A DNA stretch of 64,000 bases from Eledone cirrhosa (taxonomy: Eukaryota). This document shows, piece after piece, positions 1-64,000 of this stretch. Numbering within the stretch: position 1 is the stretch's first letter; each line of letters begins with the position of its first letter. The notes under the pieces are model-generated. The model was not told the origin of the DNA. It saw only the letters and a list, made by a program, of their open reading frames with translations, and made no database searches. The stretch lies in contig OZ024743.1 of the NCBI GenBank assembly GCA_964016885.1, forward strand, positions 298,964,001 through 299,028,000, given 5' to 3'. The position numbers were made by a program, and so were the translations under genes.

Positions 1-229
1 CACTCACATACTTACACCTTCATGCATTCTCCCACACACTTAAACAGGCATGTATATAAAAAAAAAAACCAAACCCCCCCAAACCCCAAAACAAACCCCT
101 TTTAAAGGGAGACTACTCTTTATCCACCTAATTTGAACTCTTTGACATTAGAAATAGAACAGATACTCTATACCATTTCCTGTCAGCATGACTTGGCAAA
201 CTATTTAGAACGCTGGTTTGAGATCTTTA

Positions 230-283
230 TTTCCCACTGAAGAAGAGATATTATCTCGAAAATTAAGGACATTTAAATAAATC
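230..283 (+). ncRNA. Degenerate hammerhead-like core
   Basis: CTGAAGA-A-GAGAT/ATCTC-GAAA at 237-261 followed by AATAAA; helices I and III pair poorly. Confidence 0.3.
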
Positions 284-382
284 TAAGGTAAAAGACTAAT
301 TGTCAACAATATCTTTTGCATTTGCATTCTTTATTCTATGTCCATACCTGCATTGTTTTGGCTTTATTATACATATTCAAAC

Positions 383-768
<386 letters not shown>

Positions 769-1006
769 GTTGTCTTGTTTGATCGATGGTTGATGTGACC
801 GTTAGTGTTGAGGTATGACTGAAGTCGGAAAAACGATTTCCCCAATTCATTGGTATATTTAACACATGTAAAACTCTTTTGGTTACTCACTTGAATGTTT
901 CATTGTCCGGTGTATCCCCTCCATTCGGTTTGTTAACTTTTCCTCTTTTTTTTCCCTCTTTCCTTTTTCGTATTTCTTCCTCTCTCACTATTTTTTCTTT
1001 TCTTTC

Positions 1007-1120
1007 GCTCATGGCCTTTTGATCGATAAAAGGCCTTGGGCGTACTGCTGATCGCTTTCGATGTCCTGTCTTAAGCGCCGAAACATCTATGATGAGCAGT
1101 TAACAGCTGATGAAGGGGTT
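1007..1120 (+). ncRNA. Candidate non-circularly permuted, pseudoknotted hammerhead ribozyme (copy A)
   Basis: GATGTC 1060-1065 (GUC triplet) pairs with GAAACATC 1080-1087 (helix III); CTGT 1066-1069 pairs with ACAG 1103-1106 directly before CTGATGA 1107-1113 (helix I); extra helices GGCGT/GCGCC, ACTGCT/AGCAGT and hairpin GGCCTTTT/AAAAGGCC. Confidence 0.6.
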
Positions 1121-1171
1121 CTTCTCTTGTTTCGTCCATATTACCATCTTAACCTATATATATATATATAT

Positions 1172-1230
1172 ACCCGTCTAACCCATGCTGGCGTGGAAAA
1201 TGGACGTTAAACGAAGATGATGATGATGAT
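1172..1230 (+). mobile_element. 3' end fragment of a SINE/RTE-type retroposon with (GAT)n tail
   Basis: ccatgctggcgtggaaaatggacgttaaac followed by (gat)n, directly after a (TA)n tract. Confidence 0.45.
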
Positions 1231-1539
1231 ATATAGGCCTGTGCTTTAGTATATATTTTAATATGTAGTTTATAATAAGTATCGTATGTTATAAGACAAC
1301 TGAAGAAAACAAAAGAACTATACATTACACTGATAGATAATAAGAAGTATTATCCTATTAAGCGATCCTGGTCTCCATTTTAAGTGAAAAATATATAGTG
1401 AGTAAAGGAAAGAAGAGAGAAGGAAGAGAAGAAGGAATTAAAAAGAAGGAAGAAGGAAAGAGATAGTTCGCATGAATGATCTAGTTTTTAACCTATTCAA
1501 ACTATTGATAAAGAAAATAAATATTAAAAAATGCCATCT

Positions 1540-1587
<48 letters not shown>

Positions 1588-2139
1588 CTTAAAAAATATG
1601 AATAACTCATTTTTATAGAAAATTCATTAGATTTTTCTTATCAGTTATTAATTCAATAAGGCGAAATATTACTAATAACGCTCCAAATTAGTATTAATAA
1701 AAAAAATGGCACATTAATTTAGATCGAATTTTTAATTTCATTATTGTATAGATTTGTTACAGGACATTAAAAATTGACTATTTCTGGTGAATTTCATTAC
1801 TATTATAAACAAAAAATATCGTTGTATTATTTTTTAATTAGTTTTCTATGTGTTTTAGAGATTTTCATATTTATTTGATATCTACTTATTTTCTAATTAA
1901 CACAATCTAATGTTACATGCAGGATAGATACATTTTGGTTACATTGATTTTGTCCATTGGTTATTGGTCGAGGGTTCAATTCCAGTACCTGTGGAATAGT
2001 GAGTTCTTGAGAAAGACGTTTGAGAAGGACACTTCATTCTACATTGCATTCCTTGATAAGATTGGAGATCCCTTATGTTACAACCCCATAAAAGGCCAAC
2101 TAAAACTGCATAGGTGTCTGCTGTAAATTTTATGTTTGA

Positions 2140-2260
2140 AGACACGTGGCCTAGTGTTTAGCTCTGTTGGACTCGTGATCATGATAAGTAGATTCGAATC
2201 CGGATTGGGCGATGTGTTGTGGTGTTGGGAAAACAAATGCTTCATTTCACATTGCTTGTT
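2140..2260 (+). mobile_element. tRNA-derived SINE head plus CORE-like segment
   Basis: A-box-like tggcctagtgtttag, B-box-like attcgaatcc, then tgttgtggtgttggg..cttcatttcacattgct; related copy at 21985-22110. Confidence 0.55.
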
Positions 2261-2942
2261 ATGCTACGATTGAAGATCCAAGTTGTAGGGAACTCAAGAA
2301 GATACCCATGTGATGCAACTGTAAATTTCATTTTAATAAGAAATGTTGTAAAGTTGTCTATCATTCGTAAGAGCATAATTTATTTGAAGATAGTGGTGTA
2401 GCTTTAATATGATATAACGGATAAGAGAAGACCGTATTACAAATCGTAATTAATTTCGACGGATAAACACATGATTTGTCCACATTAATTTTACAGGATT
2501 AAATACATAGTTTTACAAAGAGTGATACAACATATTTTTATTAAAATATTTGACATTGTTTATGATTTTATAGGAATTATACTTGATAGGATAAAATTGT
2601 TTATAATATAGAGCTTACGTTTATTCTTTATATCTAATTTAAGTTACTCAAATCTCAATGAAACATAATATATCGTCATTGGCAATGATTGTTTTTTTAT
2701 ATATGAAGAAAATCAATGAAGAATAGACAGATTTTGGTTTCAATGAACGTTTTGATTTTAATGTTAAATATATTAAATATAAAACAACAGTAGACTGTAC
2801 TGGTAGTGTGATGAATTACTTACATATCAGGAAAACTCCAGCATAAAAAGCTGGTGGATCAGTATAAAGAATATGATCTTACATTGTATTTGGTATTGAG
2901 TACTTTTTCTCTAGTTCGAAAATATCAATCAATCAATCAATC

Positions 2943-3008
<66 letters not shown>

Positions 3009-3009
3009 T

Positions 3010-3190
3010 TATACTTTGGGAGGGTCATGTTGCCAATAAGAAACACACGCGAATAAGAAACACATATGCCAATAAGAAACACACGCTTTCACTCCAATTT
3101 ATTATGAATTTATAATTTAATTCATAATAAATTGGAGTGAAACAACTGGTGCGTGTGTTTCTTATTGGCAACATGACCCTCCCAAAGTAT
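3010..3190. repeat. Fold-back palindrome between (TA)n tracts
   Basis: Outer arms atactttgggagggtcatgttgccaataagaaacacacgc and its reverse complement; inner hairpin tttcactccaatttattatgaatt / aattcataataaattggagtgaaa. Confidence 0.9.
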
Positions 3191-3212
3191 ATATATATAT
3201 ATATATACACAT

Positions 3213-3304
<92 letters not shown>

Positions 3305-3310
<6 letters not shown>

Positions 3311-6300
3311 AGTATATGTTGGTTGTATACCAACACCTCAGTATGCAGATTGGAGCACTCGACGAAGTGCGCAGGTTGGTTTGGTTACTCCGGAGTAATA
3401 TAAAATAAACTAAAATAAATAAGTCAAATATTTAAAATTTGGCTTCGTTTATTACTGCTATATATATTTCGGTGACAACAATATTTGGCTGTGACCTCTT
3501 CAGGCAGTTCGAATTAGTGTGGTAGAGACGAGTACACGTGTTGTTGAGGTGTTTGACTTTGTCAATACTCTGATATGCCCCGTTCCTTGTTGGGTTGTTA
3601 TTTCACTGAGGAACTGTAATCATATGAATTTCAACAAACGAATTTCGGCGTCAGAGGACATCCTCTCCTCCCATTGGTCAGTTGTGAGAACATTCCTTAG
3701 TCGAAAGTCTATAGAATTCGTCTGAGGCGAGGCAATCTGTAGTGGTTGTTCTTGTTATTGTTAAGTACATCTGATCTCTACTCTTATGTTGGTAGTGGTC
3801 TGGTGTTGTAGTCAGCTAAAAAAAATGATAAAATGATAAAAATGATAAAATGGTAAGAGAATAAAATAAGATAATAAAATAAAATAAGATAATCAAATAA
3901 AATGTTGTGTGTTATAACCAATCTCAAAGGTAGAAAAATTTGTAAGATCTACGCCTTCCATTGGTCAGCTGTGAGAGCATTCCTCAGTCAACAGACTATA
4001 GACATTCTTTCTGGGGTGAGGCTATCTTTAGTGTTTGTTTTTGCTATTGTTAAGTACATTTAGCCCTACCCTTCTTTTGCTAGTGGTGTTGGTGCTGCGG
4101 TCAGCCTAGGTCTTGCTGCTGATGATTTTAGAAGTATCTGTGTGTGGTTGCATCCATCCTGCCACCATTTCTCGTGGTGGTGGTGGTGGTTGGGGGGTGG
4201 GGGGTTGTGTCATGCATATGAATAAATAAAAGGCAATAAAATGAAGAAAATAGAAAATAAATGAAAAGTAAGAAAATAAAGATTCAAATGAATTAAAATA
4301 AAATGTGTGTGTGTTATAACCAATCTCAAAGTTATAAAGATGTGCTGCGGTCAGCCTAGGTCTTGCTGGTGCTGATTTTAGAAGTATCTGTGTGTGGTTG
4401 CATCCATCGTGCCACCATTTATCGTGGTGGTGGTGGTGGGGTGGGGGTGGGGTATAAAGATGTTGGCCAAATTAGAAAGGCTGTGTCAAAATCAATCTCT
4501 AGGCTATCATGGTGTCTGCTCAGCCTGGATGGGTCCCTATGGCTTGAGGGGGAGTTCCCATCCTATGATGTTGTTACTGCCCATATAGCTTGAGGGAGGT
4601 CCGGCCAAGAGGTGTCTACATGTTCTGGAGAAGTCCCTATAGCTTGAGGGGAGTTCACATCTCAGTGTGTTGTTACTGTCCATATAGCTTGAGGAAGGTC
4701 CCGGCCCTGAGGTGTCTACATGTCCCGAAGAAGTCAGTTCTGAGGTTTATCAGGCGGCTTCCACCTCTTAGTATCTCGAGCGTCTCGCTCAGACATAGTT
4801 TGCATATGCCAGATCCCCCTTTATCGGATGGTACTTTCATGATTATGGACCAGGCCAGAGAGTACGGGATCCTGTCCAGCTTAAGCTTCCAGATCAGGTC
4901 GGAAAGAGCCATACTTTTCCTTTTGACCTCCTTATTTAAGGAATGGCGATGATTAAACCAACGGTCTTTAAAGCACGTTGATGTGGCTCCTATGTAGATG
5001 TGTTCTTCCTAAGGTATTCATTACTAAGGGGGCATGATTCGGGGTTTCTGCAGTTGCAGAGGGTGGTCGACTTCTGCGTGCCTAGTGTGAGGTTCCCGTT
5101 ACGTGTTACATGGTGTCTTCCCCCGGGCCCGGTGGGGGGTCCCCGGGTCTGTTTGAGTTTCTTTGGTGGGCACTGGGTCCACCCTTCTCTCCTTCCACAT
5201 GGTTCTGCCGGGTGCTTATATTGCCATCTTCTGGTTGCGTGTGGTTTTTAAGCCTACTCCTGTTGATGCTAGCTATGTGTTGGGCCAGATTTCTCGCGGT
5301 GGAATACGAGAGCTTCACAGTGTGTCTGTTGAAGATCTTGTGGTATTTATGGTCCCTCGGGAAGCATTTATCAAGTGCTTCAAAGAATGATCGGGCCAAG
5401 TTGTTCTTTAGGGCCGCTGAGTAGGGTGGGTTGTACCACGTAATTTTTCTGCGTCTACTCATATATGGGTGGGTTGAGGGCGTCGTGAGTTGTTGGAGAG
5501 TTGCTGGGTTGCTGGTGGTTCCTGCATTGTTGCTTCCCCTTTGGGCGCTATGGGTGTTGCTATCTTCTCGGCCCGAATATGTGGGGTGGTTGTTGCCCGC
5601 GCTGGGAGATCCACGGTGGGGTGGTCCTCTGTTACCCCTCCTCTTGTCCTGCGGTTGGGGTCGTCGGACCCGGGGTGGTTAGTATCACCCCTGAGACTGC
5701 TACTCGTATTGGGTTTCAAACCATGGTTAAGCGTACTCGTCACCATCGCCCGTGTGGTGGTTGTCGGGCTCATGGTGCTTATTTGTTTCTGTTCTGCCTG
5801 TATTGTTAGGGTTCGCCCCTTCCCAGACAACGCGGGTGGGGGTGTCCGTAGGGCCATCCCCATCCCGGCGCCTCGGATTATATGTTATATTTTGGCCATG
5901 TGCTGCCTTATTTAGAGCAGTGTTGTCATATTCCGCGTTGCTATCGAAGATTTCCTTATTTGCGGACAGGCTGGAGATCCTGTCGGAGACACTCTTCACC
6001 ACGGCCTTGGTTATGGATCTAGGGTGGTTTGATTTGGTGTTAATATACACAAGAATCTCGTTGGGCTTCTGGTAGGAGTAGTATTGCTCGGTGTTCAGGT
6101 TTAGGGTGCTGTCTAGGAAGCTAACTACCTTTCTATTTGGGTCTAGTTCGATACTGAGCCCCTGGTTCTTAAAGAAATGGCGAATACACCTCTTCATTTT
6201 CTCCCTCATAATGGTGCTGTGGTCATATACTGTGAAGAGAGCAATATAATCCGCCGCCCAGGCAGGGGATTTCATCTTGATTTACCCTGGATGAGATCAA

Positions 6301-6510
6301 CGCCACAGCTTACAGGATTATATCTGGATTATATCTGGACTCGGCATAGAGGACAGGACGGCCCCATAACAATCAAGGAAGACGCGGATTACCCTTAAAG
6401 CCCACAAGCCAAACTTTGAGTCCGACCTCCCTGTTAGACTAATAGCCCCTCCAGATCTGACCTAGGGATCGTCAGTAACAGAATACTAGATAGGATTAAG
6501 TTTCTAAGGT
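3305..6510 (-). mobile_element. Penelope-like retroelement, 5'-truncated and frameshifted (partial RT, linker, GIY-YIG endonuclease, long 3' region with internal duplications and an HHR)
   Basis: ORF 5727-6275 FLDSTLNL..YQKPNE..YINTKSNHP (PLE RT C-terminus); ORF 5106-5462 RRRKITWYNPPYS..KIFNRHTVKLSYS; YIGATST..FKDRWFNH near 4950-5000; ORF 4673-4912 CKLCLSE..LINLR..CRH. Confidence 0.88.
3454..3508 (-). ncRNA. Minimal type I hammerhead ribozyme in PLE 3' region
   Basis: Minus strand: ACTGC-CTGAAGA-GGT..ACC-GAAA-TATATA-TA^GCAGT; perfect 5-bp helix I, extended helix II, palindromic helix III, followed by AATAAA. Confidence 0.88.
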
Positions 6511-6878
6511 AGTTCCGTAGAGGGTGTGAAGAGTGCCGAATATTTTCCGGATAGTTGGAACGATGGTCGGTGGTGTGTAATCCGTTAGTTGTGGTGGTCG
6601 GAAGAGGGGAGATGTGGGATGCGCGCGCAACAGGAAGTAGTCAGAGGGTCAAGGCAGGTTGATGGTAGAGGGGAATGACAGGTGGAGAGGACTGTGTATT
6701 TGTGTGTGCGGAGAAGTGGTCAAAGGTTCAAGGCAGTAGAATGCATAACAGCAGTAGAGGAGAATGGCAGGTGGAGAAAGTCAGTGTGTCTGTGTGTGCG
6801 GATATGCAGTGGACAGGGGAGAGGATGGGTAGGTGTAATAGGTGGGATGGGGGGTGTATTAGTAGAGGCGTTAGTGGG

Positions 6879-6921
<43 letters not shown>

Positions 6922-8530
6922 GGGGTGTGGGGGAGGGGGAGAGGGAGATCAACGGTGTGGGGAGTGGAGGGAGTGTAGTGTACTGGTGTGTGTGCGTGTT
7001 TGGATGAGTGTGTGTGTGGTGAAGGGGTGTTAGTATACTGGTGGTGGGGAAAGAGTTGAATGCGGGTGTGTTAGTGGGGGTCAGTGGTGGTAGGGTGTGT
7101 AGAGTGCGTTGTGTAAGTGGGTGTGGGTGGGTGTGTGTTGGTGGGGTCAGGGGATGTTAGTGGTATTAGTTGTGGGGTGGTTGGAGTGGATGTGTGGGTG
7201 AGGGTTAGTGGTGGTAGTAGGGTGTATGGATAGTGTGTGTATATATGTACAGCTGGGTATGTGCGTGATAGGCGGAGGGTGGGGATGTTAGTATTGTTAG
7301 TTGGGGGAGGGTGGCCGGGTGGGTGGAGGTGGGCGGTGAAAAGGAGGAGTGTGTTAGTGGTGTTAGTGGGGGATATGTGTGTGTTGGGGGGGGGGGGGGC
7401 AGGGCGGTCGAATGCTAAAAGAATATGGGTGGGGAGTTAAGGCCGGGTAGGAGTGTGGGTCTGTAGGGTGAAGATGGTGCATTGTTCGACCGTGAGGCTG
7501 GTGGCTGGTGTTCCGTGGCATTGGAGTAGGCCACAGACTGTGACGTGGTGAGCGGAATGTCCAGGAGAGCCAAAGTGGCGGGTGATGGGGGAACTCCTGC
7601 CGAGACGAATATCCCGGAGGTGTTCAGTGAAACGGTCCGCCAGGCGACGTCCAGTCTGTCCGACGTATGTTGCGCTGCACTCCATGCATCGAAGACGATA
7701 GACTAGGTTCGAGGAGGTGCAGCTGAAGGCGTGCCGGACAGAGAGAGAGTGGCCGTTGGGACCCTGATAGGTGGTGGTGTTGGTGATGTGGGGGAAGGTT
7801 TTGCAACGAGGCCTGGAACAGGGAAGGGAACCGGGGGGGCGTGGGGGGTGTAGGGAGCTGTGGACGAGGAGGGTGCGGAGATTGCGTGCGCGTTTGAAGG
7901 AGGGGAGGGTGGGGATGGGAAGATGTGGGAGGTGGAGGCGTCGCACTGGAAGCGGAGGAAGAGGCGGAGGATGGTGGGGTGGAGGATTAGGGGGTTGGGG
8001 TTGGTGATGGGGAAGGGGAGACGGTGAGGGGTGTGGGTGGGGGGTAGGGGATGAGGTTGGTGGAGCGGTGGACAGCACGAGAGCGAGTGAGTGAGGGCGA
8101 TGTGGACGAGGGGGGGGGGGGTAAACCTCTGCGGATGAAAAGGCTGACTAGGGAAAGGGCCTGGGACTCAAAGTCAGCATCTCGGCTGCAGAGGCGGCGG
8201 ATCCTGAGGAGTTGGGAGTAGGGAATAGAGTGTTTAATGTGGGTAGGGTGGGAGGAGGTGACGTCGAGGTAGGAGTGGGAGTCGGTGAGTTTGAAGAAGG
8301 CGGAGGTAACGAGGGAATGGTGGGAGGGGTCGATGGCGACGTAGATGTCTAAGAAGTGGACGTGGGTGGTGGAGATAGAGGTGGGGAAGTGGAGGGAGGG
8401 GTGGAAGGAGCAGAAGAAGGAGAGAAAGGAGTCGAGTTCTTCTCGGGTGAGGGTCGTGGCTCCGATACAGTCGTCGATGTAACGACCGTACAGTTCGGGC
8501 GTGGGGCCGGTGTACCGGGCAAAGATTTGA
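6510..8530 (-). mobile_element. Second Penelope-like retroelement fragment (Neptune-like), frameshifted
   Basis: ORF 7987-8640 LYGRYIDDCIG RT motif, HFLDI, SSHPTHIKHSIPYSQLLRIRRLCS; ORF 7437-8078 CSRPRCKT, FSCTSSNLVYRLRC..C..YVGQTGRRLADRFTEH (GIY-YIG); C/A-rich 3' region. Confidence 0.9.
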
Positions 8531-8899
8531 GCTATAAATATATATATATATATAAATGTGTGTGTGTATATACATGAATATATTGATATAAGCATCCAAA
8601 CACACATAGATACATTTATATATATATCCGATGTATGCATATATAGTTACGTACATACACACACAACATCCCTATACTAATAAACTGTATTCAGTAAAAA
8701 GTGAAAGAATTTCGATAAAATGTGCCTGCAGCTTAATTCCTCTTACGTCTATAAATGTCAAATATTAAATTAAATTTAAATTTATATTGTAGTGTACTAA
8801 TCAAATATAGAGCAGCACTTGTAATAAATTGATTTATGTTGTTTTGCGGTGTGTCCTACGTAATTTCGGCATGAGACTTGACGGTGTATTAATTGGGAC

Positions 8900-10330
8900 C
8901 GAATTTTGGTAGAAATGGCTAGTTTTGTAGATAGGTAATATGGTATAGTATTTCACTTCGACATGCTGTAATGAATACAAAACAGCAACTGTTATATTGG
9001 CCGTACAAGTACGATATTTTTCCCGTAGGCTCATCACGTAATTACAAAAAGGAATAGTTACAAGGCCTTACAACACAAACAAAACACAATTTTAGTTGCA
9101 ACACTACTACACTCTGAGGAATTCCTTATAGAAATAGACAACTAATTGTGGAAGCAATACTCAAAAAAGCACAATGCTTAAATGAACACGGAGGCACTAG
9201 GCAATCTTCCAAGTGTTGTGTTAGCGTTTGCCATCCTTCTATATAGCCCACTTAGAATACATACGGCATTATACTCTCAAGATATGCAAAGTTTTGTAGA
9301 ATTTCCAGATAATGTCGTCACCAAATCTTGTCAGGAGGGCTTAATACCATAAAACTGGAAACATGCTGATATCATCATAAATTTCAAGCAATATCCAACA
9401 CAGCACTATTCGAAAATAAACAGAGTCAGTATGAACTAATCATAATAAAAAGAAATACCTGAGAGATGATGTATAAATCTCCAGTGAAAATTAAAATTCT
9501 GCTATTAATCTCTACCAATCCCCTTGGCCCTGCCTACAATGAATATGCAGTAACACACGCCAGCATATTTCATTCTGAAGAGAACACTAGGAAGGTCAAG
9601 AAATATTGATGATTGATTTACAGCCCTGTACATATATATGTTATAGGCGGGAAATTGGCAAAGTTGATAGAATGCTTTGCGGTGTTCCTTCCAGCTCTCG
9701 ACTGTCTGAGTTCAAATTCTACATGTTGTGCTTGTCTTTGTAGCTCATTGTAAATGCATTCAGTTTCGTTCCGTTAAAATAACTAAAGTCTTGTACGACT
9801 TTCACATCAATACCCAAGTATCCCAAGCAGGCTTAATACCACAAAACTGCAAACACGATGACATCATTAAAATGTTCAAGAAAGAGGGAGAGTAGAACAG
9901 ACTGGTGAAATTGTATAAAAATGTCACGTTTATCAATAATAAATATATTATTCGCCAACAAATATTACAAGTGATTTAAAATTCCAATCAAACACGAGAC
10001 ATAGGTTTTTACGTCTGAAAAATTACAGGAATATATAGCACGGGATGAGTACCTGAACGTTATATTTGTTAACTTTCCAGAAACATTCTGTACTGGTGAC
10101 AGTTGAAGTAATATCGTTGTTTTGAGAAATTCACATGCATGGGGAAAATACTAGACATTACAAGGGTCAACAATGCAGGAGACGCATTGGACACTTTCGA
10201 TGTGAATACATTAACCAAGGACGTATTTTGGCACTTACGATATTCTCTGCGTTTCTCGCAGTAATGTTCGAAGGGGACTCACGTGGTGTGCACGACGGAG
10301 TTTATATATTAGTCGTCATTATTCCGATCA
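8900..10330 (+). pseudogene. Highly decayed RTE-like LINE reverse transcriptase remnant
   Basis: GLIP*NWKHADII at about 9335-9380 (duplicated at about 9830-9875); QGRILALTIFSAFL in ORF 10135-10395 resembles QGCILAPTLF. Confidence 0.5.
9645..9720 (+). mobile_element. tRNA-derived SINE head fragment
   Basis: ggcgggaaattggcaaagttg..ctgagttcaaattc; same family as 11850-12035. Confidence 0.55.
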
Positions 10331-10476
10331 CTTCACCGCCGCTCACACTTGAACACAAACCAGATCCTTATAAGAAAATCACTATATGTAGCTAATCGTG
10401 TGGTGGAGGTTTTCTATGCTGCGTATAATTTGTTCTCAAAATAGATACTTAAGAAACAGAAGTAGTATTTCACCCC

Positions 10477-10562
<86 letters not shown>

Positions 10563-10593
10563 ATATATATGTTTATGTATAATATATAGAGGG

Positions 10594-10663
<70 letters not shown>

Positions 10664-10800
10664 CTAAGTGTATGTTTGGAATATTCAATTTAATTTAAAA
10701 TGGGTGCTTAAAGAATATATTTCAACTCAAAGCATATGGATTTGATTGTATCCCTTCTATAAAAAGAAATTATTGTTACTACATTTCAAATACACGAGAC

Positions 10801-10839
<39 letters not shown>

Positions 10840-10906
10840 TACATACGCTCTAGACACACTGACACCCCCACTTAAGTCTCATACAAAGATGCATTCTCCC
10901 TCTCTG

Positions 10907-11002
<96 letters not shown>

Positions 11003-11849
11003 TTCTTCTGAATCTATTTTATGCAAGAATATTTTTATTTCAATAAATGTGTCTAGACATTATGGCTGATACTTATCTATACGTGTAAAAAATTGTAATA
11101 AAAGGAAATGATAAAAGAAAGTTTCTAAATCTGTTTAAAATGTGTCTGTCATTTTCGTTTCTTTTTTAAAATATATCTGAAGAGGAAATTTAGATTTTTC
11201 CTCATGAAATATACTCAAATGATTTCATGCAAATGAAATGTATTTGGGGAAGTTTTTCTGCTATGATTTACTTTGAAAAAGCGATATTAAATATACTTAT
11301 CATTATGTGTTCTGTCAGAAAAATATTTCTTGCTAAGGCAAATTATCAGCAAATGTGTTTGGATATGATGGCTGACATTTCTAACTTAATTCGAAACAAA
11401 TGAGTACATAACAATATTATACATAAACACTTTTAGTTCTAACCGAACATATAGTACGAACATAACCTTGTTGTAAAGAAGACTTTCGTGTTATTGATGA
11501 TGTTTCCTCCATCGGTTTCGACGGTGTGTTTTAGTTGTTCGGTCAACTGAAGGTTATGCTTGTGAAATTAATGACATGTACACATAACAAAATACTCAGG
11601 CAGAATCAGCGTGACCTAACACATGAAAAGGTTTGATATTCAATTACAGATGCAAATCATTCGATGGACCTTCACACACACACATGCACACACACGCACA
11701 CACACATACACAAACCACAAACACACACACACCCATATTTATTAAAATAACAGATTAAAGTTTAATCAAAGAATCGCTGCTTACACCCTTATATGTATCT
11801 GCCTCCACAAACCTGCATTATTATTTGTTGCAAAATGTACATACAAAAT

Positions 11850-12035
11850 AATTGTTTCTACTTTTGGCACAAGGCCAGCAATTCACCAGTACATTACTGG
11901 TACTTTATTTTATCGACCTCGTAAGGATGAAAGGCAAAGTTAACCTCGGCGGGATTTGAACTCAGATCGTAAAGGGACGTAACTATGCTGGAAAGCATGT
12001 CTAACCCTCTACCGATACTGCCAATTCACTGCCCT
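11850..12035 (-). mobile_element. tRNA-derived SINE, near-complete copy of the dominant family
   Basis: Minus strand: ggcagtgaattggc..ctgagttcaaatcccgccgaggttaactttgcctttcatcc..gtcgataaaataaagtaccag..ggccttgtgccaaaagtagaaac; more than 10 related copies in the window. Confidence 0.85.
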
Positions 12036-13059
12036 TGTACATACAAAATAATAAAGAATAAATGTAAAAACAAGATTATAAAGTCCTAGTCGATACACCA
12101 GACAATCTGCGGTGAAGAAGACATCAATGGATCTCTGTTTCTTACCTGCAGTAACAATCAACAATCACCCAACAATCTTTCTAAGTTCAACCAGTAATTA
12201 CCACTGGCTTGCAGTTATATTGAATATTCAAGCTTTTACACCTCCAGTATAATACTAACTCAACTGCTAACATTTCTACAAGCTTACTATTATTCCGAAT
12301 CCACTCATGATTCGCTTGAATAAAACGTCTTTCGTATGATCAGACTTCTCGTTATTTATTTCCAACGTGAACAGCTCACAGCAAAAGATATATGACTATG
12401 TAATATAAACGATTCCATGGAAATTTCTAGGGATATATAAGTTAAAATCAAAGCTAAGACGAACACTAAAACATTAAACTGATGTCTCCTATCGTAAGAA
12501 ATATAATTATATGCAACGTTTGAGATAATGCATATCAATGAGAGCAATAAATATGTGCAAATATAAAAAAAATATCTCTATCTGCGCTATTTTAGAAGGA
12601 AGTAAAAGAAAACATTAAAAACATATTTCCTATATCACAGCCATAGGTTTGTTTGAAACATGGATGTTTGTTCCTTCACCAGAATTAATTTTTATCTCAA
12701 TAATATATCCCAAAGGATATCTCTTTAGATTCTTAAGAAGGAAAACTAGTAAGTATCACACACCTATACCCAGTGGAATGGTGTTAACTGAGATTAGAAA
12801 TGATGAATATTATACACATACACAGAGATGCACACACCACTATACACGTACACAAACACACACACACACGCGCGCTCACACACACACACACACGCACACA
12901 CACACAGATATGTAAACAATTACATTCTAGGAGTTATTTTAAACATTTTCAGAACACATAAATCTGTTATAGTCACTTTGTTTGTTTCTTAACTAGCAGA
13001 AGTACCCGACATTGCTCGGATAAGAGATGCCTCAGGTAATGGCCAATTTCTTGGAAAAT

Positions 13060-13372
13060 ATGGGCTTCTGCTTTGAGCTCAGAATATAAAGAGGCATGAC
13101 TATATGCCGCAAAGCATGTGGTCCGACTTTCTGCCGATACTGCAAAGCATGTGGTCCGACTTTCTGCCGATACTGCAAATCCACCAATTTATTGGAAATT
13201 AATTGTTTCTACTTTTGGCACAAGGCCAGCAACTACTCAGTACATTACTGGTATCGACCTCGTAAGGAGGAAAGGCAAAGTTAACCTCGGCGGGATTTGA
13301 ACTCAGATCGTAAAGGGACATAACTATGCTGGAAAGCATGTCCGACCCTCTGCCGATACTGCCAATTCACCG
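13060..13372 (-). mobile_element. Two adjacent copies of the same SINE family, with a 33-bp tandem duplication
   Basis: Same motifs as 11850-12035; gcaaagcatgtggtccgactttctgccgatact occurs twice. Confidence 0.8.
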
Positions 13373-13484
13373 GTGGAAATTAATGATTGCAAATCAGCAT
13401 AAATATATTACTTGAAACACGTTTATATATTCAGTGTATTCATATGTGTGTGTATGGGCATGAGAGTGTGTATATAAATGAGTT

Positions 13485-14225
<741 letters not shown>

Positions 14226-14256
14226 ATATATCATAACTCGTGTGTTACACCTCCAT

Positions 14257-14318
<62 letters not shown>

Positions 14319-14639
14319 ATGTGTGTGTGTGTGTGTGTGCGTGTGTGTGTGTGCGCGTTCTTGCTTTTGTTCAGTAACGTCGCAGTTTGGTAAATAAAGA
14401 TAGATAATATGTAATAGATTCAAAGAAGTAGAGGTATCCATATGATAGATAAGTAAAAGGATCGTTATGATCACTGAAACTGTTTAAGACATTGACCCTA
14501 TAAACTGCAAGTCAGTTGAATGACCGAAACCAAATCAGGGAAATATCCAATTGATTTTATTGTTATTATTTATTTGCTTTATCGATTGTATGTATATATG
14601 GATCAAATATATCACTGCATCTCACCACCCTTAAACACG

Positions 14640-15180
14640 AGCAGCACATCATTAGAATACTCGTGTTCACTCCAAACCCTAGGCCTTGTATTTACTAAAA
14701 GTCTCCGATGACTAACGAATATCCTTATCATAGCTATAACTGCATCATCTAACATTGTTCAGAGGCAAAAATACTTCGGCATCTTCAGAGGCAGAAACTA
14801 CTTCGGCCCCAACGACTTCAGTCTCTCTGCAATTTTAAGATAAAACCCACAATGGTCTTGTGTTCCCATATTTGGGACACTGCTGCGGTCAGACTTATAT
14901 CATAGACCACATTCAGAAAAATGCCACTCGTCTTATTGGTATAATGTCACCGACAAAATTCAATCTCTGGCCACCTTCACTCAGGTCTTCCTGCCTTACT
15001 ATCTTCTCTTCCTCTCATCACTCATATTGTGTGCAACACCCCAGATCCCGGAATAATCACTACACACAGGTCTTACTCTCAGAATATCATCCCTCAGTAA
15101 TAATTCCCTGAATATATCTGTTATCCAGGAGTGAACTTGCAGCAATTTAAACTGAATATGAATAGTTTCAATCTCATGAG
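14640..15180 (+). pseudogene. Decayed CR1/L2-like LINE ORF2 C-terminal remnant
   Basis: IIDHIQKNATRLIG resembles the LE.IQRRATRLI motif; many stops. Confidence 0.45.
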
Positions 15181-15234
15181 TCTCAGAAAACATTCAAAAC
15201 TCATGAGCAAGTCCGTCCTTCTAGAATTAGAATG

Positions 15235-15410
15235 TTTCCTGATTTAGGCACAAGGCCAACAATTCTTGAGAGAGGGAGAAGTCGATTAAATTGACCCCAG
15301 TGCATTACTTGTGTTATATTTTATCAACCCCGTAAGGCTAACCTCGACGGAATTTGAACTTAGAGCGGAAAATATGTTTGACGCTCTACCGATTCAACCA
15401 ACCCACCACA
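15235..15410 (-). mobile_element. SINE copy (dominant family)
   Basis: ttaggcacaaggccaac..ttatcaaccccgtaagg..aacctcgacggaatttgaact. Confidence 0.75.
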
Positions 15411-16479
15411 CTAGAATTAGCATATAATAAAAAAAACAACATAACACGTCACCAGTCACTACCACACCAATGTATAACAAACTATACAAACACATCACCA
15501 CCTCACAACTTTCGACACATCACCACATCAACACACAACGCACCATCACCATTACACCACTGTATTTTCACACCACTACCACTACCATTAACATTATCAC
15601 TCATCACACCATCACTTCTACAACAACAGTGACATCATCAGTCTCAACGGTCATACATATGGTCTTTTTATTTTTAATGAAATAGCTTTTTTGATGGACG
15701 ATAACTTGTTTAAATGGCAACTAAAGAAAATGATCGAAATTATTGAGAGAGAGTGAGCGAGAGCGTGAGAGAGTCAGAAAGAGGGTGAGATAAAAAGAGA
15801 AAGATAAAATACATAGATATATAGAATGAGAAAATTAAAGCGAAAATAATATACGTATGCATGAATATATAAATAGCAACTCAAATACGCATTGATATAG
15901 ACATACTTAAATGTGTGGCATTGCAAAACATTATGGTCTAAGAAAACTGCTCTCTTACTCTTCCTCACATTTCGTCTTTCTTATTTATGATATGAATTTA
16001 GATCGATACAATACTAAATGCATAGAAGCATCCACGATCATATCGCTCACGGAACATGCTCTATAATAACAGATGTGGAAACTTGAATGAGAGCGAACTG
16101 ATAACGATACGGTCATGGAGTGATCATATCCTTAAAGAAATTGAACAATGGAAATGTTAAAAAAACTTATATTTCAAACGCCCGGAACGTACGGCTTTGA
16201 TCCAGCCAAAAAATTGCAAATTACAAATACTAAAAGTTGCTAATTAACAATTAGGATTTCACCAGCGGGCTAGTCTAAAGAACAAGCAAGTGAAACTCCA
16301 AGTTTTCTCCACATCCATATACTCTTTACTCTTTTACTCCGTTATCTGCTCCAACCGACATGCTGAGATTATGCTGAGGTACTGCCATTGTCGCTAAACT
16401 TTCTATAGCTCGCCTTTCTCAGTTGATAATTGATGTGAGAGAATGTGTCGCTTCTGACCTTGTATGTACTTTCTCTTAT

Positions 16480-17800
16480 GATGTAGGTTCATCTGGGAGT
16501 TTGGTTAGCTGAATGTTGAGATACATCTTTGAAACATTTATTTCTACACCATATAGATTTACCAGGTTTTTTGGCAGGTTATTAAAAAGGTGGGTGCCTT
16601 TGAACCAACAACCAGGTTCCGTGTTCATTACGACTCGCGGATTTCGATTCATCCTGGTCTAGTGTAACTTTGTATTTGTTCGTTGATAACGGAGTCCTTG
16701 ACATTTTCCGGTAACAAACGCCATATTCTTGTCCTCAGGTAATTCGTAGAGAGTACTATCAGCTGGATTCTTGATTGATCGTGCTACTTTCGTGTTATCA
16801 GAGTAGGTTGCGAGGGAGACTGTCTGTACATTGGAAGATATGCCTGAGAGAGCCACCACAACCAGCAATGGTTTCAAGACAGTTTCTTCTAATACAACAT
16901 TTGTTAGCAATGTTTCCTTTGAGATGGCCATTCACCTAATTTTCCAACTATGCTGAAGCTACGTCATTTGTGACATATTATTCCATGATCAACCTTGTGG
17001 AAGGCATTCGCAAATTCGAGATATATCTTATCTATCTTTGATCTATCAAGCAGCTGTTTCAGTACATAGTCACAACGCTGTAAACGCTGTGTAAGTCATG
17101 CTGGGTGTAAGTTAATAAGCTCTTTTCCTCTAGGAACGTGATCAGTTTTCTTCTGACTATTCGTTCCATGTCTTAGTCGAAATATGAGGTCAGGGAGATA
17201 GGCCTGTAGTTTTAAGCATCTGCTCTGTTTCCTTCTTTACGGATAGGGCATATTATGCCTTCTTTTAGGTCTTCGGGTAGTTTACCATATGCAACGGAAC
17301 TTTGGAAAAGGATCTGAAGTGGATTTGCTAAGGTTCATTTGTATGATTTTAGGAGGATTGCTGGAAATCCACCAGCGCCACCAGCTGAAGTTTGTCTCAT
17401 TTCATCTATGGTTGATATTACATCTTCCTCTTTCATATCTATATAGCTGATGGTTGCCACCTCTCCGTGTGTTGCTTACTTATTTGCCTGTGCCTTAGTT
17501 GGCGTTGAAAAAGACTTTTATATTGCTCATTAGCACATTACTTATTTCTTGGTATTCTGAGGTCAGTGAGCCATTTTTATAGAATATTGTCTTTATCCTC
17601 TAGTGTACGGAGGTAGTCTATTTTGTGAATTTAAAGAAGACCGTAGGGTTTGGTTTTATACTTTGTATAGCCCTGGCTTTTTTTCTGCCTTCTCCTTTTC
17701 ACGGATGTGTCTGAGTTCAGTTTTAATTTCAAACAGAATCTGCTTCAAATGGGATTCGTTCTTGTATTTTAGTTGTATATGTAGCCGATTTAAGATCTTT
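16480..17800 (-). pseudogene. Decayed CR1/L2-like LINE RT fragment
   Basis: Minus-strand SAGGAGGFPAILLK (degenerate AAGPDG motif) near 17350-17390; TVLKPLL..ATYSDNTKV (degenerate YADDTK) in ORF 16659-16931. Confidence 0.65.
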
Positions 17801-18583
17801 GTTCTTCATCTCATAAGGATTCTTTTGTCTCTGAAAGCAATATTTTTGTGTCTGTTGGCCTTTTTTTTCGGAGTAAACGTAAAGCATATGGTTTGTATTG
17901 TTGACATATTGTTGACGTCTCAGAACAGACACAATGTCCAGACAAATTATAGAAGCAATACAAATAATAAAGATTAGACGAAACCTTAACAGAAAACACG
18001 AATTAAATAGTAACATCACCATACAATCTAACGACTGAGGAGAGAAGGGGGCATATGAAACCATAGGAAGATACAAACAAAGTAAAATATAAACTCATAT
18101 ACGCACACAAGATACATACATATGCCAAATACAAAGACACAACAAAGGCATACACGAAAACGCATACGCAGTCAAGAAAACATACCACAGAAATAAGAGA
18201 TGGAATAGACAAAATAAGAGCAATAAGAGGAGGCACAGAGGGGAACTTATAGTTATTGAAGAGTCACAGAATGTGTGACGAAAGAAATTTGCCGAACTAA
18301 CTAATAACTAATAATATAATTGAAGTGAAAATCAAATAGTGCGTGCGTTTTTAATGGAAATATTGGCAACATGACAACCCTCCGCTTGTAACTGCTGGAC
18401 AAACAGACGAGAATATATAGTTTTCTCGTCTGTGTAAATGAGGTGATTAATCTCATTTGCATAAGAAGCTGCATCATTTGACTCAACTTATAATAGAATA
18501 GAAATAGGATTTCGCTTCAAGCATAGTTTTATACAGATAGCCTGAAATGCATAGACGGTTGTCCCCCTTGCTTCTGCTGGACA

Positions 18584-18597
18584 CCACCAGAGGGCGT
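18584..18597 (+). promoter_or_regulatory. CTCF-like binding motif
   Basis: CCACCAGAGGGCGT matches the bilaterian CTCF core consensus; sits in a short GC-rich patch. Motif match only. Confidence 0.35.
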
Positions 18598-18753
18598 TGG
18601 CCCCCGGTGTTTGCATAGCTATGGCTTCCTAATTGTTTCCTGTAAACATACCGTGTTTTTTTAGAAATACGAAATTTCTATACTTCTCTCTCCCCCTCTC
18701 TCTCTCTCTATATATACACCCCCCCTTCCACACACACACACACACACACACAC

Positions 18754-18828
<75 letters not shown>

Positions 18829-18862
18829 AATAAAAATGAAGGATTAGAAATAGAAGCCAGGA

Positions 18863-18968
18863 CTATCCATCATCAGTGGTCTACTAGCCATCATAGGTAT
18901 TTCTTCGCATTAAAGACCAGATACCTCAGGCTAGCGCGAACAATAACTAAAGTAAGTTATTGGGATAA
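18863..18968 (-). ncRNA. Candidate non-circularly permuted hammerhead ribozyme (copy B, most complete)
   Basis: Minus strand: TTATCC-CAATAACT..AGTTATTG-TTCGCG-CTAGCC-tga-GGTATC^TGGTCT-ttaa-TGCGAA-GAAATACC-tatgat-GGCTAG-t-AGACCA-CTGATGA-t-GGATAG; each capitalised stem block has a complementary partner. Confidence 0.65.
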
Positions 18969-19202
18969 AAAGAATTGTGTGGAGAAAGAGAGACAGGTAA
19001 GCAAACACGAATGGTGACGCAACGTAATGAGAGGAAAATTCTTACTTTTCGCACGATTAAGATGTGTCTTTCGTCTTCTCGTCAATATTCGCAAGTTCTT
19101 ATGTTCAAATGAATCATTGACTTGATTTTATCATTTTTTCTCTCTTTACGTTGCGTCACCATTCGTGTTTGTTTACCTCTCTCTCTTTCTCCACCAAATT
19201 CT

Positions 19203-19284
19203 TTTTATCCCAATAACTCAGGTATCTGGTCTTTAATGCGAAGAAATACCTATGATGGCTAGTAGACCACTGATGATGGATAAA
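19203..19284 (+). ncRNA. Inverted, internally deleted duplicate of permuted HHR copy B
   Basis: GGTATC 19221-19226, TGGTCT, GAAATACC 19243-19250, AGACCA, CTGATGA 19270-19276 retained; upstream TTCGCG-CTAGCC strands deleted. Confidence 0.5.
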
Positions 19285-19341
19285 CCTGGCTTCATTTTTA
19301 TTTGTATATCATATTTGCAACAACACAGCACGCCATGTTTC

Positions 19342-19377
<36 letters not shown>

Positions 19378-19387
19378 GTTATGGCTA

Positions 19388-19429
19388 AATAGTGAGTCTT
19401 GTTACTCTGGAGTAACAAGACTCACTATT
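19388..19429. repeat. Perfect 20-bp-arm palindrome made from the 3' half of the HHR family at 23829-23878
   Basis: aatagtgagtcttgttactc-tg-gagtaacaagactcactatt; the arm matches gagtaacaagactcact at 23868-23884. Confidence 0.9.
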
Positions 19430-19439
19430 GCCAGATTAT

Positions 19440-19501
<62 letters not shown>

Positions 19502-19921
19502 ATGATATATATACCCCAAAACAATATATCATTTCATGTATACCATAGAAAATGTATATGTGTACTGGTGTTTTATTGTGTGAGTGTTAGTTCGTTGCGT
19601 TTTCTGTTCAATCAGAGTTATAATTCAATAATTCTAATGTCAAAATATAAAGATTATGATCATTTTGAACTCAATCGGATCACGTATTCCGTGGGATAGG
19701 ATGATACAAAGAAAGACAGTAAGAAGGAAGGAGAGAAAGGAAGTAGAGACGATTGATCGATTAATAAGTAAGAAAATATAAGAACGAAAAAAAAACAAAA
19801 ACAAAAAAAAACGATGTAACTGACAAGTGTAGAGACAGGAGAAACAAGATAATGAACTGAGTAGTTGGCTGGAGAAATAGTAGGGAATATGTGGATAGGA
19901 AATGAATAAATAAATAAATAA

Positions 19922-19953
<32 letters not shown>

Positions 19954-20195
19954 CTGTGTGTATATATATATATATATATTATGTATATACACATACACAC
20001 ACACATATATTCATGCTTATATATATATATTATGTATATACACATACACGCACACCCACATATGTATTCATGCTTATATATATATATATATAAGCATGAA
20101 TATATATGTGTGTGTGTGTGTATGTGTATATACATAATATATATATATATGTGTGTGTGTGAGTGTGTATATATATATATATAATATATATATAT

Positions 20196-20274
<79 letters not shown>

Positions 20275-20464
20275 TTATTTATATATACTTATATATATAT
20301 ATATACTTATTTATACACACACACACACACATATATATATATATTCATGCTTATATATAGATATGTGTGTGTGTGTGTATACAAAAAGTAAACGAAAGCA
20401 CCAAAGCAAACAATACAGTCGAACGAAAGAATATGTTAGTTTAAATCTTGATATAGTTGAGAAA

Positions 20465-20506
20465 GAATCTTAATGTTTCTGATACTAGCCTTTCATCAGA
20501 GGATAC
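20465..20506 (-). ncRNA. Degenerate minimal type I HHR
   Basis: Minus strand: GTATCCT-CTGATGA-aaggctagtatca-GAAA-ca-TT^AAGATTC; core intact, helices II and III eroded. Confidence 0.4.
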
Positions 20507-20790
20507 AATGAGAACTAAAAGAAATAGAATGATAGATATTGCGAAGCAGAAGGCAGGAATAACATGTTTTGGAGAAAAAGAACATATGTGTTCAGGCAGC
20601 CATGAGAGAATGATGAAGAGAGAAAGAATAAGTTAAGGTTAATGCTTGTGTTTTTACACAGATAAGAAAAACGAGCACTTACGTAAAGGAGGACTCAATA
20701 CGTGCGCAGCATCTAATATTTTTAAATCCTTGACAGTGTCTTCGAAATTAAGTCTTATTGAAATGTTTGAATATGCGACCGTTGCTGAAA

Positions 20791-20887
<97 letters not shown>

Positions 20888-21039
20888 CACACACACAGAC
20901 GTGGAGTCGGCGCGCCGTAGGGCATTTTAAAGCCTGGCGGAGCCCATCACACTCCAGGTCTTAACAGAGCAGATTTCCTCCAGGCAAGTATGGAAATGAG
21001 AGAGAGGAAGTGAGAAAGGGATATAGAAAGATAATCTAA

Positions 21040-21155
21040 CACAGGACTAGAATGGTTATAGCGGATGAAAGGCAAAGTTGACCTCGGTGGGATTTAAACT
21101 CAGAGAGCCGATGCGAATACCGCAAAGCATTCTATCCGACGTTCTAACGAATCTG

Positions 21156-21160
<5 letters not shown>
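21040..21160 (-). mobile_element. SINE fragment (dominant family)
   Basis: ggatgaaaggcaaagttgacctcggtgggatttaaactcag. Confidence 0.75.
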
Positions 21161-21237
<77 letters not shown>

Positions 21238-21684
21238 ATATATGTATATATGTATATATGTTTGTATGTATGTATGTATGTACGTATGTATGTATGTACG
21301 TATGCATGTGTATGTGTGTGTTTATGTGTGTGTGAAAGTTAGATATAAACTTTTTACTTCATACTAACTAATGATTTCTTAATGTATTTCAGTCCGACAT
21401 CAGACAACATTAGATGCGGGAACCTAGCAAACCAGATAGCCTTAAGTGTCAGACTTCAATTCGCCATATTTCAAACACATCACTCTTTACTTTATTACCT
21501 TATTTTATCTTGTGCTTCATTTGCTATATATTGTCGTTTATTTTTCTTTGTTTCTTTTTCCCTTTTTTGTTTTATCGGAAACGAATATACGGCGTATATA
21601 TTTTTTCTGTCAAAAAATGTTTCTTTTTCTATGAAGGCACGTAGCATAGTGGTTAATGTTGTTTGTGTGTTAGGTTAGTTGATT

Positions 21685-21810
21685 AAATTGTTTCTACTTT
21701 TGGCACAAGGCCAGCAATTACTCAGTACATTACCGGTACTTCATTTTATCGACCCCGTAAGGATGAAACCAAAATTAACTTCGGCAGGATTTGAACTCAG
21801 ACCATAAAGG
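21685..21810 (-). mobile_element. SINE copy (dominant family)
   Basis: tttctacttttggcacaaggccagcaatt..tatcgaccccgtaaggatgaaa..ggatttgaactcag. Confidence 0.8.
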
Positions 21811-21984
21811 GCCAAATTAAAACATGTATGTTACAAGTAACTATTTTATAGAGACCAAATGGAAAGATTGTCAAAGTCAATCTTATGAAAATTTAAACTT
21901 AGAATAAAACGAATTAGTTAAAAGAATTGTATATATATATATTTACACACACACACGCGTATATACACATATACACACATATGT

Positions 21985-22110
21985 GTCTGAGTGGGTAAAG
22001 AATTGAATTTGCATTCTTGAGATTGTGAGTTCGATTCCTGAACCAGGCGATGCGTTATGTCCTTGGGAGAGACACTCTATTTCACGTTGCTCCTTCTACC
22101 TGGAGTTGCA
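21985..22110 (+). mobile_element. tRNA/CORE-like SINE fragment
   Basis: B box gagttcgattcc, then gcgttatgtccttgggagagacact..ttcacgttgctcc. Confidence 0.6.
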
Positions 22111-22249
22111 ACCGATAGATAGTATTAGCAATTGGAAGGTCAAATGGAAACATTGTTTCCTCGGTCCGATTTGATGAAAGTCGATCGAGCGTTGATATAT
22201 ACATAAAAGCATCTATATATTTATTCATCTATTCACATACGTATATATT

Positions 22250-22390
22250 TGTTTCTAGTTTAAGCACAAGGCCAGCAATTGTCCAGTACATTACTGGTAC
22301 TTTATTTTATCGACCCCGTAAGGATGAAAGGCAAAGTTAACCTCGGCGGGATTTGAACTCAGACTGTAAAGGGACGTAACTATGCTAGAA
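22250..22390 (-). mobile_element. SINE copy (dominant family)
   Basis: Near-identical to 11855-11990. Confidence 0.85.
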
Positions 22391-23334
22391 TATATACACA
22401 TACGTATATATTGTTCACAACTCTGCACATCCATACATGTGTATATAAAATGTAGAAATATTAAAGCTGAAAACAAACAAACAAAAAAGAATTCTAGCTA
22501 TCTATCTCTCTTTTGATAACAGTCCGATCACCAGGTCTTGGTGTACCGCTTCTTGAGGAATTAGCTGGATTTTCTACCTTATTCAACCATTTCTTGCATC
22601 ATATTATTGAACATGCGTCCTTTCACATTACGCACACATACTGACACAGGCACAGCGAGAGAGGGAGAGAGAGAGAGAGGGAGAGAGATAGAGAGAGAGA
22701 GAGAGGGAGAGATCGAGAGAGATCGAGAGAGAGGGAGAGAAAGACAGACAGACCTGCATACTCTATGACATCTTTATTTACATGTACGTATTGCACATAT
22801 TCAATACACTTGAATTGAACATAAAATCACATGGGCGTAGGCATGCACAAGCATAGATTTCGACAAAAACATATAAAAACATTTAGATACCCGCAAATAC
22901 TCTAGATACCCGCAGATAACTACATATATATGTGTACATTGATTCACTCACACATACATACTACGTCTGATACACATACACTTAGACACCTACAAGCATA
23001 CACGTACACACACACACACACACACATACACACACAGACACAGACGCACACATACACACACACACACACACAACACATCCATATATACATTCACTCACAT
23101 TTAGATTGACACACGCGTTCATACAGGCATACATACATACATTGAACTGAGGGAATCACTCACGATGCATCTCAATTACACTCATACAACAACATCATTG
23201 GTAGAAATAGATGCTCTGACACTGCTATTGCCTCGTCATGCAAGAAAACCTACACCCTACACTCATATCGAATTCTCACCCCTGATGAGCTCACTTTTTA
23301 CCAACCTATTCTCTCTCGTAACTCACTATCATTC

Positions 23335-23372
23335 TTTTTCTGATGAAGGACTAACGTTCGATACGTTGAAGA
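23335..23372 (+). ncRNA. Minimal type I HHR with one core mutation (GAAA to GATA)
   Basis: TTTTT-CTGATGA-A-GGAC-taac-GTTC-GATA-CG-TT^GAAGA; typical PLE terminal-repeat layout. Confidence 0.55.
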
Positions 23373-23639
23373 CATTTCGTTCTCCAGTTCATACAAATGT
23401 GAACATAACGCTTTTTGCATTCGTCCCCCGTGTTTGTTTTTTACTGTCTCTTCTTTTTGATATTGTACTATAAATTTCTATGGCCAAATTTCTTTTTTCT
23501 ATGGCTACACCCAGGATGACCCTTTATGTCCCCTCCCTCGCACTGCCACCACCATCCTGCCCATCCTATCATAATTACCCATTCCTTTCTCTAGGGTCGG
23601 GCGACATGCTTTGACGCATAGAGTTACGACCCTTGCCAT

Positions 23640-23765
23640 TCTGAGATGAAATCCCGCCGAGGTTAACTTTGCCTTTCATCCTTACGGGGTCGATAAAATA
23701 AAGTACCAGTAATGCACTGGATAATTGCTGGCTTTGGGCCAAAATTAGAAACAATTATTATTACC
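23640..23765 (+). mobile_element. SINE copy (dominant family)
   Basis: aaatcccgccgaggttaactttgcctttcatccttacggggtcgataaaataaagtaccag with (att)n tail. Confidence 0.85.
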
Positions 23766-23828
23766 TTCTTCCTCCATCCGAAGTCTTCCTTATATATATA
23801 TACCGTGGTCTGCTACCGAAACGTTAGT

Positions 23829-23878
23829 TCTTGTCTGATGATCCTCTGATAAACAGGCGAAACTCCAGAGTAACAAGA
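23829..23878 (+). ncRNA. Minimal type I hammerhead ribozyme
   Basis: TCTTGT-CTGATGA-t-CCT..AGG-c-GAAA-CTCCAGAG-TA^ACAAGA; perfect 6-bp helix I, GUA triplet, near-palindromic helix III. Confidence 0.88.
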
Positions 23879-23904
23879 CTCACTTTCTATTCTTAATAAT
23901 ATTG

Positions 23905-23957
<53 letters not shown>

Positions 23958-23970
23958 TATATATATATAT

Positions 23971-24151
23971 ACTCGAATTATACTTGTCTTGTTTTATATG
24001 CGTTGTATTTTAACCCGAGTCTTTTTCCTTTATTATTGTCTTAGCACCCGAATCTACACACACACACCCATACACACACAGACGAGCGCGCGCGCACACA
24101 CACACACACATACACATATACACACCTCACACACACACATATATATATATA

Positions 24152-24182
<31 letters not shown>

Positions 24183-24207
24183 CATACATATATATATATA
24201 TATACAT

Positions 24208-24252
<45 letters not shown>

Positions 24253-24338
24253 TCGGGTGCTAAGACAATAATAAAGGAAAAGACCGCCACTCGGGTTAAA
24301 AATACAACGGATATAAAACAAGACAAGTATAATTCGAG
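23971..24338. repeat. Inverted repeat enclosing (CA)n-(TA)n-(TG)n
   Basis: About 90-bp arms 23971-24060 and 24244-24338 are reverse complements with small indels. Confidence 0.9.
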
Positions 24339-24746
24339 TTCTTTCATTTCACTGGACAGAGAAATACAAGGAAAATGTACGTACCGATACGGAACAAGAA
24401 AGCTCTTTATCCAAAACACTGGGAAAACGCGACCAATAAATATGTAGATAGGTAATCATATAGGAAAGGAAAATTTCGTTAGAAAATAGTTCGAGCGATA
24501 ACACTTGAACTAATAATAAGAGACAAAGCAAGGGGAATTGACCACTTCAATAGTCAGGTTACAAAAAGTCATAATGAGTTGCATGATGCGAAGTTTGAAA
24601 GACAGCAAGCAAAAACAGAAAGAGAAAGAGAAACAGCAGGACAGAAAGAGAAGAACAAAGTGTGGTCACAACAGTAGAAGAGAACACAGAAGTACGAGAG
24701 CGATATATATATATATACATAAAATCAAGGGAATGTAAATATATAA

Positions 24747-24837
<91 letters not shown>

Positions 24838-25611
24838 CGATGCAGAGATTGACAACAGTAATAATCAAGATGTTTTAGTATCAAATTAGGTTGCGTAGGT
24901 GCCGATAGTTATGTAAGCACAACATTAAGACATGGGCCAAACAAAGGACACTGGAAACATGAAGAAGACGGACACTCAGAGATTTCTTGCTCATTATATT
25001 CGCTCCCATAAAGAGGCTGGTCGAGTTCTTCACTTAGACTGAGAAGAAACAGTTCAAAGCCAGTCAGGGTGCCGTCAACCGGAACGAAGTGGGCCCTCCG
25101 TTGGGATTTTACTAGTTACTATACCCACGTTTTACCTAAGGCCACTGTTCAACTGAGTACTCGATACTTAGGATAGTAGAGTGGAAATATAGACTCTGAA
25201 ATTTTCTGTCGGGCCCTAGCAATCTACTATACACATGTGCGTGCGTGAGTGTATTTATATATTTATTTGTTTATTCTAGGGTTAATATAAACCAAAACCT
25301 TCGTCAATATTGGATAATATAAACATTGGATGATATTCTTGCATGCATTATATATTAGTATATACTAGAAAATAGTAGCAATATGGAATAAATTATATGG
25401 TATATGATAAATATATTCATGGATTCAAGTGAAGAAATTAATTACAATTTTGCGTTTACGATAACTCGCGAGGGAAAATTGAAGCCATTCTGAACAAAAG
25501 AGGATTTTTAGTTGAAGACGAAATATTAAATATGAAATATATCAAATATTCTGATGCCTGTATAAATTATTTTGAATAGGAATATTAAAGCTGAAACCAA
25601 ATAAAAAAGAA

Positions 25612-25706
<95 letters not shown>

Positions 25707-25707
<1 letters not shown>

Positions 25708-26915
25708 GCGCGCTCTTCCAATTCCTTTGGAAGAAACGGGCTCCTTTGGTGAGAAGATCCATCTGCTGCCAACACCCTTCAAACAGAGGGCTGGGGATGT
25801 CGAGGCTGACGATGCGCAAACACGCGCTCCGGCTGCGGCACCTCCACGTATTCCTCACCAGAAAACCGGTGTGGGCCCCGTTCGTGAGGCGAGCCTTTCC
25901 ACGACTCGTCTAACTGATCGAGCTGTAGACCTGGGTCAAGCAAAGACCGAGGAAAATGGGCTACTGGGATATAGAATGTGCTCAGGCGCTCACATTCCTC
26001 TGGCAAACGGACCCGGCGCTCAGTGGAGACTCCATTTCGACATTCTATAGAGGGTTGGTCCGCAGCAAGTGCGACGACACGCTCGGAGAAACTCTGGGCG
26101 TAGAGGAGGACGAACTGGCCAGTCTCTTCGGTAGGACATTCCGCCCGGGACCAATAGACAACTTCCAAAAGTCCCTGGCATGGCAGTGCTACCGAGGAGC
26201 TCTATCAGTTCGAGACAAGCTCTACAGATACGGGCGCCCGGGTAGGGACCCTTCGAAAAAGATCTGTCCGAGATGCGTGCGCGACGCGGAAACCGTCGCA
26301 CACGCATTTGTACACTGCCCGGGCGTTACCGACCTGTGGGGCTATGTAGAACGACTATTGTCGTGGGTGGGACCAATCCAGTTGACCACCGAGTCCATTG
26401 TCATGATCAAACCGCCACCCTCCTTCAAAAACGAGGGAGAGGCGGTTTTCCTATGTGTTATGGCTATGGTGAAAGAGGTTATAAGGTGTACGAGGTTAAA
26501 AGATCTGAGGTCAGACACCTTTCTCTCCGGCGAGCAACTGATTCGTTTTTACAAATATCATTTTGGAAGAAGAATCAGGATGGAGAGAGAGGTGCTGTAC
26601 TCCAGCAAATTTTATAAAAGGTGGGTGAATGTGGCAAAGATGGCCCGAGTCGTTGTGCCTTCTCTCTATATAAGCCTGTAGGTTGAGGAAAAAGAGGAAG
26701 AGAGGAAGGGAGTACTCATTCTTGGTGCTCCTGGAGATGAGGGTTGTACATTTTTGCGGGGTGTGTACAACCTCTGTGTAACACCTCCCCCCCTATTGGG
26801 GATTTCAATTGTTATTTGTTATTGTATTAATAGTTTTACTTTCATATACCTAGATGTAAACTCCCCCTTTGTATTTGTCCCCTTCTTTTGTGCCCCTGTG
26901 GCTAATAAAGAAATA
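25707..26915 (+). mobile_element. L1/Tx1-like LINE 3' fragment inserted in (TATC)n
   Basis: ORF 25956-26681 with zf-RVT-like LAWQCYRGALSVRDKL and CCHC knuckle CPRC..ETVAHAFVHC; 3' UTR with AATAAA; (TATC)n at 25612-25706 and TATC/TACC repeats from 26916. Confidence 0.85.
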
Positions 26916-27102
26916 TATCTATCTACCTATCTATCTACCCACCCACCCACCTATCTACTAACCTTTCTACCTACCTACCTACCTACCTACCTACCTATCT
27001 ATCTATATCTATCCATCCGTCCATGTACCTTTGTGTAGACATTAACATCTTATTTTGTTAATGGTGATAACATACATATGCTATCGCCATAAATTGTTTG
27101 AA

Positions 27103-27139
<37 letters not shown>

Positions 27140-27517
27140 CATATTGCCAAATATACTACACATACATTCATGTATACAACGCTATTTCAGAGCACCGATA
27201 CTAATATCTAATTTTTTGCTGGACCGGCAATCGCTCTGTTTAATCAACTCTTAAATATTACTAGAATTCTATAAGCATCCACCTCCTATAAATCTCGACA
27301 GCAGCAAGGGACCGATTGGTCTTGATAAACGCTAACGAGCGAGAAACAAACTGTCGATCACTCTTCTTTGTTTTTGTTGAGATTAAGTAAATGACATAGT
27401 CAGTACTATAAAACTCATAGCGAATGGTCTTCAAAATGTTTTTAATTAAACATACAGTATATTGCCAAATATACTATACATACATCATTCATATATATAT
27501 ATATTTATATATATATA

Positions 27518-27633
27518 ATATAGAAGAGCTTCTAGAGGACTAGAACTGTTTCATTTGTGAGAAATCATCAGGAACCTTCCTAATGATTTCTCAAGAACGA
27601 AACACTTCTAGTCCTGTAGAAGCTCTTCTATAT
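27518..27633. repeat. Fold-back palindrome with an HHR-like core in each arm
   Basis: Minus arm CTGATGA-tttctcacaaat-GAAACAG; plus arm CTAATGA-tttctcaagaac-GAAACAC; centre ggaa-cc-ttcc. Confidence 0.85.
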
Positions 27634-27638
27634 TAAAA

Positions 27639-27690
<52 letters not shown>

Positions 27691-27699
<9 letters not shown>

Positions 27700-27947
27700 A
27701 TTGAATATAAAATAGAGATAAACACAGATATATACATATATGTGTTCAAATCGTAAGTGACCAGATTCGCAAGGGTGAAAAAATATCGGTTTGTATTTAT
27801 TTTCTTGATTTATTATTTTAAATTGAGCCTGGCAAACCTGTTTATAGTTAGTATTTTTTTCACCCTAGCGAATCTGGACCCTTACGATTTGAACACATAT
27901 ATGTATATATCTGTGTTTATCTCTCTTTTATTTTCAATTATATTATA
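27691..27947. repeat. Inverted repeat with about 95-bp arms and 65-bp spacer
   Basis: agagataaacacagatatatacatatatgtgttcaaatcgtaag..gggtgaaaaaata and its reverse complement. Confidence 0.9.
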
Positions 27948-28024
27948 CGGCCCGGAAAAATCTCTTTCCTTGAGCTATTTGATTGTAAGACACTATTTTG
28001 AGTTTCTAACTTGATATATACCTT

Positions 28025-28066
<42 letters not shown>

Positions 28067-28071
<5 letters not shown>

Positions 28072-28265
28072 AACGAGTAGGACCATGATGGCTGAGCTCA
28101 AGCCGTTTCGACGGCTAATTCTGACTCCAGTCCAGAATTAGCCGTCGAAACGGCTTGAGCTCAGTCGGCGGGGTCCTACTCGTTCCTATTACCCACTCTA
28201 CTACCCTAAGTATTGAGTACTTTGGTGCGTTATGGTCCATCTGGTTCCTTACCACATTTCCTTCG

Positions 28266-28268
<3 letters not shown>
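28067..28268 (+). mobile_element. PLE terminal-repeat fragment with 5' fold-back (palindrome 28067-28189), between (TA)n
   Basis: Same family as 45209-45410, 31189-31247 and the end of the PLE at about 34010-34055; contains the HHR 3' half GTC-GAAA-CGGC-ttgagctca. Confidence 0.7.
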
Positions 28269-28338
<70 letters not shown>

Positions 28339-30018
28339 CATAAATATATATATATATATTTTTTTTTTCTGGAGAAATCTTTTCTATATGTGGCGTTTGG
28401 CATGAATTCCTCCTATAATACTCTTCTTTGAGAGGAGCACGATATGTAGAGTAACACATATGTATTGTCGAAGTTGAAACTGAGAACCACCACCCCTCCT
28501 GCTGACCCAAATGTTTACTGAGGACCAGAACACCATTCTCCGCAATATAAGAGAGGAATGCGCTTGCCGGACTATTGATGAGCATAACATCACATTCCAA
28601 GGTAATGGCAAAACACAGTGAATGCTATACACGACCAGAACACCACAACATGCACATCGGAGCAACACAGATATAATATCAATAGGCGAATCAATTGAAT
28701 TTTTTGAGTTGAAATACATATAAATATGTGTCTGTGTGTATCGGACACACGTACACATAAAGAAACTGCTGACCTAAATGTACCTGTCATGCCTGTCTGA
28801 ATTCCTAAGAGAATTTTCGGTCAGTTACTATCTTGACCGATTAACCCCACAATTACTACGTAGCGGTTCTTGCACGTGTCTGCTGGACCCGGATGAAACG
28901 AAGACGAAGAATTTCCTTGCGTACCGTTTTGTACCACAGATGCAATCTCACTCTGCCTCGTTAATGTTCTATCGACACCAAAGTTTTACGTTCGGGGCAA
29001 TAGAATTGAATCCAACTACCGACAACATAGTTGCATGACCGATAATCACACCAAACCGGAGTACTGTGATCCTTGTTATTTCGAGATATACAACCACTGA
29101 CACTGTTACGAAGACCAGAAAACCATACTCCATAATATTGAACCAAGTGATTGATTTGTGCGACCAAAATAACACCACACACATATTGAACTAGGAATAT
29201 TAGATCCTCCGTCAATGTCTGGGTGAGCAAAAATAGATTTCTATCTGCATTGGAATTTACGAACTTGTGCATCTGCTGTGGTGTCAAAAACAAACGCACA
29301 TGACCGCACAGATAAACAATGGACTATGCCACGTGGCTTGAACCTGTAAGTGATTTGAAGGTTCTGTAACTCTGATATACAGATTATTTATTATTAAGAT
29401 GTATAAACTTGACATAACTATTATCATCTTATATTCTCTCAACTAATCACATTTGATCATATTTCTCTATCCCGTTTTCTCCCCCCATAATTATAATATT
29501 TTTATTTGAAAAAATCGGTTTTTTTACATTGTGTTTTCCCCTTCAAATACTTGCTTATATTTCTTTATATATTTTATTATATATATATTTTTTATCTTTA
29601 TTCTTATTTTCACTTTTATCCTCCTTTATATTTTACCTTATTATTACTTTTATACCTTATTATAGTGTAATCTTCCCCATGCCTTATTATACATTATTAA
29701 TTATAGATTATTATTATTACTCTTTTTCCATTTCTAATTACCTCATGTACTTTCTCCTCCGTTATATATTGTATGCCCTTTGTGTTTGTGGAGCCTCTGC
29801 ACACCCTATGCACCCTACTATCGACGCCACCCCATCTATGGTTCAGCTAACCACTCGACTCCCGGGAATGAATATGACCGCAGCTAGTAAACAAGGACCC
29901 ACACCCCACCCTCCCGCACCAAAATTAGACTTATCGTCCCCTACTTTTGCTCTTTACTCTCTTTACTCTTTGTTCTTGAATGTTTGGTTGGTAGAGTCCA
30001 TAACACCAATCAAACCCC

Positions 30019-30079
30019 TTTTATAGCTCTGACGAATCCTACGGTTACGTAAGGAAGAAACATTGTAAGCCAATAAAAA
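30019..30079 (+). ncRNA. Minimal type I hammerhead ribozyme
   Basis: TAGCT-CTGACGA-a-TCCTACG-gtta-CGTAAGGA-a-GAAA-CATTG-TA^AGCCA, followed by AATAAA. Confidence 0.75.
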
Positions 30080-30462
30080 TCTTTTGATGTTGTAGACGCT
30101 CTTGTGTTCTTTATCATATATATATATAAAACAAATGGAAAGAGATTGAAGGCTAAACAATGCAACATGGGCTGTAAGATGAGGTAACTAAAAAGTAAGT
30201 TACCTTTGTTTCCTTTATTGTTGTTGCTGTTCTTTCTTCGTTCCAATATTTCGAGATCTAAAAGTCCCTTCTTCAGAGTTTAAAGAACTATCAGAGAATA
30301 ATGTTCCGATTTCCTCTCGTTTGGATTATATTTTGATTTAAATTTCTTAAGTCGTTTTCAAGGTTATTTTGATGGTTATCTCACTATTCAAAAGAATGAC
30401 GTTAATCGCCAATGTAGTGTTTCACGAAATCAATTTTCTTTTTTCTACAACATTTTATTATA

Positions 30463-30609
30463 TACTAGCAGAATGGCCCGGCGTTGCTCGGGATTTGCTT
30501 TAGGGTTCTTATATATTCGATATATATTTATCCTTATCGAGCCTCGTGAATTAATACGTTTGTTTATATTTTGTTATTGTGTATGCAAAAACATCTGTGC
30601 ACGAATATA

Positions 30610-30699
<90 letters not shown>

Positions 30700-31151
30700 T
30701 ATATATATATAAAACAGTACAGAGAAGTACGGAATACATCGGCATCGGGATGGTGTCTGCATTTTGTGCTTATAAAAAAAAATTCGTCGTAGATTACCAG
30801 GGTTTTTTTCCGTGCGAAGAAAATAAATACTTTATCGTGAAATAAATATTTTTGTTTATATTTTGTTATTGTGTATGCAAAAATGCTATATATTTACCCT
30901 TATCGAGCCTCGTGAAATAAATACGTTTGTTTATATTTTGTTATTGTGTATGCAAAAATATCTGTACACGAATATATAATTATATTTGTTTACTGTCCCT
31001 CTTTCTCCACCCAATTCGCTCTGTCGCAATAACTTATTTTAGTTATTGCTCGCACTGATTTTGAGGTATCTGGTCTTTAATGCGAATAAATACCGATGAT
31101 AGTCAGAAGATTACTGATGATGGACAGTCCCGTTTCTCATTCTATTTTTCA

Positions 31152-31192
<41 letters not shown>

Positions 31193-31243
31193 AGAATTAG
31201 CCGTCGAAACGGCTTGAGCTCAGCCGTCGTGGTCTTACTTGTT

Positions 31244-31332
<89 letters not shown>

Positions 31333-31520
31333 GACAGTACAGAGAAGTACCTAATACTTCGGCCTCGGGATGGTGTCTACATTTTGTGCATATAAAAAAA
31401 ATGGTCGTAGAATACCAAGGGTTTTTTTCGTGCGAAGAAAATCAATACTTTATCGCGAAATAAATACTTTTGTTTATATTTTGTTATTCTGTATGCCAAA
31501 ATATCTGTTCACGAATATAT

Positions 31521-31603
<83 letters not shown>

Positions 31604-31725
31604 TATATTAAAATAACAGATTAAAGTTTAAGCAAAGAATCGCTGCTTTCATCCTTAACAGGATCTTCTGAAACTAAAGAAATCAATCTGTCAACGCAGA
31701 AGTAAATATTTCGAAAAACGTTACA

Positions 31726-31767
<42 letters not shown>

Positions 31768-31921
31768 TATATATGTATATCGGCCTGCCAGTGGGATGGC
31801 GTCATTGTATGGCTAAAACAATACGTGCTGTGACCAGCGGCGCCGAATGGCGCCCAATAGACTGGTCGATCAAGGTGATATATATATATATATATACACA
31901 CACTATACACACACACACACA

Positions 31922-31965
<44 letters not shown>

Positions 31966-32263
31966 GTCATAATGTCGTAATGCAGACAACCAGACATACA
32001 GACAGATATTATGAGGGCGCAACGTTATATCTATGTATCCATCTAAAAAGAAAGACTAACAATTATAGAGAGAGATCGCTAAATCGTCTAATGCGGTCCC
32101 TACGGCATTGAACATTTGAAATTTCTTTTTCTCAAAACACTCACAGAACCATAAGTATTACATGTGTAAAGTTTGAAAACAATCGGTTGGGTGGTTATCG
32201 AGTTTTAGTGAGCTGACAGACAGACAGACAGACAGACATACATTCTCTGTTTTAGATATATAG
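30463..32263 (+). mobile_element. Possible non-autonomous Helitron/Helentron-like element interrupted by insertions
   Basis: 5' ACTAGCAGAATGGCCCGGCGTTGCTCGGG (similar start near 12992); 3' (GACA)n..TTTTAGATATATAGAT; internal duplications. Classification from recalled terminal patterns only. Confidence 0.45.
31021..31127 (+). ncRNA. Candidate permuted HHR (copy C; GAAA mutated to TAAA)
   Basis: CTGTC..GCAATAACT/AGTTATTGC..TCGCA-CTGATT..GGTATC^TGGTCT..TGCGA-a-TAAATACC..AGTCAG..AGATTA-CTGATGA-tg-GACAG; helices retained through compensatory or wobble changes. Confidence 0.55.
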
Positions 32264-32289
32264 ATATATATATTTCCTTTTTTCTACAA

Positions 32290-34050
32290 CATTTACAATA
32301 TATCCACCGCAGTTCCAACCACCCAAGGAACATTACCAACAACTTAGTAAAAAATATCTCCCTCCACATATGATGCTTGTCCGCAAACGAGCAGATCTTC
32401 AATGAACACGCACCATATTACAACCAGACCCTCAAAAGAAGAGGCTTCCAGGAGGACATTTCCTATTATGCAGGCCCTTCTAGCGGATCCAGCAGGCGAA
32501 GACGCCGCTCACCCACGTGCCGTGGTTCAACCGTCCCCACAATGCCGAGGTTGCAACACCAATTGGGAAGATCTTCAGACTTCTAGATAAACACTTCCCA
32601 CCCCAACACTACTACCATAATATCATCAATAGAAACACCTGTTTAACTTTCCTACAACACTACACCCAACTTTGTACAAAACATTGCTTTATCTAACAAT
32701 AAAAATCTCCTCTCTAACAGAAGAAACAACAACGATATTCGCGGTAGCAAATTAGGAGTTGCAATTGTCTGGATAGATCATCGTGACCCCTCCACAACAG
32801 ATGCTGCGAACGAAACGAGGTCTACCAGTGCAATGCGAGGACGGGACACTCCAGAAATGCCTACATCGGATTAACCTCCTGCGAGTTTAAGTTCATTACC
32901 AACACAAACCCACCAACATTCATTTAGAAACCCGGCCCGGCGAAACGTGACAGCAATTTCTGGAACAATATTACCTACCATCTAAGTTGGAGCATACTTT
33001 CCGAGGCAAAATCTTACTCGGGAGGACGCCGTCCGTGCAATTTATGCTCGAAGGAAACGATCCAGATGCCGTTTGCAAAGGGTCAATTGTTAAACAAAAA
33101 AAAAATGAACTCTTTACCTCGTGTAAACACAGAATATATAGGACATATCTTACCTTCAAACCCCTTCACGACCCAGGTGGGTAGACCTCGGCTGTATTTC
33201 CTTCCCAATTATAACTAAGATAGAGGAAACCCCAAGCATACTTAGGTAGAAACAGAATTTATTCTTTGTTAGTTACACATTCTAATTACATTTAGGTGGA
33301 TCTTCGCATATTTACACTGTTAGAAACAGTTCCTAATCTTTCTTAGGTATACCCGGAATATTTATATTCTTGTTAAAATATACATACAATCCTAAGGAAC
33401 CGACCGAACAGATAGCTATGACAGTTTACTTGACTTAGGTTGATTTTTTGGGGGTGTATGATTATAAAAGAAAATACTAGTAACTTAGTGTATTGAGGTG
33501 CCCTTCCTGTACATTGGAATAATTGATGACTAAATTTCTTTATTAGGAATTGAATTAGTATTCTAATATGCTAAATGAATATGCTTTGCTTTTTAGATAA
33601 GTGTAAGATCAGGCATACTTAACTCTCTAACTACTAGCTTTGATTCTTACACGTTGAAATTATATTCTTACCTCTTTGAATTGTAGGTTACCGTCTCTAT
33701 AAATGAAAGATAGTTGTAGAGATTTCTCTCTTAACGCCTGCCTAGCTTGGCATCCACAGGTTAGACTGTCTTCTCACCCCCACCCTCCTTTGTTCTTCCG
33801 GCCTGATCAGACCCCGCCGCTTTGAAGGAATTTAACTATGTACACGATATCCCAGATCATTGACCAGTCCTCATGACAGACAAGAAAAACAACACATTTT
33901 TAGGATTCTTTGTTTTGATATTTCTGCTTTTTTTGTTTTGACTGCATGCCCATATAAGTTCAGCTAGATTCCCGCCGATCTAATACTGCTGCCTTAGTCC
34001 GGATCTAGGTGTCGAAACGGCCGGAGCTCAGACGTCGAGGCCCTGACTCT

Positions 34051-34056
<6 letters not shown>
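32290..34056 (+). mobile_element. Penelope-like retroelement 3' fragment, decayed
   Basis: YIHRSSNHPRNITNNL..LSANEQIFNEHAPYYNQTLKRRGF; YIGLTSCEFK near 32860; KKNELFTSCKHR; long 3' region ending in GTCGAAACGGC then (TA)n. Confidence 0.8.
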
Positions 34057-34088
<32 letters not shown>

Positions 34089-34429
34089 TAAAATAACAGA
34101 TTAAAGTTTAATAAATATTTGCTCTATGGTTTTATATATTTTGATATATATATTATCCTTATCGAGCCGTCTTCAGATTTTAGAATGGTGGGCCGAACCG
34201 TTCATAGGCTTACTATAAAGTAGTGATGCTAGAGCTCTGAAATCTTACCAGCATTTATTTCAACTCTTCTTATTAATAACTTAATTATTTCCTTCCAGGG
34301 ACTATGTGGAAAAATAAATCTCATCTGGCAATTCCTTGAGAGTAACTTAGTCAGCCTTTGAACAATTCAGTCGACTCTCTAATATTTACGGAATAGTCCA
34401 AACATTTCAAGCACACTGTCAAAGACACC

Positions 34430-34860
34430 AAGGAGAGGGATATAGACGTTAGGTCTGTAGTGACCTACATTCCGCGGGCTCACATACATTCTCTGTGCGT
34501 GATTTGGCTCAGCTCAGCCAATCAGCGCCAGTAGAAGTGGATGTATCCCTACGCCTTCTGAGGGAAAAATAGCCCGAAAAGATTAAAGGACGCCACGACT
34601 TCCAGGCTAGACCGTGTTAAGGTAAACACAAACAATATGTAACGACAAAGCATTACCTACGAGCCTGGCCAAACGCCTTCAGCCAGTCGCCCGTATTTTC
34701 TCTTGTAATCTTAATTGAATTATTTCATTTCTCTTGGCATGTCAGCTTAATTCACTTCTCAACCTTTGTTAATAAATAATGTAAAAACAAGCTAAAAGTC
34801 GTTGTCGATATACGCTATCATATCTTTCTACCAAACCTGGTTCCTCGTGGCAACATTACA
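34430..34860 (+). mobile_element. Possible LTR preceded by a polypurine tract
   Basis: aaggagaggga then tatagacg (TG start mutated), CCAAT, AATAAA near 34770, ends ..TTACA; no target-site duplication or second LTR seen. Confidence 0.4.
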
Positions 34861-35489
34861 ACTCTCTAAATATACTATTCTCTATCACAACAACAACAAC
34901 TTCTAAACATAACTCTCCGCCAAATCTGGTGACAATATACCTCAACCAAATTGGTGACTTATATTCAACAAAGAGAAACATTCCTTTCCTTTAGGTCCAT
35001 ACACTAGATGAAATGCATATAGTTTCAACTGTTATTGTCATTTTCGTGTTGGCACGTATAATGGATAGTATTTTGACCCTTCATCTTTTATTTTTCATTA
35101 ATTAGAAAGGGATTTCGGTGTGTATATTACCTGACTAATTGACTGAGCTGTTTATGGTTTGAGATCTACGGTGTATTTCGCAAATAATATCATAGACACC
35201 ACAAGCATCGCTATGGTTTACGTATTGGAAGTCTATACCAGATGTTCTCCCATTGTTTTTTTTTATTCTGATTTGCCTTGTGTAATATAACAAGTTGCAA
35301 TTATTGTAAATCCTTTGCACGATGGTGATAAAAAGAGTTATGATATTAAAGTTTAGAAGGGTTTGCATATGATTTTGGAAAATAATTAATCATTTGATGT
35401 TTATTTAATGACTTGCATGATTGTGGTTTGTTGATAAAAAGAATTTTACTCGTATGTTTGTAATAAAAAGAATTTTACTCGTATGTTTG

Positions 35490-35570
35490 TAATACGGGGT
35501 CGATAAAATAAAGTACCAGTAATGCACTGGGTAATTGATGGCCTTGTGCCAAAAGTAGAAACAATTATTA
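35490..35570 (+). mobile_element. SINE 3' fragment (dominant family)
   Basis: tacggggtcgataaaataaagtaccagtaatgcactgg..ggccttgtgccaaaagtagaaac. Confidence 0.8.
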
Positions 35571-35829
35571 ATGCAAGTTTTTTGCATGCTGTGTTTCGTT
35601 TAAGTATTTTCGTTTTACTAATTTGTTTTATATTCTGTAATTAAGAGTTATTTGTCTACATAGTATAATTTATATGTAGATTGTTTCACTTTACTGGATA
35701 TTTCTATATTTATTGTGATGAATTTGTTTCTGTAGCATATATTTTAGCGTACCAAATTATTTATCATCATGATCAGGATCATCATCAGGTATTAGATTTT
35801 CCTGAGCTCTCTTTATTCATTCATTTTAT

Positions 35830-36150
35830 TTTGAGTTTGTCCATTGCTTGATATTATCTGTCCATAAAATTCTTGGTTTTCATCTTCCCCAGTCCATTTA
35901 TTTTGCTTTTTATCAGTAGTCGCTGTAAATCATTTATTCTAATTATGTTAGTTTTTTATAGTGTCTAAAATAGATTTTTGACTTTTTGCATTTCTAGTAC
36001 TTCATCATTGGCTTGTATTCTGACCACTATATTCTCAAAAGTTTTCACAGCTCAAAGGCCGTTTGATGATACGTTTGCTAATGTCCATGTTTCAGCTTCA
36101 TATAGTAGAGTGAGCCACGCACAACATCTTAATAAAATTATTTTATTTTA
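35830..36150 (-). pseudogene. Decayed RTE-like LINE C-terminal remnant
   Basis: Minus-strand LTLLYEAETWTL resembles the RTE LLYGAETWT motif. Confidence 0.5.
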
Positions 36151-36907
36151 TGAAATATAACATAAATTATTTCATTTAATTACCTTAAAAATAAAATTGC
36201 TTGCCCACCCATTATTCACAAGAATTTATTTTAATCCATTCCTTCATTTTTCGTGCGCTCCTTTTGTAAGAATTTTACGGAGGAAGTCTTTTGACTGATT
36301 GCCACATTATACTCGTTTCGGATATGGCTAACCAAAGCCTGAGTTGAACTCACTACTAGAAGCTTACGAAGCATTTGTCAAGATCAAAGTTTTTCTACTA
36401 CCTATAGCGGTAAACTGTATTGCAACATTTATTATCTATAACGAGCGAGGTGGATTTAGCTATTGAGAGTATGTGTTATATATTCCTAATTATAAAACTT
36501 CATAGAACAAAATGGGATCTGACAGAAAGGAAATGATGCAACCCATCACGATTTCCGTTTGACTGAATCGTTTATCGTTTTGAACGAATGAAAGATCTTG
36601 AGCAATACGTAATGAACCAAGTGGGAAACATAGAAACTACATACTGAGTTTTGTTTGAATACGATGCAAGAAAGATACCATTTGCATTTTAACTCTTAAT
36701 ACAAAAGATGGAAGGTCGTTCCTCTCGATAATTTGCATAGATAACTCAATTACTGAAGGAGTCTGATTAAAAGAAACAGTCTATCCGTGAAAGCGCATCT
36801 ACAATTTGTTTATACTGTGTTAGATCTTATGTATATAGTTATCTTTGTACATATGACACAAACACACACACACACACAATTGCACTCATCTCTATCTTTC
36901 TCTCTCC

Positions 36908-36973
<66 letters not shown>

Positions 36974-37336
36974 GTGTGTGTTTGTGTGTGTGTTGTGTGT
37001 GTTGTGTATATATATAATATATAGAAATAAATTGTACATAATTTGAACTGTTTCATTCGTATAGAATCATCAGGACTAATACTAAGCCTAACCCTAATTA
37101 TAATTCTAAAACCAACTCTCACACACCCCTCTTTCTACTCCTCAACCTACAACTAAATGAATAATAAAACACTAAACTTATGCCGCTTTGAAACAAGATT
37201 TATCTCATGTATTGTATTTTATTTATTCAAGCTTATCCCACTGAGCTCCCTATAGCTAACTCTTCTTAACTTGACCTGAACAGCACGCACTAGAAAAAAC
37301 AAAAAACTACACAACCAACTACACACACACACACAC

Positions 37337-39120
37337 ATTAGATAGAGAAGTTGAAGATTTTTTACCAATATTCGTAAAAGAACATTTATGGTTATTAAAA
37401 CGAGATTTGAAGTCTGTGGAAGTGGAGCCGACATAGTTATAGGAGTTTTCATTTGATTTGACATGAAAACTCTTTTAACTATGTCGGCTCTACTTCCACA
37501 GACTTCAAATCTCGTTTTAATAACCATAAATGTTCTTTTACGAATATTGGTAAAACATCTTCAACTTCTCTATCTAACTTATTATGGGACTTGAAATCCA
37601 AGAACATTAACTATTCTTTACTGTGGAAAATTATTTCCAAAGCTCCTTCATACACTGCTTTATCCCTTTGTGTCGAAGAAATATTCTTTATACTAAAAAG
37701 TAAGAACTCTATTAATTTGCGGAATAATTTATTCAGTTCCTGCAAACATCGTTTAAATTCAACTTTTAAATATATATATAAAATGTAATATACGATTTAT
37801 CTCTTTTACATAATGTCTTCTATATCTATATAAGATTCATATACTTAATTTACTTTCTATTATCTCTACTTCACATATATATCATTACACCTTTATATGA
37901 CTGCTTGAAGGAACATTTTTTTCTTGAAAAACTTACGGAAGGTTTTAAGAAAATCTTTTGAAAATTCCTTTTTTTCATACCTTCCAATATTTTTATATTG
38001 TTATATTTTTATATTCTTATATTTTCAAACGTTTTTATTATATATATCCAAATGTTTATATATATGTGGAAAAACATGATTTTTTAATATATATGTGGAG
38101 TAACCTATAGTTTATGCTTTAAATATATTCTTAAGATAAATTTTAAAAAATGTTTTAACTTTATAGCAGGTAAATTTATGACTTCGTATAAAATAACATA
38201 TGGTTCATGTTTTAATTATATTCTTAAGATAAAAAAATGTTTTAACTTCTTAACTTTATAGAATTTAATCCTTAGAGTCATCTGAGTTCTTAGAAAATCA
38301 CTTATAACTTCCTTTACGCTTCCTTACTGTTGTTATCATATAACTAAGTGGTTATTCTTTTGTAAACTCTCGAAAATTTTCCATAAATTTAGAATTATTT
38401 GGATGTTTAAAATTTTTGACTTACAACTTTTAATAAAATAAACTATACTAGATTTGCTCTAATGTAAAATAATTTATTTAAATAATTTATAATCCTTAAC
38501 ATACACATTTAAACTAATTATTAAATTGTTAAATTAAATCTTTAATATTAAGGTAAATTTTAATTTTTAATTTTGATTTCTAATTTTAATTTTAATCTAA
38601 TTTTTCAACCTATCATTATAAATATTATAATCAAAACATAATGAATCCTGCATTATAAATATTATTCTTCCACGTTATTCTTATTTCTTCATTTCTTCTC
38701 ACTTAAATATACTTACGCTGTATTTATCCTTTGAAACTCATTTCTTCTCTCACTTAAATATACTTACGCTGTATTTATCCTTTGAAACTCATTTCTTCTC
38801 TCACTTAGATATACTTACGCTGTATTTATACTTTGAAACTCTTCTCTTCATGCACGTTATTTTTACTGTCAATATATAATCGTTCTTTCTTTCCTTTTCT
38901 ATCTTTCTCATTTCTTTCTTCTTTTTTCTCTCTCCCTTTTTTCTTTTTTTCTCTCTCCCTCACATATCACCTTCTTCCAACAGTTTAATTTAAATAAACC
39001 GTTATGAGTGTCCTTTCGGATACTCATTTGCATACTTACTCATAATTTTCTATCACCCTCAATAAATGTAATATCTCCACTATCCAGGAAGCTCCAACCG
39101 TTAAGGTTGTCTTGTTTTCT
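37337..39120 (+). mobile_element. Decayed PLE fragment (GIY-YIG part and AT-rich 3' region) with 5' inverted duplication 37337-37577
   Basis: YVGSTSTDFKSRFNNHK..KSKNINYSLLWKIISKAPSY..LCVEE..INLRNNLFSSCKHR; about 115-bp palindromic arms around 37451-37460; 3' boundary uncertain. Confidence 0.75.
38690..38845. repeat. 51-bp tandem repeat, 3 copies
   Basis: acttaaatatacttacgctgtatttatcctttgaaactc at 38701, 38752 and 38803. Confidence 0.92.
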
Positions 39121-39281
39121 GGGTATGTCAATATTTATTTGTAAAACAAATCTGTATTTTATCTGTTGAAAGCGCACCATAATTTGGCTTGGTGGCCCTT
39201 AAAATATGTATAATAAAATAAATATGGTTTTATAAATATAGTTTCATTAATATATTGTATATACGCATATATGTATGTACA

Positions 39282-39336
<55 letters not shown>

Positions 39337-39419
39337 TGTATGTATATATACATTTATATATATATATATATATACCTATATATATATACATACGTAACTA
39401 TAAACATATTTATCTCTCG

Positions 39420-39519
<100 letters not shown>

Positions 39520-39572
39520 CGAGAGGGAGCGAGAGATAAATATGTTTTATAGTTACGTATGTATATATATAT

Positions 39573-39654
<82 letters not shown>

Positions 39655-39659
<5 letters not shown>

Positions 39660-40443
39660 TATGTATACGTACATACATATATGTATACAGACGTACAGTA
39701 GTATGTATATATATATATACACATATATCCACACACATATATATATACGTATGGATTCACCGCACATTTATTAAAATGCTCGGTGTGTTTGTAAACAAAC
39801 ATCCCGAATTAAGCCGTACAGTGTCTAGCAACCATTGTTGCTCATTTGTTCAACACTGACAAAGGAACGCTGTACTAGTTTCAAGCTTATTAGCTATCGT
39901 CAGCAAGGTATACCTTCCTGCCAGATGGTTGAACGTCTGAAAGTATATACTTTCCTTATGCATATTAACGGCTGAGCAGCCTAATTTGCATATCGAGTTA
40001 GTTAATCGGCCGGGGTACCGAAAACGATAAACGGAAAAAATGAAACGAAATTTCATTTCTCACTCTTAGTACGGCTGTTACTTAAATATAAGTATGTATA
40101 CGTACATACATATATGTATACAGACATATATGTATACAGACATATATGTATACAGACATATATGTATACAGACATATATGTATACAGACGTACAGTATAA
40201 TGTATATATATATATACATACATGCACACATATATATATGTATGTATGGATTCACCGAACATTTATTATAATGTTGGGTGTGTTTGTAAACAAACATCCC
40301 GAATTAAGCCGTACAGTGTCTAGCAATCATCGTTGCTCATTTGTTCAACACTGACAAAGGAACGCTGTACTAGTTTACAAACACACCGAGCATTATAATA
40401 AATTTTCGGTGAATCCATACGTATATATATATATGTGTGCATG

Positions 40444-40515
<72 letters not shown>

Positions 40516-40620
40516 CTACTGTACGTCTGTATACATATATGTATGCACGTATACATACTTATATTTAAGTAACAGCCGTACTAAGAGTGAGAAATGAAAT
40601 TTCGTATCATTTTTTCCGTT
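39655..40620 (-). mobile_element. Retrozyme-like repeat, diverged subfamily: about 1.7 tandem units plus an inverted segment
   Basis: Clearly homologous to the 472-bp unit at 43251; period about 433; inversion starts near 40374. Confidence 0.75.
39867..39909 (-). ncRNA. Minimal type I HHR
   Basis: Minus strand: ACCTTG-CTGACGA-t-AGCT-aata-AGCT-t-GAAA-CTAG-TA^CAGCGT. Confidence 0.78.
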
Positions 40621-40648
40621 TATATATATATATGCATATATATCTATG

Positions 40649-40689
<41 letters not shown>

Positions 40690-40737
40690 GGAGCGAGAGA
40701 TAAATATGTTTATAGTTACGTATTTATATAAATATAT

Positions 40738-40825
<88 letters not shown>

Positions 40826-40849
40826 TCGTACATATATATATATATATAA

Positions 40850-42052
<1,203 letters not shown>

Positions 42053-42128
42053 TTATTAAAATAACAGATTAAAGTTTAAGCAAAGAATCGGGCCCTCTTT
42101 GGATTTTAGTCTTCAAATTTATTATTAT

Positions 42129-42192
<64 letters not shown>

Positions 42193-42846
42193 ATGTGTGT
42201 ATATGTATGTGTATAGATATGTATGCACATACTGTTAGATACATATACATATAAGTCAGTATTCATTTTATCGGAGAATAGAATAGACACGAAATATTTC
42301 GTCTGGTTTGGAGTAGACACGTTTAGTATTAACGAAAGCCTTCATTCTCATCCGTTTTATTTTGAATAATACATGAACGTCAAAGAATTTAGACTTATGT
42401 TGTTTCTTTTTTATCTTTTTTCCCTTTTCCTTTTTACCTTTTCAAACAATTACTCTAAACGACAAGAAAATTACCAATGAAATAACACATGTAATAAGAT
42501 TTCGCTCCAATAAACTATGGTAATTTTTGCCAAGAGAAATATAATAGCTAAATAAAATGGCAGATTTTACTTACTGTGAACTTACGACGCGTATAAGCTA
42601 AGTCATAAAAGCAACAAATCGTTGCCATAATTTCTTCTAGATTATTTATAAGCATAGACCATCAGAAATGATGTTCAACAACCTATTTGTAGATGGTCAC
42701 ATATTGTATATCAACTAGATACACATATACAGATACCTGAATAGATATCAGGCTCATTTGCCTCCCCTGTCTCATACATTACGGCATTTAACTACAGACA
42801 CATACACATAATATCTCTCCCTCTCCCCCACTCTCTCTCCCCTCTC

Positions 42847-42911
<65 letters not shown>

Positions 42912-42934
42912 GAAAATCTGCTTCGTAGAATCAA

Positions 42935-43030
42935 GACGTATCTGATGACCTTGGAATTTTCAGAGTCAGGTTAGCTCATCACATCAATCGTGCCTCGAGC
43001 TGGTCGCCAGAGAGACGATTGTAATATGTC
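42935..43030 (+). ncRNA. Type I HHR with about 60-nt helix II insert and GAAA to GAGA change
   Basis: GACGTAT-CTGATGA-[insert]-GAGA-CGATTG-TA^ATATGTC; 7-bp helix I, followed by CAATAAA. Confidence 0.6.
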
Positions 43031-43559
43031 CAATAAATTCCATTCGTTGCATCACTGATTCTCTTTTTTTTTCTGTGATTTCATACTCTGCTCTAGGAGA
43101 GCATCGGGTGCTCAAACGGCCTACCGCAAACGGACGCTTTAAGCATCCAACACCAATTATATATATATATACAACACGTAGACACGCAAATACATATATA
43201 TGTACATACGTAACAACAAGTACAACCCCCATATATATATATATATATATATAAATTGAAACAAAATGAAAACGAAATTTCATTTCTCACTCTTAGTATG
43301 GCACTTACTTAAATGTAAGTATGCATGTATACGTACATACATATATGTATACAGACGTACAGTAGCATGCACACATATATATATATATACATATATACAT
43401 ACATATGCATACAGGTACACATACATATATGCACGTATCAGTTTAGCGGCGCTTATTATAACGTCGCTTTGTTCGTTTGTAAACAAACTGAACAGCCTGA
43501 ATTTATGCCATACGGTGTTAAGGCAACCACGTCACCTTTTTGTTCAACACTGACACAGG

Positions 43560-43604
43560 AACGATGTACTAGTTTCAAGCTTGTTAGCTATCATCAGCAC
43601 CGTT
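43560..43604 (-). ncRNA. Minimal type I HHR, unit 1
   Basis: Minus strand: AACGGTG-CTGATGA-t-AGCT-aaca-AGCT-t-GAAA-CTAG-TA^CATCGTT; 7-bp helix I, palindromic helix III. Confidence 0.9.
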
Positions 43605-44031
43605 TACCCATCTGCCAGATAATTGAACGTTCGAAAGTATATACTTTCCTTATGAAAATTAACGGCTGAGCAGCCTAATTTGCATATTGAGTGAGTTAAA
43701 TCGGTCAGGCATACCGAAAACGATAAATTGAAACAAAATGAAAACGAAATTTCATTTCTCACTCTTAGTATGGCACTTACTTAAATGTAAGTATGCATGT
43801 ATACGTACATACATATATGTATACAGACGTACAGTAGCATGCACATATATATATATATATACATATATACATACATATGCATACAGGTACACATACATAT
43901 ATGCACGTATCAGTTTAGCGGCGCTTATTATAACGTCGCTTTGTTCGTTTGTAAACAAACTGAACAGCCTGAATTTATGCCATACGGTGTTAAGGCAACC
44001 ACGTCACCTTTTTGTTCAACACTGACACAGG

Positions 44032-44076
44032 AACGATGTACTAGTTTCAAGCTTGTTAGCTATCATCAGCACCGTT
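44032..44076 (-). ncRNA. Minimal type I HHR, unit 2
   Basis: Identical to the unit 1 motif. Confidence 0.9.
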
Positions 44077-44492
44077 TACCCATCTGCCAGATAGTTGGAC
44101 GTTCGAAAGTATATACTTTCCTTATGAAAATTAACGGCTGAGCAGCCTAATTTGCATATTGAGTGAGTTAAATCGGTCAGGCATACCGAAAACGATAAAT
44201 TGAAACGAAATTTCATTTCTCACTCTTAGTATGGCACTTACTTAAATGTAAGTATGCATGTATACGTACATACATATATGTATACAGACGTACAGTAGCA
44301 TGCACACATATATATATATATACATATATACATACATATGCATACAGGTACACATACATATATGCACGTATCAGTTTAGCGGCGCTTATTATAACGTCGC
44401 TTTGTTCGTTTGTAAACAAACTGAACAGCCTGAATTTATGCCATACGGTGTTAAGGCAACCACGTCACCTTTTTGTTCAACACTGACACAGG

Positions 44493-44537
44493 AACGATGT
44501 ACTAGTTTCAAGCTTGTTAGCTATCATCAGCACCGTT
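44493..44537 (-). ncRNA. Minimal type I HHR, unit 3
   Basis: Identical to the unit 1 motif. Confidence 0.9.
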
Positions 44538-44829
44538 TACCCATCTGCCAGATAGTTGAACGTTCGAAAGTATATAATTTCCTTATGAAAATTAACGGCT
44601 GAGCAGCCTAATTTGCATATTTGCACATTTAAGTAAGTGCCATACACATTTAAGTAAGTGCCATACTAAGAGTGAGAAATGAAATTTCGTTTTCATTTTG
44701 TTTCAATTTATCGTTTTCGGTATGCCTGACCGATTTAACTCACTCAATATGCAAATTAGGCTGCTCAGCCGTTAATTTTCATAAGGAAAGTATATACTTT
44801 CGAACGTTCAACTATCTGGCAGATGGGTA

Positions 44830-44874
44830 AACGGTACTGATGATAGCTAACAAGCTTGAAACTAGTACATCGTT
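44830..44874 (+). ncRNA. Minimal type I HHR, inverted unit
   Basis: AACGGTA-CTGATGA..GAAA-CTAG-TA^CATCGTT; G to A change breaks the core-proximal helix I pair. Confidence 0.8.
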
Positions 44875-45208
44875 CCTGTGTCAGTGTTGAACAAAAAGGT
44901 GACGTGGTTGCCTTAACACCGTATGGCATAAATTCAGGCTGTTCAGTTTGTTTACAAACGAACAAAGCGACGTTATAATAAGCGCCGCTAAACTGATACG
45001 TGCATATATGTATGTGTACCTGTATGCATATGTATGTATATATGTATATATATATATATATGTGCATGCTACTGTACGTCTGTATACATATATGTATGTA
45101 CGTATACATGCATACTTATATATATATATACTTATATATATATATCATTCACACACACGCACGCACATATATACCCCACCATATATATATATATATAGAG
45201 AGAGAGAG

Positions 45209-45410
45209 AGGAAAATGTTTGACCCCGACGGCAGAGCTCAAGCCGTTTTGACGGCTATTTCTGGACGTCTGGAGTCCAGAAATAGCCGTCGAAACGGCTT
45301 GAGCACTGCCGTCGGGGTCAAACATTTTCCTATTACCCACTCTACAAACCTAAGTATTGAGTAATCTGGTGCGTTATGATCCATCTGGTTCCTTACCATC
45401 CCTCCTTCGT
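45209..45410 (+). mobile_element. PLE terminal-repeat fragment with 5' fold-back (palindrome 45209-45331)
   Basis: Homologous to 28067-28268; GAAA-CGGC-ttgagcact-GCCG-TC^ggggtc is an HHR 3' half. Confidence 0.7.
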
Positions 45411-45595
45411 TATATATATATATATATACAAACACAGATACACACACACAACACACACATATATACATGCATGTACATTTCACATATATGCGTTCCTTCA
45501 TATATATATATATATATATACATGCTTGAATATATATATATGCATAAATACTGAGGTGTCGGTAAACAACCAACACATACTCAACATTTATATTA

Positions 45596-45651
<56 letters not shown>

Positions 45652-46408
45652 GTGTGTATCCATACGCAGACAGTCATATTTATACACATACAGATAAAAC
45701 ATAGTCGCCTTCTTTAGCAATTTATCTTGAAGGACCTCTCCAAAATTTGTTTCACCTTCATACGCGTTAGTCTCATGCATCTTTCTGGTATCAATTTGTC
45801 CGAAGATATTATCCAGATGAAATGATAAGATACTTTATTCAATTTATATTCACATGATGGGAAAATATATTTTCTGATTACTGACAAATTAATTTGGCTG
45901 AGAGCAGCCCGATCGACAAAAAAAATCAAAGTTCATATATAGCTTTTGTAATTTTCGACGCCAGGAATACACAGAAATCGGTTAGTTATGCGTCCATTCG
46001 CAGTGTCTGGGTGGGGTGTTCATTGATAGAAGTAAGTGTGCATGACACATGTGCCTATACATGTGTTTCCGTATAATGTGTATGTTCATATAAGTGAGTC
46101 TGTATGAGATATACGTGTGCATATAATATTTGATTTTCCCACTAACCTTTCTATTTTATAAAAGCTAAGATGAGGAGCAAATTGATATAGTCCATTGTAG
46201 AAAAAAACCCATTGCACACGTAAATGTTACCTCATTACAAAAGGCTGACTATTACTGTTGCGCTCTTACAAACTAAATGATTACAAAATGCATTTTGTTT
46301 TTGTTTTTGCTGCACTGGTATTTATTGATATGTATTAGCTTGCTGCAAAATACTGTTTTGTACTGGGGAGTACGGCTGCTGCCTTTGTTGCTAATCTTAC
46401 TGCGGCAG

Positions 46409-46584
<176 letters not shown>

Positions 46585-46739
46585 TCTCTGGCGTATAACC
46601 ACTGCTCCACATCCGTTGCCACTGTATTGCAAATAGCCGTACCCACCTATTTATTTTATAGCTATAAATAAAATCTGTTTTACTAGGCTTTAAATAATTA
46701 CAATGAGTCAATTGATATACAAAAAGCATAGTATAGGAT

Positions 46740-47260
46740 TGAGCGGACTGGTCTCCTCCACATGCCAAAGTTGTATGGAATTTCTGGAAAGATACTTAGA
46801 ATTCGTAAATATTTTTGGATGAAGTTATTTTAAATGATTCTGATGCCATTACATCCGTCGTTCCTGAAGTTTTTATTCTTGGTTCAACTTTGTACTTAGT
46901 ATTTATAAATTATCTTCCAGATGATATCATGTCTAACCATAATAATATTGCTGATAACGCTTCTTTGTATACTTGCTTGAATAAGAAGTCTGAGCTTTCT
47001 CATTTGGTGGAAGTGCCTAGCTCTACTGAGTTCAATCTGTGTTTAGTGAATTACTGAGTAGCTCAATGGATGGTTACTTTGAACTCTCCTCACAAATTCC
47101 AAACAAAAAGCCAAAAATACACGAACCTTTTTCCCGTTAATTGAGAGGGGAACTCCGATAATATTGCTATTTCTAATTATGCCAATATTCTTAATGAGTC
47201 TTCTAGTCTTCGTCATTTAGATCTATTTTCTTTCCCAAAATCTTACTTGGAATGATTACA
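46740..47260 (+). pseudogene. Decayed CR1/L2-like RT remnant
   Basis: SVVPEVFILGSTLYLVFINYLPDD..NIADNASLY resembles GVPQGSILGPTLFL.FINDLP..FADD. Confidence 0.7.
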
Positions 47261-48802
47261 CATAGCGAGTAATATCATAATTCGCTTAATGTTATAGTGC
47301 TTCATAATTCCGAAACGATTACAATGAAATCTATTGAAAATTACCCAGTTAAATGCATATGTAAATAACGTCAATGTCGGTGATTTATTTTACCATTGTT
47401 ATGTATCAAAGACTGAGGGAATGTTGCCTAAAATCAAACATTTGGTTGATCTGATATTTATAGAGTGATTGACAAATTAGAATTACATCATTCAGTACGT
47501 CATCTTCAGAATAAATCACATTTAAAAGTGTCAAATATATTCGAGTTATTCTTTTAATGTTAATCAATTAAAAAGTCTATAAAGGGCTAAATTTCAGTGT
47601 ATTATTTTAATCGTGAAAAAAGATGTTTAAAACAATTTCATATATAAGTCATTTCTAAAGTAAAATTTGGAAATTAATAGTTTTTAAACATACAGTGATT
47701 GGGCACAATTTTGTTGTTTGCATTGGGTTTAACTTTATTGAGATATCATAATATAATTATTATGTAAGTTATATTATTTTAGATCTATTATTTTCTTTCC
47801 TGCAAAACATATTCAAAATATTCTTATTCTGTCTCATCTCAGGTGGAGTCTCTGTTTGTGTTTTTCTCCCTCCTTGATAGAATGAAAATCACGTTTCTAA
47901 CAGGGTTAGCATTGCTTTACCTGCTAAACCGTGATACTATTCTCATGTCCTGTACAATACAACATTATTTATATTTTATAAACATTTCTTTGGTCGTAGT
48001 TCTAAAACGTTTCATTTGTTCCTCATCTTAAGGTTGATAATCGAATCAGTCGTTTTGCTATGACATTTCAGTTTTTCATAAGAGAAGAGATTCCACTTCA
48101 GAACTGTCGACATTATCTATTGACACTTTGATGTATTGGGTCCACGAACCATCTCACAACCTACTTCAATTATGATGGAGATGACAATCCGCAAGAAAAA
48201 GTCCACGAGATAAGGTGACATTTTCAGTAGACTGCTCTAGTTATTCTTTAGGGTAAAACATTCAGTATTTCATACCCAGTAACATCTCTCTAATGTATAA
48301 ATGCATATGTATATAAATTGAATGACCTATGGCAAGCATTGATTATTATGTTTTATTCATCATGTGAACGTTATTTTTCATGTAAAACATTTAGATAATA
48401 ACTGAAACGAGCACGCTAAGATATATTCCAGTATTCAGTAAAGCTGACCGCAATGGTCTAGAAACCTAGATCGTTGAAACACTAGTCTTCAAATAATTTC
48501 CCATAATACTCAACTAGTTTATACATAATATATTTGCGTTTGACTTCATGTGAATTGAAATTTTGTCGCTTATGCAAAATGCTTCTTGTATGAGAATTGC
48601 AAACTTTTATTATCATACAGCATATTAGAATTTTAATGGACAAATTAATTAGGTATTTTACTGTCTATTTTAATGTTACCATTTTACACCTATTTTTATT
48701 TAAAATTGAATGATCAGCGATAGAACTAATCAGGAAATGAAAACATCTTAATGTTTCAGCAAAGGAAAATACAAAAATATTACCCACCACGCACTCTCCC
48801 TA

Positions 48803-48886
<84 letters not shown>

Positions 48887-49186
48887 ATGGAAATACAAAT
48901 ATATACATATAAATACAGTTTTAATGTATATTAACAATATGCGTGTTATGTATAAAAATGTAATATTAATCAAATACACGGTCATATACTTTGGAGCATA
49001 ATCCACATGTGTTTTTCACATAAAAAATTCTAAACCAGAAATAGCAACGATAACAATAAGATCAATAATAACAATATCAGAAATAATGTAACAAATCGAT
49101 TATAGTTATACAAGACACAATAAAATATAGCAAACCACCAGAAATTGAATGGATTTTAGTTTTTGTATGTATTATTACTATTATTA

Positions 49187-49285
<99 letters not shown>

Positions 49286-50549
49286 GTGTGCGTCCGTGTC
49301 TGTATATATGTATATATATATATATGTGAAATAAATTGGAAGTAAGATGTTATGCAACAATAGGCAACCTACTGAATTATATAAAGAATTCAGCTGCTTT
49401 TCTGTAAAAATTGCTAACAAATATCAAATATGAAATTAAGTGAACAAGATATTGGCAGCAAGGAACGTTAGAATGATTTACGGAAGGAATAGAAAATATA
49501 GATTAAGTCTGACGACAACCATATTGAAAATAACATATTTCTAGTAACATTCAATAAAAGAAAAACTATTCAACAGCTCGTCATGACAGATATTAATAGC
49601 ATTCCATGGTATTTTGTCACTATTTGTAATAAACACCCAAATTCTTATATTTCGAATTGATGTATTTTCTTTCATTTTTATGTGCAAGAACAAACCACAT
49701 CACTTCAAAATCAGAACAAATGGATGAATGCATGTAAACATTTAACTGCCATTATTGTCAATAACATTTGTGTTGAGCGTTGGAAAGGTAAATTCTCTAC
49801 CAACCAACAACGTGATAAAATTTGAATTTTGATTAAAGTTATTTGCTGCAAATGTCATTTAAAGAAGCATGAATATCATCTTTCTTAGTTCCTTTTCTTA
49901 AAATATAAAAAGGAATTCTTATTGTCAATAATATTTGGAGAACATCGACAACTGAAAGTTTGCTACGAACCCAGTTCACTATATGCTTTCGATTATGGCT
50001 GAAAGTGACATACCCTTTCTTCATTATGGCTGGCATATTTACTGAAATAAATATGAAAACACTTTCTCTGAAAATATATAGACCAGAGTCCAAATGAAAA
50101 CAAATCAATCTTTATTTAAAATAATTAGAAATGATACATAGGGTTCCTTACATTGTTGTAATGTCGACATTGTGCAGGGTTTAGAGTGTAATCGATTGAG
50201 TCGACCCCAAGTCATTACTGGTAATTTAGTTTTCGTAAAAGATAATGGTCATGCTAACTTCCAAAATGATATATACCTCACTATGACGTTCAGCAAATTT
50301 AATACTTTCTATTAAAGTGTATGTAAGTCTACATGCAATTATTTAATTTTATTCTTGCTGGAAAAATATTGTGATTACTGAAGGAATAAACATATTTAAT
50401 GATGACTTAATTATGCTTTAATAAAAGATAATTTAGCAATATAATGTAATATAGGATATACACATCATATACATATTCATCTACTTTATATATATGCACG
50501 CACACACATACACAAACACATTCATTTACATATATATATGTATATATAA

Positions 50550-50617
<68 letters not shown>

Positions 50618-51589
50618 GTATATACATATATATGTGTGTGTGTGTGTGTGTCTGTGTATATACATCTACTATATATTGTATGTATCTTTCTCTCTTTCTC
50701 TCTCCCCTGTCTCTCTCTCTCTCTTCACACATATATATGTAATTATATTATTTAGCATATTTCAGCAATACACTTATAATTATTTTGAATAATATGAATA
50801 ACTCACGATAGATGAATAAATGAGCACCTTAATTGCGGCCAAAGGCATAAAACACTCATCAACCCGTTTAATTTCGAAAGCTTCACAGGCACTTTTTAGG
50901 AATTATATTTCAAATATTTCTGAATGCGCATTTAACAGTTCATAACTCACTAATACATAGAAATATAGTCCTATAATTGCTTACCTTTGAATTCTCAAAT
51001 TCATAAATAATTCTTTCAACGAGCTTTTAGCATTTAACATTTTTCATAATTGACAGTAAGTTATGGAGTAGGTTTAGCATTATAAAACAATTTGTTTACT
51101 TGCTAATATGAAACAAAATGAAATATTATGTTTCAAACATAGAACAAAAATAAAGTTGAGACTCATGCATAGCTGTGTGGTTTCAAGTTCCATCTTACTG
51201 GGTAGTGTTCTCGACAAGTTTCTCTTAAGATAGTCGTTAATTAAACAATATATTGAGAGTAGAATTATGCGAACAGAAGCTTTGCTGGGTCGATGAAATA
51301 AAGTAATAGAAATGCACTGGCGGTAATATTATCGATTTCTCCACCACCAAATTGTTGGTCTTGTGCCTAAATCAGAAACTATCATAAAAGCTAATATAAA
51401 ATCACATATATTATCCCTGCGCTGTAGAAATAATCAAAACAAATGACTCATTATGGGTAAGTACGTCACAATTAAAATATATATCTCCATATTGAGGACA
51501 AGACAACGGTACTAGCGACATAGGATTGAAGCTTTTTAATGTTGATGATGATGATAATGATGGATTCTCCGTCTATTTCAACGATAAAT

Positions 51590-51975
51590 ATTCAGTTGTT
51601 TGATCCACTGTACGTCCAATTCTTAAATAAATATCTAAGTGGTTGAGTATTCTACTGACCTTTAAGGTATGTCCTAAATCGAATAATACGTGACAATGCT
51701 AGACCTCTGCATTACAGGTACGGTCCAGTTGACGGGCTTCCATACAATTTCCGCCTATCCGATTTCACTAACAATATGTGAAATGATTCGACCCTTGAAT
51801 TACAGGAGCAATATATATAACTTGCTTTTATATAGTCTCCATCAGCCTAATTTCACCCACAAGTCTTGGGTTGACCTGAAGTTATGGTAAAGACAATTGC
51901 CCAATTGTAATGGGATCGAAAACAGAACCTCATGATTGTGAAGCAAACATTTTAACCGAACAGTCATGCCGGCTT
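51590..51975 (-). mobile_element. Decayed tRNA/CORE-like SINE
   Basis: Minus-strand head gccggcatgactgttcggttaaaatgtttgcttcacaatcatgaggttctgttttcgatccc..ttgggcaattgtctt. Confidence 0.55.
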
Positions 51976-52189
51976 TCTCAAATACATATACATGTGTGTG
52001 ATGTGAGATAGCCGCGTAACTCCTTTTTGGAGTCGTAGAGGTCCCGTAGAAGCATACGGCATTTCTTGGGCATTTTATAAGCCTGGTGAAGCTCATCCAT
52101 ATCCAGGTCTGAACTCAGAGAAGGGTTCAGGATGAGAGAAGAGAGAAAGTGAGAAAGAGATAGAGAGGAAGAAGAAGAAGAAGAAGATT

Positions 52190-52345
52190 CGATCCCAGTG
52201 TTGGACGTACAATTTTTATTGACCTCGAAAGGATGAAAGGCCAAGTTGAGCACGGCGGGATGTGAACTTAGAAAGGAGATAGCCAGTACAAATAAAGCAA
52301 ATCAATCTATCCGACATTCTAAGGACTGTACCAATTCACCGCTTA
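52190..52345 (-). mobile_element. SINE copy (dominant family)
   Basis: gacctcgaaaggatgaaaggccaagttgagcacggcgggatgtgaact..ccaattcaccgc. Confidence 0.75.
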
Positions 52346-53166
52346 TATATATACGTATAAACAGGTAAACGTCTGATGAATATTGCAAGAAGTATTAAAA
52401 AACTATTTTGAATGAAAAACAAGTTCTGCTTTTCAATACAAACTAAATAATTGAATTGTTTATTAAGTAAGAGAACAATTTGGTAAATGGTATTTTCATG
52501 CTTATTTCAGTTTTAGAAAAGAACACTTAGAAACAATTTATTTTCAGTTTTTTAGCAATATATCATGTTCAAATATATATAAAAATTGAAAATACAAAAA
52601 TCATGTTGCTGTGCTTGTTTGTATCTATAGATATGTCTGCGCGCGCGTGTATGAGTGTGTGCGAGTATATGTCATAAACGTTACGATTACAACATAAAAT
52701 ATGTTTAATATATAGTATATACTTACGAACAGAAACACACAAATATGTAGATATATAAAGGTTTCGTAAACAGGGAGGGTCCGGTATGCCGTAAAATCTG
52801 ACGATTGGTAACTGAAACATTAGAACACTTACAGGCAAGGATCAGGGGTTAGTAGGAAAAGCCAGGTGCTACCGACTAGATATGGTCGGGGTTTCCTCAA
52901 CAAAGTAATGAATACTGCTCTAAAGATTCTGGCAATTCATCACCTAACAACACAGTTACTACACCGTTGCAGTTGACCCTTCCAATGCAATATTTTAATC
53001 TTGTACTGATTTAAGAAATAATATAAATTATAACCAAATATGTTACCTACAGTGGTATGTTGTGCACACTTCTACTTCCTACTTACATACAGTTGATAGC
53101 TGCAATGAGAGTGTACAGCAGTATACATACATACATACATACATACATACACAACACACTAATACA

Positions 53167-53244
<78 letters not shown>

Positions 53245-53289
53245 TATAATAATTGTTTATATAATAATGATAATAATAATAATAAAGTG

Positions 53290-53620
53290 TTAAGGGCCTA
53301 GCCGTCAACAATGGCCATGAAATTTGCATCTAGAAAGATCCACACTGAGACACAAGCACTGGCAACACGTTTTTGTGGAGGACAAGCTGTCGCCCATGCA
53401 TACCAGTATCGCCTCTTCATGCCACCGATGTTGTCCAAGGGAAAAGCAAAGGCTGATACAGCTAGGAATCAGTGACGTCACAACATATTTCTAGAGTTAA
53501 GCGAACTGGAGCAAACTGAAATAAAGTGTCTTGCTCGAAGACTAAACACTCAGCCCAGTTCAGGAATTGAACTTACAATATCATGATTGTAAGTTCAGCC
53601 CTCTAAAACCACTAAGCCCT
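53290..53620 (-). mobile_element. tRNA/CORE-like SINE with (TTA)n tail
   Basis: Minus-strand gggcttagtggttttagagggctg..aagttcaattcc..cttcgagcaagacactttatttcagtttgctccagttc; tail at about 53260-53285. Confidence 0.7.
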
Positions 53621-53653
53621 ACACCTTTACAGAAAAAACACACATGTATATAT

Positions 53654-53833
<180 letters not shown>

Positions 53834-53962
53834 TATATCTATATCTATATTATGTGTGTGTATGTGTTGTATACATTACACAAGCCCGTTGATTTTCTCT
53901 CACGCAGGCGGACACATATATATGTTTGTGTGTGTGCACATATATATATATATGTATGTATA

Positions 53963-54085
<123 letters not shown>

Positions 54086-54559
54086 GTGTGTGTGTGTGTT
54101 CATGTGTAACTATGAGCACATGTGTGTACATGTGTGTGTGTGTGAATGTCTGAGCGTGTTTGTTCAAAAGCAAAGATATTTAACTTTCTCTTAACTATGA
54201 AGGCACTAATTAAGAAAAAACAACAACAAAAAAACATGTGGAAACATTTTAAAGCAAAATAGGTGCGACATGAGATTTGTTTCTGAAATGCTACATACAT
54301 TATATAAATTCTTTTATTTGTTCTATTGTGATCATAGTTCATATAAACATTGTTTGTCAATACAGAAAAATATATTTAAATTGATTAAACGTATTTAATA
54401 ATATATTTTATTATCTAGTATCTTATTTGATTAATTTTGATGTTTAAACGATTTTCATAGTTCAAAGATTATCTCTGAGATATTGATTTTGAATGTAAAC
54501 ATAAGCCTACAAATTTTCTCAGCTGAACATATGTGGACAATAAATCATTTAACTTGATG

Positions 54560-54800
54560 CTAGCTTTACTTTTCATCCTTATGGGATAGTTAAAATAAAG
54601 TACAGTAACGCACTGGTGTCTATTTAGTTGATTTTCCCCTTTACTTTAAATAGCTGGTCTAGTGCCAAAAGTAGAAAACAATATTTAACTTGGATATATT
54701 TCATCAACTTTGGAAGAATAGAAGACAGTCATTTACCGTGTAATTTGAAGTCATAGCATAAAGGAACCTAAGCCCAGTAAATTATTTAGTCCGATAATCT
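54560..54800. mobile_element. Decayed SINE copies (dominant family), tail to tail
   Basis: ctttacttttcatcc..taaaataaagtacag..gctggtctagtgccaaaagtagaaa, then an inverted remnant. Confidence 0.55.
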
Positions 54801-55185
54801 TCTGTTTCTGGTAGCTGTCCCTTTAAATAAGTTTTGAAAGAAGTCAAATAAGAGAAAAGCTATTAAAGCCAAATGACTACATTATAATATAATGGAGAAA
54901 ATGAAAAACCTGACACCAGTATTTGAAAACTTCTTGCATTTAGCATTAATCATAATGTGGAATAATGCTACAGAATATGACCTTAGTATCACTTGCACAA
55001 AGTAAAGATGAAGTCGCTACGACGTTGCGCCACCCGCTAGATATAATAGAAAGTTTTGCCTCAAATCACGCCCCCCACCGATTACAAAGGAAATACAAAC
55101 TACAATTTTACATAGTTCTGGATGCGTAGAAATATAAACGGAATCGCTACGACTGGATAAGATATTCAAGATATGAATCAAAATA

Positions 55186-55362
55186 CGAGGGTAGTCTGAA
55201 AAGTCCATAGGCTGACCAAGATACTTTCATGGAATGACCAAATGACGTTGATTTTCAACATAGTCCCTAGAATAAGAAGAGTTGAAATTAATGTATGTAT
55301 GATTTCACAGCTTTAGCATCATTCCTTCATAGCCAGGCTATGAACTTTTCAGCCGACCCTCG
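55186..55362. mobile_element. Mariner-type MITE with TA target-site duplication
   Basis: TA-cgagggtagtctgaaaagtccatag..ctatgaacttttcagccgaccctcg-TA. Confidence 0.85.
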
Positions 55363-56009
55363 TATATTTATTGCGAACTTCTCAGTAGGAATTGTGGTGA
55401 ACTAGATTCTTTTTCAATGATGATTGTTGAACTTGACTAGAGGTTAAAAATATTCGTTAAAAAAAAAGATATATCACTCTGTAACTTTTACCATACACGT
55501 ACGAATTAATAAAAATATGAAAATATCTTTGCTTCCATTGATTTTGATTTATCCTGAATTTTGTAGTTTTCATACATAGCATTCAATTATTCATATGTTG
55601 TATGAATGTTTCCTTGATTATCATTTCTTGTTTATTGTCCAACTTATAACAATGTAATAAAGGAGAATTCAATAGCATAACTAGATGAAAGGTGGTGATG
55701 AGGATGAAATGTAAATTTCCTACGGTGACTATATGCACATTACTTAGGTTGTAAAATAAAAAAAATTGTTATAGCGATACTTAAATATGATTTAGCGGTA
55801 CAGAAATTAACAATGATTTTCAGATTTCATGTATAATATTTATATCATATAGTAGGATGGAAGATAGTAGTGTACAAACGTGCAACATAATCAGCCTTAT
55901 CATGTCGCTAAGAAACCATCTGATAGGTAACACATGATTCAATTCATTATTAGGAAGACAGAGATTTTGCGACTTCTCTTTTTACTCACACAAAGAGTAT
56001 GTATGTATG

Positions 56010-58245
56010 TTATCTCTTTCTTTTAATTTCGAGTATATTTTTGACCGGCCACATTCCTGGTGGCAAGGTTGTAAAAGAAAAGAAATTGTCATCCCTTGAA
56101 TCACAAGAATGTTTTGCAAATGTTGATGGTGCCAGCTATCGCAGCCATTTGTAGACTATGAATTAGGGAGCTGCGCTCTTTGTCCGCAAATCCAAGTTCA
56201 GTTATACATTGGTCCAAGCGGGTTGGTATATAACCCGTAGCTCCAATAATAATGGGTATGAAGCTAAAGGTGTATCTTGGATACTGGATTTGTAAACTCA
56301 TCATCAATGGTCCGTAGATGTCCTCCTTCTCCTGTATTTTTCTGACAACGTTTACATCAAGTAGGCAGCTGATCTCCTCAACAGAACACGTTTTCAATGT
56401 GTGGTCCCAAACAACAATATCAGGCCGGTTGTGCTTTAATTTGGTGGCAGCTTTTATTTTCAGGTTCCACCAGTATTCCTTAGTGCCATCTGTCTCAATA
56501 TAATCTTCCTCGTTTGTTTTTAATTTTGTTTTCCGAAGTGAGTTCCATATGGTTCTAGCTATCCCATCGTTTCTCACGGGGAGGTAGTAGCGAGATGACA
56601 TTCTTTCGCAGCTGGCAACAATGTGGCTTACATCTTCGATCTTTGTTTTACATAGCCTGCATTTATTGTCAGCTGATGGCCCTCCTCTTTTGTGAAGCAG
56701 ATATTTGGTAGGGAATTCTTGTTCCTGTATTGCATAGAGATATCCCTCAATGTGTGATGACATAAACTTGTCGGAACTCTATGCCAGGCTTTTTGAGTGG
56801 TTTATCCCCTCTATGGTCTGTGTTTTACGTCTCAAGTATCCGTGCATAACCTTTTCTGTAAATTGGTCAATTTTTTCATCTTGTTTGAACATTGAATAGG
56901 ATCTTCCGATTTCTCTGGGTGAGAGATTTATATCAGGCTTTATTCCATATCTCTTCTCCAGATCAGTGGCTATCCTAATGATATTTTTTTCTTCATGCTT
57001 ATAAACCTGGGCAAGGTGGTTGCCAACCTTTTTCCTATGTTGAAGATGTTGCTTCAGTGTTACTATCCGGGCCTTATATGATGTTAATATGGATTTTAGA
57101 CCCCGACCAACTTCTTTGCGTGAGAAGTATAGCCTATTCACATCACCATTGATGTTAAAGTTCCCAGTAACACTGAGAAGTTTGCGAGTTCTAACATCCA
57201 TCTCACTTTGTTCTTGCAATGACCAGTTCAGCAGGCCAAATGTTGGCGTTATAATTGGCACAACATAAGTATTGTGGGCAATGTATTTGTTGTACGCTGA
57301 CAGTTCTGATGATCACATTTTCTTTACTCTTCTGAGGTATTCAGTTCTGGTTCTCTCCTAATTCATGGGTCCATCATATCTGATATTCTAATCCTGTCCA
57401 ATATATCTGTAGTTGTCACCTGACTGTAGAGGTTGTATTGTCAGGCCGTTCATCTCTAGATTTCTAGAGGAGGGTACAGCTCTTCCACGTTTTACTGCCA
57501 AATATGCACACTTGGACTCACCAAATTTCTCTCCCTCTTTCACCACACCTCCTTCTTTCCACCAGCTTGCTCAGTTGTTATAATGTTGTTGGTAGCACAG
57601 TGATCCTGTAAGAACAGGTAAAGACACCCAGTATATAATTTATATATGATCTTTTGGCAGGCTATTGGGCGGTAATTTTTAGCAAGGGTGGTTTGGCTAT
57701 TTTTGGAAATGAGGATTGTAGTGGCAGTTGATAACCATCTGGGCAGTTCTTGCGTGCCTTTAATGGTTTCTGTAAACAGCCGTATGAGATCTTGCCGATA
57801 GAAAGTGAAATTCTTTAACCAGTATCCTGTTATGAGGTCTGGGCCTGGTGATTTCCTATTCGACATTTTCTGTAGAGCTGTTTCCAGTATTGACCCATCT
57901 ATGTAATATTGTTTTGTCTGGACATGTTGGCAGTAGTCCTGTTCCAGTTCTTTTAGCCATTTAGTTTGTCTGTTGAATCCGCCATCCGTTTCCCATACAT
58001 ATCTCCAGTAGCTCTCAACCTGTTCTTTTGAAGGGGTGTCATTTACAGAGATTGAGCTATTGCCACCGAAGCTGTATAAACTGATTTAGTATCTGTGGGG
58101 AACAATCTATTTAGCACTTGTCGTTTATGTGCTGTTGACTTATATTTTAGTCTTTCTGTTGTAGCTGTGAATTGTTGTTTCAACTGGTGTAATTTGTAGT
58201 TTAAAGTTTTAAATTTTGTATCTCCAAATCATCTCTCTAATTTTT
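56010..58245 (-). mobile_element. R4/Dong-like non-LTR retrotransposon (RT, CCHC, restriction-like endonuclease), 5'-truncated with RT core deleted
   Basis: KSPGPDLITGYWLK..NYRPIAC..IYKL; RLYFSRKEVGRGL; AIQEQ..CRLC..EDVSHIVASC; RPDIVV..EISC; (TATG)n at both ends. Confidence 0.9.
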
Positions 58246-58330
58246 GTTTGTATGTATGTATGTATGTATGTATGTATGTATGTATGTATGTATGTATGTA
58301 TGTATGTATGTATGTATGTATGTATGTATG

Positions 58331-60308
58331 TCAGGTCACCAGTTGGTGCTACTGGTAACATGTATCCCAGTACAACCTGTCTCATGGTCGGGTCGTTGGC
58401 GACTAAACTGGCAACCCCACCAAGATTTCTTGGTGAGGAGGGTGACTTTGGACATCCTGCAGGACTAAAAACAAAACCTGTCAAAGGGCAAAGGAGCTCT
58501 TAAGAGTCAATGGCCATCCAAAATCACCGGGAGAGATGACCCCTTAGCCTTTGTCAAGGCAGAATTCTAGGAGAAGGAAAACTCTGATATAACACCTGCA
58601 ACCCTGATGGTATCCAATGATGTTGACTTGTTCTTCTTTTTGGTAAATATCATCTTGGTTAAGAGAGTGGGACTGGCTTTGTGCAGTGCCTTTGCTCACT
58701 ATAAAAGCTTCACGGCACAGGCATTGCTTTATATCTGGAGATCTCTCTGCACTTCTCCTCACATGGTACCATGGGCCCAGCACTATGTGTCAATAATTGT
58801 CACAAGTGTAGTGTTTGTACCAGAGTTTTCAAGTCGCTGGCTGGACTAAAAAGTCACACTCGTTCAGCGCTTCGGTAGGGGTTCTCTTACATGGATATAA
58901 AGTAGTGGCCGTACTCGAAAACGAGTTGGCAGCCACCATGTATGTATGTATGTATGTATGTATGTATGTATGTATGTATGTATGTATGTATGGTAACATG
59001 TATCCCAGTACAACCTGTCTCATGGTCGGGTTGTTGGCGACTAAACTGTCAACCCCACCAAGGTTTCTTGGTGAGGATGGTGACTTTGGACATCCTGCAG
59101 GACTAAAAACAAAACCTGTCAAAGGGCAAAGGAGCTCTTAAGAGTCAATGGCCATCCAAAATTACCGGGAGAGATGACCCCTTAGCCTTTGTCAAGGCAG
59201 AATTCTAGGAGAAGGAAAACTCTGATATAGCACCTGCAACCCTGATGGTATCCAATGATGTTGACTTGTTCTTCTTTTTGGTAAATATCATCTTGATTAA
59301 GAGAGTGGGACTGACTTTGTGCAGTGCCTTTGCTCACTATAAAAGCTTCACGGCACAGGCATTGCTTTATATCTGGAGATCTCTCTGCACTTGTCGTCAC
59401 AGGGTACAATGGGCCCAGCACTATGTGTCAGTATTTGTCACAAGTGTAGTGTTTGTACCAGAGTTTTCAAGTCGCTGGCTGGACTAAAAAGTCACACTCG
59501 TTCAGCGCTTCGGTAGGGGTTCTCCTACATGAATATAAAGTAGTGGCCGTACTCGAAAACGAGTTGGCAGCCACCATGTATGTATGTATGTATGTATGTA
59601 TGTATGTATGTATGTATGTATGTATGTATGTATGTATGTATGTATGTATGTATGGTAACATGTATCCCAGTACAACCTGTCTCATGGTCGGGTTGTTGGC
59701 GACTAAACTGTCAACCCCACCAAGGTTTCTTGGTGAGGATGGTGACTTTGCACATCCTGCAGGACTAAAAACAAAACCTGTCAAAGGGCAAAGGAGCTCT
59801 TAAGAGTCAATGGCCATCCAAAATTACCGGGAGAGATGACCCCTTAGCCTTTGTCAAGGCAGAATTCTAGGAGAAGGAAAACTCTGATATAGCACCTGCA
59901 ACCCTGATGGTATCCAATGATGTTGACTTGTTCTTCTTTTTGGTAAATATCATCTTGATTAAGAGAGTGGGACTGGCTTTGTGCAGTGCCTTTGCTCACT
60001 ATAAAAGCTTCACGGCACAGGCATTGCTTTATATCTGGAGATCTCTCTGCACTTGTCATCACAGGGTACAATGGGCCCAGCACTATGTGTCAGTATTTGT
60101 CACAAGTGTAGTGTTTGTACCAGAGTTTTCAAGTCGCTGGCTGGACTAAAAAGTCACACTCGTTCAGCGCATCAGTAGGGGTTCTCCTACATGGATATAA
60201 AGTAGTGGCCGTACTCGAAAACGAGTTGGCAGACACCATGTATGTATGTATGTATGTATGTATGTATGTATGTATGTATGTATGTATGTATGTATGTATG
60301 TATGTATA
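58331..60308 (+). mobile_element. Three tandem copies of an about 600-bp non-autonomous RTE-related retroposon, each ending in (TATG)n
   Basis: Equivalent positions 58353, 58991, 59653 (periods 638 and 662); contains TCTAGGAGAAGGAAAACTCTGA, which I recognise from RTE 5' UTRs; diverged relative at 63030-63365. Confidence 0.75.
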
Positions 60309-60309
60309 T

Positions 60310-61835
60310 ATGTTCTTTTGATTTTATAATTTCACAAAGTTTTACCAATAGAGAGAGAGTCGGTTTCTAACATAGACACAAGACTCTCTCATTTGAATTT
60401 ACACACCATCAAATAGGTAGATATGTATGTATGCATGTGTAGATATGGATGTTATTGTATGTGTGGATGTGTATGTTTTGAGTTGTATGTGTGCATGTGT
60501 ATATGCTTTGTATCTGTACATGTATATATGCAGTTATTAGATGCAAAATGTTTGGAATGTTTTACATATTTTTACTGTTCCATTAATGGATTGTACTTGT
60601 AATTTCCTAACTAGTTGTGTTCTTTCTGTTCCTGTGAAGCCTAGCTTCTCAAGATTTGTATTGAGGCAGTTACTAACATATCCCAGTGCCCCAATAATCA
60701 CAGGCATAAATCTGAAGGTGTAATCAGGGTGGAGTATCTGCAGATTTCCTATCAGTTCTGCATAAATATTCTCCTTTTCACTAATCTTTGATATTATATT
60801 GGCATCTGCTGGGCAGCTAATTTCCTCTACTGTGCATGTTTTCTTCTCCCTGTCCCATATCATAATATCTGGTCTGTTATGCCTGCATTTTATTGGGGTT
60901 TTTACTGGAACATTCCACCAGTACTCTTTCATATTATGTACATGGATGTCATCCACATTGTTGTAGCTTTTAATGTGTTTATTAACGGGGCAATCTTTTT
61001 TACGAACTGCATTGTACAGTGTTTTGGCCACTACATCATGCCTCATAGATAGATAGTACCACAATGACATCTTTGGACAGCTGCTGATGACATGTCTGAT
61101 ATCCTCGATATTAGTTCTGCAGAGTCTGCACTTGTTATCAAATCTAGGTGTTTTGCCTGCATCCCTATCTCTTTTGTGAATCAGGTATTTCGTGCTAATC
61201 TCCTGTTACTGGATTGCAAAAGCTTATCCTTCAAATTGGGAGCGAATATAGCGGTTGTTGGTCCAGGATAGACTACTTTCCTTATCTATATTACTCTCAC
61301 TCTGGAGCTTCCTGGCAACATATCCATGCATGATATTTTGCTGATAAGCATGCAGTTTTTCATTCATGGTTTCACTGCGATACTACTGAGCGACTTCCCT
61401 GGGTGTGAGTTTTTGATTATCACACAGGAAATATCTCTCGAGGAGTTCCTTCCCAACTCTCATGATCTTATCTGTTTCATGCAGATAGACTTGCTCGAGA
61501 AACGGGCTCCTATGCTTCGAGGTTCGTAGATGTTGTCGGACAGATATGATGCGACATTCAAATGTTGCCTGGACTGATGTTAGGCCTCTGCCTCCCTGCT
61601 TACGTTTCAAGTAAAGGCGGTCTATGTCACTGTTGATGTGGAAGTTTCCGGTGTTGTTCAGTATTTTTCGAGTTCCAACATCAACTGCTCGGATTTCGTC
61701 TCTCGTCCAATTGAGTATTCCAAACGTTGGTGTTAGGACAGGCACAGCAAACACATTGTGAGCCACTGTTTTGTTTTGCGCAGAGAATTCCGATCACCAG
61801 ATTTTTCTTAATCGGGTATAGTATTCCCTGGTTAT
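60310..61835 (-). mobile_element. Second, divergent R4/Dong-like LINE 3' fragment
   Basis: AVPVLTPTFG..DRLYLKRKQGGRGL; CRLC..EDIRHVISSC; RHDVVA; RPDIMI..EISCP; TATG repeats at both ends. Confidence 0.9.
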
Positions 61836-61843
61836 GTATGTAC

Positions 61844-61909
<66 letters not shown>

Positions 61910-62492
61910 CGAGAGAGAGCGAGAGAGAGAGAGATACATGGAGAGATATAAAGAGATAGATGACGACGGAAAATAGTGATACATATAGAAAGGGAGAATT
62001 AGAATCATCTGCAAATTGATAACAGAATTGAAACACATTTATTTTAAATATTAAAAGGTATGTAGACTAGTTAAATGTTTCTTTTTGTGTTCGTTTAAAT
62101 TGAATACAAGACCGTAAGTATATACGAAAAAGGAACATAATGCGTTTTAGTAAAATGTCTTGCTTCAGTGTATACATCTTATCATACAATATTTCAATAC
62201 AATTGAATATTGTCATTGTATTTCTATATAATGTATGACAGGCAACAGGGTGTTTATCTCGGTTGTGTAATGTGACTTGCTAATACTCAGCTAATTGTAT
62301 CTTCGAACCATGCATGCATTAACTCTCGATAACATTGTTACAACTTATTTTGGGTTCCATTTATTATTTAACGGATCCACTTTATGCTACATTTTGAATT
62401 TAAATCTCGTTGAAGGAGAATTTATCTTTGTAATAAATAAGTATAATATTACTCGAAACCTTTAAGCTATATATATATATATGTGTGTGTAT

Positions 62493-62541
<49 letters not shown>

Positions 62542-63029
62542 GAATTAAATTATATATATATATTGTATTAAATTCATGGGTATCTTAATTTTCTCTTTTC
62601 AAATATATGAAAAACTCCTCGAAAACAGGTCCGTACTTTATTATATATTTGTAAACTGTCTATGTGCACGTTCCATTCCCCCCACCCCCCGTAATATTTT
62701 AAGCAACTCCCCTAACACCACCTCGCACCCTTTTCCTTTGTATATAGACATTCATTGTTACTAGTGACTGTTTGATTCAAAGTTTCAGCGACATTACAGG
62801 TTTATCAAACAATAGGCTTCGATAAGCTAGTAGTGTTATATAGTTTAGTTGAGGTACAAAACAAAAATGTTGTCTCGTATTAGGTATAGAGGTGATAGTG
62901 CGTGTTATGAATGATATAAAAAAAGCCCATTAAGCTGTATGTTGATTCCATTATAAATACCAGAAAACGTATTTAGTGTGTCATGTTTCGAGGTGTTTAT
63001 GTATGTATGTATGTATTTTTTGTGGAGCG

Positions 63030-63365
63030 AGAGACTTCTAGTCTTCAAGACACCTCTCTAGGAGAAGGTCACTCTGATATAAAAACTATGACTTCGTTTG
63101 GATCCAATGATGTAGACCAATATTTCTTTTTGGGCAAATGCATTCGATGTTCAGAGAGTCGGATTGACCCGGTGCAAAGGCTTTCCTCACTTAAAAAAGT
63201 TTCAAGCACAGGCATCGCTTGTTATGTGACATTTTTTGTGCTGCATGGTATTGCTGGCCATAGGAAAGTTCTTAACAGGACTAAAACGCCACGTCATGTT
63301 TAAGTATCAAGCGATGGCATTTCTCGAAACCAAGTTGCAGCCATCATGATGTATGTATGTGTGTA
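63030..63365 (+). mobile_element. Old relative of the (TATG)n-tailed RTE-related retroposon
   Basis: tctaggagaaggtcactctgatata..atccaatgatgt..ctcgaaaccaagttgcagccatcatg then atgtatgtatg. Confidence 0.7.
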
Positions 63366-63656
63366 TGTGTGCATGTAGGTGTTGGGAAATATGGAAGATG
63401 TCTGAGGTAGCAATTATGGAGGAAGTCTTAATTCTAATAAAGACAATTAGTTCACAGTTGACATTGTTTTTAGGAATGTACTTTTTACGAGTTTGAAATC
63501 CGATAGTCTTGTCCGCTAGATATTTTGTTTATTGTTTGCTTTGTTTTCTGAGTGTATTATTTGCGTATAGGGCATTCGATGATTGCTTTGTGTTTGTTCT
63601 GAATGTGTCTGCGTTCAGTTCAGATTTGTGCATTTAACGATCCTACTTGAGTATTT

Positions 63657-63708
<52 letters not shown>

Positions 63709-63721
63709 GCACACGCACACG

Positions 63722-63753
<32 letters not shown>

Positions 63754-64000
63754 GTGTATATATGTGTGTGTATATTTAGTGTAGTTATCGATGGTGATTA
63801 GACTGGTTGGAGCAATAAGGGTGTTGTTTAAAAACACAGAGAAAACCCACTACAGGTTAACTAGTTGAAACATTCAGCTGTATGATGAAAGGCTTTGATA
63901 AACCGAGAACTTACTAGAAAAATTAAAAACAGTGTTTGCTACATTCAAAATCGTGCGACTCACACACACGCGCGCACACACATACACACACATACACCCT

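Follow-up and report, generated by a model that had tools for sequence, protein, structure and literature searches.

The window analysed here, i.e., the whole 64,000-nt stretch of Eledone cirrhosa DNA, carries at 1007–1120 a cluster of short motifs that an earlier note had read as a divergent copy of a permuted hammerhead, and this raises the question of whether a self-cleaving RNA is encoded at the locus, how it would fold and which mobile element it would serve. The GUC triplet (1063–1065, + strand), the GAAA (1080–1083, providing G12-A13-A14-A15.1), the CUGAUGA core (1107–1113, +) and the linkers named in that note are all present on direct reading of the sequence. Along the RNA, the cleavage block is followed by the GAAA block and then by the CUGAUGA block (S-G-C, a non-circular order). 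Block S (1060–1070, +) comprises one strand of stem III (1060–1064), C17 (1065) and one strand of stem I (1066–1070, with 1070 mutated); block G (1075–1087, +) comprises a strand of helix Y (1075–1079), the GAAA and the second strand of stem III (1083–1087); and block C (1102–1117, +) comprises the second strand of stem I (1102–1106), the CUGAUGA and a strand of helix X (1114–1117). Stem III (1060–1064/1083–1087) together with stem I (1066–1070/1102–1106) sets the predicted cut between 1065 and 1066. A short, conserved linker leads from stem I to helix Y (1071–1074, +), and an unpaired TGAT (1090–1093, +), invariant in 14 of 14 aligned copies, is a probable tertiary contact. An Rfam scan of the window gave no match at gathering thresholds, and a reading of 1007–1120 as a classic type I hammerhead was rejected, as there is no GAAA within 35 nt 3' of 1113.

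The defining feature of a hammerhead that these repeats do not show is a direct stem II, in which the strand following A9 would pair with the one preceding G12. Across 11 representatives, direct pairing of the strand after CUGAUGA with the strand before GAAA was possible in 32.7% of cells, and three registers of such a stem gave only 13–19 of 45 pairs. Its place is taken by helices X, Z and Y. Helix X joins the strand after CUGAUGA to the 5'-most strand (X', 1006–1009, +; partner 1114–1117), with 1007 mutated in the window copy, and helix Y joins the strand before GAAA to another upstream strand (Y', 1039–1043, +; partner 1075–1079), which substitutes for the 5' strand of stem II. Hairpin Z (1010–1038, +) abuts X' and Y' without any unpaired linker, and in the family consensuses X, Z and Y adjoin with 0–1 unpaired bases. 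Directly after Y comes P4, in which P4' (1044–1049, +) pairs with the strand preceding stem I (1095–1100). The imperfect helix that had been reported after CUGAUGA does contain a real lesion (at 1007), but its register was wrong, since the conserved helix is 1006–1009/1114–1117 and is perfect in the consensus. Rather than a weak stem II, this helix is one arm of the conserved junction found in its place, a point overlooked in the earlier note.

Of the 363 cells that the six-helix model defines in the 11 representatives outside family A, 94.8% are paired, and 13 of its 33 pairs vary on both sides, such changes being present in all helices except III; P4 is 98.5% paired and shows two-sided changes in five of its six pairs. 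None of 500 shuffles reached the pairing or covariation score of the model and slid controls gave 25–51%, where it should be considered that the 11 representatives are related, so that the shuffle counts overstate support and are not probabilities. Family A was misaligned by MAFFT; it was excluded from these statistics and handled via anchored offsets. Over nine families (family consensuses, two of them single copies), pairing was found in 45/45 (I), 44/45 (III), 36/36 (X), 43/45 (Y), 45/45 (P4) and 61/63 (Z) cases, with cross-family control means of 0.54–0.91 for the helices. CUGAUGA, GAAA, U16.1-A15.1 and an H17 other than G are kept in 9/9 family consensuses or single representatives, and the NUH triplets across families are GUC, GUU, AUC and AUA. 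The topology appears to be the strand circle of types SGC and CSG opened between A9 and 10.1, with the core, X, Z and Y meeting, in the presumed three-dimensional arrangement, as a four-way junction in place of stem II.

As had been claimed, the stems of family A diverge from those of family B, with both-side differences in 3/5 (I), 2/5 (III), 3/4 (X), 5/5 (Y), 3/5 (P4) and 3/7 (Z) pairs, the counts for X and Y depending on one-base anchoring. The compensatory changes and the selection on structure deduced from this divergence hold across the repeat families, but not for the window copy, which is decayed; similarly, the statement that all pairings are kept applies to the family A consensus and not to the window copy. 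The latter differs from the consensus at nine positions, two of which break pairs (1007 in the middle of helix X and 1070 in the last pair of stem I); its core is intact and substitutions in Y and P4 retain pairing. Of the 28 family A copies, just 4 retain the core together with every pair. For the window copy, nested folding yields a minimum-energy structure that is not strongly favoured (z −1.76) and in which X' takes part in a competing pairing elsewhere. The copy is most readily understood as an insertion in decay, whose ribozyme may be weak or dead.

We compared this layout with the permuted hammerheads described by Eckert et al. (2023; PMC10085705). In that study, the six-permutation scheme assumes that block C is never interrupted and requires a contiguous stem II, types SGC and CSG cleave in vitro, and the linker between stems I and II in type SGC is typically 3 nt. 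The repeats described here resemble type SGC (the HRIMA-1 motif and its variants) and type CSG of that source in core bases, cyclic strand order, the short linker and the extra helix between stems I and II. Their S-G-C block order is that of type SGC, their stem I-to-stem II linker measures 4–5 nt, and the helix tying together the other sides of stems I and II is present as P4, the equivalent of the stem I/stem II interaction helix of type SGC. In the types of Eckert et al., block C is unbroken (CUGAnGA followed by its own stem II strand) and stem II is direct, whereas in these repeats the chain breaks after A9, and X plus Z close it. The split-block-C form would thus share the SGC/CSG strand circle but lack the unbroken block C, which would place it outside the published six-permutation scheme. 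Moreover, their examples are metatranscriptome contigs, while more than 11,000 pattern matches occur here in one animal genome. The literature searched, mostly comprising papers available without subscription together with passages of PMC3088659, contains no hammerhead with a split stem II and no permuted hammerhead in Naiads.

A genome search with 765–1155, as proposed in the earlier note, recovered the repeat family (1,451 candidates, of which 40 were scored and gave 45 matches, almost all beginning at 881 or beyond) but no coding parent. The fragment carrying the motif, given as about 385 bp, turned out to be shorter: family A spans only 881–1154 (+), so about 275 bp, as a 5'-truncated copy of a unit of about 632 bp that ends at one of the two usual 3' ends of the family. 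It is followed by the (TA)n target microsatellite (1155–1172), a junction type common to most copies compared. The 100 bases at 763–862, between (TA)n and the family A fragment, are unlike any other sequence compared. The window holds further copies, namely a family B copy at 18864–18967 (−) with the same layout, an AUC triplet and an intact core, a second family B copy at 19205–19282 (+), its inverted partner, in which most of Z, Y' and P4' is lost, and a family C copy at 31022–31126 (+) with the same layout and a changed G12, which is probably dead. A long fold-back element between (TA)n runs (3006–3189) is one of many palindromic insertions in the genome.

The pattern GAAA-N6-TGAT-N13-CTGATGA has 11,230 matches in the 3.0-Gb genome and its reversed control has 6; the copies examined include most of the first 100 places among the pattern matches listed. 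The carriers are non-coding partial tandems of 450–700 bp units in (TA)n, with one ribozyme motif per unit, the unit measuring 632 bp in family A and 575 bp in family B, and the motifs of other families being spaced about 450–640 bp apart. Insertions comprise anything from part of one unit up to three units, their 5' parts are often inverted, and their 3' ends lie at two places, about 90 and 130 nt (90–135 nt) past the predicted cut, after which (TA)n follows. Family B is young (about 95% identity). These observations support the proposal that a permuted hammerhead-like RNA stands at the 3' end of Penelope-like (PLE) insertions into (TA)n.

If the RNA cut itself, a trace of cutting could be expected among the 5' ends of the insertions. 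In family A, 7 of the 13 long copies reaching +16 end 0–15 nt past the predicted cut, while 0.85 were expected (P about 6e-6, or 0.0016 with a larger background rate); this test covered 23 long insertions whose 5' end lies at most 80 nt past the upstream predicted cut or before it, 12 shorter ones being excluded, and it was chosen after seeing the pattern and made on best-scoring matches with hand-corrected 5' ends. Two further junctions, a template jump (L161) and a fold-back (L068), lie at the predicted cut itself. Family B showed no pile-up of 5' ends at the cut (2/12, P 0.39), and of the 96 copies in a position-ordered set, 8 have their end there (6 scripted and 2 reassigned by eye), with P ranging from 0.03 to 0.22 depending on the background. 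Most copies read through the predicted cut, as is expected for uncut 3' copies or for re-joined circles. Additionally, a second cluster of 5' ends was observed in families A and B at +66 to +78, about 15–25 nt past the 3' edge of the ribozyme; it coincides with the query start and may partly be a selection effect.

Full-length parents with a reverse transcriptase (RT) and GIY-YIG in the E. cirrhosa genome, also suggested in the earlier note, were not recovered: the PLE open reading frame (ORF) typical of Naiads, with an N-terminal GIY-YIG and a C-terminal RT upstream of the 3' region, is joined to the unit in 0 of 231 distinct copies (218 with 1.4 kb and 68 with 3 kb upstream), and the nearest candidate is a different element. 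ORF neighbours were inspected at L009/L111, L039, L096, L103, L204, L219 and L240 and proved to be separate or inverted, other ORF-near copies being judged by distance and strand only. A PLE linker fragment beside family A in L009, which had the look of a parent, stems from a different PLE family that has a 3' end of its own and lacks the motif; in L096, L103 and L204, the PLE ORFs next to the copies are insertions in their own right; and the inverted RT in L039, which by eye matches the same other PLE family as the L009 fragment, occurs at 1 of 30 family B loci. No parent was found in DNA contigs from sequencing runs compared with family B, and Pfam gave only sub-threshold matches for six nearby ORFs. 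Within the window, broken PLE-like RT plus GIY-YIG frames lie at 5106–6281 (−) and 7437–8646 (−), with a sub-threshold Pfam match to GIY-YIG. Elsewhere in the genome, an abundant PLE family (L112–L140, 3,131 candidates) has no hammerhead core recognised by eye in its 3' region, and, at L204:2630–2730, a nearly whole PLE with a C-terminal GIY-YIG ends in a short hairpin followed by GAAAC, with no CUGANGA; this 3' end is possibly a variant-core hammerhead.

A protein search of the genome returned 149 decayed Naiad-like matches resembling Octopus Naiads. The E. cirrhosa genome lacks the motif in its exact Octopus-Naiad form, RT-motif patterns hit only 3 + 3 places (old remnants or chance), and the motif was found within 1.5 kb downstream of none of 30 old Naiad remnants, a flank that is maybe too short for some. 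Young motif families exist in the genome although its Naiads are old.

The link of the repeats to a coding element comes instead from published Naiad consensus sequences (Craig et al., 2021; PMC8557442), and not from the E. cirrhosa copies. According to that study, Naiads target (TA)n and contain no canonical hammerhead, and their "core" and "half core" matches are left unexplained. Examined by eye, at least 9 of the 54 published consensuses in its supplement, from four phyla, carry the X-Z-Y-P4-S-G-C layout in the 3' region. By the same inspection of these consensuses, Naiad_Obim and Naiad_Ovul share the layout, the N6/TGAT/N13 spacing and a Z loop identical to that of family B; three Acropora Naiads, Naiad_Plae and Naiad-2_Movir are further carriers; and so are one Clytia Naiad and one arthropod Naiad, both assigned without headers. 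At least 8 of the 54, from nematodes and an arachnid, show by eye a plain type CSG with direct stem II; type CSG, seen here at the ends of nematode and arachnid Naiads (File S5), had previously been described, in the literature consulted, from only two sequences. The repeats and the Naiads of PMC8557442, as portrayed there, have in common the (TA)n targets, partial tandems and 5' inversions. Unlike these Naiads, the repeats have no ORF, and the genome's own Naiad remnants have no recognised motif.

Taken together, these data lead us to postulate, with good though not full confidence, that RNAs of the active parents contain a self-cleaving, non-circular hammerhead opened at A9/10.1, a Naiad-type PLE 3'-end ribozyme carried on retrozyme-like units. 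The observed basis of this explanation is the core, the helices, the covariation, the copy number and the insertion pattern, together with the Naiad layout recognised by eye. The RNA would be ordered X'-Z-Y'-P4'-S-G-P4-C-X, with Y' pairing to the strand before GAAA and X clamping both ends. Read-through or tandem transcripts could fold the junction and would be cut after the NUH triplet. About 20 pairs, in X, Y, P4 and stem III, would hold the two products together and should favour re-ligation of the monomer into a circle. The templates would be either cut at the upstream copy or re-joined as circles. The PLE protein would prime in the tail 90–130 nt downstream and copy the RNA into a nicked (TA)n site (cf. 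PMC11167929), some PLE reverse transcriptase presumably acting as the partner that mobilises the non-coding units.

It is improbable, in our opinion, that the fold, derived from a hammerhead, cuts negligibly or not at all and is kept as a signal near the 3' tail at which the PLE protein binds or primes. Such a signal would agree with the copies that run through the predicted cut, with the 3' ends at a fixed 90–135 nt past it, with the finding that a PLE starts reverse transcription inside its own RNA (PMC11167929) and with the poor in vitro cleavage of PLE hammerheads described in PMC4209133; however, although stems have turned over between families, all catalytic positions have been retained and the NUH rule still holds, and the 5' ends of family A pile up at the cut. 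We attach somewhat less weight still to an ordinary type SGC with a very short or one-pair stem II, in which X and Z would be accessory or inhibitory, or to a fold between two tandem units. Positions 10.1 and 11.1 can indeed pair in 7 of the 11 representatives outside family A, with a two-sided change at column pair 68/103, a pairing that would amount to moving the same junction by one step; against a short stem II, the other four direct pairs mostly fail, 10.1/11.1 cannot pair in family A, and X, Z and Y abut almost without unpaired bases. As for a fold between units, PLE hammerheads often act as dimers according to PMC4209133, but a dimer supplies the same strands and does not restore stem II.

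That the motif arose by chance, or is a fold-back artefact of a genome rich in repeats, is barely credible. The genome is full of fold-back insertions and the window has no Rfam match, as such an origin would predict; nevertheless, chance is effectively refuted by the pattern counts (11,230 versus 6) and by covariation in six mutually crossing or nested helices, and the layout recurs in other phyla among the published consensuses available. Returning to the self-cleaving hammerhead opened at A9/10.1, we lean, by a modest degree, towards the broader view that it represents a seventh natural layout that is active, is the missing ribozyme of Naiads in several animal phyla (type CSG taking this role in others) and drives a large class of retrozyme-like RNAs that re-ligate without a host ligase. 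On this seventh-layout reading, the cut ends are held by four helices and could therefore be re-ligated into circles with no such enzyme.

Two known systems are close to these repeats. Animal non-LTR retrozymes (Cervera and de la Pena, 2020; PMC7229834; Li et al., 2026, 10.64898/2026.07.22.740005) are similar in being non-coding tandem units with one hammerhead each, in being probable hitch-hikers on PLEs, and in having copies continuous across the cut site. Those retrozymes carry type I hammerheads in units of about 220–350 bp that form up to long multimers, whereas here the hammerhead is permuted and not of type I, the units measure 450–700 bp, an insertion holds 1–3 units, and circular RNA is presumed. 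Self-circularisation of type I retrozymes amounts to 1–3% (PMC7229834). The second system, described by Cervera and de la Pena (2014; PMC4209133), consists of minimal type I hammerheads in PLE pseudo-LTRs. These also lie near the 3' end of the insertion, and an extra base after A9, in several families, is a further point in common. They differ in being of the circular type: their stem II is direct, and their stem III is weak and needs dimers, while stem III here is a full helix of 5 pairs within the unit.

A covarying form that breaks block C would extend what the hammerhead core is known to tolerate and would offer many natural variants for structural work. Furthermore, the reported absence of hammerheads from Naiads has been cited in favour of the view that these ribozymes may be no more than parasites of PLEs; should permuted hammerheads prove to be kept by Naiads across phyla, self-cleavage would look like a general part of the PLE cycle. 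Given that Rfam missed the motif in the window, it is probably under-counted in invertebrate genomes.

Motifs of the classic order were also seen in the window. A hammerhead-like motif of this kind (CUGAUGA, short stem II, GAAA) occurs as three tandem copies, about 465 bp apart, and one inverted copy, the positions being 43573–44530 (−), 44837–44861 (+) and 39897 (−); it looks like an ordinary type I motif of PLEs or retrozymes. Single CUGAUGA...GAAA motifs at the ends of (TA)n-bounded fragments (23835–23862, +, and 20476–20499, −) are probably minimal type I hammerheads of other PLE families.

What the first reader, a model, noticed from the sequence alone, without database searches (positions are those of the whole stretch)
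18863..18968. Hammerhead core in non-circularly permuted order inside a co-varying multi-pseudoknot (copy B, best preserved)
Seen: the minus strand has all HHR core strands, but in the order helix III-NUH-helix I, then GAAA-helix III', then helix I'-CUGAUGA. Established: type I, II and III HHRs are circular permutations with order NUH, CUGAUGA, GAAA, so this arrangement is none of them. Seen: homologous copies A (1007), B and C (31021) keep six helices despite sequence change. Helix III: GATGT/ACATC versus GGTAT/ATACC. Helix I: CTGT/ACAG, TGGTCT/AGACCA, TGGTCT/AGATTA. Pre-GAAA helix: GGCGT/GCGCC, TTCGCG/TGCGAA, TCGCA/TGCGA. Distal helix: ACTGCT/AGCAGT, CTAGCC/GGCTAG, CTGATT/AGTCAG. Post-CUGAUGA helix: TATCC/GGATA versus CTGTC/GACAG. 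Plus a 5' hairpin of unrelated sequence at the same position. Inference: a self-cleaving ribozyme in PLE-type terminal repeats in which helix II is replaced by a multi-strand junction. I recall that non-circularly permuted HHRs have been reported, so the novelty of this topology and host needs checking.
Basis: partly seen in the sequence, partly recalled or inferred. Interest (0 to 1): 0.93.

Follow-up and report, generated by a model that had tools for sequence, protein, structure and literature searches.

The report
Rewired hammerhead ribozyme in Naiad-type repeats
This is one of over 12,000 copies of a small jumping repeat that carries every core part of a self-cutting hammerhead RNA, wired in a layout not found in my paper searches; it likely cuts itself (untested) and is likely the ribozyme reported missing from Naiad retroelements.

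Summary
Observation confirmed. Copy B (18967-18864, minus strand) has a full hammerhead core in block order S-G-C, which is the published type SGC (Eckert 2023), not types I-III. It departs from SGC: the stem II partner and the stem I-II interaction strand lie 5' of the cleavage block, tied back by a closing helix and a hairpin. At most one pair links CUGAUGA directly to GAAA. Six helices covary across related repeat families (95% of cells paired against 86% shuffled; 17 of 36 pairs change on both sides). The standard SGC stem II fails (26-44% paired). New here: a kink-turn signature joins helix III to the pseudoknot in 9 of 10 families. The motif ends non-coding units of about 510-630 bp that are tandem, inverted and microsatellite-flanked (12,270 pattern hits, 13 in the control). 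Read by eye, 8 published Naiad consensus ends show the same layout and 6 nematode Naiads show type CSG; Naiads were reported to lack canonical hammerheads. Cleavage is untested, no RNA run was listed, and no Naiad ORF was found in cis (0 of 33 loci). The scan had noted this motif on other DNA; I read those notes after my own analysis.

The parts
18864..18967 (-). Copy B: complete split-SGC hammerhead motif; predicted cut between 18920 and 18919
18963..18967 (-). P0 closing helix, 5' strand TATCC; pairs with GGATA 18868-18864
   Evidence: 87.5% and 89.6% of cells paired; A-U/G-C switch
18941..18962 (-). Junction hairpin, 8 bp
   Evidence: 97.5% paired; 4 of 8 pairs change on both sides
18929..18939 (-). 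Displaced strand: stem II partner TCGCG, then stem I-II interaction (pseudoknot) strand CTAGCC
   Evidence: stem II 75% and 88.8%; pseudoknot 89.6% and 98%
18914..18925 (-). Block S: helix III strand, AUC triplet, helix I strand
18896..18909 (-). Block G: stem II strand, A11.1, GAAA, helix III partner
18890..18928 (-). Kink-turn signature formed by TGA (18928-18926) and TAT-GA-T (18895-18890) between helix III and the pseudoknot helix
   Evidence: definition from PMC5689011; the fold itself is inferred
18869..18889 (-). Pseudoknot partner GGCTAG, then block C: helix I partner, CUGAUGA, U10.1
18814..19038 (-). 3' part of a 575-bp family B repeat unit, ending at (TA)n; 95% identical to a natural tandem copy (L003)
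19041..19351 (+). Inverted arm of the same insertion, with the 3' tail, ending at (TA)n; holds partial copy B2 (19207-19282, 28-nt deletion)
1006..1117 (+). Copy A: divergent family, GUC triplet, no kink-turn, P0 decayed in this copy
31021..31127 (+). Copy C: related family, GAAA changed to TAAA, so likely inactive
   Evidence: relatives L455-L457 keep GAAA

Best explanation
This is a hammerhead core in S-G-C order whose stem II and pseudoknot strand is supplied from upstream through an extra closing helix and hairpin; it likely cuts its own RNA after AUC (18920) and likely serves a non-coding repeat that Naiad-type Penelope-like enzymes would copy. Shown: strand order, six covarying helices, failure of the standard stem II, kink-turn sequence signature, over 12,000 copies in tandem and inverted units. 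Inferred: P0, the hairpin and stem II meet in a four-way junction on the A9-G12 face of the core, either directly or through one base pair; the kink-turn bends helix III back so that the pseudoknot helix can clamp the far ends of stems I and II; cutting of tandem transcripts would release unit-length RNA whose two ends stay in one fold and could be joined into a circle, as in retrozymes. The body of the element enters the ribozyme through P0, a fourth entry point beside stems I, II and III. SGC, CSG and this form are circular permutations of one another, so the split form and the nematode Naiad CSG form may descend from one rearranged ancestor.
For: Covariation: 24 rows from 9 families, 88.9% of 552 cells paired against 67.9% shuffled, 18 of 23 pairs with changes on both sides, slid controls 30-48%; 25 rows with P0 and hairpin, 95.1% of 900 cells against 85.8%, 17 of 36 pairs, slid controls 28-47%. 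Family A, not in those alignments, keeps all six helices with other letters (4/4, 10/11, 5/5, 8/9, 5/5, 5/5). Family N keeps helices I, II and the pseudoknot in 4 of 4 copies and helix III in 2 of 4. Standard SGC stem II: 44.4% and 25.7% paired in its two registers. Core letters are the same in 9 of 10 family strings (C has TAAA) while G and B families are 51% alike over 77 nt. G-U outnumbers A-C 28 to 16 in paired columns. Type-SGC and CSG ribozymes cleave in vitro (PMC10085705), and a one-pair stem II occurs in a natural hammerhead (PMC3088659). Penelope-like anatomy: tandem spacing 514-631 bp, inverted arms, two 3' end classes about 40 nt apart. Eight Naiad consensus ends in File S5 of PMC8557442 show the layout, read by eye; the two Octopus ones share the hairpin loop and kink-turn letters with family B.
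Against: No cleavage data. Rows are related, so shuffle counts are not probabilities; the 'further pair types' measure is not above shuffles (417/500, 212/500). Stem II is the weakest helix (75%, partly because family F is one column out of register). In family N a weak standard stem II (5 of 6 pairs, two wobbles, mismatch next to the core) is possible in 3 of 4 copies. The 10.1-11.1 pair is absent in 2 of 25 rows, in L460 and in family A. Nested folding favours the plus strand (z -3.87 against -2.42). No Naiad ORF upstream in 33 loci with 3.5-5 kb fetched; Craig 2021 calls cephalopod Naiads long inactive, yet families B and D are young (94-95% mean identity). A Penelope hammerhead needed protein to cut and was dispensable for insertion in vitro (PMC11167929), and 8 of 9 frog retrozymes did not cut (bioRxiv 10.64898/2026.07.22.740005).
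Confidence: 0.72

Rival explanations
1. It is simply a type-SGC hammerhead with a one-pair stem II; P0, the hairpin and the upstream strand are peripheral extras that cleavage does not need.
For: The nucleotide after CUGAUGA pairs with the one before GAAA with four pair types in 22 of 24 rows. One-pair stem II is known (PMC3088659). Families G and F lack or shrink the hairpin.
Against: The upstream stem II and pseudoknot covary in the families aligned. In family A and in the Naiad ends read from Octopus, Morbakka (one of two), Acropora, Clytia and Darwinula records the direct pair is absent and the G that pairs with C11.1 comes from the upstream strand.
Confidence: 0.1
2. The fold is real but no longer a working enzyme alone: it is a docking site for the element's reverse transcriptase, or cuts only when a protein such as 15.5K/L7Ae binds the kink-turn.
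For: The anole Penelope hammerhead cut only with its protein and was not needed for insertion (PMC11167929). Box C/D kink-turns need L7Ae to fold (PMC5689011); 3b-3n is U-U in 7 of 9 families with the motif.
Against: All catalytic letters and the NUH triplet are kept across families 50% alike. The -1b:-1n pair is C:G in 7 of 9, the type that folds in metal ions alone. Families A and N lack the kink-turn.
Confidence: 0.12
3. The ribozyme is real, but the repeats are copied by another Penelope-like clade (C-terminal GIY-YIG elements are common in this genome), having taken the motif from a Naiad long ago.
For: No Naiad ORF in cis in 33 loci; fragments with C-terminal GIY-YIG lie near several loci; cephalopod Naiads are described as remnants (PMC8557442).
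Against: The fragments are inverted or cut off by microsatellites (L138, L140). Those clades carry canonical type I hammerheads (PMC8557442 File S2). I ran no protein search for Naiads in this genome.
Confidence: 0.05
4. The helices are chance or a by-product of fold-back duplication in a repeat-rich genome.
For: The window is full of palindromes and inverted arms.
Against: 0 hits in 20 shuffles; crossing helices cannot come from a simple fold-back; compensatory changes in six helices; pattern-matched viral and metagenome loci fail the descriptor in 96 of 100 and 119 of 120.
Confidence: 0.01

Closest known systems
Type-SGC hammerheads (HRIMA-1 and variants), Eckert et al. 2023, PMC10085705 (read: main text parts 1-6 of 8; supplement parts 1 and 8 of 42)
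   Same: Block order S, G, C; short linker from stem I to stem II; a helix joining the far sides of stems I and II; often a U after CUGAUGA.
   Different: There stem II and the interaction strand follow CUGAUGA directly, and the paper assumes block C cannot be interrupted; its descriptors need G after CUGAUGA(U) and C before GAAA. Here that strand lies upstream, held by P0 and a hairpin. SGC was found only in metatranscriptomes, none in known organisms; this is in an animal genome at over 12,000 copies.
Type-CSG hammerheads (same paper)
   Same: Same non-circular class; by eye, six nematode Naiad consensus ends are type CSG.
   Different: Ends open at another point, block C intact; only two metagenome sequences were published.
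Naiad Penelope-like elements, Craig et al. 2021, PMC8557442 (read: abstract, passages, supplement part 1 and passages of Files S1, S2, S5)
   Same: (TA)n targets, tandem and inverted copies, optional 30-40 bp tail; 3' ends of 8 consensus sequences show this layout by eye.
   Different: The paper reports no canonical hammerhead, only 'HHR_core' and 'HHR_half_core' labels; the units here carry no Naiad ORF.
Non-LTR retrozymes (bioRxiv 10.64898/2026.07.22.740005; read: parts 1-3 of 5, supplements not seen)
   Same: Non-coding tandem units with one hammerhead each, derived from Penelope-like terminal repeats.
   Different: Defined by type I hammerheads; its type I models would miss this layout.
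Standard and box C/D kink-turns (PMC5689011; read: abstract and passages)
   Same: 3-nt bulge, tandem G-A and A-G, flanking helices, U-U at 3b-3n.
   Different: Here inside a ribozyme, between helix III and the pseudoknot; folding not shown.

Membership tests
Hammerhead ribozyme | Core CUGAnGA, GAAA and NUH | tested here: met
   Copy B CUGAUGA, GAAA, AUC; kept in 9 of 10 family strings
Hammerhead ribozyme | Helices I and III flank the cleavage site, with U16.1-A15.1 | tested here: met
   95.8% and 93.3% paired, 6 of 6 and 4 of 5 pairs change on both sides
Hammerhead ribozyme | A stem II stacked on the core next to GAAA | tested here: met
   Formed with the upstream strand (75%, 88.8%) plus the 10.1-11.1 pair; its 3D position is inferred
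Hammerhead ribozyme | Contact between stems I and II | tested here: met
   Pseudoknot helix abuts both stems, 98% paired, 5 of 6 pairs covary
Hammerhead ribozyme | Site-specific self-cleavage | not testable with these tools
   No RNA holder listed; contigs only
Types I, II, III | Circular order C-G-S | tested here: not met
   Order is S-G-C; no hammerhead family among the 150 of 306 Rfam matches displayed
Type SGC | Block order S, G, C | tested here: met
Type SGC | Stem II strand directly after CUGAUGA(U) | tested here: not met
   44.4% and 25.7% paired; only 10.1-11.1 holds; weak alternative in family N
Non-autonomous Penelope-like (Naiad-type) element | Tandem and inverted 5'-truncated copies | tested here: met
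Non-autonomous Penelope-like (Naiad-type) element | Microsatellite targets and optional 30-40 bp tail | tested here: met
   First microsatellite after CUGAUGA: B 34-49 nt in 24 and 77-91 nt in 16 of 48; A 32-42 in 8 and 70-89 in 22 of 33; D 16 in 5 and 55-64 in 10 of 19 (no background control)
Non-autonomous Penelope-like (Naiad-type) element | 3' end shared with an autonomous Naiad of the same genome | tested here: inconclusive
   0 of 33 loci with a Naiad ORF upstream; likeness to Naiad_Obim and Naiad_Ovul ends by eye only
Non-LTR retrozyme | Type I hammerhead in each unit | tested here: not met
Non-LTR retrozyme | Circular RNA intermediate | not testable with these tools
Kink-turn | 3-nt bulge, tandem G-A/A-G, helices on both sides | tested here: met
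   9 of 10 family strings; absent in A and N
Kink-turn | Kinked fold or L7Ae-family binding | not testable with these tools
   needs FRET, gel or structure

The most novel reading that the evidence does not exclude
Naiad retroelements across cnidarians, arthropods, nematodes and cephalopods carry working hammerheads of the non-circular class, including a seventh wiring in which the core is opened after CUGAUGA, the RNA enters through a fourth arm, and in cephalopods a kink-turn positions the stem I-II clamp; this ribozyme drives a retrozyme-like family of more than 12,000 copies in this genome.
Probability: 0.6. Interest if true: 0.9.

Novelty: new variant of a known kind. Interest (0 to 1): 0.82.

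Why it matters
It breaks the stated rule that limited hammerheads to six permutations and moves non-circular hammerheads from anonymous metatranscriptomes into animal genomes at very high copy number. It offers a direct, cheap test of an open point in Penelope biology: Naiads were reported to lack hammerheads, yet their unexplained core and half-core labels parse as this form or as type CSG. The kink-turn suggests how helix III can connect to the stem I-II clamp, the one join Eckert et al. could not fit to the crystal structure. Current ribozyme searches miss the layout, so counts of self-cleaving RNAs in invertebrates are likely too low.

Tried and rejected
Rfam scan: only microsatellite-driven miRNA-type matches among the 150 displayed. 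RNA evidence: no RNA holder listed; three contig-only runs of one sample cover the unit but cannot show ends, strand or level; neither counts for or against. Pattern for an Octopus-Naiad-like member in this genome: 0 matches. Pattern for families with a purine at 15.2: 45 matches against 10 in the control, mostly mutated members of known families; it biased the E and H strings to AACC in helix III. Loose pattern: 1,168 against 223, largely chance or other repeats, but it revealed family N. MAFFT misaligned family A, so A was counted on its own alignment. HP and P0 offsets for family N were wrong and are not used. Higher conservation of core than other positions within families was set aside because loci were picked by core patterns. 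Naiad_Omin and Naiad_Adux ends showed no motif in the passages seen, and spider and two Darwinula ends could not be parsed. Novelty searches found no paper with this layout; the library lacks most subscription papers, and bioRxiv supplements were not seen.

Full report
Observation. Copy B runs 18967 to 18864 on the minus strand: closing helix P0, hairpin, stem II strand, pseudoknot strand, helix III, AUC, helix I, stem II partner, GAAA, helix III partner, pseudoknot partner, helix I partner, CUGAUGA, P0 partner. A descriptor for this order finds copies A and B, finds the core only in the deleted inverted copy B2, misses C (GAAA is TAAA), and finds nothing in 20 locally shuffled windows.

Setting. 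The window lies in a 3.0-Gb animal genome; I infer an octopus-like cephalopod from its size, its microsatellites and the likeness to Octopus Naiad ends, but no call names it. A pattern made of core and kink-turn letters has 12,270 exact matches against 13 for the reversed pattern. Copies fall into at least 11 families (A, B, B', C, D, E, F, G, H, I, N). Shared sequence reaches about 600-700 bp upstream and stops; tandem spacing is 514-631 bp. Many loci hold an inverted arm. Ends fall in two classes about 40 nt apart next to microsatellites. The insertion at copy B is itself a pair of back-to-back arms, 18814-19038 (minus) and 19041-19351 (plus), each ending at (TA)n. These are the marks of Penelope-like insertions listed in PMC8557442. 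No Naiad ORF was found upstream in 20 loci or 13 loci.

Structure test. On 24 distinct rows from 9 families (top copies by identity to their family majority, plus window B and C and two H copies; family A left out as it misaligned), 88.9% of 552 cells pair against 67.9% in shuffles, 18 of 23 pairs change on both sides, and slid controls give 30-48%. On 25 rows that include P0 and the hairpin (11 earlier copies plus 14 of the 20 loci), 95.1% of 900 cells pair against 85.8%, 17 of 36 pairs change on both sides. Rows are related, so these are not probabilities, and the count of further pair types does not beat the shuffles. Family A keeps all six helices with different letters (35 copies). Family N keeps I, II and the pseudoknot in 4 of 4 copies. 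The standard SGC stem II fails in both registers (44.4%, 25.7%), apart from one pair, 10.1-11.1, which appears as U-A, A-U, C-G and U-G in 22 of 24 rows. Against this, family N allows a weak standard stem II, and nested folding prefers the plus strand; the strand call rests on the core letters and on 28 G-U against 16 A-C cells.

Comparison with published permutations. Eckert et al. (PMC10085705) divide the ribozyme into blocks S, G and C, assume they cannot be interrupted, and derive six orders. SGC and CSG examples cleaved in vitro; none came from a known organism except one weak GCS candidate. The order here is SGC, but the strand that should follow CUGAUGA has moved to the 5' end. P0, an optional hairpin (absent or reduced in F and G) and stem II meet at the base of stem II. 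In the B-type families the junction likely sits on the single 10.1-11.1 pair; in A it sits directly on the core. I infer a four-way junction. In a unit-length RNA this is an SGC ribozyme with the whole element body inserted after A9 and closed by P0.

Kink-turn. In 9 of 10 family strings the link between helix III and the pseudoknot helix is a 3-nt bulge followed by G-A and A-G, U-U in 7 of 9, then a paired helix in most, which matches the standard definition (PMC5689011). A and N lack it. Eckert et al. noted that this same join was the one not obviously compatible with the crystal structure; a kink would supply the bend. This is inference.

Naiads. Craig et al. report that Naiads lack canonical hammerheads and flag some as core or half-core, including Octopus and Euprymna. 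I read by eye the passages around CUGAnGA hits in their File S5; I did not see all 54 3' ends. Eight show the full layout: Naiad_Aacu, Naiad_Anas, Naiad_Obim, Naiad_Ovul, and by file position two Morbakka, one Clytia and one Darwinula record. One Morbakka end has P0 AGAGG/CCTCT, stem II GGCCCC/GGGGCC and a 9-bp pseudoknot, with no unpaired base at the junction. Naiad_Esco fits except for a weak stem II. Six nematode ends (Naiad-1, -2, -3_Nbra and three placed by file position) are type CSG. The Octopus ends share the hairpin loop and kink-turn letters of family B. Since SGC and CSG are circular shifts of each other, one rearranged ancestor reopened at different points would explain both; this is inference.

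Function. Most likely the motif cuts tandem transcripts into unit-length RNA that a Penelope-like enzyme copies in trans. Cleavage is not shown: no RNA holder was listed and the contig runs cannot show ends. A Penelope hammerhead needed its protein and was dispensable for insertion in vitro (PMC11167929), and 8 of 9 frog retrozymes did not cut, so a protein-dependent or non-cutting role stays open.

Novelty. Seven searches found no paper with this layout, with non-circular hammerheads in animal genomes, or with a kink-turn in a natural hammerhead; passages of PMC13725137, PMC10162972 and PMC3088659 mention variants and small core insertions but not this. Earlier notes of this scan on this and other genomes reach the same reading; I read them after forming mine, and they are not independent support. 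Verdict: a real, new variant of a known ribozyme; interest 0.82.

Noticed in passing
PMC8557442 supplement, File S5: Six nematode Naiad consensus ends parse as type-CSG hammerheads with long pseudoknot helices; only two CSG sequences were published before.
   Followed up: partly
window 43310-45124 and about 39800-40005: Three direct and one inverted copy of a 460-470 bp unit, each with a minimal type I hammerhead-like core (CUGAUGA at 43597, 44069, 44530 minus, 44837 plus; CUGACGA at 39903 minus) and a palindromic stem III; looks like an ordinary retrozyme.
   Followed up: no
window 23828-23875 (+): Canonical-order type I hammerhead-like motif with a 6-bp helix I and GUA triplet; a related palindrome lies at 19388-19429 beside the copy B insertion.
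   Followed up: no
window 28067-28266, 31189-31248, 45221-45410: Another short repeat with fold-back arms at (TA)n; it also sits beside the motif in L029 and L087.
   Followed up: no
window 5106-6281 and 7437-8646 (-): Broken Penelope-like ORFs, the second with a weak C-terminal GIY-YIG match; clade labels not tested.
   Followed up: partly
window 25779-26681, 40933-42068, 56101-61793: Broken non-LTR retrotransposon ORFs; two score weakly to zf-RVT.
   Followed up: no
L195:1-3059: Array of at least six 514-bp units of family I.
   Followed up: partly
L461-L465: Family N: the same layout with wholly different helices, no kink-turn, and a long (CA)/(TG)-rich closing helix read by eye.
   Followed up: partly
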